UHGV virus genome: UHGV-0081096 | DNA from: a virus | Length of the DNA: 43,004 nucleotides | Reading direction: 5' to 3' (one strand) | Shown here: in pieces, positions 1 to 43,004 of the stretch | How positions within the stretch are numbered: position 1 is the first letter of the stretch | Layout: each line of letters begins with the position of its first letter | Made by a program: the position numbers and the translations under genes | Notes under the pieces: generated by a model | The model's database searches: none | Told to the model about the DNA's origin: nothing | What the model saw: only the letters and a program-made list of their open reading frames with translations

Positions 1-460
1 TGTTACTGTAAGTTCAACTTCTGTAACATATCAGGTCGGTACAAGTGGCACTACTCCTCCGACAGGAACTTGGAGTCCTACGGTTCCTAACGTTGCAAAT
101 GGTCAATATCTATGGACAAAGACAGTAGTAAAGTACTCAGATGGAAAGTCTACTGAATCATATTCTGTATCTTACAAGGGAACAAATGGTATTAATGGTA
201 CAAATGGTAAGGATGCTATTACAATGGCAATCACTTCAAGTGGTGGAACAATCTTCAAGAACACCGCCATTGCCACAACTTTAACTGCTCATGTCTACAA
301 AGGCGGAGTTGAAGTGACTGGCACTGCTTTATCTAGTTTAGGAACTATCAAATGGTATAAAGATGGAGGAACTACTGCAGTAGCGACAGATTCGACTTAT
401 ACAATTGGTGCAGGTGACGTTTCGAATAAAGCTACATTTAGTGCTCAATTGGAGGGATAG
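1..460 (+). CDS. 3' part of a minor tail protein that starts at 42625 and wraps across the window ends (279 aa total)
   Basis: Frame from ATG 42625 ends with AG; adding base 1 (T) gives AGT and continues open (VTVSSTSVTYQ...GQYLWTKTVV...GTNGINGTNGKD) into the ORF ending at 460. Thr/Ser/Gly-rich with short G-X-Y stretches. Confidence 0.85.
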   Translation, partial: VTVSSTSVTYQVGTSGTTPPTGTWSPTVPNVANGQYLWTKTVVKYSDGKSTESYSVSYKGTNGINGTNGKDAITMAITSSGGTIFKNTAIATTLTAHVYKGGVEVTGTALSSLGTIKWYKDGGTTAVATDSTYTIGAGDVSNKATFSAQLEG

Positions 461-462
461 AT

Positions 463-1212
463 ATGGCAATTAAAGCAACAGCTTTAATTACATTAACTAG
501 AGTAAATGATGGTGCAACTGGAACAGGTGTTGCAAGCATGACTCAACAGTATTACATGAGTGATTCGAAGACTACTCAAAGTGGTGGCTCATGGGTCGAA
601 TCAATGCCTACATGGTCAAATGGTAAGTATTTATGGACTAGATATAAAGTTGTTTATAAGAATCCAACTTCAACAGTTTATACAACTCCAGTATGTGATA
701 GCTCATGGGAGGCAGTCAATGAAGAAAGTATTAAGCGACAATCGGCGATTGAGACTAAAGCAAATGAAATTACTTCAAAAGTATCAGAAACTTATGTGTC
801 AAATTCGGCTTTGAATCATTATAAAGAAGAAGTATCTACTCAGTTTAGCCAAACCAAGCGTGATTTTACGTGGTCAATTAATCAAAGTGTAACTGATGCT
901 AAAAATGAGATGAGCGGTCAAATCGACAGTGTAAATGGTCGTGTTGATGGATTAAAGCAAACCACAGACAACGTAAATAATTACATGAGCTTTGATAATG
1001 ATGGATTGACTTTAGGTAAATCAGACAGTGCATTTAAAACTAAGATTACAAATCAAGAATGGTCGATTCAAAAAAATGGTGCAAAGGTAACATATATAAA
1101 CGACCAAACAATGTACATTACTGATGGTCAATTTACGCAGTCTTTAAAAATCGGTAACTTTGGATTTGTTCCAAGAGCAAATGGCTCTTTGGACTTTAAA
1201 AAGATAAGGTAG
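463..1212 (+). CDS. minor tail/baseplate protein
   Basis: GGAGG RBS; YLWTR repeat, coiled-coil middle, C-terminal IGNFGFVPRANGSLDF typical of siphovirus tail proteins; position in tail module. Confidence 0.7.
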   Translation: MAIKATALITLTRVNDGATGTGVASMTQQYYMSDSKTTQSGGSWVESMPTWSNGKYLWTRYKVVYKNPTSTVYTTPVCDSSWEAVNEESIKRQSAIETKANEITSKVSETYVSNSALNHYKEEVSTQFSQTKRDFTWSINQSVTDAKNEMSGQIDSVNGRVDGLKQTTDNVNNYMSFDNDGLTLGKSDSAFKTKITNQEWSIQKNGAKVTYINDQTMYITDGQFTQSLKIGNFGFVPRANGSLDFKKIR

Positions 1213-1220
1213 GTGATTGA

Positions 1221-3101
1221 ATGGCACAATTTAGTGGAAGCATAGGAATAAGCACAGGGCAGACAGATAAGTATTCGTTATTATTGGATGTTTCTGAAAA
1301 GTCTTATTCAATTGAAAATAACACATCTCAAGTTGAGTGGTGGGTTGGTATCCGTTCGAACACTGCATACCATAATCACTATGGTTTAGCAGAAACTTAT
1401 ACTGTAGTAATAAATGGTTCAACTGTACACAGTGCGGTTCATAAACCTACAGTTGGCAATGGTCAGACTGTATGGGTGGCAAGTGGTACTGCTACTGTTG
1501 GTCATAATGCAGATGGTTCTAAAACTGTTGCAGTAAGCGCATCATTTAATAATGCAGACAGAGGAACATATTTACCAACGACAGGATCATGCAGTGGTAG
1601 TTTAAAGTTAACGACAATACCACGTGCAACTACTCCATCAATTGATAAACAGAGTTTAGATTGTGGTAGTGCAATTAAGATTAGTGGTACAAGCGCATCA
1701 AGCAACTTTTCACATAAAGTTTATGTAACTTGGAACGGAACAAAAACACAAATAGGAACAATAGCTAGTGGTACAACATCCCCTAGCTTTTCTTATACCA
1801 TTCCGACAGATTGGGAAAAGAATATTCCTGATTCAACAAGTGGTATTGCTACATTTACATTAGAAACAATCAGTGGTTCAACATCAGTTGGTTCTAAAAC
1901 AGTAAATGCGACAATTAAAGTAAGAAGTGGTGTCGTTCCTAGTATCGGAACTGTATCAATATCTGATACAAATTCAATTTGCGCAGGAATAGGTCAATAT
2001 GTCCAGAGTCAATCAAAGTTAAAATTCTCGATTGCTACAAGTGGTAATCAAGGCTCAACGATCACATCAGTGTCGACTAAATTTAATGGCCAAACATACA
2101 GTGGTAGCACATTTACAACTCAAGCGATTCAAAATAGTGGTACGCTATCATACACAATCACAGTTATAGATTCACGTGGTAGAACTGCTACTAAGAGTGG
2201 TTCAATAAATGTAGTTGCATACAATCCACCTAGTTTAACAAATGTAAGTGCAAAACGTGCTAACTCAAGTTATGCAATTGATGAATCAAGTGGAACGTAT
2301 GCTTTATTGCATTTTAAAGTCGGTTTTACAAGTTTATCAAATAAGAATGTGACATCATTCTATATTCAGTATCGAGCAAGTGGTGCTACTAGTTGGACAA
2401 AGATTAATTCGTGGGCTAACAATTACACATTGAATCAAGATTACAAAGCAGGTAATTTATTTACCTCGACAACGACAACGTATGAAATTGCATTCGGTGT
2501 TAAAGATAAATTCATGAGTGATTATTCTTGGCAAATCGTTACAGTTACACCAACTTATACATTGATTAATTTTGGTAAAGATGGAAAATCATTAACTTTT
2601 TTTGGACAAGATGGTAACAACGCTAACCGACTAACTGTTAATGGCGATTTAGCAATTAATTCAGTCAAAGAAAATACATCTTCAACTAAGCTATTAGTTA
2701 ACGATGGTAACACTGTTATGTATCGTGATTGGAATAAATTGGTAAGCTCAATCAAGAGCGCGATGTATCCAGTTGGTTCTGTGTATATCACTTACAACAA
2801 TGTCAACCCTGGTACATTCCTAGGCGGAACATGGGAGCGCTTTGGGCAAGGCCGTACATTAGTTGGTGAAGGAACTGGTAATGATGGTAGTACAAGTATG
2901 TCTTTTACGGCTAATGACACAGGCGGAGAGTACATTCATTCTTTGCTACGTGACGAGATAGGATATATATATTATGGTGCTTTGCTTAACAGTAATGGTA
3001 ATCAAATAGGTGTTCATGACCATGATGACAAAATGAAAAAAGCAAAGATACCATTATTGCAACCATATATCACCGTCTACTTTTGGCACAGAATTAAATA
3101 G
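1221..3101 (+). CDS. tail fibre / receptor-binding protein (DUF859-like body, gp10-C-like C-terminus); expression locus of the shufflon
   Basis: 626 aa, Ser/Thr-rich beta protein; ends YPVGSVYIT...NPGTFLGGTWERFGQGRTLVG...QPYITVYFW; last 67 aa homologous to three downstream cassettes. Confidence 0.85.
   Translation: MAQFSGSIGISTGQTDKYSLLLDVSEKSYSIENNTSQVEWWVGIRSNTAYHNHYGLAETYTVVINGSTVHSAVHKPTVGNGQTVWVASGTATVGHNADGSKTVAVSASFNNADRGTYLPTTGSCSGSLKLTTIPRATTPSIDKQSLDCGSAIKISGTSASSNFSHKVYVTWNGTKTQIGTIASGTTSPSFSYTIPTDWEKNIPDSTSGIATFTLETISGSTSVGSKTVNATIKVRSGVVPSIGTVSISDTNSICAGIGQYVQSQSKLKFSIATSGNQGSTITSVSTKFNGQTYSGSTFTTQAIQNSGTLSYTITVIDSRGRTATKSGSINVVAYNPPSLTNVSAKRANSSYAIDESSGTYALLHFKVGFTSLSNKNVTSFYIQYRASGATSWTKINSWANNYTLNQDYKAGNLFTSTTTTYEIAFGVKDKFMSDYSWQIVTVTPTYTLINFGKDGKSLTFFGQDGNNANRLTVNGDLAINSVKENTSSTKLLVNDGNTVMYRDWNKLVSSIKSAMYPVGSVYITYNNVNPGTFLGGTWERFGQGRTLVGEGTGNDGSTSMSFTANDTGGEYIHSLLRDEIGYIYYGALLNSNGNQIGVHDHDDKMKKAKIPLLQPYITVYFWHRIK
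2886..2912 (+). repeat. shufflon recombination site A (core GTATGTC 2896-2902)
   Basis: GGTAGTACAA-GTATGTC-TTTTACGGCT inside the tail fibre gene at codons S-M-S-F-T. Confidence 0.8.
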
Positions 3102-3123
3102 TTAAGGTATGTCATTTACTGCT
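3097..3123 (+). repeat. shufflon recombination site B (core 3107-3113)
   Basis: AATAGTTAAG-GTATGTC-ATTTACTGCT. Confidence 0.8.
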
Positions 3124-3330
3124 AACAATACAGGTGGTAAATATTACTCGGATGTTCTTAATAGCTCGGACAAACAATATGGTTTAAGAAAGAACGACGG
3201 CCCAACATATTACACCGAACGTACTATTGTTCGTAGTTCTGATGTAGGAAATGGTAGCGGAGAACGTAGTGCAAAAGTATCTTTAGTGCAACCATACATT
3301 ACAGTACATTTTTGGAAAATGACGGCTTAA
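3109..3330 (+). CDS. silent tail-fibre C-terminal cassette B
   Basis: MSFTANNTGGKY...VQPYITVHFWKMTA; same first and last motifs as the expressed C-terminus. Confidence 0.85.
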   Translation: MSFTANNTGGKYYSDVLNSSDKQYGLRKNDGPTYYTERTIVRSSDVGNGSGERSAKVSLVQPYITVHFWKMTA

Positions 3331-3331
3331 T

Positions 3332-3604
3332 TTATGCGGTCCTTCTCCAAAAGAAAACAACTATGTATGGTTGTACATTATCAATAGTACGGTTATCAGT
3401 CCAATTCAATCGCACTTGACGTGATATAAAAGAACTAGTTTGAATTCCATATCCATTTGGAATTACTGAGGTTCGGTCATATGCATTATTAGCTGCTCCG
3501 TCTGGTCTACCTGCATAAAAATAATCTCCATCCCAACCAAACGAAGTGACATGATAGTGAGTATTCTTGTATTTTCCATCACTTGAATTTGGTGTAAATG
3601 ACAT
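3332..3604 (-). CDS. silent tail-fibre C-terminal cassette C (inverted)
   Basis: MSFTPNSSDGKY...VQPYIVVFFWRRTA. Confidence 0.85.
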   Translation of the reverse strand: MSFTPNSSDGKYKNTHYHVTSFGWDGDYFYAGRPDGAANNAYDRTSVIPNGYGIQTSSFISRQVRLNWTDNRTIDNVQPYIVVFFWRRTA

Positions 3605-3616
3605 ACCTATGCAGTA
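3590..3616 (-). repeat. shufflon recombination site C (core 3600-3606)
   Basis: minus strand TACTGCATAG-GTATGTC-ATTTACACCA; abuts the stop codon of cassette D. Confidence 0.75.
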
Positions 3617-3882
3617 CGTCTCCAAAAGTATACAGTGATATAAGGTTGGATGTTGTTATGAGATGCATCCCCACCTACATTACCAGTGCCTGGTCCAAAT
3701 AATTTCGTATCTGAAGTATATTGTTTCCAACTGTTAGGTAATGCTACAGTCCATTTCGGAGCATTTACTTGTGGGTTAGACGTAGTATTTTGAATATATA
3801 CCGCATGTTTATGGTTCGGCATTTCATCTACAGTTAACTTATGTTTATATTCACCACCAGTCGAATTAGCAGTAAAGGACAT
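3607..3882 (-). CDS. silent tail-fibre C-terminal cassette D (inverted)
   Basis: MSFTANSTGGEYKHKLTVDEMPNHKH...HNNIQPYITVYFWRRTA. Confidence 0.85.
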   Translation of the reverse strand: MSFTANSTGGEYKHKLTVDEMPNHKHAVYIQNTTSNPQVNAPKWTVALPNSWKQYTSDTKLFGPGTGNVGGDASHNNIQPYITVYFWRRTA

Positions 3883-3894
3883 ACATTGACTACT
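3868..3894 (-). repeat. shufflon recombination site D (core 3878-3884)
   Basis: minus strand AGTAGTCAAT-GTATGTC-CTTTACTGCT; arms 7/10 inverted-symmetric; overlaps the recombinase stop codon. Confidence 0.8.
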
Positions 3895-4783
3895 TGTAAT
3901 AATCACAAAGCAACTCTACACATTTTCGCTTTAATTCCATTTGCGGATGCACATAAATATTCATTGTGATTGATACGTTTGAATGGCCAAGTAATTCACT
4001 CAATGATTTATAATCACAACCACATTCAATACATCTTGTTGCAAATGTATGTCGTAATGCATGGAATTTAAGATGTGGTAGGTCAAGTTCTTTTAAGACT
4101 CTATTGTAGTAAAGTCTGTATTTGTTAGGTTCTATTGGTTTATCTCGATTCGTTAATACATAGTTATCTTCTTCGCCTTGAAGAAGTATTGCATAGTGCA
4201 TTATCCATGTATTTAACGGAATCATTCGAGTACTGGAACGTGATTTAGGTGGTGTTATTGAAAGATGGCTACCATCTTCTTTTGTGTATGTGCGTATCAT
4301 GGTTTTGCTTATATTTAATAACTTGGTTTGAGTGTTTATATCAGACCATTTTAAAGCGCACAGTTCACCTATGCGTATGCCTGTATGGATACACAGTAGG
4401 ATTCCAAAGTTTTTGTTGTTAATCTCAGATTGGAGGTGATTAATCAATGTTATTTGATTTTCTTTTTCAAAAATCTCTACCGCCTTAGATGGATGGTACG
4501 GTAGTTGAATATCGACTTTGAATGGAAGTGTAAATTTTAAAATTTGAATAATGTCTTTGGCATATTTGAATGATATACCACCTTTTCCATCTTTACGGCC
4601 ATTTTCAAGTTTTTGAAGAATAAACTCTTGCAGAATATCGTTGTTCAAATCCTCAATCTGAAAATTGCCAAGTTTTGGCAAAATGTGATTGTGGATCACA
4701 TTACAATAATTTGTGTAAGTGCTGTATTTTAGATAGATTTTCTTTTCCTTTAACCAGGATGTTAATTTGTCAGAATATAGCAT
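3890..4783 (-). CDS. tyrosine recombinase, putative shufflon invertase
   Basis: 297 aa; GIRIGE (R), PKS (K), HALRHTFA (HxxR), LLGHS, IYVH (Y); no arm-binding N-terminus; GAGGT RBS; adjacent to the cassettes. Confidence 0.92.
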   Translation of the reverse strand: MLYSDKLTSWLKEKKIYLKYSTYTNYCNVIHNHILPKLGNFQIEDLNNDILQEFILQKLENGRKDGKGGISFKYAKDIIQILKFTLPFKVDIQLPYHPSKAVEIFEKENQITLINHLQSEINNKNFGILLCIHTGIRIGELCALKWSDINTQTKLLNISKTMIRTYTKEDGSHLSITPPKSRSSTRMIPLNTWIMHYAILLQGEEDNYVLTNRDKPIEPNKYRLYYNRVLKELDLPHLKFHALRHTFATRCIECGCDYKSLSELLGHSNVSITMNIYVHPQMELKRKCVELLCDYYK

Positions 4784-4827
4784 TTTGTTTTACCTCGCTT
4801 TTTTATATGTTAATAGGAGGATTTTAT

Positions 4828-5076
4828 ATGACTAAAGTTCATGAAATCAATTTAAATACAAAGTTATGGAATTTCTTTACTGAGCATGACTTTATTATTC
4901 TTGATTTGACAGACAAACAAATCAATGAACAAGATTATGTGTTATTTAAACAAGTATCGTTAGACGAAGGGAAAGAAACTGATACAGGTTTATTTAGAAT
5001 GACACAAATTCGTAGCATCACAACTAATGATGGATTCAAAGAAGGCTATGTGATGCTAAATGTAACTAAATTATAG
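4828..5076 (+). CDS. small DUF3850/ASCH-like protein
   Basis: AGGAGG RBS before ATG 4828; C-terminal GFKEGYVML motif. Confidence 0.5.
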   Translation: MTKVHEINLNTKLWNFFTEHDFIILDLTDKQINEQDYVLFKQVSLDEGKETDTGLFRMTQIRSITTNDGFKEGYVMLNVTKL

Positions 5077-5088
5077 GAGGAATATAAG

Positions 5089-5358
5089 ATGATTGATTTT
5101 GCAGAATTAAGTAAATATTTTGTTTTGGTAGTGGTAGTAGCTTGTTTGATTGTTGGCTATATTTTGAAAACATCTTTTGAAAGCTTTCCAAACAAGTACA
5201 TTCCTACAGTATTAGCATTCGTTGGATTAGTACTTAACCTAGCAGTCAGTGGATTGTCAATTGAAAATGCGGTTTATGGTGCATTGATGGGATTAGCTAG
5301 TACAGGCATGCACCAAGCTTTCACAAGGTTTGTTGAAGGCACTACCGAAGAAAAATAA
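5089..5358 (+). CDS. holin
   Basis: 89 aa, 2-3 hydrophobic segments, NKYIP and GLASTGMHQ motifs; upstream of lysin. Confidence 0.85.
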   Translation: MIDFAELSKYFVLVVVVACLIVGYILKTSFESFPNKYIPTVLAFVGLVLNLAVSGLSIENAVYGALMGLASTGMHQAFTRFVEGTTEEK

Positions 5359-5375
5359 AGTAGGTGGCTTGCAAT

Positions 5376-5771
5376 ATGAATTTTGTAATTACAAGCCAAC
5401 AGATTGTGTGGATTTGTGGATTCATAGCATCCATTTGGGGTGTTGTGAAAATTATTAAAGAGCTAAAAAAGCCAAGTGATGATCTGAAAGCTAAAGTTCA
5501 AAGACATGATGAACTATTGCACAAGGATAATGAGCGCTTGAACTCGTTGGAAAAGATTACTCTAAATCAAGAGGGAATTAATCGCAAATTAGAAGAACAC
5601 ACTCGGCTTTTATCTGACCATGATGGCCGTTTAGATGAAGATAAAGAACGCAGTAATTTATTGCTTAAAGCAAATATTGCAATCTTGAATGGTTTATTGT
5701 CAGACTCAGATAAAGAAAAGTTAGTTGAAACTAGAAATGAAATTCAAGACTTTTTAGTCGAAAAAAATTAG
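5376..5771 (+). CDS. lysis-module membrane protein (N-terminal TM plus coiled coil)
   Basis: IVWICGFIASIWGVV hydrophobic segment then heptad-rich region. Confidence 0.6.
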   Translation: MNFVITSQQIVWICGFIASIWGVVKIIKELKKPSDDLKAKVQRHDELLHKDNERLNSLEKITLNQEGINRKLEEHTRLLSDHDGRLDEDKERSNLLLKANIAILNGLLSDSDKEKLVETRNEIQDFLVEKN

Positions 5772-5783
5772 GAGGACATAAAT

Positions 5784-5888
5784 ATGGAAGAAAAAGAAGT
5801 AAAATTTGAAGAATTATCAGAAGAAGCTCAATCAGAGCTATCAAACGGAAAAGAAGAAGGTGAAGATGAATGTCATACTCAAGCTTAA
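5784..5888 (+). CDS. 34-aa highly acidic peptide overlapping the endolysin start
   Basis: AGGAGG RBS; MEEKEVKFEELSEEAQSELSNGKEEGEDECHTQA; too short for the ORF track. Confidence 0.6.
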   Translation: MEEKEVKFEELSEEAQSELSNGKEEGEDECHTQA

Positions 5889-6940
5889 CAAATAAATATA
5901 TTCCTGCTAGTGCAGACAACTATATGCGTGGTAGAGGTGGTTATAAAGTTTGCAAAATCACACCTCATCACATGGCTTGTCAGTGGAGCGCTGAAAGATG
6001 TGCTCAATCATTCCAAGTAAGTGGAAGAATGGCTAGTGCAAACTATTGCATCGGCTCAGATGGTACGATCGTTGCTAATGTTGACGAAGAGAATCGTGCA
6101 TGGACATCAAGTAACTACTACAACGATTGCCAATCTATCACAATTGAAGTTGCAAATGAAACGTGTGCGCCTAATTGGACAATCTCAACTAAAGCATGGA
6201 ATGCATTGGTAAATCTATGCGTGGATGTATGTAAACGATATGGATTCAGATTGAATTACACTGGTAATGCGAATGGCAGCTTAACCGAGCATAGAATGTT
6301 TGCAGCTACATCTTGTCCTGGTTCTTATTTGCATTCGAAAATGCCACAGTTAGCACAAGAAGTAAATGCTAGATTAGATGGTCAGACTGTAGTGCCAAGC
6401 ACTCAAAACACTCCAAGTGCCCCAAGTGGTGAGAAGTACTCAGTTAGTACACCTATCTGTACAAATACATTAAGTGTAAATTGCTATGGTACAGGTAAAG
6501 TTTATAAAGGTGATTGGAGTGGAACAATTGGACGAGTGATTAAAGGTGCTAAATATCCATATCGTGTTGATCGTAACGGTGTAGCGATTGGATGGACAAA
6601 TGATACAGGAATTGATACAGACCCTCATATCCCTGGTGGTTCTCAAACGCAAGCAGTTCAAACTGTATTAAACAGTGTTCCTTCAGATTTTATCAGAGAA
6701 AGTGCTACATTCTATCCAAACACAACGTTGAAGATTAGAAAAGCACCAACTGAAAAAGGAATTGATACAGGATCATTCTACAATCAAGGAATGTCTGTAC
6801 GATATGACGGATATGTAAAACGTGAAGGATTCGTTTGGATCAGTTGGATTAGTGCGTCTACAGGCGAAAGAAGATGGATGAAAGCTGGCGTATTAAATTC
6901 AAAAGGATACAACACTAATCCATATGGAAGATTTGCTTAA
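5870..6940 (+). CDS. endolysin, N-acetylmuramoyl-L-alanine amidase (Amidase_2) with C-terminal SH3b-type domain
   Basis: ITPHHMA, SANY, RAW, SITIE, EHR..ATSCPG motifs; C-terminal VRYDGY...GFVWISW. Confidence 0.92.
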   Translation: MSYSSLTNKYIPASADNYMRGRGGYKVCKITPHHMACQWSAERCAQSFQVSGRMASANYCIGSDGTIVANVDEENRAWTSSNYYNDCQSITIEVANETCAPNWTISTKAWNALVNLCVDVCKRYGFRLNYTGNANGSLTEHRMFAATSCPGSYLHSKMPQLAQEVNARLDGQTVVPSTQNTPSAPSGEKYSVSTPICTNTLSVNCYGTGKVYKGDWSGTIGRVIKGAKYPYRVDRNGVAIGWTNDTGIDTDPHIPGGSQTQAVQTVLNSVPSDFIRESATFYPNTTLKIRKAPTEKGIDTGSFYNQGMSVRYDGYVKREGFVWISWISASTGERRWMKAGVLNSKGYNTNPYGRFA

Positions 6941-7070
6941 ATTTAATATAAAACGTGTCAAAATTGTTCAACGTTGACACAAAATTGTACAAAATGTACT
7001 GAAAATAATTCAAAATATAAAAAATGACACAAAAGTTGAACTAAACAATATTTTTAATGACTAAATCGAG

Positions 7071-7100
7071 CCTACGTGTAAAGCGTAGGTCCTTTTTTTT
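7071..7100 (+). terminator. rho-independent terminator ending the late operon
   Basis: CCTACG/CGTAGG stem followed by T8. Confidence 0.75.
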
Positions 7101-7214
7101 GTGCTATAATTGAACAGGTTTGAGGTTAATATCACATGTTGGTATCAATCTATGGTAGCTCTGTTTATACATGGCTTTTTTCAGTGGTTTATGCATTTAC
7201 GTGATATAATCATG

Positions 7215-7416
7215 TTGCTAGGAAAAGTAGAGCGATAAAGGCCTAAGCTCTCTTTTGTGTAGAGACAATTGCAGACGTGTGACTGTATCTTCACTTTTCT
7301 CTTGTAGGCGACTAGCAAAAACAACAACAAAATGTGACAATCACTAAAAGCTCCCCTTTTTAGAAACTGTCACCAAAACGATTCCATACCTCATCCACAT
7401 CAGGTATGGTTTTTTT
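7215..7416 (+). ncRNA. candidate structured small RNA
   Basis: extended -10 TGATATAAT (7202-7210); nested stems, possible pseudoknot, C-rich loop hairpin; terminator CCATACCT/AGGTATGG + T7 (7384-7416). Confidence 0.5.
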
Positions 7417-7457
7417 GTTTTTTTAACAAATTGTTTAATTTAGATGTTATATTATTG

Positions 7458-7536
7458 ACGTGTTAATTGTGACACGCCCTTTCCTAAAGATATTCTTTAT
7501 AGCAGAAAAGTCTCCATGCCAGCAGGAGGCTTTTTT
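7458..7536 (+). ncRNA. candidate ~80-nt small RNA
   Basis: TGTTATATT extended -10 (7445-7453); hairpin CGTGTT/GACACG, CCCTTTCCT tract; terminator AAAAGTCTCC/GGAGGCTTTT. Confidence 0.4.
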
Positions 7537-7576
7537 GTATGCCTATATAATAATAAGGAGGAGAATTTATGAATCT

Positions 7577-7726
7577 GTGGCATAAAACTTTGGTACAGTG
7601 GCATATGAAATGGAATATTTTTTTAGATTTTACTAAATAAAAAGTAGTCATATAGGTGAAAATATGAGAAAATTAGAGTAGTTAGAGGAGAAAGGGATAT
7701 TGACTTATTTACCATTTTAAAGGTAA
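7577..7726. other. putative attP (arm-type repeats and core)
   Basis: direct repeats GTGGCATA (7577, 7598), TGGTACA (7591), TGGAATA (7611); inverted TTACC-N8-GGTAA (7709-7726); between lysin and integrase. Confidence 0.45.
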
Positions 7727-7729
7727 TGA

Positions 7730-8632
7730 TTTAATACCGAGAAACGAATCAAAGAAAGTACTTACAACGCTCAAACTAGTATTTTACAAAGATGGATTGA
7801 TATTATCGGTAAAGATATGTTGATAAAAAAGGTAACAACAAGCAGTTTAGAGTATGCAATGGAATTAATGATTCGTAAAACAAATTCTAATTCCGCAGCA
7901 AATTATCTTAACAGATTAAATAAGATGTTTAGGTTTGCGGTTCAAAAAGGATATTTAGAAGTCAACCCGTGTGCACAATTAGAAGTTGTTAAAAATCCAA
8001 ACGAAAAAAGAAATGAAATGAAGTATTGGACTTTGGATCAGTTCAATTTATTCATTCCATTCGTAAAAAATCCTATGTACAATCTATTATTTAAAAATCA
8101 GTTTTACAACGGAACAAGAATAGGAGAAGCACTTGCTTTAACTTGGGAAGATATAGATTTTGAGAACAAAACAATCACGATCAACAAGACTTGGGCGAAA
8201 GATTTGCATCAAGTTACTACTCCAAAGACTAACAACAGTTACCGAACAATTACGATTCCAAGTTTCTTATGTGATAATTTCAAAGCTTATAAGGAATTAT
8301 TAGACGTTCCAGATAAATCGTTTATATTCGGTATAGATATGCCAATATCAACTTCGACAATCCGATCAAGAATGAGAAAAGCTATTATGGAAGCCAACCA
8401 AAGCAACGAAGAACAAATACCTACTATTCGTATACATGATTTAAGACATTCGTGTGCTTCGTACATGATTGGCAATATGGTAAGAGATGGAAGCTCTAAT
8501 TTTAGCTTGTATGATGTTGCAAAGCGTTTAGGAGACAATCTAAACACTGTATTAAGTGTTTATGCTCATTGGCTACCTCAAGCAGATAAAGGAATCGCAA
8601 AATTCATGGATAAAGACAATGCACTAGATTAA
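7730..8632 (+). CDS. int: phage integrase (tyrosine family), apparently 5'-truncated
   Basis: GTRIGE, TPKT, HDLRHS, VYAH motifs; frame open upstream of ATG 7817 through KRIKESTY to a stop at 7727; no convincing start/RBS. Confidence 0.8.
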   Translation, partial: FNTEKRIKESTYNAQTSILQRWIDIIGKDMLIKKVTTSSLEYAMELMIRKTNSNSAANYLNRLNKMFRFAVQKGYLEVNPCAQLEVVKNPNEKRNEMKYWTLDQFNLFIPFVKNPMYNLLFKNQFYNGTRIGEALALTWEDIDFENKTITINKTWAKDLHQVTTPKTNNSYRTITIPSFLCDNFKAYKELLDVPDKSFIFGIDMPISTSTIRSRMRKAIMEANQSNEEQIPTIRIHDLRHSCASYMIGNMVRDGSSNFSLYDVAKRLGDNLNTVLSVYAHWLPQADKGIAKFMDKDNALD

Positions 8633-8649
8633 TTTCTAGTGCTTTTTTT
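8621..8649 (+). terminator. terminator between convergent int and repressor
   Basis: GCACTAGA/TCTAGTGC stem + T7. Confidence 0.75.
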
Positions 8650-8713
8650 GTTGCAAAAGAAAAACACACATTTAAGTGCGTTCTTTGAAATTCATTATTA
8701 TTAGGTGATTTTA

Positions 8714-9091
8714 TTAATCAATTCCTCGTTGTTTTCGTATTGTATCAACAAACATTATTACTGATTCTACGTCGTTATCATTTAAATCACATACTTTATC
8801 GAATAATTGATTAAGAAGATTATGGCTAGATAATTTATTACATATGGTCTTTAATCGTATATCTTGTTTGTTTGGATGCTCTTCAACTTCATATCCAAGA
8901 AATACGAGGGGTGATACATTAAAAATTTCTGCCATTTTTTGAATTGTTGATTTTTTTAAATTTTCAACTCTTCCTTTTTCGTATTTAGCTATCGCAGATT
9001 TTTGAACACCTAATTTTTCGCCTAATTGTTCTTGTGTCCAATGATTTTGTATACGTAGCTTTTTAATCATTTCTCCTGTTTCCATTTTCAT
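8714..9091 (-). CDS. CI-like repressor (XRE HTH)
   Basis: IKKLRIQNHWTQEQLGEKLGVQKSAIAKYEKG; divergent from cro-like gene; no S24 peptidase domain seen. Confidence 0.88.
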   Translation of the reverse strand: MKMETGEMIKKLRIQNHWTQEQLGEKLGVQKSAIAKYEKGRVENLKKSTIQKMAEIFNVSPLVFLGYEVEEHPNKQDIRLKTICNKLSSHNLLNQLFDKVCDLNDNDVESVIMFVDTIRKQRGID

Positions 9092-9199
9092 ATACCTTTG
9101 TCAAATTATCGTGACCTCCTTATATATTGATTCTAACAAATATGTATCGTGTAATTCAACTTACAGTTTAAAAGATTTCTAAAAAAGACACATTTCATG

Positions 9200-9227
9200 T
9201 TGCAAAAAGGTAAAAGAGTGATATACT
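9200..9227 (+). promoter_or_regulatory. early lytic promoter
   Basis: TTGCAA-16 nt-TATACT with TG extension. Confidence 0.65.
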
Positions 9228-9231
9228 AAAA

Positions 9232-9249
9232 GTGTCTAAAAAAAGACAC
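9232..9249. promoter_or_regulatory. operator (GTGTC-N8-GACAC)
   Basis: GTGTCTAAAAAAAGACAC over the predicted transcription start; identical copy at 9481-9498, degenerate copy at 9174-9191. Confidence 0.7.
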
Positions 9250-9270
9250 TTTAAAAAAGGCGGTGATAAT

Positions 9271-9528
9271 ATGGATAAGAAAAAATTAAAGTCATTAATG
9301 GTATTAAATAACGATACAGGGAAGACATTATCTCAGTATTTAGGCATTTCTGAGCAAACTTTTTCCATGAAATTGAATGAGAAGCATGGGAGAAGTTTCA
9401 CTAAAGATGAGGTGGAAGCAATATCTAATAAATATTCATTAACACCTGAAGAAATGGTATCTATTTTTTTTAAACATATAGTGTCTAAAAAAAGACACAT
9501 TTCAAATTTATTAAATTTAAAATTTTAA
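9271..9528 (+). CDS. Cro-like HTH regulator
   Basis: GGCGGTG RBS; LSQYLGISEQTFSMKLN...FTKDEV...IFF pattern. Confidence 0.8.
   Translation: MDKKKLKSLMVLNNDTGKTLSQYLGISEQTFSMKLNEKHGRSFTKDEVEAISNKYSLTPEEMVSIFFKHIVSKKRHISNLLNLKF
9481..9498. promoter_or_regulatory. second operator copy inside the 3' end of cro
   Basis: identical 18-mer GTGTCTAAAAAAAGACAC. Confidence 0.65.
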
Positions 9529-9546
9529 AAAGAAAGGATGGTCACA

Positions 9547-9717
9547 ATGAAAAGCACAACTGAAATTATTAAAGAATCTAAAGAAGCGGAAGGCACAGTA
9601 TTAGACATTCTAATTAAGAATGGATGTTCAAAAGAAGATTTAGAAAAGGCTTCTATAATGTGCGCAACAATGTATGTATGTGGTTTTGAAGTTGGAAAGA
9701 GATGTGTTGTGGAATGA
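9547..9717 (+). CDS. hypothetical protein (56 aa)
   Basis: AAGGA RBS; MKSTTEIIKE...RCVVE; ATGA overlap with next gene. Confidence 0.6.
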   Translation: MKSTTEIIKESKEAEGTVLDILIKNGCSKEDLEKASIMCATMYVCGFEVGKRCVVE

Positions 9718-9917
9718 AAGTTCTTCTTGGTTACAAAGACATTATGGCGCTTGGTTTCTCTAAGAAAACAGCATATAAGATGCTTAATCTTATTTGTGAA
9801 TATGAGGACTATAAAAAGTCTAATCTAGCAAAGGTTATTGATTCGAAGAAAGTTCCAACAAAACTATTCGTAAAGATGTTTCCTGAATTTAAAGAAGTAG
9901 TGGGGTGTGGGAAATGA
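9714..9917 (+). CDS. small DNA-binding protein, excisionase-like
   Basis: LLGYKDIMALGFSKKTAYKML winged-helix-like start; position after cro. Confidence 0.5.
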   Translation: MKVLLGYKDIMALGFSKKTAYKMLNLICEYEDYKKSNLAKVIDSKKVPTKLFVKMFPEFKEVVGCGK

Positions 9918-10057
9918 TGGATGTAGATGATTTAAGGGTTATTCAAGATAACCGATTTATTGATGAAGATGAAGAAGAGGAGGAAGAACAATATGACTAT
10001 GAAGACTACTGCTACGACTTCTGCAAAGCAGAACGTGACGAAGAAGCCTACTTCTAG
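9914..10057 (+). CDS. acidic hypothetical protein (47 aa)
   Basis: ATGA-coupled to previous gene; MMDVDDLRV...EEAYF. Confidence 0.5.
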   Translation: MMDVDDLRVIQDNRFIDEDEEEEEEQYDYEDYCYDFCKAERDEEAYF

Positions 10058-10280
10058 ATCTACTGCAAAGAAAAAAGCAGTTGAATTGGGTGATTGTATC
10101 ACGCTTCCTTCTTTTGCAAACAACTCTTACGAAACACATTATGCAACTAAAGTTAGAAGCATGAAGCAGACGAGCATGGTTAATGGAATGGCTAAATTCA
10201 ATTACATTTGTTCTATCGTTTTATTCGCACTAGCTATCGCATTTACAGTTTTCGCAAACTGGTACATAAGAGGCTTGTAA
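9993..10280 (+). CDS. hypothetical membrane protein
   Basis: GAGGAGG RBS before ATG 9993; basic N-terminus, C-terminal TM helix. Confidence 0.6.
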   Translation: MTMKTTATTSAKQNVTKKPTSRSTAKKKAVELGDCITLPSFANNSYETHYATKVRSMKQTSMVNGMAKFNYICSIVLFALAIAFTVFANWYIRGL

Positions 10281-10503
10281 TGACACAAACAGAAAGAATT
10301 ATCAAGCACCTAAAAGAGCATGGATCTATCACTCCTTTAGAAGCTATTAAAGAGTATGGAATCACTCGTTTAGGTGCAAGGATTTGGGATATGACATAGA
10401 AACTCAAACTGAAACTTCAAAAAATCGGTTTGGTGATAAGACATCATATGCCAAGTACGTATTAAAAGGAGGGGTAAAAAATGAATCTGTATCAAGACAC
10501 TGA
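10280..10503 (+). pseudogene. frameshifted winged-HTH protein
   Basis: MTQTERIIKHLKEHGSITPLEA...RLGARIWD stops at 10399; expected continuation LGYDIETQTETSKNRFG...YAKYVL lies in the -1 frame. Confidence 0.7.
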
Positions 10504-11152
10504 AAAATACATTGTCGAAAAGTATGGGAGCCATGAAGAATGGCTGAAAAAGCGTGGTCGTGGTATTGGTGGCTCGGATGCAGCGTGCTTCATGGATTTG
10601 AATCCATGGAAAACATTGAATCAGTTATGGCATGACAAGAAGTTTGGATCACAACAAATTACAAATGATGCGATTGAATATGGGAATACCGCAGAACCTT
10701 GTTTAAGGACATTGTTCCAAGCTAAGCATCCAGAGTTGGATGTTCAGTATGTTGATAACGTTACATTGGTTTCTAAGGAGCATGAGTTTCTAAGATACAG
10801 TCCTGATGGATTGATTTACAACAAAGAAACAGGCGAACGTGGAATCTTAGAAATCAAAACATCTAAGATAGTCAATTCTCAGAGTTTGCAGAAATGGGGA
10901 AGTAAGGGAAACGAAACAGTTCCCGATAACTACTATTGCCAAACATTAGAGGGCCTAATAGTAACGGACTTTGACTTCGTGATCTACTGTGCAGAACTAA
11001 GATTTGCAGATGGTGATGCACGAATCATAGAGCGTTCATATCGAAAAGAAGAAGCTTTAGACAGTATGAACGATCTAAAACAAGCAATGATAGAAAAATG
11101 GGATAGGTACTTTATCCAAGATGTAGAACCACCTATCACATTGTCTATATAA
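10481..11152 (+). CDS. YqaJ-like (lambda-exonuclease family) recombination nuclease
   Basis: EWLKKRGRGIGGSDA, SPDG, ILEIKT, YYCQ motifs. Confidence 0.9.
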   Translation: MNLYQDTEKYIVEKYGSHEEWLKKRGRGIGGSDAACFMDLNPWKTLNQLWHDKKFGSQQITNDAIEYGNTAEPCLRTLFQAKHPELDVQYVDNVTLVSKEHEFLRYSPDGLIYNKETGERGILEIKTSKIVNSQSLQKWGSKGNETVPDNYYCQTLEGLIVTDFDFVIYCAELRFADGDARIIERSYRKEEALDSMNDLKQAMIEKWDRYFIQDVEPPITLSI

Positions 11153-11170
11153 AAAATGGAGGATGAAAAC

Positions 11171-12037
11171 ATGGAATTTAATTTAGAAGTTAGTGCAAAG
11201 GATGGAAAGGTTTATACCAATGCATCTGATTTATTACCCGAAATTCAGAATGGTTTAAAGCACTACGACTATGTAGTTGACGAAAACAATTATAAACAAG
11301 CTAAAACAGACAGAACTGCATTAAACAATTTAGTGAAGATTGTATCGGACAAACGTAAACAAGTTGAGAACGAAGCATTCTCTCAATGGCTACAAGATAA
11401 AAAAGACATTATGCAAGTCGAAAAGGCTATCAAAGCAGCATCCGATAAATTGGGGGAAGGAATTAATGATGTTGATAACGCAGAAAAGGAATTGAAGCGT
11501 AATCAAATCAAGGAATTGTGGTCAAACATGACGAATGATAAATATCCATTCGATCTAGTGTTCGAAGAAAGATATTTGAACAAGACTGTTAAGAACAAAG
11601 AAATTGAAGAAAGCTTAAATAACAAGTTTCTTAAAGCGGAAGAACAATTATCATTCATTCAAGCTTCATTGCCTGATGATGAACTACAGGCAGAGCAAGT
11701 TATCCAATTGTTCTGTAAGACATTGGATCTAAGCAAAGCTACAGAACGTATTAACGAAATCAAGGAAGCTAAAGCAAAGTTACAAGCTAAAGTGGATGCT
11801 CAGATTGAGCAATCTAAACAAGCACAAGCTATGAATCAAGCAGCAGTTCCTCAGAATAATGTTCTGAACAACGCTCAGAGCAATGTAGAAGCTCAAGTTC
11901 AATCAAGTGGAAGAAGATATTGTGTATTCCGTTTTGAAGGCCCTAGGGAAGAACTACAAGCATTTAATCCAATTTTAAATGCATTTATTAAAGAACACGA
12001 TGTGAAAGTAACAATTTTAGAAAAGGGAGAGTGTTAA
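11171..12037 (+). CDS. DUF1351-like coiled-coil protein
   Basis: YKQAKTDRTALNNL motif; between exonuclease and RecT. Confidence 0.7.
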   Translation: MEFNLEVSAKDGKVYTNASDLLPEIQNGLKHYDYVVDENNYKQAKTDRTALNNLVKIVSDKRKQVENEAFSQWLQDKKDIMQVEKAIKAASDKLGEGINDVDNAEKELKRNQIKELWSNMTNDKYPFDLVFEERYLNKTVKNKEIEESLNNKFLKAEEQLSFIQASLPDDELQAEQVIQLFCKTLDLSKATERINEIKEAKAKLQAKVDAQIEQSKQAQAMNQAAVPQNNVLNNAQSNVEAQVQSSGRRYCVFRFEGPREELQAFNPILNAFIKEHDVKVTILEKGEC

Positions 12038-12038
12038 T

Positions 12039-12872
12039 ATGCTACAAAACAACATCACAAAGAAACCTCAGACAACATTTGCAAATTATGTAAAATCTGA
12101 TGCAGTACTTGCAAATATTTCAAAAACCTTAGGTAGTGCAACGAGAGGTAAAAAATTCGTGGCATCCATCATTAGTGCAGTAAATACAAATAAACAATTA
12201 CAGGAATGTGATTTTGCAACAATTGTAAGTGCTGGTATTGTGGGTGATTCTTTGAATTTATCACCAAGTCCACAGTTAGGACATTACTACATGGTTCCGT
12301 TCAGAGATACTAAGAACAACCGTACAGTTGCTACATTTCAACTTGGATATAAAGGTTATCTTCAATTAGCTATTCGTTCAGGTCAATACAAGAAAATCAA
12401 TGTTGTAGCAGTTAAAGATGGGGAATTATTAAGCTATAACCCATTTACAGAAGACATTGAAGTAAGAGCTATTACAGACCCATTAGAACGTGAGAAAGCT
12501 CCTACAATTGGATATTACGGAATGTTTGAATTGACTAACGGATTTACTAAATCAATGTACTGGTCAAAAGAAACAATGGAAGAACACGCTCAGAAATACT
12601 CAAAAGGGTATGCAGCACATAAAGGATATACATTCTGGGAAAAAGATTTTGACGGAATGGCTTTCAAAACTATCTTACGTCAATTGATTTCTAAATGGGG
12701 AATCATGAGTATTGAAATGCAAACTGCAATTGAAACGGATATGTCATTTAAAGATGATGTAAGTTCTCAACCTGTTTATTTCGATAATGAAGAAACTCAA
12801 CAGATCGAACAAACTCAAGTGTATCAAGAACAAACATATCAGGAACAACCCGAAGGTGTAAGTCTTGTATAA
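12039..12872 (+). CDS. recT: RecT-family single-strand annealing protein
   Basis: LGHYYMVPF, FQLGYKGYLQLAIRSGQY, MAFKTILR motifs. Confidence 0.92.
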   Translation: MLQNNITKKPQTTFANYVKSDAVLANISKTLGSATRGKKFVASIISAVNTNKQLQECDFATIVSAGIVGDSLNLSPSPQLGHYYMVPFRDTKNNRTVATFQLGYKGYLQLAIRSGQYKKINVVAVKDGELLSYNPFTEDIEVRAITDPLEREKAPTIGYYGMFELTNGFTKSMYWSKETMEEHAQKYSKGYAAHKGYTFWEKDFDGMAFKTILRQLISKWGIMSIEMQTAIETDMSFKDDVSSQPVYFDNEETQQIEQTQVYQEQTYQEQPEGVSLV

Positions 12873-13173
12873 ATCCAAACGCAGTAAAGCTACAGATATT
12901 CCTAAATCAGTTAAAGACACTGTATGGGAAAGAGATGGGAGAATGTGTATATTTTGCGGTTCTCCCTTCGCATTCCCTGAAGCACATATTATTCCTAGAT
13001 CAAGAGGGGGACTCGGCACAGAAAAAAACATCATTACAGTGTGTCGTAAGTGTCATAACCTTCTAGATCAGAGTGCTAAAAGAGAGAAAATGTTAGGCAT
13101 TGCCAAAAAATATTTAGAACGTATCTATGGAAATATTGATAAATCAGAGGTGAAATATGCTAAGTCAAAATGA
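12865..13173 (+). CDS. HNH endonuclease
   Basis: RD..CIFCG, HIIPRSRGG, N...CRKCH. Confidence 0.85.
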   Translation: MYKSKRSKATDIPKSVKDTVWERDGRMCIFCGSPFAFPEAHIIPRSRGGLGTEKNIITVCRKCHNLLDQSAKREKMLGIAKKYLERIYGNIDKSEVKYAKSK

Positions 13174-13633
13174 ATTATTGTATAAATACAACCCATTTAA
13201 AGTTAAACATTGGAAAGATGAAGAAATCCAAGAGCAACTTTCAATCCTAGTTGATGCTTATATCTCTGATGCAGAAACAGTAATGAAAATGGCTTTAAAT
13301 GTTGAAAACCTAGCAAATCAAATGTTTCTGATTGGTGAAATGATAGCTCGATTACAAGAAAGCTCAAATATTCTAAAAGCAGATATTGAGAACAAAATGA
13401 ATCAAGCGATTTACGTAGAACGCAGCACATGGGAACGTGACCATGGGAAAGCACCTAGCATTAAATATTTTGAAGCTTTAGCAGGTCAAAAAGTAGCTGA
13501 GGAAAAATCAAAGTTCGCAAAATTAGATAGTGATTTGAAGCGATTCAAAACGGCTTATGAAAGTATTGAAGCTAAGATGAATTCGGAAAAGAAAAAGATT
13601 GATGCTACTAAGTTTGAGATTGGAGGTGCATAA
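13157..13633 (+). CDS. hypothetical helical protein
   Basis: GAGGTG RBS; 158-aa ORF. Confidence 0.6.
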   Translation: MLSQNELLYKYNPFKVKHWKDEEIQEQLSILVDAYISDAETVMKMALNVENLANQMFLIGEMIARLQESSNILKADIENKMNQAIYVERSTWERDHGKAPSIKYFEALAGQKVAEEKSKFAKLDSDLKRFKTAYESIEAKMNSEKKKIDATKFEIGGA

Positions 13634-13634
13634 G

Positions 13635-14126
13635 ATGATTTTAGGTATTGATCCAGGAAATATAGAGAGTGCATATGTAGTTGTTGCAGATGATTTAAGC
13701 GAAGTCCTAGAAAAAGGAAAAGTTGAAAATCTTGAATTGATGAGATTACTTACTCGTTTCAAGCTTACATACGATATTCGTTATGTAGCTATTGAAATGA
13801 TTGCCTCATATGGGATGCCAGTTGGTGCATCTGTATTTGATACGTGTGTGTGGATAGGACGTTTTAAAGAGCATTGTTTGAAGCTTTTGTGGGAAGTTGA
13901 GTTTGTGTATAGAAAAGAAGAAAAAATGCTTCTATGCAACTCTATGAAGGCGAAAGACAGTAATATCATTCAAGCTCTTATTGATTTGTTCGCTAAAGAT
14001 ACTCCAAACAAAGGAAAAGGAACAAAAAAAGAGCATGGATATTTCTACGGATTCAAGAAAGACGTATGGCAAGCGTTTGCGGTCGCTTACGTTTTCCATA
14101 CTAAATATATCGGAACTGAATGTTAG
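13635..14126 (+). CDS. RuvC-like Holliday junction resolvase
   Basis: MILGIDPG, VAIE, terminal D..QAFAVA. Confidence 0.7.
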   Translation: MILGIDPGNIESAYVVVADDLSEVLEKGKVENLELMRLLTRFKLTYDIRYVAIEMIASYGMPVGASVFDTCVWIGRFKEHCLKLLWEVEFVYRKEEKMLLCNSMKAKDSNIIQALIDLFAKDTPNKGKGTKKEHGYFYGFKKDVWQAFAVAYVFHTKYIGTEC

Positions 14127-14142
14127 TTAGGAGGTGCGATGA

Positions 14143-14883
14143 ATGGAAGAACAACAAAAAGCGTATTATGCGATTATTCCAGCAAACGTAAGATACGATA
14201 AAGATTTAGCTCCAAACGCAAAATTGTTATATGGAGAAATCACTGCATTATGCAACGAAAAAGGATATTGTTGGGCATCTAATCAATATTTTGCAGATTT
14301 ATATCATTCTTCTATATCGGCAGTACAAAAATGGGTAAGTGCCTTAGTGAAAAAGGGCTATATCAATTTAGAGTTTGTTTACAAAGAAGGAACAAAGCAA
14401 ATACTGCAACGAAAGTTATACATCACACCTGGTGTAAATATTTACACCACTTCACATAAAAATTTATATGACCCTGGGGTAAAAAAATACATGACCCCTG
14501 GTGTAAATATTTGCGTGGAGAATAATAAAGATATTAATAATACATTTAATAATAAAAAAGATGTATATACACGCAAACACAAATACGGAGAATATCAGCA
14601 CGTTTTACTAACTGATGAAGAACACACACACTTGGTTGAATTATATGGATCATCTTTGGATGAACATATAAAGATTCTTGATGAATACATTGAAACATAT
14701 GGTAAGAGTTACAAGAACCATCCGCTTGTGCTTCAGAAATGGGTACATGATGAATGGACAAAAAGAAATAAGAACAATCCTGTCAAACTTGATTCTAAAT
14801 TCTATGTACAAGAAAACAATCAATCGTATGAAGATGTACATAAGGAAATGGAACGAGTTAGAAGGGAAATATTAGGAGCATAG
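14143..14883 (+). CDS. replication initiator / replisome organizer with N-terminal HTH
   Basis: YYAIIPANVRYD...AKLLYGEITAL...GYCWASNQYF; internal iteron-like repeats. Confidence 0.85.
   Translation: MEEQQKAYYAIIPANVRYDKDLAPNAKLLYGEITALCNEKGYCWASNQYFADLYHSSISAVQKWVSALVKKGYINLEFVYKEGTKQILQRKLYITPGVNIYTTSHKNLYDPGVKKYMTPGVNICVENNKDINNTFNNKKDVYTRKHKYGEYQHVLLTDEEHTHLVELYGSSLDEHIKILDEYIETYGKSYKNHPLVLQKWVHDEWTKRNKNNPVKLDSKFYVQENNQSYEDVHKEMERVRREILGA
14427..14512. repeat. putative replication origin (iterons and palindrome)
   Basis: CCTGG(T/G)GTAAA three times; perfect 20-bp palindrome TGGTGTAAATATTTACACCA 14430-14449; followed by an AT-rich tract. Confidence 0.65.
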
Positions 14884-14895
14884 AAAGGGGATTAA

Positions 14896-15159
14896 ATGAT
14901 TAATTGGATTTGTGGGTTTATGTGGGGAAGTGCTGCAACACTTCTTCTATATAGCCTATATGTTGGAAAAAGAATTCAAGATGAACAAGATAAAGCCTGT
15001 AAATGTATTTTCAAATATGAAGAATACAGGCGAAAGATTAGAACACTGGCAAATGAAAACAAAAGTCTAGTGTATCAAGTTAGAGAACTAGAGAAGAAGC
15101 TTGAATCAAGTAATTATGATTACATGGGTGATTACTTAGGCTTCGAGGAGACGAAATAA
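14896..15159 (+). CDS. hypothetical membrane-anchored protein
   Basis: N-terminal hydrophobic helix, coiled coil. Confidence 0.6.
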   Translation: MINWICGFMWGSAATLLLYSLYVGKRIQDEQDKACKCIFKYEEYRRKIRTLANENKSLVYQVRELEKKLESSNYDYMGDYLGFEETK

Positions 15160-15174
15160 ACAGGAGGGGCAAAA

Positions 15175-15816
15175 GTGCAATATTACATGCTGGACAAAAG
15201 AGATATATCAAATGTACGTGGAATCGTAGATGTCAAGGATGTTATGAAAGAATTGGGTATTACAAATGCTCAGTTCACTAAAATGGTACGAAACGAGGAA
15301 GCCTATAAAGGATGTATTCTCGTTCCAATTGACTTGGGCGAAGATAAAAGAAAGCCTACAAGTGAAGATGATGAGCAATTCCAACTTATAGGTGAAAGTA
15401 AAACAGGAATCAGATATTACATTACAAGTTATTTAAGAGTTGTTTCTGTTGATCTAAAAGGAAACCAAAAGGAAATGAAGGCTAAAAAGGAAACGGAATC
15501 AATATACAGAGTTGCAGTGAACTTTAAAGAAGGCAGAAGATACTTGAATGTATTGTTTGAAGCCTACAAAGCTTTTGTAGGTGAAATAGAAAAGAATGAT
15601 TCTGTTGTTTGGGATGGAGAAATGAAAATCGAAAACCTTAGGGTTATCAAATTAGCTCAGACTCAAGGATTAAGAAACAAGAAGAAAGTAAGAATAGGCG
15701 ATACAGTCTATAGCTCAATTTCAGAGTGTGCTAGAAAGAATTTCATTTCTAGATCACATATGTATCAGATGATAGAAGGAATTGTACCTAATTCGATAGG
15801 TGTTGAATTTGTATAG
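15175..15816 (+). CDS. hypothetical protein, possibly DNA-binding
   Basis: AGGAGG RBS, GTG start; C-terminal YSSISECAR resembles NUMOD-type HTH. Confidence 0.55.
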   Translation: MQYYMLDKRDISNVRGIVDVKDVMKELGITNAQFTKMVRNEEAYKGCILVPIDLGEDKRKPTSEDDEQFQLIGESKTGIRYYITSYLRVVSVDLKGNQKEMKAKKETESIYRVAVNFKEGRRYLNVLFEAYKAFVGEIEKNDSVVWDGEMKIENLRVIKLAQTQGLRNKKKVRIGDTVYSSISECARKNFISRSHMYQMIEGIVPNSIGVEFV

Positions 15817-15834
15817 ATAAGGAGTTGAAAAGAA

Positions 15835-16278
15835 ATGAACAGAGTGATTTTATCAGGCGAAATCGGTAGCGATATTGTTTTAAAGAAAACCGCTGCAGGA
15901 CAAAGCCTTTGTAACTTCTCGATTGAAGTTAAAGAAAAAGGAAAGAATGGACAAGAGTTCAAATCTTTCTTCGATTGTACTGCTTGGGGAGAAAATGCAG
16001 AACGCATTAATCAATATGGATTCAGAGGACAACACATTGCAGTGGATGGAAAGCTTCAAAAAAGCTCATACACGAACAAAGACAATCAGAAGGTGTATAA
16101 GACTAGCGTGTATGTTATGGACGTAGAATTGAGCGTAAACAATGCGACAATGCCACAAACGCAAGCATATCAACAAACGAGTCAACAAATGCAGCAGCCA
16201 CAAACAGTACCATTTACAAATCAAGTAAATTACCAATCGTATCCAACGAATGATTTGGGGGAAGGAATGCCATTCTAG
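15835..16278 (+). CDS. ssb: single-stranded DNA-binding protein
   Basis: MNRVILSG, FFDCTAWG, C-terminal PF. Confidence 0.9.
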   Translation: MNRVILSGEIGSDIVLKKTAAGQSLCNFSIEVKEKGKNGQEFKSFFDCTAWGENAERINQYGFRGQHIAVDGKLQKSSYTNKDNQKVYKTSVYVMDVELSVNNATMPQTQAYQQTSQQMQQPQTVPFTNQVNYQSYPTNDLGEGMPF

Positions 16279-16482
16279 ATGATTGCGAAAAGATATGATG
16301 ATGAGCTTATGTACAGTGTTCAAAAGTGTGAGGGCGATAACAAATACAAATACTGTACAAGTGATGGAAAACTAGCTTTTAAGAAGCCTGGAAAAGATTT
16401 TCTAGGGGTAACAAAGCAAAATTACAAGAATGTGTATGTTATCAAAGGAGAAATATACATTGGAGAAAATGTTGGAAAATAA
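16279..16482 (+). CDS. hypothetical protein
   Basis: 67-aa ORF abutting ssb. Confidence 0.5.
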   Translation: MIAKRYDDELMYSVQKCEGDNKYKYCTSDGKLAFKKPGKDFLGVTKQNYKNVYVIKGEIYIGENVGK

Positions 16483-16774
16483 TTGCCATGGAAGGTATGC
16501 ATCATTCTTCAAAAACCACGAATTAAAAGAAGCGGATAAGTATATAAAGCGAGTGTTTCCAAATGCTGAGTTTTATATAGATTACGAGCACGCATTAGTT
16601 TTTGTAAGAATAGGCGAAGATGAAGAAATTGATCTTGATTATCATACAGTGATTAATGGAGTTGCTTATAATGGGACGTTCACAAGCAATTATAACGAGC
16701 TAGTTAAATATTTTTATGAATCCAAAGTATTTATGTGTAATGGTAAAAAGTATGAACAAGAAACATTATTTTAA
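16469..16774 (+). CDS. hypothetical protein
   Basis: GGAG RBS, ORF in operon. Confidence 0.5.
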   Translation: MLENNCHGRYASFFKNHELKEADKYIKRVFPNAEFYIDYEHALVFVRIGEDEEIDLDYHTVINGVAYNGTFTSNYNELVKYFYESKVFMCNGKKYEQETLF

Positions 16775-16785
16775 GGAGGAGCAAA

Positions 16786-17598
16786 ATGAGTGAATATCAA
16801 AAGCGAGTGAAAATTGAATTATACAATGATCATTTTGAAAATGCTAAAAGATATCAAATCCCACGTGCCCAACTAATCATCGCAGATATTCCATATAACA
16901 TTGGAAAAAATGCATATGGATCTAGAAGTGATTGGTATGTGGGGGGGGACAATAAAAATGGAGAATCAAAGAAAGCAAATAGTGAATTCTTTGATACGGA
17001 TAAAGATTTTAAAATCTATAACTTCTTCAATTTTTGTACTCGATTATTAAAGAAAGAGCCGAAAGAAAAGGGGCAAGCTCCATGCATGATTATCTTTTGT
17101 AGCTGGCAACAATTGAATGAAATCACAGAATATTCAAAGCAATTTGGCTTTAACCATACGCAGCCATTATTCTTTGTGAAAAAATCATCGTCGCAGGTGT
17201 TGAAGGCAAACATGCGAATTGTTGGAGCTACTGAATGTGCTTTAGTGTTGTGGCGTGATAAATTGCCAAAATTTAGAAATGGTAGACAAATCGGAGAAGA
17301 TGGAAAGCCAATTAAAGGCACTGGGAGAATGATTAAGGATTGGTTTGAATTCGAACATGATGGTAATAACATTCCTAAAATTCATCCAACACAAAAACCG
17401 GTAAATCTATTAAAGCAACTAATAGAGATTTATACGGATGAAGGCGATGTAGTGATTGATCCAGTAGCTGGCAGTTGTTCAACGCTTAGAGCATGCGCAG
17501 AGCTTAAAAGAAGTTGTTACGGGTTTGAAATCAAAAAGAATTTCTATAAAGATGCAAAAGCAAAGATGCTATCGAATGTAGAAGTTCAATTGTTTTAA
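16786..17598 (+). CDS. orphan N6-adenine/N4-cytosine DNA methyltransferase (beta class)
   Basis: DIPY catalytic motif, HPTQKP, DPVAGSCST SAM-binding motif. Confidence 0.88.
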   Translation: MSEYQKRVKIELYNDHFENAKRYQIPRAQLIIADIPYNIGKNAYGSRSDWYVGGDNKNGESKKANSEFFDTDKDFKIYNFFNFCTRLLKKEPKEKGQAPCMIIFCSWQQLNEITEYSKQFGFNHTQPLFFVKKSSSQVLKANMRIVGATECALVLWRDKLPKFRNGRQIGEDGKPIKGTGRMIKDWFEFEHDGNNIPKIHPTQKPVNLLKQLIEIYTDEGDVVIDPVAGSCSTLRACAELKRSCYGFEIKKNFYKDAKAKMLSNVEVQLF

Positions 17599-17613
17599 AA
17601 AGGATGGATAAAG

Positions 17614-18243
17614 ATGAGTAAATGTAATAAATGCAAATATGAATATTCATCAAAGTTAGATGAGCCTTGTAAATACTGTAGAGAGAAATGTGGCGTAGTT
17701 ACTTTAGGTTATCAAATGTCAGAAGATAAATTTGTGCCAAAAGAAGAACAACCAACAACTGAATATAACGGATGCGATGATTGCTACTATAAATGGTTAG
17801 GCGAATCAGACGCTCCTTGTTGTGAATGCAAACATCGCTTTGAGCCTGGAACAATGGCACGTTTAAAAGCTAAGGATTGTTTCAAGCCTAAAGAAGAGAA
17901 AGGATGTATGAAATGCATATATAGCAATTTATCAGAATTTGAGCTACCTTGTTGCGAATGCAAATATAACACTTATGCCACTGAGACAAGTTGTTTAAAA
18001 ACAAAAGATTGTTTTAAGTCTAACGAAGAAAAAGCAGATGATGAAATCGACATGGTAAATCATCCTCAACATTATCAACATGGTATTGAACCAATAGTTT
18101 ACATTGAATCACACGATCTTAATTTTAATTTAGGCAATGTAATCAAATATGTATCACGTGCTCCGTTTAAAGGCACTGAATTAGAGGACCTGAAGAAAGC
18201 CAAATGGTATTTAGAAAGAGAGATTAAAAAACATGACAAATAA
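17614..18243 (+). CDS. Cys-repeat protein with C-terminal DUF3310 domain
   Basis: three CxxCxY-x6-PCxxC repeats; VNHPQHY...GNVIKYVSRA..K...DLKKAKWY. Confidence 0.8.
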   Translation: MSKCNKCKYEYSSKLDEPCKYCREKCGVVTLGYQMSEDKFVPKEEQPTTEYNGCDDCYYKWLGESDAPCCECKHRFEPGTMARLKAKDCFKPKEEKGCMKCIYSNLSEFELPCCECKYNTYATETSCLKTKDCFKSNEEKADDEIDMVNHPQHYQHGIEPIVYIESHDLNFNLGNVIKYVSRAPFKGTELEDLKKAKWYLEREIKKHDK

Positions 18244-18475
18244 TAAATACCCACCAAGAGCAATATTAATAAACTGCGTTAGAGGTTCTGATGTTTATGA
18301 AATCGATGAAAGACTTGAACATCTTCGTTCAAGTATGCGCAAAGGCATTCAATCTGCTTGCCAAGATGAAAACATAAAATTTGCTTTATCTGTAATGTTA
18401 GATGATCTTGTCTGTACGGCAGTATCACTAGGTATTATGACCGCTACAAAAGGTTTAAATGATAGTAATAAGTAA
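18233..18475 (+). CDS. hypothetical protein
   Basis: ORF in early operon. Confidence 0.5.
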   Translation: MTNNKYPPRAILINCVRGSDVYEIDERLEHLRSSMRKGIQSACQDENIKFALSVMLDDLVCTAVSLGIMTATKGLNDSNK

Positions 18476-18487
18476 AAGGAGAAACAA

Positions 18488-19003
18488 ATGACAAGTAAAG
18501 ATGTTGATTTAATAAAAGAAATGCTTCAAATGCAAGCTAAACTAGATGAAGCAATTATGAAAGAATACGGATTAACTGAAATTGACAAAAAAAATCTTGG
18601 CTTCGCAATTCTAGATGAAGTTGGAGAACTTACGCACGAATTAAAAGGGGATTGGTGTTGGTGGAAGAAATCTCAAGCACCTGTTGATGAAGAAAAAGTT
18701 CTAGGAGAATTAGTTGATATTTGGCATTTCGTTTTAAGTTATCAAAATCATTTCGATAACGGTGAAGAGGAGTTGAGAGCAGAAGAACAAATGATTGACA
18801 ATGCTATAACATATTTTTGTGAAATTAAAGTTTTTAAAACTGGAATTATTTATTTACTTGCAGATTTAACGAGCATTAACTCAAATAAGCTTGAAAGACT
18901 AATCGCAATCACTGAATACCTAGGCTTCACGATTGAAGATGTGCACAAAGCATATTGTGACAAAAACAAAGTGAATTATCAAAGATTGAAAGAGGGGTAC
19001 TAG
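18488..19003 (+). CDS. dut: dimeric all-alpha dUTPase (dUTPase_2)
   Basis: EVGEL..E, WWK, ELVDIWHF, KNKVNYQRLKEGY. Confidence 0.88.
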   Translation: MTSKDVDLIKEMLQMQAKLDEAIMKEYGLTEIDKKNLGFAILDEVGELTHELKGDWCWWKKSQAPVDEEKVLGELVDIWHFVLSYQNHFDNGEEELRAEEQMIDNAITYFCEIKVFKTGIIYLLADLTSINSNKLERLIAITEYLGFTIEDVHKAYCDKNKVNYQRLKEGY

Positions 19004-19006
19004 GAT

Positions 19007-19252
19007 ATGTGGATTAGAAGTCAAAATAAAAGAATATTAACAAAAGTTAACGAAGTAATAGTTACTTTTGTTGACGAAAGCAAATGCTTTATATCAGGAT
19101 TTTGGGATAAAGGAAGTGATACTTTAGGTGTTTATTCAACGAGAGAAAAAGCTTTAAAAATTTTAGACCAAATCCAAGATAACATGGAATCGTTTGAACA
19201 CGAACCGACAATGGTATTTCAAATGCCACAAGATGAGGAAGTGGAAGAATGA
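19007..19252 (+). CDS. hypothetical phage protein
   Basis: MWIRSQ...LGVYST.EKA...FQMP pattern common in Bacillota phages. Confidence 0.65.
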   Translation: MWIRSQNKRILTKVNEVIVTFVDESKCFISGFWDKGSDTLGVYSTREKALKILDQIQDNMESFEHEPTMVFQMPQDEEVEE

Positions 19253-19662
19253 CAGAAAAAGATTTAGATGAATTTGAAAAAGAATTCGGATTTAAATTGC
19301 TACCTACAGGATTTAAAAAGCCTTTGTCAGAAATCACAAAAGAGGAATATAGAGAACGTATTGAATACTTATACAACGCAATTATTAATGATGATTCAAA
19401 TGATGAGGATTTAATGATATATGAAAAAGAAATTAAAGTACTTGAAAAAGCATTAGATAAAGCTTGTAAATATACACATAACAATGGACTCAATGGTTGC
19501 CCGGCAAATTTTGATATTGGAGCAGTTGATAAAAAAAAGAAAAAAGAATGTATTTTATGTAAATTTCATTGTGACTCTGAGAAATATTTTTTTAATAAAG
19601 AATATGAAAAGAAGTCCAAAGAATGTTGGAAAGAATATTTTTTGAAAGGAAAAAGAAAATGA
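19249..19662 (+). CDS. hypothetical protein
   Basis: ATGA-coupled ORF, Cys-containing C-half. Confidence 0.55.
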   Translation: MTEKDLDEFEKEFGFKLLPTGFKKPLSEITKEEYRERIEYLYNAIINDDSNDEDLMIYEKEIKVLEKALDKACKYTHNNGLNGCPANFDIGAVDKKKKKECILCKFHCDSEKYFFNKEYEKKSKECWKEYFLKGKRK

Positions 19663-19940
19663 ATGAAGTGGAACACGCCGTTATTGTAACAAATATTACA
19701 GATGGGGCTACAAAGTTTTGGATTAAAACAGATAGATTATTTGACGAAAAATCGAATGATTTATTTATGCATAAATTTATATTTGTGAATAAAAATGATG
19801 CGAATTGGAGAAGATATATTTTCGTTATATATAGATTCAACACTTTAAGTGAATACGAAAAAGAATGCATTATTGAACATATCAAATGTAATGGTGATAT
19901 AGATGGATTTGAATTGGAAAAAATCGTGTTGAAAGTATAA
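19659..19940 (+). CDS. hypothetical protein
   Basis: ATGA-coupled ORF. Confidence 0.55.
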   Translation: MNEVEHAVIVTNITDGATKFWIKTDRLFDEKSNDLFMHKFIFVNKNDANWRRYIFVIYRFNTLSEYEKECIIEHIKCNGDIDGFELEKIVLKV

Positions 19941-19945
19941 AGAAA

Positions 19946-20221
19946 ATGAATAAATATCAAAAAGCAATGAATTATTTATGGAATGCATATGATGAAAATA
20001 AAATATATGGTATTGCAAGTAGAGGTTATCTAGTAATGTTGCAAGAGTTAGTTGATAAAGAAACACCAAAGAAACCTATAGATATTGAGTTTGGTCCATG
20101 TGGTGATTTGGTACCATCTTGTCCAACTTGTAAACATGAAGTTGTGACTATTTCAACATATTATGGAAGAAAATATTATCCTCGTTGTCCATTCTGTGGA
20201 CAGAAGATTGAAGGAGAATGA
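19946..20221 (+). CDS. zinc-ribbon protein
   Basis: PKKP...CPTC...CPFCGQK. Confidence 0.65.
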   Translation: MNKYQKAMNYLWNAYDENKIYGIASRGYLVMLQELVDKETPKKPIDIEFGPCGDLVPSCPTCKHEVVTISTYYGRKYYPRCPFCGQKIEGE

Positions 20222-20595
20222 GTAGAATGACATTAGATGAAGCAATTGTTCATGCAAAAGAATTATCTGAAAGTCAATCAGTATGTGAAGACTGTAGAGA
20301 AGAACATAAGCAACTTGCAGAATGGTTGGAAGAGTTGAATGAATATAAAAACATTTTTGAAGAAGAACATCCGTTTAATGATAATTCATTTAATTTCTTA
20401 AATTTTAAGATATATTCAAATTCCACTTTGAAAAGATTTACCAAAGATGAATTAATTGATTACATTAACATTCTTTATTTCAATTGGAAAAATACAGACA
20501 ACACGTGTGAGCGTGTAAGCAGATTAGCTAAACAGTTGTATGAAAAAGCGAAAGAATATAAAAAAACTAATGAAAAATTAGAACATGACAATTAA
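20218..20595 (+). CDS. hypothetical phage protein
   Basis: MTLDEAI.H...C.EEHKQLAEWLEEL motif. Confidence 0.6.
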   Translation: MSRMTLDEAIVHAKELSESQSVCEDCREEHKQLAEWLEELNEYKNIFEEEHPFNDNSFNFLNFKIYSNSTLKRFTKDELIDYINILYFNWKNTDNTCERVSRLAKQLYEKAKEYKKTNEKLEHDN

Positions 20596-21088
20596 AGGAA
20601 TTGAGGTGGATTTAATGACAAAAGAAAATTACGAAGATGCAATCATGAGAATGTACGATTTTTGTATTGCATCTAATCACCCTGCGCAAATAAAAGAACA
20701 ATTTACTCAAGATTTGGATTTTTTAGCTGAATTAGCGAATGAGCATTTTGAAGATGAAATCATTGAAAATTGTGGTTTTAATTTTGCACTAGTCTACGGA
20801 AAGCCTCATAAATGCGCTTGTGTTAGTTGTAGTGATTGTGGATTTAGTACAGGACATGGATGCAGTGAAAAGATTAAAGAATGGCTGAAAAGTCCATACA
20901 AAAAGCCAGCATACAAACTAAATAAATTTGAATATGATTTAATTCAAACATACCGTGATTGTAATAACTATTGTAAACTTTCAAATCGCAGGATTTTACA
21001 AGAGTTAAAAGATAAAGGATATTTCATGGATGTTGATTATGATACAAAGATTCAAGATATTTTAGCAAATTGTGAGGTAATCAAATAA
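20585..21088 (+). CDS. hypothetical Cys-containing protein
   Basis: ORF in operon, CxxxxCxxC cluster. Confidence 0.55.
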   Translation: MTIKGIEVDLMTKENYEDAIMRMYDFCIASNHPAQIKEQFTQDLDFLAELANEHFEDEIIENCGFNFALVYGKPHKCACVSCSDCGFSTGHGCSEKIKEWLKSPYKKPAYKLNKFEYDLIQTYRDCNNYCKLSNRRILQELKDKGYFMDVDYDTKIQDILANCEVIK

Positions 21089-21384
21089 TGAGTGGCGGAA
21101 GTTATAACTATATGTATTGTCGAATAAATGATGAATACGTTGATAGAATGTTTGATTCGCAATTAAATAGCATGATGAAAGATTTAGTTGATGTGCTGCA
21201 TGATTTAGAATGGTGGCGCTCAGCTGATAGTGATGAAAAAAGGTATAGAGAATCAGTTAATAAATTCAAAAAGAAATGGTTCAGACAAACTAAGATTGAT
21301 GTACAAAAGCAAATTGAATCAGAGTTTGAACGAACAAAGAATGAATTGCTGAAAGAATTTGAGTATTTGAAGGATGTGGAATGA
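21088..21384 (+). CDS. hypothetical phage protein
   Basis: MSGGSYNY...LHDLEWW pattern. Confidence 0.6.
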   Translation: MSGGSYNYMYCRINDEYVDRMFDSQLNSMMKDLVDVLHDLEWWRSADSDEKRYRESVNKFKKKWFRQTKIDVQKQIESEFERTKNELLKEFEYLKDVE

Positions 21385-21668
21385 TGAAAGTTTTTTTAGT
21401 CGAAAACATAAATGACATCCATGATGAATTTGTAAGAGAAGCATGTGCTCGTTTAGATAGAAAGATATGGGATCTGATAGGGTTTAGTACCAGATTTATT
21501 TCTATGGAATCATGCTTAGAACAAATTACGAATTACATCGTCAAATTAGAACGTGAGAATTTTGGGCTAAAAGAGTATAAGAAACACCAAGAAAAAGCGA
21601 ACGAGAGAAGATATCGCGGTGGTGAGGAATCTTGGCACAGAGGGTCAGTTGTCGCAAAGAAGAAATAG
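21381..21668 (+). CDS. hypothetical protein
   Basis: ATGA-coupled ORF. Confidence 0.55.
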   Translation: MMKVFLVENINDIHDEFVREACARLDRKIWDLIGFSTRFISMESCLEQITNYIVKLERENFGLKEYKKHQEKANERRYRGGEESWHRGSVVAKKK

Positions 21669-21677
21669 GTGAACAAA

Positions 21678-22106
21678 ATGAACAAATTAAAAGTAAATCA
21701 AATGTTGAATGATTTGAAGTCGGCAAACTATTGCTGCCATCGAATTATTGAATTGAACGAGGAACTAGAGGCTCTGAATCATAAAATGCTAGGACTTAGC
21801 CATAATCCAATTAGGTTGACAAAGGAGCAGGAGAAATCAAATGCTCCTATGCCGACCTTTCATGGTTCTTATACAAGTCCTTTAGGGATGATGGAAGAAG
21901 AAACTTTAAAAGTGGAAGAAATAAACTATTATCGTAGGCGGTTAAATGAATGCAGAGCAATCGAACTTTTATCTTTGCGAGACCAGAATATTTTGTTTGA
22001 TCTATACTTCTGGAATATGAATGCATGGGATATTGCAGAAAAATATGGTTATACAAAAAACGGAATGTACAAACATATCCGTAGAGAAATTGGAAAATTG
22101 GTTTAA
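21678..22106 (+). CDS. late transcriptional activator (ArpU/RinA-like, sigma-4 HTH)
   Basis: last early gene; C-terminal ILFDLYF...DIAEKYGYTKNGMYK. Confidence 0.7.
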   Translation: MNKLKVNQMLNDLKSANYCCHRIIELNEELEALNHKMLGLSHNPIRLTKEQEKSNAPMPTFHGSYTSPLGMMEEETLKVEEINYYRRRLNECRAIELLSLRDQNILFDLYFWNMNAWDIAEKYGYTKNGMYKHIRREIGKLV

Positions 22107-22187
22107 TTGACGTTGATAATGTTCATATAGGTATTAGTGTTTAAAAGAAGAGGTGGTACAATAATGTTGATTAAAAGAGGGTATGTC

Positions 22188-23006
22188 ATGAAAAAAGAAA
22201 CACTTACATTAAGGTTTAAAGGCGAAAATGACATTGATATAGAAACATTATCTAAGTCGCTAGACTGTGTTGTTGCGGTTTTAGGTAAAATTGCTGATTC
22301 GTCATTAACCGAAAATGATTTTTGCAAATTTAAAGTAAAGAATATCGAAAAAGGTAGCTTTATGATAACGATAGAGCAGATTGTTGAAATGGCTACTGTA
22401 TTATTTCCGTTGATGCCACCTATCCTAGAATCGTTTAATAGTATTGTTGAACTGAAGAAAAATCTTGGTGGACAAATGCCTGCAGAAGTAATTCATGAAG
22501 GGAATAATACTATAGTCAAGTCTTGTGTTGGTAATGTAACCTATATCGATAACAGAACATATAATCTTTACACAAGAGATTCCTCAATAGAAAAGTGCTT
22601 ATCAGAATTATCAAAAACTATTTCAGAAGATGGTGAGCGGACAGGATTTTCTATCGCAGTTACTGATGATAAAACAGTAAAGACCGTTGAAATGGATAAA
22701 GAAGATTTAATGAGAACTAGGAATCCTATTGATGTTGAATCACTAAATGATGATATCACCGAACAAGAAGCTACAGGAGTACTAACTGTTCGGAAGCCTG
22801 ATTTATTAGGAAACAGTAAATGGCAGTTTAAATTCCTTGGAAAAACAATCAATGCAGATATTGAGGATGAGAATTTTTTGAAAAAAGTAAAGGAAAAAGA
22901 GATTAGCTTTCCACTAGTATCAAAATTGAATGCGAAAATGCGAGTAAGATTAAAGAATGGAGATCCAATCAGTTATACAGTTATTGAGGTAAAAAGTTAC
23001 GAATAA
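22188..23006 (+). CDS. moron-like hypothetical protein (272 aa)
   Basis: own TGGTACAAT extended -10 (22154-22162) and AGAGGG RBS; sits between activator and late promoter. Confidence 0.65.
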   Translation: MKKETLTLRFKGENDIDIETLSKSLDCVVAVLGKIADSSLTENDFCKFKVKNIEKGSFMITIEQIVEMATVLFPLMPPILESFNSIVELKKNLGGQMPAEVIHEGNNTIVKSCVGNVTYIDNRTYNLYTRDSSIEKCLSELSKTISEDGERTGFSIAVTDDKTVKTVEMDKEDLMRTRNPIDVESLNDDITEQEATGVLTVRKPDLLGNSKWQFKFLGKTINADIEDENFLKKVKEKEISFPLVSKLNAKMRVRLKNGDPISYTVIEVKSYE

Positions 23007-23012
23007 CGCATT

Positions 23013-23047
23013 TTGTCCCCTAGTGGACAAGAATTTCGTGATAAACT
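23013..23047 (+). promoter_or_regulatory. putative late promoter with activator-binding inverted repeat
   Basis: TTGTCC-N6-GGACAA in place of a -35, followed by TGATAAACT. Confidence 0.5.
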
Positions 23048-23065
23048 AATATTATAAGAAATTAT

Positions 23066-23092
23066 GTCAAGACAGAGGTCTTGGCTTTTTTT
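23066..23092 (+). terminator. terminator-like hairpin
   Basis: GTCAAGAC/GTCTTGGC + T7. Confidence 0.6.
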
Positions 23093-23113
23093 ATGCAAGA
23101 AAGGAGGTGTTCC

Positions 23114-23752
23114 ATGCCAGGAAGAGAATTGACAATAAAAAAATACAACTTAGATTTATATGATCCATATGAAATAGACGGTCCATTTGAGATGCCTGTT
23201 ATTAAAAAGACACTTCATATTCCTAATGAGTTAATTGGATTCAATGAAGCAATTTCTTCAAAGAATTATCAATCTGGAATTCATATGTTTATTGATGATT
23301 ATCAGTTTGAACGCATTTGGAACACTCCCGAACGATATGTGAATGTCTTAAAACAGTATGACTGTGTTCTTACACCAGATTTTTCTCTATATATGGATAT
23401 GCCTAGAGCTATGAAAGTATGGAATATCTATAGAAGTAGATTAATTGGGCAATATCTTCAAAATTTAGGGATATGTGTAATTCCAACAGTTTCCTGGGCA
23501 GAAAGAGAAACATACACATTCTGTTTTGATGGCATTGAACAAGGAGGAGTTGTAGCGATTTCAACTATTGGATGTATTAAGGATGAATATGCAAGATCCA
23601 TTTGGAAAGATGGTGTAGATTACATGATCGATAAACTTAAGCCTACTGCAATTCTAATTTATGGCCAATCTATTGAACATGATTTCAAAGGTATAAAAGT
23701 TATTTATTATAAAAACAAAGTCGTAGAGAGGGCAAGAAAACATGGGCGGTAG
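23114..23752 (+). CDS. DUF4417-family protein
   Basis: HMFIDDYQFERIWN.P, TPDFSLY.DMP, WNIYRSR, VIPTVSW. Confidence 0.85.
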   Translation: MPGRELTIKKYNLDLYDPYEIDGPFEMPVIKKTLHIPNELIGFNEAISSKNYQSGIHMFIDDYQFERIWNTPERYVNVLKQYDCVLTPDFSLYMDMPRAMKVWNIYRSRLIGQYLQNLGICVIPTVSWAERETYTFCFDGIEQGGVVAISTIGCIKDEYARSIWKDGVDYMIDKLKPTAILIYGQSIEHDFKGIKVIYYKNKVVERARKHGR

Positions 23753-23819
23753 AGGAACAAGCAGTTGAAAGAAAGATGGTTGACCGTGTAAAATGGTTAT
23801 GGTTAAATAAAAATAAGAA

Positions 23820-23913
23820 AAGGTAGTCGTATAGGGGTGATTACACTTTGATGTATGCATATCACAAAACGATATGCACTGAGGAAACCTCCGTTCGAAT
23901 CGGAGCGCCTTTT
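23820..23913 (+). ncRNA. tRNA-like element / degenerate tRNA
   Basis: perfect T-arm CTCCG-TTCGAAT-CGGAG, D-arm with GG, imperfect acceptor stem, anticodon arm extended by an 8-bp hairpin; no CCA. Confidence 0.55.
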
Positions 23914-23955
23914 CGATTTGTTAAAAAATATCAGTTTAAATTTTAAACGCTATCT

Positions 23956-23986
23956 AAGCATCTTGTTAATTCAAGGTGCTTTTTTT
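23956..23986 (+). terminator. rho-independent terminator
   Basis: AAGCATCTTG/CAAGGTGCTT + T run. Confidence 0.7.
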
Positions 23987-24013
23987 ATACATGAATAAGG
24001 AGGAAATTTACTT

Positions 24014-24358
24014 ATGGGTGGAAGAGGACAATATGTAAATCGGGGGGGGGGGACAGTTGGTTTAACTGTTACCACAGGAGATGGAACTGTATTTGAGTAT
24101 AGGCAAAAAGGGAAGAAAGTATTTTCTTTTTCTGGTGCATCATTTGCTGATAGTGGAAGCAGGGAAATTCCTAGGACCTTATCCGATATAGCTTCTAGGG
24201 CAAAATCTATGGGTTATAAAGTACAAAAGCTTACAAGCCGAGATTTAGCTAATAAAGATTCAGAACAACGTCGTCGAAAAAGACAAATAGCAAAAGAAGT
24301 AGATCAATTGTGGGTAAGAGGAGCTGGCTCACCAAGAAAAGGATGGAAAGGGCATTAA
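24014..24358 (+). CDS. basic MGGRG-start hypothetical protein
   Basis: AAGGAGG RBS; Gly/Arg/Lys-rich. Confidence 0.7.
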   Translation: MGGRGQYVNRGGGTVGLTVTTGDGTVFEYRQKGKKVFSFSGASFADSGSREIPRTLSDIASRAKSMGYKVQKLTSRDLANKDSEQRRRKRQIAKEVDQLWVRGAGSPRKGWKGH

Positions 24359-24398
24359 GACAGATATTTAATTTCAAAATAATGAAAGGAGGAATTCT

Positions 24399-24896
24399 AT
24401 GGCTAAGTTGACTGAAAAGCAGAAACTATTTGTAGACGAGTATTTGATTGATCTGAATGCGACAAGGGCATATAAAGTTGCATATCCACATGTAAAAACA
24501 GATGGTGCTGCAAGGGCATGTGCTTCAAAATTGCTAACAAAAGCTAACATCAAAGCTTATATTGATGAACAACTCGAAAAAGTCAGTTCGGGAAAGATAG
24601 CAGATGTTCAAGAAGTCATGGAATACCTCACAAAAGTAATGCGACGAGAAATGAAAGAATCTGTTGTCGTTACAGTGACAAAAGAACATTCAGAGTATGT
24701 CGATACAGGAGATGGAAAGCCAAGAAAGAAAACAGTCAAAGAAGAGGTGCCTCAAATCGTTGAGATTCCTGCAAAGCTTTCTGATGCAAATAAAGCTGCG
24801 GAATTACTTGGAAAAAGATATTCACTGTTTACAGACAAAGTGCAAACAGAAATCGTAGTACCTAAGTTTGAAGGAGAGGATGATCTTGAAGACTAA
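24399..24896 (+). CDS. terS: terminase small subunit
   Basis: LTEKQKLFVDEYLIDLNATRAY...KAAELLGK. Confidence 0.92.
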   Translation: MAKLTEKQKLFVDEYLIDLNATRAYKVAYPHVKTDGAARACASKLLTKANIKAYIDEQLEKVSSGKIADVQEVMEYLTKVMRREMKESVVVTVTKEHSEYVDTGDGKPRKKTVKEEVPQIVEIPAKLSDANKAAELLGKRYSLFTDKVQTEIVVPKFEGEDDLED

Positions 24897-25393
24897 AACT
24901 ATTAAGTTACCCGAACTAGTAGGAAAAGGATATAAGTCCTATTGGAACTTTAGAGGACGTTATGCTGCATGCAAAGGCTCTCGTGCTTCTAAGAAGTCAA
25001 AAACAACTGCATTGCGCATCATATACAACATGATGAAATACGATAAATCGAATACGTTAGTTGTTCGTAAGACGTATCGAACGCTTAAAGATTCGTGCTT
25101 CACGGATTTAAAATGGGCAACAAGAAGATTAGAGGTTGAACACTTATGGGAATTTAAATATTCTCCTTTGGAGGCAACATATCTTCCAACTGGGCAAAAG
25201 ATTCTCTTTAGAGGGCTTGATGATCCGTTAAAAATAACTTCCATTACTGTAGATTATGGGTTTCTATGTTGGGTATGGCTCGAAGAAGCTTATGAGATAA
25301 CAAGCGAAAAAGACTTTGATACATTGGATGAGTCGATTCGTGGTGAGTTACCGCCTTATCTTTGGAAACAGTGGATGATTACATTCAACCCGT
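24886..25393 (+). CDS. terL: terminase large subunit (PBSX family), exon 1
   Basis: KGSRASKKS Walker A variant, VWLEEA Walker B, TFNP; start TTG 24886 or ATG 24880. Confidence 0.9.
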
Positions 25394-25695
25394 AGATTTT
25401 GCGGCATATAAAAGTGATTTTATATGAAAACCCCTTTAATTTTTGGAAAACCCTACTCGAAAGAGAGGGCAATCAAAAGCTAAGTTTTATTTTCGTTTGT
25501 TGCTTGGAATGAAAATAAAAAAAGTTTAACGACTATCCTAACCGCAATTAATGCGGTTTTTTTAATGGAGTACGCTCAAGTGAGCGGAAATGGGGGGCAT
25601 CTTGAAAATTCAAGATGGTGATATAGTCTGATCTCATTGGTAACAATGAGCTGCGAAAGCGGTGTAAGATTAACGACCTTACATGAACACAAATG
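25394..25695 (+). ncRNA. group I intron (subgroup IA), 302 nt, no ORF
   Basis: exon ends in U paired to G of IGS (CCGU/GCGG); terminal G; P7 GACUA/UAGUC; P3-P9 stems and GNRA loops; removal restores NP-W-NEHHW. Confidence 0.92.
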
Positions 25696-26438
25696 GGAAT
25701 GAACACCACTGGCTTAAAAAAAGATTCTTTGATGTTAAGAACGACCCTGATATATTAGCCATCACAACCAATTATAAGTGTAATGAATGGCTAGATGAAG
25801 CTGATTTAAGATTGTTCGATAACATGAAGGAGAAAAATCCTAGGCGATATCAAGTTGCAGGATTAGGAAATTGGGGTATCGTTGATGGATTGGTTTATGA
25901 GAATTGGAAAGAAGAAGAATTTACACTAGATCAAGTCATCAACTGTGATTCTGTAAATGGTATTGACTTTGGGTATACAAATGACCCTGCTGCAGTTTTT
26001 ATAGGTTTCATTAATACAGAACATAAAAAGATTTATGTTTGGGATGAAATTTATAAAAAAGGTCTTTCCAATAAAAAGCTATATGAAGAGATTGAAAACG
26101 CGCATTATCAAAAGAAGTCTTTCACAGCAGACTGTGCAGAACCTAAGTCAATTGATGAGCTTAGAGGGTATGGTCTTCGTGTTGAGAAATCGCAAAAAGG
26201 AAAAGATTCCATCACACATGGGATTCAATATATTCAAGATTTCGAAATCATCATTCATCCTAGATGTGTTAATTTCATAACTGAAATTGGTAACTACACA
26301 TGGGATGAAGATAGGTTAGGAAACAAAATAAATCGTCCAATTGATGATTTCAACCACTTAATGGATGCAATGCGTTATGCAGTTGAAAAATATACATTTG
26401 GACGAGTTAAATTAAGGACATTTAAAGGAGGTATTTAA
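25696..26438 (+). CDS. terL: terminase large subunit, exon 2 (nuclease domain)
   Basis: HWLKKRFF, GIDFGYTNDP, ADCAEPKSI, NHLMDAMRY. Confidence 0.9.
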
Positions 26439-27796
26439 TGAACGCATACATTATTAAACCGGATACGATATTTAAGCTATCTGACGATAAAGACATCATT
26501 AATATTGAAGTGTTGAATGGATTGATAACAAAACATAAGTCGTTAATAACAGACAGGTATAAAAAGCTATATGATGCCTATATTGGTGATTATCCTATCT
26601 TGCATCAACCTGATAAAGCATCTTATAAACCAGATAACCGTGTGGTGGTCAACTTTGCGAAATACATTGTTGATACATTTAACGGGTTTTTTATTGGCGT
26701 TCCAATCAAAGTATCATCTAAGAAACAAGAAATTGATGACTATATCAACTTGTTAGATAAGTATAATGACCAAGATGATAACAATGCAGAACTATCTAAG
26801 ATTTGTAGTGTTTTTGGAAAAGGATATGAATTGTATTTCAATGATGATTATGGAAATTTAGGAATCACTTATTTAGATCCAAGAGAAGGATTCATGGTTT
26901 ATGATGAATCAACAGTTCAGAAACCTAGATTTTTCGTAACTTATCAGATTGTAGACGAGGTCATGCGTGGATATATCTATGACAAGACATATAAGTATGA
27001 GTTCAATGATAAAGGCGGTCTACATGTTTTTAATGGCGTTGAGCATGGCTTTAACGATATTCCTGCTACTGAATTTATTGAAAATGAAGAGCGTATGTCT
27101 ATTTTTGAATCAACATACAGTTTGATTAATGCCTATAACAAAGCAATGTCAGAAAAAGCAAATGATGTTGATTACTTTGCAGATGCCTATTTAAAAATCT
27201 TAGGTCCGAAAGTAGAAGATTCAGATTTGGTACACATTCGTGATAATCGAACAATTAACTTTGAGGCAATGGATGGAAGCGGTGATGGAATTGTAGTTGA
27301 TTTCATGTCAAAGCCAAATGCAGATGCAACTCAAGAGAACCTTATCAACAGATTGGAACGTTTAATCTTCCAAAACTCAATGGTGGCCAATATCAATGAT
27401 GAGAACTTTGGAACGTCATCAGGTATTGCATTGAGATATAAACTTCTTTCTATGTCAAACCTGGCAAAAGCGAAAGAGCGAAAGTTCACATCTGGAATGA
27501 ATCGTAGATATCGAGTCTTATTTAGTAATGCGATTACTCATTTATCTGATAATGATTGGCTAGAGGTTGAATATAAATTCACACAAAACTATCCTGCAAA
27601 CTTATTAGAAGAAGCACAGACTGCTGCACAATTATCAGGAATCGTGTCTCACGAAACCCAGTTGTCGTTTATCTCGGCAGTTGAGGATACGAATGCCGAA
27701 ATGGAACGTATCAAAAAGGAAGATGAGAATGATATGGTAGAAACTGAAAACCGAATCTTCCAAAATAACGAGGATTCGCAATACAATGAGCAGTAA
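26438..27796 (+). CDS. portal protein, SPP1 gp6-like
   Basis: NFAKYIVD...G.P, SGIALRYK motifs; follows terL. Confidence 0.92.
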   Translation: MNAYIIKPDTIFKLSDDKDIINIEVLNGLITKHKSLITDRYKKLYDAYIGDYPILHQPDKASYKPDNRVVVNFAKYIVDTFNGFFIGVPIKVSSKKQEIDDYINLLDKYNDQDDNNAELSKICSVFGKGYELYFNDDYGNLGITYLDPREGFMVYDESTVQKPRFFVTYQIVDEVMRGYIYDKTYKYEFNDKGGLHVFNGVEHGFNDIPATEFIENEERMSIFESTYSLINAYNKAMSEKANDVDYFADAYLKILGPKVEDSDLVHIRDNRTINFEAMDGSGDGIVVDFMSKPNADATQENLINRLERLIFQNSMVANINDENFGTSSGIALRYKLLSMSNLAKAKERKFTSGMNRRYRVLFSNAITHLSDNDWLEVEYKFTQNYPANLLEEAQTAAQLSGIVSHETQLSFISAVEDTNAEMERIKKEDENDMVETENRIFQNNEDSQYNEQ

Positions 27797-29210
27797 TACA
27801 TATTGGCGAGATCGTGAGCTTGAATGGAAAAAGAAACGCTTAAAAGATGAACAGGAATATGCGGATGAGATACAAGAAATATATGCAAACATGATGGATT
27901 CGGTTGAAAAGGAAATCGAATCCTTTTTTACTCGCTATGCCAATAAAGAAAACATCACTATGGCAGAAGCCAAAAAGAGAGTTTCTAACATAGATATCCA
28001 AGCATATCAAAGAAAAGCTAAGAAGTATGTAAAGGAAAAGAACTTTTCAGATGAAGCCAATGAACAGATGAGACTTTATAACCTTGCAATGAAAGTCAAC
28101 CGATTGGAGCTTTTAAAAGCGAACATTGGATTAGAGCTTGTGGCAGGTCATGATGAATTGAAGTCGTATACTGGTGATAAACTGGAAGGAGCTTATTTAG
28201 AAGAGATCAAACGCAATGCTTCTATCTTAGGTGATACTGTGATTGACAATGCTAAGATGGCCAAAACAGTAGCAGATTCATCTTTTAAGAATGCAACCTT
28301 TTCAGAACGAATTTGGGTCAATCAAGACCAGCTAAAAAACAGTTTATCCAGTGTTCTATCCAGTGCATTGATTCAAGGTAAGAATCCAAGAGAGTTTATC
28401 CCTCAGATACGAAAGAAATTCGATGTATCAAGATGCAATGCAGAAAGATTGTTGCGAACAGAAATTGCACGAGTTCAAACACAAGCGCAGATTGAATCTT
28501 ACGAAGCAAACGGAATAGATGAGTATGAATATGTGGCGTGCGGATTAAAAGACGTGTGTCCATTATGTAAAGAAATGGATGGCAAAACATTCAAGCTTAA
28601 AGACATGGAAATAGGCAAGAACGCTCCACCTTTACATTCGAATTGTCATTGTGCGCTCGCACCTTATTCAGACCGCAAGGAGTATGAAAAATGGCTCAAT
28701 GGATTAGCGAATGGAGGACACGATCTAAGGTTTGATGAGTGGAAAGAACTAGAGGCTAAAACAAATAACTCTGGTGCATTAAATGGTGCTTGGAATAACG
28801 AAAATGACCCAAACTATAAAAAAAGAGACGAGATTGCAAAAGCACTGTACGCTCAAATTACAAATAGAAAAAAATCTTATGAGATAAAACAAGTAGCTAA
28901 AAATTCAGGCTTTACAGAGGAAGAGGTAAGTAATATATATGAACATGTGTTTATTCGCAAACATAAATTTAGAAGTGGAGAAATAAAAAAGTTCGACCCT
29001 GACTATTATATGGCACATTCTTGGCTTAGACTTAGACAGGGAAAGGATATTCAAAAACACGATATAACAATGTTAAATCATGAATTAGCTGAAGAGGAAG
29101 AAATGCAAGATAGCCTCGATGTTATATATGAAGATAGTCATGAAAGAGTCCAAAAAATATATAATTATCAAAAAGAATTGCTTGAGTATCTTAAGGACCA
29201 TGATGTATAA
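27786..29210 (+). CDS. minor head protein (MuF/SPP1 gp7) with C-terminal extension
   Basis: YW..R, RLLRTE, CPLC, PPLHSNCHC, then ~150 extra aa with HE..E...H. Confidence 0.88.
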   Translation: MSSNTYWRDRELEWKKKRLKDEQEYADEIQEIYANMMDSVEKEIESFFTRYANKENITMAEAKKRVSNIDIQAYQRKAKKYVKEKNFSDEANEQMRLYNLAMKVNRLELLKANIGLELVAGHDELKSYTGDKLEGAYLEEIKRNASILGDTVIDNAKMAKTVADSSFKNATFSERIWVNQDQLKNSLSSVLSSALIQGKNPREFIPQIRKKFDVSRCNAERLLRTEIARVQTQAQIESYEANGIDEYEYVACGLKDVCPLCKEMDGKTFKLKDMEIGKNAPPLHSNCHCALAPYSDRKEYEKWLNGLANGGHDLRFDEWKELEAKTNNSGALNGAWNNENDPNYKKRDEIAKALYAQITNRKKSYEIKQVAKNSGFTEEEVSNIYEHVFIRKHKFRSGEIKKFDPDYYMAHSWLRLRQGKDIQKHDITMLNHELAEEEEMQDSLDVIYEDSHERVQKIYNYQKELLEYLKDHDV

Positions 29211-29234
29211 TTTCATATAGAAAGAGGTGGTAAA

Positions 29235-29453
29235 ATGATTACATTTGAGCTATTAGAATATAAAAATGGCAGATATGTGTATTTGTTTTCACCTGACATA
29301 GACCCAAACGCAAAAGGAAAAGTTGCGATATACGATGATGGGAATCGCGAAGTGTTAGAACAGTCATCCGTTGATGTTAAGCAGTATTATGCAGGCCATG
29401 CTCTATGGGGCATTTCAGCAGGAGAAAAGGCAGGCACTGTTGCTTGGTGCTAA
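29235..29453 (+). CDS. small protein, candidate immunity partner of the MuF extension
   Basis: GAGGTG RBS; directly after MuF, followed by a terminator. Confidence 0.5.
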   Translation: MITFELLEYKNGRYVYLFSPDIDPNAKGKVAIYDDGNREVLEQSSVDVKQYYAGHALWGISAGEKAGTVAWC

Positions 29454-29473
29454 AGATTTTAACTTTAAAACAC

Positions 29474-29498
29474 AGGTCACTCAAACGAGTGGCCTTTT
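29474..29498 (+). terminator. rho-independent terminator
   Basis: AGGTCACTC/GAGTGGCCT + T run. Confidence 0.65.
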
Positions 29499-29521
29499 AT
29501 TATGCAAGGGAGTGATACTAT

Positions 29522-29830
29522 GTGATAAAAATTAAGATTAAACAGACAGAAAGTGATTGTCTGATTGAAGTACATGGCCATGCGCATTACGCTCCAATAG
29601 GAAAAGATATCGTCTGCAGCGCTATCTCAGTACTGTTTGCGACATTGGCCAATTCAATCGACGAAACATCCGATGCACTTTGCAGATATTACGAACCTGA
29701 TAAAGATAGCAAGACGTTGTATATCTCAGGACTAGATCTTGCTGGAGAATTAGCAATAAATTTCTTCAGAATTGGATGCAAAGGCACAGAAGAAGCATAT
29801 CCTGAATGTGTGGAACTGAGAGATGTGTAA
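29522..29830 (+). CDS. prp: Prp-family cysteine protease (ribosomal-processing protease homologue)
   Basis: GHA...G.DIVCSAIS catalytic His/Cys motif; YPE C-terminus. Confidence 0.88.
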   Translation: MIKIKIKQTESDCLIEVHGHAHYAPIGKDIVCSAISVLFATLANSIDETSDALCRYYEPDKDSKTLYISGLDLAGELAINFFRIGCKGTEEAYPECVELRDV

Positions 29831-29990
29831 TCACAAATATTTGGAGCGTGTCGAAAAGGTTTATTTTGATCAATGGCTAGAGTGCATCGTTGAAGTACGT
29901 AATCAACGGTGCATTTTTTGTGGAAAATCCAAGACTTATAAAGCCTACATATCCACAGTACCAAACAAGACCAAGCATTCACGTCGTTAA
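29823..29990 (+). CDS. 55-aa putative Zn-binding protein
   Basis: MCNHKY...CIFCGK; overlaps prp stop. Confidence 0.5.
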   Translation: MCNHKYLERVEKVYFDQWLECIVEVRNQRCIFCGKSKTYKAYISTVPNKTKHSRR

Positions 29991-30037
29991 ACTGTATGGG
30001 TTATAGGCCAAGCATTTAAGCCTTAAAAAGATATGGG
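29971..30037 (+). repeat. two 30-nt imperfect repeats upstream of the scaffold gene
   Basis: CCAAGCATT-N15-TATGGG at 29971-30000 and 30008-30037. Confidence 0.7.
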
Positions 30038-30078
30038 AAATGACAAGCAAAGTCAGAAAAATAGGAGGAAATATAAAT

Positions 30079-30699
30079 ATGAAAAAATTCAATTACAGAC
30101 TACCTTTTTGCTTACAACTTTTTGCAGATGAAACTTCAGGTGAAAACGAGGGCGCTCAATCAACAAATACTCAATCAACTGAAGGGCAAGACAACCAAGA
30201 AAAAGACAAATCATCTGAAAAGAAATATTCAGATAAAGATTTGGATGCGATTCTTGATAAAAGGTTTGCACGTTGGAAAGCAGATCAAGAAAAAGAAAAA
30301 AAAGAAGCTAAGCGCTTAGCCGACATGAATGCTCAAGAACGAGCAGAAGCAGAACGTGACAAGGTACAAAAAGAGTTGGATGAATTGAAAGCAAAAAATG
30401 CGATTGCAGAAATGACAAATGAAGCACGCAAAATGTGCACAGAGCACAATATTAACGTTGGTGATGACCTTTTATCTGTTCTAGTTAATCAAGATGCAGA
30501 TAAAACAAAGAAAGCGGTTGATGCATTTGTTAAGATGTTTGAATCTGAAGTAGAAAAAGCAGTTAAAGAAAAACTGAAAGGTAACGGTCCTAAACGTGGA
30601 GGTTCAAACAAAGGGGTAACTCGTGAATCAATCTTGAATATCACTGATCCAATGGAAAGACAACGCATGATTGCGGAAAATATGGATTTATTCCAGTAA
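30079..30699 (+). CDS. head scaffolding protein (DUF4355-like)
   Basis: AGGAGG RBS; LQLFA motif; charged coiled coil; precedes capsid. Confidence 0.85.
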   Translation: MKKFNYRLPFCLQLFADETSGENEGAQSTNTQSTEGQDNQEKDKSSEKKYSDKDLDAILDKRFARWKADQEKEKKEAKRLADMNAQERAEAERDKVQKELDELKAKNAIAEMTNEARKMCTEHNINVGDDLLSVLVNQDADKTKKAVDAFVKMFESEVEKAVKEKLKGNGPKRGGSNKGVTRESILNITDPMERQRMIAENMDLFQ

Positions 30700-30720
30700 T
30701 AGAAAAAGGAGAACTAACAT

Positions 30721-31926
30721 ATGAAAAAAATTTATAAAGGTATGAACTTGCAAATGTTTGCAGCACCTACAGGATTAACAGGAGCAGATAACATCCAAGT
30801 TAGAGCACATGAAATTGATTTTGTTACTAGTTTTGGAAAGAATATCCAAGCTTTATTGGATGTATTAGGAATCATTCGCCCAATTCGTAAAGCAAATGGT
30901 TCTGTTTTAAAAACAAAGAAAGTAACAGGAACATTACAGGATGGAAAGGTAGCAGAAGGTGAATCTATTCCATTAAGCGAATACAAAGTTGAAGAAGAAG
31001 TGTTCGATACAATTCGAATCGAGAAATTCCGTAAAGCAGTCTCTATTGAAGCTATTGCAGAGAAAGGATATGAAGCTGCAGTATCTGATACTGATGAACA
31101 GTTCCGTATTGATTTGCAAGATAACATCACTGATCGCTTATATAAACAGTTGAATTTAGGTAGCTTAGTAGGACATGAAGCTACTTGGCAAATGGCTATC
31201 GCAATGGCAATCGGTAATGTTAAACACAAATTCCAACAGATGAAACGAAATACTACTGGTATTGCCGTATTCGTCAACACATTGGATGCTTACCGCTATT
31301 TAGGAGAAGCTAATGTATCTATGCAGACTGCATTCGGTTTAACATACATTAAGAGCTTCTTAGGAGCAGATATTGTATTCTTAACAGATCGAGTTGCAGA
31401 AAAAACAGTAGTGGCTACTCCAATGAACAACATCATTGCATATTACGTAGATCCAAGTGATTCTGAATTTGTAAAAGCAGGACTTTCATATACTACAGAT
31501 AGCACTACTGGTTTCTTAGGATTCCATGTAGAAGGAAACTATGATCGTGCTATTTCTGATATGTTCGCTATTATGGGATTACGTTTAATGTGTGAATATC
31601 AAGATGCAATTGCACACTTTGCAGTAGGAGGTGCAAATACTCAAACATTACGTGATTTAACATTGACTGCTTCTCAAGGTGAAGAATCAGGAACTACAAA
31701 AGTTGCAGTTGCAGAACAGTTACAATCTATGAAGAACAAATTCAAATATAAGGTAGGAGCTTCTGAAGAAACTGTTGCTTATGGTGCAGACGTAAAAACA
31801 TGGAAGAATTTCGAAGAAGGAGCAGATATTAAAGCAGAAACAACTAATCACTGTACTGTAGTTGAATGTGATCAAAACTATAAAGCAGTTTCAAAAGGCG
31901 ATGTAGTTGTTGATTTAAAGGCATAG
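30721..31926 (+). CDS. major capsid protein with ~95-aa C-terminal extension
   Basis: LQMFA motif, VAEGESIPLS, position after scaffold. Confidence 0.88.
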   Translation: MKKIYKGMNLQMFAAPTGLTGADNIQVRAHEIDFVTSFGKNIQALLDVLGIIRPIRKANGSVLKTKKVTGTLQDGKVAEGESIPLSEYKVEEEVFDTIRIEKFRKAVSIEAIAEKGYEAAVSDTDEQFRIDLQDNITDRLYKQLNLGSLVGHEATWQMAIAMAIGNVKHKFQQMKRNTTGIAVFVNTLDAYRYLGEANVSMQTAFGLTYIKSFLGADIVFLTDRVAEKTVVATPMNNIIAYYVDPSDSEFVKAGLSYTTDSTTGFLGFHVEGNYDRAISDMFAIMGLRLMCEYQDAIAHFAVGGANTQTLRDLTLTASQGEESGTTKVAVAEQLQSMKNKFKYKVGASEETVAYGADVKTWKNFEEGADIKAETTNHCTVVECDQNYKAVSKGDVVVDLKA

Positions 31927-31936
31927 GTGATTGAAT

Positions 31937-32266
31937 ATGTCGACAACAACCGTATTAAATGATGTAAAACTGCTTCTTGGTTTGCAAACTGATGATGAAA
32001 AGCTAGATACCATTGTAAGACTTACGGAAGGTCGACTTAAAGCGCTTCTAAGCGTAAAAATCATACCGGATGAACTCGAATATATCATTACAGAAGTGTC
32101 TATCAAACGCTTTAATAGGATTGGTTCTGAAGGTGTTCAAACGCATTCAGTAGAAGGGGAGTCAATGTCATTTAACGATGATGACTTCTCTTCTTTCTCT
32201 TCTGAGATTCAATCTTGGAGAGATGAACAAGCCAATCAAAATAAAGGAAAGGTTCGGTTCTTATGA
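31937..32266 (+). CDS. head-tail connector protein
   Basis: IP.EL.YI..EV...RFNRIGSEG...SVEG. Confidence 0.85.
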   Translation: MSTTTVLNDVKLLLGLQTDDEKLDTIVRLTEGRLKALLSVKIIPDELEYIITEVSIKRFNRIGSEGVQTHSVEGESMSFNDDDFSSFSSEIQSWRDEQANQNKGKVRFL

Positions 32267-32565
32267 GGTACGATAAACCTATTTACTTTCAAAGATTTGT
32301 GCAAGGTTCTTATAACGAGAACACAGGCAATTATGATGATGATTCACCTGTAGAAGAAATGGTAATGGCTTCCGTAATGGATACAAGAACTGAAACTATG
32401 ATGCAGATATACGGACAAATTAGACAAGGTAGCCTTACTTGTCATATACAGAACATCTATCAAAAGCCTTTTGATCATATTCGAATCGGTACAAAAAAAT
32501 ACAAAGTTGATTATTCAAGAAGACTCCGTACAAAGGAGTCTTTTATTCTGTCTGAGGTGCAATAA
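32263..32565 (+). CDS. head closure protein
   Basis: MRYD...Y...TG.Y; synteny. Confidence 0.7.
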   Translation: MRYDKPIYFQRFVQGSYNENTGNYDDDSPVEEMVMASVMDTRTETMMQIYGQIRQGSLTCHIQNIYQKPFDHIRIGTKKYKVDYSRRLRTKESFILSEVQ

Positions 32566-32913
32566 ATGGCAAAAGTTGAAATAAGAGGATTAGACAAACT
32601 GCAGAAGAAGCTAAAAAAGAATTGTTCTTTGGAAGATGTGAAAACAGTAGTCAAACAAAACGGTATAGAATTGCAAAGTAAAACTGTTAGCAATGCGGTA
32701 TTTAAAGGGGACTATACAATAGGAACAACTAAAAAGAGTATCAGAGGTGAAACACGTGATGGTGGATTCACATATGCAGAAGGGCCAACAACACATTATG
32801 CGCCTTACGTTGAATTTGGAACACGTTTTATGGATGCACAACCATTTGTTAGACCTGAATTCAAACAACAAGTGCCAATGTTCAAGTCAGATATGAAAAA
32901 GCTAGTTAAGTAG
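32566..32913 (+). CDS. HK97 gp10-like neck protein
   Basis: YAPYVEFGTRFMDAQPF. Confidence 0.85.
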   Translation: MAKVEIRGLDKLQKKLKKNCSLEDVKTVVKQNGIELQSKTVSNAVFKGDYTIGTTKKSIRGETRDGGFTYAEGPTTHYAPYVEFGTRFMDAQPFVRPEFKQQVPMFKSDMKKLVK

Positions 32914-32921
32914 GTGATGAT

Positions 32922-33332
32922 ATGGATTCTCAGCAGGAATTATTTAGTGCATTACTAGTGCAATTAAAAAAAGAGTTAAAAAGCAAAGGAGTTAGCGTAT
33001 ATGACACGTTCCTTCCATGTGAAGGGACACCATATCCATATGTTTATATCGGTAGCAGCCAACTTGTTGATGATTATGGAAATAAAACAATGATTCTAGG
33101 CAATATCACGCAAGTTGTGGATGTATGGCACAACAATCCTAGGAAACGTGGAGAATTGTCTGAAATTATGCAAATCATTAAGAAAGTGGCTAGACAAATT
33201 AACCACACAAACAATTTTGCTTTTATGATCCAAAATATCAACCAACGGATATTGTCGGATTCTAGTACAGGGGCACCATTGATGCATGGTGTTCTTGAGT
33301 TGGATTTCAAGATTACAGGAGGAAGAAAATAA
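32922..33332 (+). CDS. tail terminator/completion protein
   Basis: VYD..P....YPYV..G, HGVLEL; synteny. Confidence 0.75.
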   Translation: MDSQQELFSALLVQLKKELKSKGVSVYDTFLPCEGTPYPYVYIGSSQLVDDYGNKTMILGNITQVVDVWHNNPRKRGELSEIMQIIKKVARQINHTNNFAFMIQNINQRILSDSSTGAPLMHGVLELDFKITGGRK

Positions 33333-33868
33333 TGAAATTTGATTTACAAATGTTCGCAGATGAAGTAATTGAAGCGGTAAATGGTAAGCAGCTTATTTAT
33401 CTTTTCAGAGTTGCAAAAGATTCAAAGAAAGAAAATGCTAGTGCAATTGCTTTCCCAACAGAAAACGAACGTAACGTTACAAAAGATGCAGATACAACTG
33501 CTACAAAAGATGGAGCTATTCGTACACCATCAGTGGCAGAAATTGAAATCACATCGACATCTATTATGCCAAAAGGTGATGCGATCATTGATAAATTAGA
33601 AAAGGCTATGTTGGCAGATGAATTAGTCGAATGTTGGGAAGTAAATCTAGCGGAAGAAGGAACTGAAACAAATGTCGGTAAGTTTAAAGCCAAATACTAC
33701 CAAGGATATTTAACAGAATGCTCGACTTCATCTGAAGCAGAAGGCTATGTGGAAGTTGATTTAACGTTTGGAGCAAATGGAAATGGTGCAGATGGATATG
33801 CATCAGTAACTAAAGAACAACAGGAAATCGCATCTTACATTTATAAGGATGTAACTAAGGAAGCGTAA
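33332..33868 (+). CDS. major tail protein (TP901-1 family)
   Basis: TATKDG motif, YYQGY; N-terminal LQMFA. Confidence 0.85.
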   Translation: MKFDLQMFADEVIEAVNGKQLIYLFRVAKDSKKENASAIAFPTENERNVTKDADTTATKDGAIRTPSVAEIEITSTSIMPKGDAIIDKLEKAMLADELVECWEVNLAEEGTETNVGKFKAKYYQGYLTECSTSSEAEGYVEVDLTFGANGNGADGYASVTKEQQEIASYIYKDVTKEA

Positions 33869-33880
33869 TAAACGCATGAT

Positions 33881-33901
33881 GGGGCAGAAATTGCCCCTTT
33901 T
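33881..33901 (+). terminator. terminator after major tail gene
   Basis: GGGGCA/TGCCCC + T run. Confidence 0.65.
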
Positions 33902-33931
33902 ATATTTGTATTTAGAAAGTGAGGACTTTGA

Positions 33932-34303
33932 ATGAGTAAATACATGGAAATTGAAGTAAATGGAGAAATTTATAAATTAGTAGCAGGATTTGGATTCTTG
34001 CATGAAGTTAATAAAAAGCTAGCCGTTGATGTACAAAGCACAGGGAAAAAAAAAGAAATTGGATTGAAATATATGGTTGCAAGCATCATTGAAGGAGATA
34101 TTGATGCGTTAGTAGATTGTATTTTCTACATGAATAGCGGACAGTCTCCTAGATTGAAAAAAGCACAGATTGAAAGCTATCTAGAAGATGTTGAAGACAT
34201 TGATAAAGTTTTCGAGGATGTAATCAATTTTTTATCTCATGCGAATGTATGCAGAAAAGAAGTGATGCAACTAATGAGCGTACAGGAAGCAGAGACGAAG
34301 TAG
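33932..34303 (+). CDS. tail assembly chaperone (G)
   Basis: between major tail and tape measure; GFGFLHE motif; slippery T TTT TTA at 34228-34234. Confidence 0.85.
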   Translation: MSKYMEIEVNGEIYKLVAGFGFLHEVNKKLAVDVQSTGKKKEIGLKYMVASIIEGDIDALVDCIFYMNSGQSPRLKKAQIESYLEDVEDIDKVFEDVINFLSHANVCRKEVMQLMSVQEAETK

Positions 34304-34653
34304 AAGAAACATTTGAAGAAATGTATGAACGTGTTGTAATGACTTGTTTTAGATACCTAGACTTCAAAAGTTTGGAGCAAGTGAACAATATTACTCCTTA
34401 CGAATATCGGCTCTTAATGAAGTCTAAAGAGCTTCAAATCGTAGATAAACAATACGAAATCCACTTGCAAGCCTATTTGAATATGACAGCGCGAGCAAGA
34501 AGGCGTGCAGGCAAAAAGTTAAAGCCTGTATATACGAAGTTCGATAAATTCTTTGATTATCAAAAGCAGTTGGACAGAGTTATGGGTATTAAGAAGAAAA
34601 GCAAGTTTGATGGTTTAGCACAGTTCATAAAAGAACAAAAGAAGGAGGGATAA
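34228..34653 (+). CDS. tail assembly chaperone -1 frameshift extension (GT)
   Basis: -1 frame open from the slippery heptamer through the ORF ending 34653. Confidence 0.7.
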   Translation, partial: FFISCECMQKRSDATNERTGSRDEVEETFEEMYERVVMTCFRYLDFKSLEQVNNITPYEYRLLMKSKELQIVDKQYEIHLQAYLNMTARARRRAGKKLKPVYTKFDKFFDYQKQLDRVMGIKKKSKFDGLAQFIKEQKKEG

Positions 34654-34655
34654 CA

Positions 34656-37600
34656 ATGGCAGAAAGTTTTAGCGTTGAGGCTATATTGTCGGCAACTGAT
34701 AAGAATATGTCCTCAACAATGAAAAAAGCTTTAGGATCGTGTCAGTCGTTTGGCGATAGGGTTAAATCTATTGTGGCTGGTGTTGGAATCACTAAAGTTA
34801 TAGGAACGTCTATGAACGTTCTAAGTTCATCTCTTGATGGAGCTATAGACAGATTTGATACCATGCAATCCTATCCAAAAGTTATGAAGTCTTTGGGATT
34901 TGCATCTGAACAATCTCAAAAGAGTGTCGCAAAGTTAAATCAGTCGGTTCAAGGCTTACCAACAAGCTTGACGGATGTAGTAACAACGTCTAAGTCGTTA
35001 GCATCAGTTACAGGTAACATTGACAAGGCAACCGATACAACAATCGCATTGAACCATGCATTTTTAGCGAGTGGTTCAAGTTCTGCAGATGCATCACGTG
35101 GCTTACAACAGTATTCACAGATGCTTGCTAAAGGTACAGTAGATATGCAATCATGGAGAACATTACAGGAAACAATGGCACCTGCATTGACAAAGGTTGC
35201 AAAAAAACTAGGTATTGCGAGTGGAAATACAAATGAATTGTATGAAGCATTGCAGAACGGAACTATTTCATTTGACCAGTTAAACGATGCAATGATTGAG
35301 TGTGATACTGAAACAGGAGGCTTTGCAGAAACTGCATTAGAAGCTTCTAAAGGTGTTAAAACATCCATGACTAACATCAAGAGTGCGGTACAGAACCTTG
35401 AACAAGGCTTTATGTCGGCTATGAACAATATGATGAAGTCGAAAGCTATGGGTGGATTGGTTGATAATCTAGAAAAGATTAAATCTAAAATCTACGATTT
35501 CAGAAATTCAATTATGGAGACTAAAGACGATGGTTTGACATGGGATTTTAAACCAGGAGTCATGGAGAATGTATCAAAAGCTATGGATTGGTTAGCAGAC
35601 AGAGCGAACAATGCAAAAGCTATGATCCAACAATTCTATGATGGCTTTATGAAAACGGATGCCGTACAGAATGCAATCACAATGTTCGATAAAATCAAAG
35701 ATGCTATTGGTAATGTAATGGATAAGTTACAAGACAGTAAAGTCTTTGAACAGTTAGGACAAGATATTGGAAATATCATTGCAAAAGTAGAAGATGTAAC
35801 TGGTAAAATTGCAGACTTTGTAGCAAATCTTAAAACAGAAGATGTTAAGAAATTTGCGAGTGCAGTTAAATTGTTAGCAGGTGCATTTGTTGGCATTAAA
35901 GTTGGTAGCAAAGTATCTAGTATGATTGGTGGAGTTGTTGGCTCTGCAAAGAGTGGATATTCTAAACTAAAATCAATCATTGATAAAATCAAAGGTTTAG
36001 GAAAAGAACCGACTCAAGAAATACCTGGGAAATTACCACAAAATGAGACTCCTAGTGATGGAATCGGTGATGCAACGATGCGTACTGCACAAAAAACATC
36101 CAAAGCAGCTCAGATTATTAATTCTGCATTTGAAGGGATTTCAAATGTTATTTCTTCTGTGTGTGAAGGAGCAAAAGGAATTATTACCAGTCTAGGAGAT
36201 GCAGTTAGTAATGTATTCGAAGGAATTGGAAATGGAATTAAATCCGCATTAGAAGGAGTCGGTACTGTTATTGAATCATTTGGTACTGCAATCAGTACAG
36301 TAGCGCAAGGAATCGGTCAGGGTTTAGCAACTGCGTTTACAGGCTTAGGAACCGCAATTGCATTAGTACCACCTACTACATGGCTTGCGTTGGCAGCGGC
36401 TATTCTAGCAACTGGTGCTGCAATGGCATTAGTCGGTTCACAAGGTGAAGGCTTGCAAATGGTTCTCGAAGGTGTTGCAGATGTTGTCTCTGCATGTGGC
36501 CCAGTCATCAAAGATGTATTTGAAGGTATCAGCGATGTAATTACATCTTTTGGAGAAACAGTAAGTGGAATCTTAAATTCAGTATCTGGAGTGATTAAAT
36601 CTATTGGACAGTCTGCATTAAATGCAGGTAAAGGTTTCAAACAACTAGCAAATGGAATCAAGATTATTACGAGCCTTAACTTAATTGATATGGGAGCTAG
36701 TCTAGGAGCGGTAGCAGTAGGAATTGGAGCTATTGCAACTGCATCAAGTGGTTTAGGCGATATTGGTGCTCAGATGATGGCATTAGCAACCGCATTAACA
36801 ATGATCGTATCAACTCAAGCAGGAATTGAATCATTATCGGCAACAATTCCATCATTATCAGATGCCTTAAGCTCATTAAGCGGAATTTCAGAACCATTAA
36901 CAGTTGCAAGTGGAGCAATGACTGCATTTGCAGGAGCTATTGCACCTATTGCAAGCGAGGTAATGGCTACCGCAACAAGTATTGCGATGTTGGTTACAGT
37001 AGCATCAACAATTAGTAGTGCATTTACAAGTGCATCTAGTGCATCAGTAACGTCTATTAACGCGATTGTTACTGCAATGACAAATGCAGAAGCAAAAGCT
37101 ACTACTTTGGGAACTGCAATGGGAACTAACTTTACTAAAGGGTTAGGTAGTGGTCTTAAAACAGGTGTATCCATTGCAAAAAGTTCATGCCAATCAATTC
37201 TATCTGCATTCAATTCATGCCAATCACGAGCATATTATTGTGGCCGTATGATTGGTCAAGGTTTAGCAAATGGATTAAGAGCAAGCGAAGGTCAAGTAAG
37301 ATCTGCGGCCGCTAGTTTAGCATCTGCTGCGGATGCAGCAATTCAGGCTAAAGCTAAGATTGGATCTCCATCAAAGGTTACTAGAAAAGATGGTATGTGG
37401 ATTGGTAAGGGTTTAGTTATAGGCCTTGAATCAATGTATTCTGACGTAAAAAGAGCTTCAGAGGACTTATTATATCTCCCAATGTTAGATGCTCCTAAAA
37501 TGGCTTTTGGAGGGATTGTAAGTGATATGAATCCTGATTACGAATACACAAACAATGCTCAATTGACGATTGAAACTCCACTTTATATCAATGATCGTGA

Positions 37601-37685
37601 ATTTGCACGTGCAACATATAGAGCGAATCAGAATGAGTTTGATAGACACTCTAAATTCAACGAAAGATTGCGAGGTAACAAGTAA
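34656..37685 (+). CDS. tape measure protein
   Basis: 1009 aa, Ala/Gly/Ser-rich helical repeats, IGSPSKV motif. Confidence 0.93.
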   Translation: MAESFSVEAILSATDKNMSSTMKKALGSCQSFGDRVKSIVAGVGITKVIGTSMNVLSSSLDGAIDRFDTMQSYPKVMKSLGFASEQSQKSVAKLNQSVQGLPTSLTDVVTTSKSLASVTGNIDKATDTTIALNHAFLASGSSSADASRGLQQYSQMLAKGTVDMQSWRTLQETMAPALTKVAKKLGIASGNTNELYEALQNGTISFDQLNDAMIECDTETGGFAETALEASKGVKTSMTNIKSAVQNLEQGFMSAMNNMMKSKAMGGLVDNLEKIKSKIYDFRNSIMETKDDGLTWDFKPGVMENVSKAMDWLADRANNAKAMIQQFYDGFMKTDAVQNAITMFDKIKDAIGNVMDKLQDSKVFEQLGQDIGNIIAKVEDVTGKIADFVANLKTEDVKKFASAVKLLAGAFVGIKVGSKVSSMIGGVVGSAKSGYSKLKSIIDKIKGLGKEPTQEIPGKLPQNETPSDGIGDATMRTAQKTSKAAQIINSAFEGISNVISSVCEGAKGIITSLGDAVSNVFEGIGNGIKSALEGVGTVIESFGTAISTVAQGIGQGLATAFTGLGTAIALVPPTTWLALAAAILATGAAMALVGSQGEGLQMVLEGVADVVSACGPVIKDVFEGISDVITSFGETVSGILNSVSGVIKSIGQSALNAGKGFKQLANGIKIITSLNLIDMGASLGAVAVGIGAIATASSGLGDIGAQMMALATALTMIVSTQAGIESLSATIPSLSDALSSLSGISEPLTVASGAMTAFAGAIAPIASEVMATATSIAMLVTVASTISSAFTSASSASVTSINAIVTAMTNAEAKATTLGTAMGTNFTKGLGSGLKTGVSIAKSSCQSILSAFNSCQSRAYYCGRMIGQGLANGLRASEGQVRSAAASLASAADAAIQAKAKIGSPSKVTRKDGMWIGKGLVIGLESMYSDVKRASEDLLYLPMLDAPKMAFGGIVSDMNPDYEYTNNAQLTIETPLYINDREFARATYRANQNEFDRHSKFNERLRGNK

Positions 37686-39211
37686 TGTATGCATTCGTAA
37701 ATACAGTGAACAGTGGCATTGTCGGTACTGATCTACCGACAGAAGCCATGTCATACAATGGTGTATATTTAGAAAATGAAATTGATGGTTATCGAACACT
37801 TTCTGTAACAGGTCGTGAGTTAATGGAATCAGAAGTTACGGATCAAGAAATTGATGGAATGGATGGCTCTTATTACAGATATAAAACTACACCTGCAAGA
37901 ACGATTACTGTTAAATATCAATTGAGAGCTAGAGGAAGCAGAGAATTTCGTGATGCCTTCAATAAGATGAATAAATTGTTGAGTGGTGAACAAGTTAAGG
38001 TCATCTTCAATGATGAAAGCGATAAGTATTTCATTGGAACAAAGACTTCAAATACACAGGTTGATGGCGGAAGCAACAACGTTATAGGTGAAATCGAAAT
38101 CTATTGCTCAGATCCACGCAAATATTCGACAACAGAAAAAGAGTTCGTTGCTACTGACGGTGTTCTAAATATTGTAAATGAAGGTACTGTACCAGTTAGT
38201 ATTGATTATGATGTTCAGACAACATCTGAAACAGGATATATTGGTTTGGTATCTGAAGAAGGAATTATGCAGTATGGCAAAATTGAAGAATTGGATGGCG
38301 AGACGTACAAACAAAGTGAATGGTTAGCATCTATTGATGATTTTTATAAATGTTCAGATGATATTGGCGGTACTGATGTAATGCATCCAAGTTATGGAAC
38401 AAATGGAACGCTAGCCGAACACACTTGGTTTGATAAAAAGTTTATTGGATTAGGTTCGGTTGGAACAAAAAAAGGAAATGCAAACGGTGGATTAAGAACA
38501 TTGGTATTACCTGCAGATTCAAGCGGAGATACTAGCGGTGCTAAAAACTTTTATTGTTGGTTTCATTTATGTTTTTATGCGGGTCTTATGGGCCAAACCG
38601 GTGAAATGTGTATCAACTTCTTGACCGAAGACGATAAATTGATTTGTGGTTGTAATTGGTACAAGACAGATGCAATTGGTAATACAGGTCATTATGAAAT
38701 ATGGGCAAATGGTAAAATATTGAAAAATTGGGAGTTTACAACATCTCATTTACAAGCTCAAAACCCTTTTTACTATAAATGGGGTAGTTGTGATGTTTTA
38801 AAAGAAGGTGCAAATATTCGATTCTTCTTTTGGGCGAGATACTACAACTTCTACATCCCAGAGATTGAAAACATGAAGTGTGCAAAGATTCAAATTGCTT
38901 TCAAACAATGGGGAGATAGAAGTGGTAACAAAGTGATGTCAATGATGGGATTTGATGTCATTGATTTTGAAAAAATGAATGTTGAGAAATGGAAGGACAT
39001 CCCTAATAGGTATCCTACTGGAACAAATATCACAATTGATGGAAAATCATCTCATGTTTATGTGAATGGCATGGTTAGACCAGAGGACGAAGTGTTAGGT
39101 ACTCAATACTTTAAAGCACCAGTTGGAACATCTGAAATTAAGGTAACGTGTTCAGAATGGGCTAAATCTCAACCAACAGTTAAAGCTAAGATAAGGGAGG
39201 CATGGTTATAA
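37685..39211 (+). CDS. distal tail protein (Dit) with internal insertion
   Basis: YRTLSVTGRE, IFNDE, C.DP.KYS; 508 aa. Confidence 0.8.
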   Translation: MYAFVNTVNSGIVGTDLPTEAMSYNGVYLENEIDGYRTLSVTGRELMESEVTDQEIDGMDGSYYRYKTTPARTITVKYQLRARGSREFRDAFNKMNKLLSGEQVKVIFNDESDKYFIGTKTSNTQVDGGSNNVIGEIEIYCSDPRKYSTTEKEFVATDGVLNIVNEGTVPVSIDYDVQTTSETGYIGLVSEEGIMQYGKIEELDGETYKQSEWLASIDDFYKCSDDIGGTDVMHPSYGTNGTLAEHTWFDKKFIGLGSVGTKKGNANGGLRTLVLPADSSGDTSGAKNFYCWFHLCFYAGLMGQTGEMCINFLTEDDKLICGCNWYKTDAIGNTGHYEIWANGKILKNWEFTTSHLQAQNPFYYKWGSCDVLKEGANIRFFFWARYYNFYIPEIENMKCAKIQIAFKQWGDRSGNKVMSMMGFDVIDFEKMNVEKWKDIPNRYPTGTNITIDGKSSHVYVNGMVRPEDEVLGTQYFKAPVGTSEIKVTCSEWAKSQPTVKAKIREAWL

Positions 39212-42200
39212 TGGAACAAATTAGAATCGCGGTATTAAGTCCTTATAACAAGGTATTAACATTCCTTGATAACACTGTGCCTAGTGCTATGCATTATTTT
39301 GATGAAATCTTGCATACTTATTTAAAAGGCTCATCTTACACATTTGAATTTACTACAATGACTGCACATGATGATGCAGTCTTTTTAGTTGAAGGTAATA
39401 AGCTAAGTTTTAAACGCAAAGACAAAGGCTATCATTTGACAATCATGTCAGTAGAAAAAGGTGGTGACACAACATCTGTTACCGCCTATGGCCTTTGCTT
39501 AGAATTAACGAATGAATATGTGGATGCATATAAAGCGCCTAGAGCAATGTCATTTGTTGAGTATATTAATGCGTATGGATTTGAACGTTCTTTCGTTATT
39601 GGTACAAACGAAGTATCAAATAAGAAGATTACACACGAATGGACAGGTACAGATACCGTATTAGCTCGATTGTATTCAATCGCAAATGTATTCGATGCAG
39701 AATTAGAGTTCGTAACTCAATTAAATGATGATTACTCATTGAAGAATGTTGTACTGAATATTTATCGTGCTCATTCAGATAGTGTTCAAGGGATGGGAAC
39801 AGATAAACGCAGTACGATCTTGAGATACCCAAACAACATTTACGGAATCACTAAAACAAGTGATATTACTGAATTGTATACCGCAATTCGTCCAACAGGA
39901 ACAAATGGATTACAATTGAACTCAATCAGTGGCCGAACTGTTAAGGATTCGAATGGAAATGTTTTGTATAAAGTTCAAGGTAACAATATACTAGCCCCTC
40001 AATCTAGAGACAGATTCCCTTCAACGCTAATCACAAATCATTCAAATGATATGTACGCAGTGCAGATGTGGTCTTATGAAACTGAAAATGTTGAAACCTT
40101 GTATGGTCAAGCGCTAGCACAATTGAAAAAGAACTGTGTCCCTAAAGTTACATACGATGTTGACGCATATATTGATGGTGATATTGGTGATACATTCACG
40201 ATTGAAGATGCAGAGTATTCACCTACTTTATATTTAGAAGCACGAATCACAGAACAAGAGATTTGTTTTACTGATTCAGAAAAGTGCAAGACGATATTTG
40301 ATAACTTTGAAGAAAAACAATCGCAGATTAGTTCGGCTCTTATTTCAGAAATGAACAAGATGATTGAATTGAAAAAGGTTTATGAAGGCTCAATTGTATC
40401 TTCAAATGGAGTTCTGTTTAAGAATGATTCGGATAGCACTAAATTGACCGCATTAGTCAAGGATGATGGTGTTGATATTACATCTAAGTATTCAATCACA
40501 TGGTTCAAGGATGATGTACAAATATCAACAAACCAAACAATCACAGTCAGTGCCTCAGACATATCAGAAAAGGCCGTGTATCGTTTTAAAGCTATGAGTG
40601 GTGAAATACTTAAAGCAAGCGCAGAAGTCACTGTAATGCGATTACAGGACGGTCAGAATGGAACAAGTGCTTATGTGCATATTGCCTATGCCAACAGTTC
40701 AGATGGCCGTGTTGATTTTAGCTTGACGGATTCAAATCGTAAGTTTATTGGTCAGTATTCAGATTCAAAACAGTATGGTTCTGAAGACCCAACTAAGTAC
40801 AGATGGAGTGCAATCAAGGGTGAAGATGGTCAAAGTTTCGTGAGTGCCGAGGAACAATTCTATTATTCTACATCAAAGACTGAATTAATCGGTGGTGAGT
40901 GGTTTGTTGGTAATGTGGTTTATCAAAGTGATAAATTTCTTTGGAAAAGATGGAAATGCACGTATGCTAATCCAAGTGAAATCAAGTATACCAAAGCTAT
41001 TTTTGACAACACTTGGAATGAAATTGATGCAAAGATAGGCGAGATTCATACACAAGTATCAGAAGCTAACAATCAATCGAAAGAAGCAGTCAATAAAGCA
41101 ACACAAGCTCAGACAGATGCAAGTAAAGCGAATGAATTAGCTAATACCGCTAACACTCAATCGAGTGAAGCGAAAAAGTTAGCACAAGAAGCAAATACTA
41201 GTACTGGTAATGCTCAGAAACAGATTGATGCAATTAAAGGTGATATTACTGATTCAAAAAAACAAATTCAAGATGCGGTTGATAAAGCCAATGCAAATGC
41301 GACTGAAATCAATTCAGTAAAAGAAACGTATGCTACAAAAGTTGATTTGACTAATGAATCAAAAACGATTCATGCAGATGTAAGTACTGAGATTGAAAAG
41401 AAGGTCGGTGAGTTGTCGACTACAGTTTCACAAACTTATGCTTCTAAGAGTGCATTGACTCAGATTGAAGGTTCTTTGAATACAAAGATTAAACAAAATG
41501 CCGATTCAATCACTACTCAAGCAAGCTCGATTGAAAAGCTGCAGTCTGATACAACTCAAGCTCAGAAAGATATTACTGATGCAACAAAGAAAGCAACAGA
41601 TGCTCAAGCTCAAGCGGATAAAGCTTTAGGCAACGCTCAGAATGCTCAAACTTTAGCGGATGAAGCTAAAAAGAAAGCAGACAGTGCTCAGACTAATCTA
41701 GACAACGCCAACAAAGAGTTGGCAGATGCTAAAGCTAATCTAGAAACAGTAACCGGTAGAGTTGATGCAAGTGAAACAGAAATAACAAATGCTAAGACTC
41801 GTTTAACTGATGCAGAAACTGCAGTAAAGAAAGCTCAGACAGATGCGACTACTGCTCAATCCAATGCACAGACTGCAATCAATAACGCTAAAACTGCACA
41901 ATCAACTGCAGATACGGCTAAAGCTAATGCAGATAAAGCTCAGAAAGACCTTGCAGAACTAACAAACAAAGTTACTTCAAACACAACTAAAATTGAACAA
42001 AATGCAAAGCAGATTACTATACAGGCAAGTTCAATTACTGAAGTTGGCGATAAAGTTGATGGTGTAAAGGAGGATCTTGCTAACAACTATTATTCTAAAA
42101 CTGAAACTGATGCTCAGATTAAAGTAGCGACTGATGGAATTAAGCTTAGTGTATCTGAATCTTACATCACAAAAGCTGAAGGAAAAGATATTACTAATGC

Positions 42201-42612
42201 TGCTAACAATGCATTAACTAATTCGACACAAGCAAAAAAAGATGCAGAGAGTGCATTAACAAAAGCTCAAGATATTGTAGATAAAGTTAATAGTGGTGAA
42301 CTTGATGGTGAAGATGCGGTAATGCTTTACATTGATTCGAGTAATGGAACAACATTTAAGAATAGTGACGTAGCAACTATTTTTACTGTAAGCATTTATG
42401 TTGGCGGAATAGCAATTACAGATTCTGTAAAACTTAAAGAAGTATTTGGGCAAGGTGCATATTTACAATGGTTAATCAAGCGTTATGGAGAAACAGAATA
42501 TACTAAAATTCCATTAGATGATTCAAGATTAAACGATAATGGATTCATGTTCACGCTTAACGCAAAAGACATAAAATTTAAAGCAGTATTTAACTGTGAA
42601 TTAAATATTTAG
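39211..42612 (+). CDS. tail-associated (Tal/tail spike) protein with long coiled coil
   Basis: follows Dit; YVHIAYANS.DG motif; A/Q/T/K-rich heptads ~41000-42300. Confidence 0.8.
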   Translation: MEQIRIAVLSPYNKVLTFLDNTVPSAMHYFDEILHTYLKGSSYTFEFTTMTAHDDAVFLVEGNKLSFKRKDKGYHLTIMSVEKGGDTTSVTAYGLCLELTNEYVDAYKAPRAMSFVEYINAYGFERSFVIGTNEVSNKKITHEWTGTDTVLARLYSIANVFDAELEFVTQLNDDYSLKNVVLNIYRAHSDSVQGMGTDKRSTILRYPNNIYGITKTSDITELYTAIRPTGTNGLQLNSISGRTVKDSNGNVLYKVQGNNILAPQSRDRFPSTLITNHSNDMYAVQMWSYETENVETLYGQALAQLKKNCVPKVTYDVDAYIDGDIGDTFTIEDAEYSPTLYLEARITEQEICFTDSEKCKTIFDNFEEKQSQISSALISEMNKMIELKKVYEGSIVSSNGVLFKNDSDSTKLTALVKDDGVDITSKYSITWFKDDVQISTNQTITVSASDISEKAVYRFKAMSGEILKASAEVTVMRLQDGQNGTSAYVHIAYANSSDGRVDFSLTDSNRKFIGQYSDSKQYGSEDPTKYRWSAIKGEDGQSFVSAEEQFYYSTSKTELIGGEWFVGNVVYQSDKFLWKRWKCTYANPSEIKYTKAIFDNTWNEIDAKIGEIHTQVSEANNQSKEAVNKATQAQTDASKANELANTANTQSSEAKKLAQEANTSTGNAQKQIDAIKGDITDSKKQIQDAVDKANANATEINSVKETYATKVDLTNESKTIHADVSTEIEKKVGELSTTVSQTYASKSALTQIEGSLNTKIKQNADSITTQASSIEKLQSDTTQAQKDITDATKKATDAQAQADKALGNAQNAQTLADEAKKKADSAQTNLDNANKELADAKANLETVTGRVDASETEITNAKTRLTDAETAVKKAQTDATTAQSNAQTAINNAKTAQSTADTAKANADKAQKDLAELTNKVTSNTTKIEQNAKQITIQASSITEVGDKVDGVKEDLANNYYSKTETDAQIKVATDGIKLSVSESYITKAEGKDITNAANNALTNSTQAKKDAESALTKAQDIVDKVNSGELDGEDAVMLYIDSSNGTTFKNSDVATIFTVSIYVGGIAITDSVKLKEVFGQGAYLQWLIKRYGETEYTKIPLDDSRLNDNGFMFTLNAKDIKFKAVFNCELNI

Positions 42613-42624
42613 GAGGATTTCAAA

Positions 42625-43004
42625 ATGGCAATAAAAGCAGTCAATCAGATTGACGTAATCGACTTAACGGATGGATATTCCGTTGTTTTAACAAATGATA
42701 ACTATACATTCTTAGGCACTACTAGTGCTGTAAACGGTACACAGACAACTACTACACAGGTGATGGCATTATGTGGTAGTGAACAGGTTCCATGTACGGT
42801 AGGAACTATTACATGCCCTACAGGAATTTCAGCAGTTTCTGATGGTAAGACACCAATGCCAACGATCACTATCACTGCAACATCTGCATTAACTAAGAGT
42901 GGTACTATCACTATTCCTATCGTTGTCGATGGTGGCATCACTATTAATAAGACTTTTAGTTACTCAATTGCATTTAAGGGGCAGACAGGGCAGAATGGTA
43001 CAAG
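42625..43004 (+). CDS. 5' part of the minor tail protein continuing at position 1
   Basis: AGGAGG RBS; MAIKAVNQIDVIDLTDGYSVVLTND..., open to the window end. Confidence 0.85.
   Translation, partial: MAIKAVNQIDVIDLTDGYSVVLTNDNYTFLGTTSAVNGTQTTTTQVMALCGSEQVPCTVGTITCPTGISAVSDGKTPMPTITITATSALTKSGTITIPIVVDGGITINKTFSYSIAFKGQTGQNGT

Follow-up and report, generated by a model that had tools for sequence, protein, structure and literature searches.

The tail locus analysed here, from a gut phage, most likely carries a shufflon of the Rin type, in which a tail protein has four interchangeable C-terminal tips that are rearranged at a shared head site, an adjacent tyrosine recombinase is the likely inverting enzyme, and the receptor is probably changed. 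The probability of this reading is estimated at about 0.8. In the proposed mechanism, inversion between head sites would bring another tip behind the constant gene, the adjacent recombinase would catalyse strand exchange in the core GTATGTC, and the phage with the swapped tip in place would bind a different cell-surface receptor. Three lines of evidence support inversion as the route by which C-terminal tips are swapped: the permuted relatives, contig joints that fall exactly at the site, and the mapping of the crossover.

The window, meaning the whole stretch of DNA analysed, is 43,004 bp long. The order along the locus is the constant gene, the variable C-terminal cassettes, and then the recombinase (Table 1). 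The initial annotation stated that the last 67 aa of the tail protein recur as variants B (+), C (-) and D (-). These coordinates were reproduced. Pairwise identity between cassettes is 28-35% overall and just 14-19% in the middles. C comes straight after the TAG of D. A promoter and terminator scan gave 8 promoter-like sites against 13 expected, i.e. at or below chance, and a search of NCBIfam returned no family over the cut-off.

Table 1 Features of the tail locus and of related genes in the window.
Feature	Position	Strand	Remarks
Tail ORF	1221-3101	+	626 aa
Constant part (Rc)	1221..2897	+	559 codons; four predicted Ig-like beta-sandwiches (DUF859) and first half of T4 gp10-like C-terminal domain
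Cassette A	2898..3101	+	67 aa; begins at ATG 2898; tip fused in present assembly
Cassette B	3109..3330	+	73 aa; stored; tail-to-tail with C
Cassette C	3332..3604	-	90 aa; stored; Gp10_C E 0.0013
Cassette D	3607..3882	-	91 aa; stored; HxH motif; Gp10_C E 5e-11
Site 1, inside tail gene	2887..2911	+	left arm 2887-2895, core GTATGTC 2896-2902, right arm 2903-2911
Site 2	3098..3122	+	core 3107-3113; left arm overlaps stop of A
Site 3	3591..3615	-	core 3600-3606; left arm overlaps last codons and TAG of D
Site 4	3869..3893	-	core 3878-3884; left arm overlaps recombinase stop
Tyrosine recombinase	3890..4783	-	297 aa; Phage_int_SAM_3 from residue 6 and Phage_integrase; lacks N-terminal arm-binding domain
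Lysogeny integrase	7817..8632	+	5'-truncated, lacks N-terminus; no part in switch
RecE-like exonuclease	10481-11152	+	sequence annotation
RecT-like annealing protein	12039-12872	+	sequence annotation
Tal-like host-specificity fibre	39202-42612		1136 aa; separate gene

In-silico inversion between inverted sites reached 12 arrangements, and all 12 were open fusions of 626, 632, 649 or 650 aa. All four tips (A-D) were fused in frame to the constant gene. As had been proposed, C or D is delivered by one inversion, and B reaches the fused position in two steps. A fixed arrangement, with B, C and D each translated from its own ATG into a small separate protein, is very improbable. Each cassette does start with an ATG, and the placement of C right behind the stop of D could permit translational coupling. 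However, this ATG belongs to the invariant core, and the cassettes contain the second half of Gp10_C only. A Shine-Dalgarno sequence at normal spacing is present for Rc and the recombinase and absent before B, C and D. The permuted relatives described below also contradict a fixed arrangement.

The sequence GTATGTCnTTTAC starts at +2896, +3107, -3606 and -3884 and nowhere else in the 43,004 bp, where chance alone would give about 0.01 hits. All four occurrences are cassette heads, two forward and two reverse, in agreement with the initial annotation. In each site the 7-bp core GTATGTC is flanked by an arm of roughly 9 bp on one side and an arm of 9 bp on the other. The right arm is conserved whereas the left arm is variable and retains a partial symmetry of 0.56. 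This asymmetry of the arms may favour inversion over deletion. None of the related loci mixed GTATGTC and GTATGAC cores.

The crossover point was then mapped. The first crossover test was circular, because the left contexts were partly set by the left-arm letters, and it was rerun with position-defined contexts. All 44 Rc sites had A at base -1, and 44 of the 50 sites on the recombinase side had T there. Base +7 was variable at Rc and recombinase-side sites alike and goes with the cassette. Exchange falls within the 7-bp core GTATGTC. The reading frame is set by this core, so the gp10-like domain is completed, down to its conserved last strand QPYxxVxFW, by whichever cassette is placed behind the constant gene. 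The codons beneath the arms were synonymously frozen among 41 distinct sequences.

Rearrangement was assessed by comparing 54 sources, namely the window and 53 IMG/VR loci. Two false cassette calls ('ab' in L009 and 'bf' in L042) were dropped before counting. There were 163 cassettes in 52 of the 54 sources. When the first cassette was forward, it was joined in frame to the constant-domain motif in 44 of 47 sources, and 23 tip types were found in this position. The comparison of relatives for permuted cassette order, suggested at the outset, yielded ten groups with identical cassette sets among the 53 related loci; in six of these the orders differ in the way expected from inversion, and in the other four they are identical. 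Only 1-3 cassettes were present in 37 of 52 sources, for which deletion between direct sites or path-skipping during assembly may account. The arrangement in L008 was set aside as a likely assembly path error. The relatives were located in Erysipelotrichaceae genomes. In the genus of genome G111, matches were found in only 1 of 12 genomes.

Metagenome contigs from seven runs were further compared in eight alignments. They represent related strains that are mostly below 95% identical, and strain mixture may contribute to the result. The sampled words of the window locus reached at most 28% per run, and runs with small shares were left out. The joins in these contigs were 2895>3107, 2896><3885 and 3119><3593. 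Breaks and joins exactly at the site, as predicted for reads, were seen in these contigs of related strains. In run X7, the only one of the seven with two junctions, Rc|A and Rc|C were both present, and flanking contigs of 18.6 kb and 20.2 kb end at the sites. Similarly, 15 of 80 contigs terminate within 170 nt of the Rc site, five at exactly 55 nt and four at exactly 99 nt from its first G. The core lies at the start of one genome contig (G111:C11) and at the end of another (G003:C32). Tip switching would account for the breaks of these assemblies at the tail locus.

The enzyme behind the inversions is likely the adjacent tyrosine recombinase. The initial annotation called it intact, separate from the phage integrase and ending on the last site, and all three points are borne out. 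The catalytic residues R137, K180, H241, R244, H267 and Y277 are present and invariant in 16 aligned homologues. Identity to the lysogeny integrase is 26% over 171 aa, and 5 bp separate the recombinase stop codon from the site 4 core. Among relatives the recombinase co-occurs with the sites and cassettes. Of 15 relatives that lack the site, 14 had a single tip and no such recombinase, and in 10 of these 14 the flank exceeded 4 kb. Close relatives of the enzyme (at least 60% identity) were not found among annotated phages or plasmids. Inverted repeats bracket 20 of 62 distant homologues, compared with 2 of 62 in the direct-repeat control. In 18 of these 20, the repeats have a 7-bp spacer and CTyTAC arms, matching the nTTTAC arm of the phage. 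The chromosomal members of this invertase family use symmetric sites with the same geometry as the phage sites. Cassette HMM matches occurred in 2 of 80 genome loci, and the distant homologues had other neighbours among the 58 of 127 extracted neighbours that were scanned. Some chromosomal switch cassettes of the family adjoin polysaccharide and Tad-pilus genes.

Homologous or RecET recombination alone, or an assembly artefact, could instead have produced the rearrangements, with the recombinase doing another job such as replacing the truncated integrase. The RecE-like and RecT-like genes, the missing N-terminus of the window's integrase, the resemblance of L008 to an assembly path error, and the occurrence of cassettes B, D, E and I in both 3' contexts are in line with this view. 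However, breakpoints concentrate in the core, whose 7 bp are too few for homologous exchange. The recombinase also tracks the sites and cassettes, and the sites used by its family have the geometry of the phage sites. In relatives L022 and L042, a full-length integrase (374 and 368 aa) coexists with the switch recombinase. This explanation is thus considered highly unlikely.

The switched gene was originally called a tail fibre. That it encodes a tail protein holds; it is not the long Tal-like fibre, but a separate gene with DUF859 and Gp10_C. Rc matched Pfam DUF859 (E 4e-43), Gp10_C (E 2e-16), the tail protein family phrog_372 and PDB 2FKK. Sequence searches of PDB found T4 gp10 and its relatives only, with no match to a TP901-1/1358-like receptor-binding protein (RBP) or an H-lectin. 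The AlphaFold model of a relative's tail protein has four beta domains, with pLDDT below 50 in the tip region; the tip domain, when folded as a monomer, also reached low confidence (mean pLDDT 54). Foldseek with the full-length model gave generic Ig/Fn3 tandem matches only against PDB, and phage tail proteins against BFVD. S. thermophilus phage SW32 has a homologue of the target (E 7e-24) downstream of its antireceptor. In streptococcal phages, the gene downstream of Tal encodes a bona fide RBP with four beta-sandwiches and a head that binds host polysaccharide (PMC9437275), and the four beta domains of the model match these. Homology and tip diversity suggest that receptor and host range may be switched. 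The target may be a trimeric RBP whose variable insertion, often with HxH, would contact the host, and the swap would probably change the receptor bound and hence the bacteria recognised.

Another possibility is that inversion is real and the insertion tunes an accessory or structural baseplate protein, acting in mucus or secondary adhesion, as a decoy or in stability, while the Tal-like fibre sets host range. Among solved homologues of the tip, T4 gp10 is the nearest; it has a structural role in the baseplate, does not bind the receptor, and has its fold in common with gp12 (PMC3004832). The homologues are publicly annotated as 'structural protein' or 'baseplate component', and a host-specificity fibre is encoded separately. 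On the other hand, the gene has the position and the order of domains seen in the streptococcal RBP with its polysaccharide-binding head (PMC9437275), and the divergent middles and the many tip clusters are as expected of a specificity determinant. An accessory role is therefore regarded as unlikely.

The tips form a pool common to related phages, with 34-66 types; 150 distinct cassettes fell into 34-58 clusters. Phages with a fixed tip also draw on this pool. Among relatives, cassettes were seen to be exchanged at their 3' ends, and the four cassettes with two 3' contexts cannot be produced by head inversion. Natural locked deletions were also found, i.e. phase-locked phages. A slower second tier may operate beside the shufflon, in which tips from other phages would be imported by homologous exchange, probably with the help of RecT, bounded by the conserved site at the 5' end and the conserved QPY-FW codons at the 3' end. 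The RecE-like and RecT-like genes are a candidate route for it. We tentatively propose, at somewhat less than even odds, a two-tier open tip library. Its invertase would have been recruited from self-flipping chromosomal switch cassettes of gut Bacillota and would shuffle on sites turned asymmetric; exchange between the 5' site and the 3' strand would pass tip bodies between dozens of phages of Erysipelotrichaceae, fixed-tip phages among them, and lineages would become frozen on one tip through deletions at microhomologies. If this is true, the locus would serve the whole community as a catalogue of receptors, natural locked controls included, and the inversion bias would be reached without the extra domain of Rci.

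A description of Rin-type switching in Erysipelotrichaceae phages was not found in the open-licence literature, and the present data would extend Rin-type host-range switching to these phages. Three resources come with the locus: a core to which the crossover has been mapped, natural variants of the tip by the dozen on a single scaffold, and phages naturally locked in one phase. They make it directly testable which tip binds which strain. Symmetric chromosomal and asymmetric phage sites within one enzyme family offer a handle on what keeps armless tyrosine recombinases from deleting, which the Rin paper did not settle (PMC6109161).

In Mu Gin, P1 Cin and p15B Min, inversion also switches tail-fibre C-termini, but by serine invertases (PMC6109161), whereas the enzyme here is a tyrosine recombinase of the Phage_integrase family. 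The R64 system (Rci, sfx, pilV) shares the tyrosine recombinase, the 7-bp core, the conserved right and variable left arm, and the alternative C-termini of an adhesin (PMC11852207). It differs in acting on plasmid pilV instead of a phage tail gene, and the left arm here keeps its partial symmetry. The initial annotation called the switch Rci-like; inversion of C-terminal tips stands, and the Rci label does not, as Rin is nearer and the enzyme here stops 20 residues past the catalytic Tyr 277, without Rci's extra C-terminal domain (PMC11852207). BV01-like phages of Phocaeicola vulgatus carry an active multi-cassette shufflon on the tail gene of a gut temperate phage, with the recombinase adjoining (preprint PMC13596623). 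They differ in the Bacteroidota host, the 10-bp motif TGGGAGAACT, and three cassettes used in both orientations; their activity was shown in reads, and here it is drawn from relatives and related-strain contigs.

Among described systems, the Rin shufflon in prophages of Bifidobacterium and Eggerthella, and not Rci, comes closest (PMC6109161, PMC8778435), an assignment resting on architecture, site layout and rearrangement. The switching principle is not new, since Rin was described in 2018 in prophages of Gram-positive Bifidobacterium breve/longum (Mavrich et al., PMC6109161); it is also found in clade 1 prophages of Eggerthella lenta (PMC8778435). In both Rin and the present locus, a constant gene, for an RBP in Rin and probably so here, lies on one side, an armless tyrosine recombinase on the other, and small dissimilar C-terminal cassettes between them (6-30% identity in Rin). 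A short asymmetric repeat heads each cassette, one copy lying within the gene and another just behind its stop codon. The switch enzyme is distinct from the phage integrase, and relatives are rearranged. The Rin hosts are Actinomycetota, whereas those here are Bacillota (Erysipelotrichaceae). The Rin sites are TTCCCTAACCC or ttccgtat, and the Bifidobacterium target is a TP901-1/1358-like RBP instead of a DUF859 and T4 gp10-like protein. The conserved last strand common to all cassettes is a further difference here. New relative to Rin are the shared tip pool, the 3'-end exchange, the locked deletions, and the chromosomal relatives with symmetric sites.

The locus in the window is a real shufflon of the Rin type, the tyrosine-recombinase type of Bifidobacterium and Eggerthella prophages, and it is very probably active, as judged from its relatives. 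Genes for the terminase, portal, head, tail, lysis and lysogeny were all found. The last ORF runs in frame into the first, and the window is therefore a complete temperate siphophage genome, circularly permuted. The tail gene, the three downstream stretches that partly repeat its 3' end, and the recombinase were found at the positions assigned by the initial annotation. First and last motifs are common to the fused cassette A and the stored cassettes B, C and D, with 14-19% identity in between. The lysogeny integrase lacks its N-terminus, and several stops lie in its frame upstream of the stretch that aligns near residue 70 of full-length homologues from related loci L022 (374 aa) and L042 (368 aa), so the isolate may be integration-defective. 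A DNA methyltransferase is also encoded by the phage.

Coordinates of features in the window and in related loci
Source	Feature	Coordinates	Remark
Window	Tail gene	1221-3101	followed by three stretches that repeat part of its 3' end, then by the tyrosine recombinase
Window	Recombination sites, GTATGTCnTTTAC	+2896, +3107, -3606, -3884	
Window	Tail ORF joined across the window ends	42625-43004 and 1-460	280 aa, in frame
Window	Lysogeny integrase and upstream part of its frame	7540-8632	
Window	DNA methyltransferase	16786-17598	
L157	Locked form	5170-5720	deletion, tail-to-tail (convergent) junction into recombinase gene; junction common to L162
L162	Locked form	5170-5720	deletion, tail-to-tail (convergent) junction into recombinase gene; junction common to L157
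L158	Locked form	5160-5500	separate deletion, tail-to-tail junction into recombinase gene
L226 (G111:C11)	Abi-like and NYN-domain genes after lysin	3466-5533	window sequence differs there
L070, L073, L077, L078, L080, L089, L090, L094, L101, L116, L118, L119, L128, L131 and others	Chromosomal recombinase homologues		symmetric inverted repeats, 7-bp spacer

We infer an Erysipelotrichaceae host from the closest genome matches (Floccifex sp. 75%, Erysipelotrichaceae bacterium 65%, Firmicutes bacterium M10-2 62%) and from the prophage of genome G111, where a 96% homologue lies in the prophage end and chromosomal genes come thereafter. Matches were present in 9 of 401 Erysipelotrichaceae genomes, G111 included.

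The site GTATGTCnTTTAC occurs four times in the window and nowhere else in it, against about 0.01 hits expected by chance. When inversion between inverted sites was run in silico, 12 arrangements were reachable. All 12 were open, every one of the four tips could be fused, and the recombinase stayed intact throughout.

The recombinase was used to search IMG/VR, and 53 loci with 65-100% identity were found; all of the rearrangement evidence, both cassette orders and contig joints, comes from relatives of the window genome. After removal of two false hits, 163 cassettes were counted in 52 of 54 sources (the window plus the 53 loci). They fall into 66 types at 70% identity, or 34-58 clusters when grouped by the variable middles alone. 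The first cassette continues the constant-domain motif in frame in 44 of the 47 sources with a forward first cassette, and these fused cassettes include 23 different types. Ten groups of sources hold identical cassette sets; the order differs as inversion predicts in six and is identical in four. The window (+A+B-C-D) and L013 (+D+B-C-A) are two inversion steps apart, within the set reachable in silico. Similarly, L032 (+A+B-C) and L004 (+C-B-A), and L025 (+E-O) and L028 (+O-E), differ in order as inversion would produce. Cassette A holds the silent recombinase-adjacent position in 13 of its 16 occurrences, and the window is among the few sources with A fused. L026, L027, L042, L045 and L047 carry bigger arrays, with 6-8 cassettes and head-to-head sites spaced 17-19 bp from each other.

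Contigs from public runs join 2895 to 3107, and on opposite strands 2896 to 3885 and 3119 to 3593. In run X7, the junction of A with Rc, the constant part of the tail gene, is on a 53-nt contig, the head of C is joined to Rc on an 800-nt contig, and the flanking contigs of 18.6 kb and 20.2 kb end at 2902 and 3594. Among 80 contigs collected by tip-domain match, 15 have an end no more than 170 nt from the Rc site; measured from the first G, the distance is exactly 55 nt in five of them and exactly 99 nt in four. Assemblers commonly use k-mers of 55 and 99, and these contigs are read as assembly-graph nodes starting at the core. Strain mixtures in wastewater might also contribute to these patterns.

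Site contexts were assigned by position to map the crossover. Base -1 follows the context (A in 44/44 Rc sites, T in 44/50 recombinase-side sites); base +7 is variable in both contexts and tracks the cassette type. This places the crossover, on site sequences, within GTATGTC. A variant core, GTATGAC, is present in 23 of 163 sites, and among these 163 no locus held both cores, as expected because tyrosine recombinases require overlap homology between partner sites. The left-arm codons and the TTT codon are synonymously frozen (41 distinct sequences), and the upstream glycine codons vary. All 11 head-to-head site pairs are separated by 17-19 bp, which corresponds to two arms of roughly 9 bp each. 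Conservation is 94-100% in the right arm, nTTTAC, and the left arm is its weaker inverted copy (symmetry 0.56). Inversion between sites, the mechanism first proposed for this locus, is thus upheld by permuted relatives, site-exact joints and the core-mapped crossover.

Inversion at head sites would leave tail-to-tail cassette pairing unchanged. The tail-to-tail partner of C varies by locus (B, D, G, E or bc). B, D, E and I were each found in both 3' contexts, and tail codons and stop tend to match position. Of 15 fixed tips in switch-less phages, 13 match the middle of a cassette (43-85%), though full-length Rc-like genes account for only 3 of the set. These pairings beyond inversion, the fixed-tip matches and the RecE- and RecT-like genes of the window point to a second tier, in which homologous exchange would occur between the conserved 5' and 3' cassette ends. 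In L157, L162 and L158, one fused tip is followed by a deletion at a short shared sequence; the L157 and L162 contigs are non-identical. As judged by these junctions, the three are natural phase-locked forms. Since 37 of 52 sources hold three cassettes or fewer, short arrays may also have formed by deletion between direct sites.

All six catalytic residues are present in the recombinase, which lacks an arm-binding N-terminus and has just 20 residues beyond the tyrosine. It tracks the array: of 15 relatives that lack the site, 14 carry a single tip and are also devoid of such a recombinase; the flank exceeds 4 kb in ten of these 14, and the remaining relative stops at a contig edge. Two homologues (69% and 64%) occur in one genome, G003 (G003:C26 and G003:C32; L136 and L143); the second was matched as two pieces and adjoins a four-cassette array. 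No tail cassettes were found beside the distant homologues (32-42% identity). Inverted repeats of at least 18 nt bracket 20 of 62 testable distant homologues, whereas direct repeats, the control, bracket 2 of 62; in 18 of the 20, the arms are symmetric (0.79; consensus CTyTACGAA) around a 7-bp spacer. These bracketed homologues are candidate self-flipping promoter cassettes. Of the 58 neighbours of distant homologues that were scanned, several are genes for polysaccharide or Tad-pilus functions, and several bracketed homologues sit upstream of polysaccharide-synthesis or Tad-pilus genes. Scored with the chromosomal-arm profile, all eight window site arms rank among the top 0.25-15% of the background. 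This match independently supports the enzyme-site pairing and suggests that the phage switch descended from chromosomal self-flipping cassettes.

The tail gene product contains DUF859 and Gp10_C (Pfam). The site splits Gp10_C, and the second half comes from each cassette; the last motif is common to the cassettes because each provides the last strand of the domain. An HxH motif, which may bind metal as in related fibre tips, is present in 56 of 66 cassette types. Homologues of the constant part are genes of 470 Streptococcus phages, and the SW32 homologue is immediately 3' of the antireceptor. This third ORF of the streptococcal locus is described as the bona fide RBP, which has a variable head and is built with four beta-sandwiches (PMC9437275). 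In the predicted model of the natural D fusion, residues 1-442 form four beta domains, the first three with high confidence. However, the target protein might not be a receptor binder: the tip-domain profile aligns end to end with residues 444-602 of T4 gp10 (E 1e-14), a structural protein, the tip is poorly folded in monomer prediction, and the window holds a separate Tal-like fibre. The gp10 fold is in common with gp12 (PMC3004832). With the RBP homology and the four beta domains set against these points, a tip swap likely switches the receptor, as argued from homology.

Inversion targets commonly include phage tail genes (PMC9881135), and an active tail shufflon is reported for BV01-like phages (PMC13596623). 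The sfx architecture and the extra domain of Rci, the R64 invertase, have been described (PMC11852207). In the literature covered, mainly open-access, no Erysipelotrichaceae or Firmicutes case was found beyond unrelated papers. A Rin-type system is reported from Eggerthella (PMC8778435). The layout of the window shufflon is like that of Rin, for which inversions were seen in reads and the question of directionality was raised (PMC6109161). The principle of a shufflon on a phage tail gene was thus published as early as 2018. Added here are a crossover mapped to the core, a pool of tips shared among phages, natural locked variants and a link to chromosomal switches with symmetric sites.
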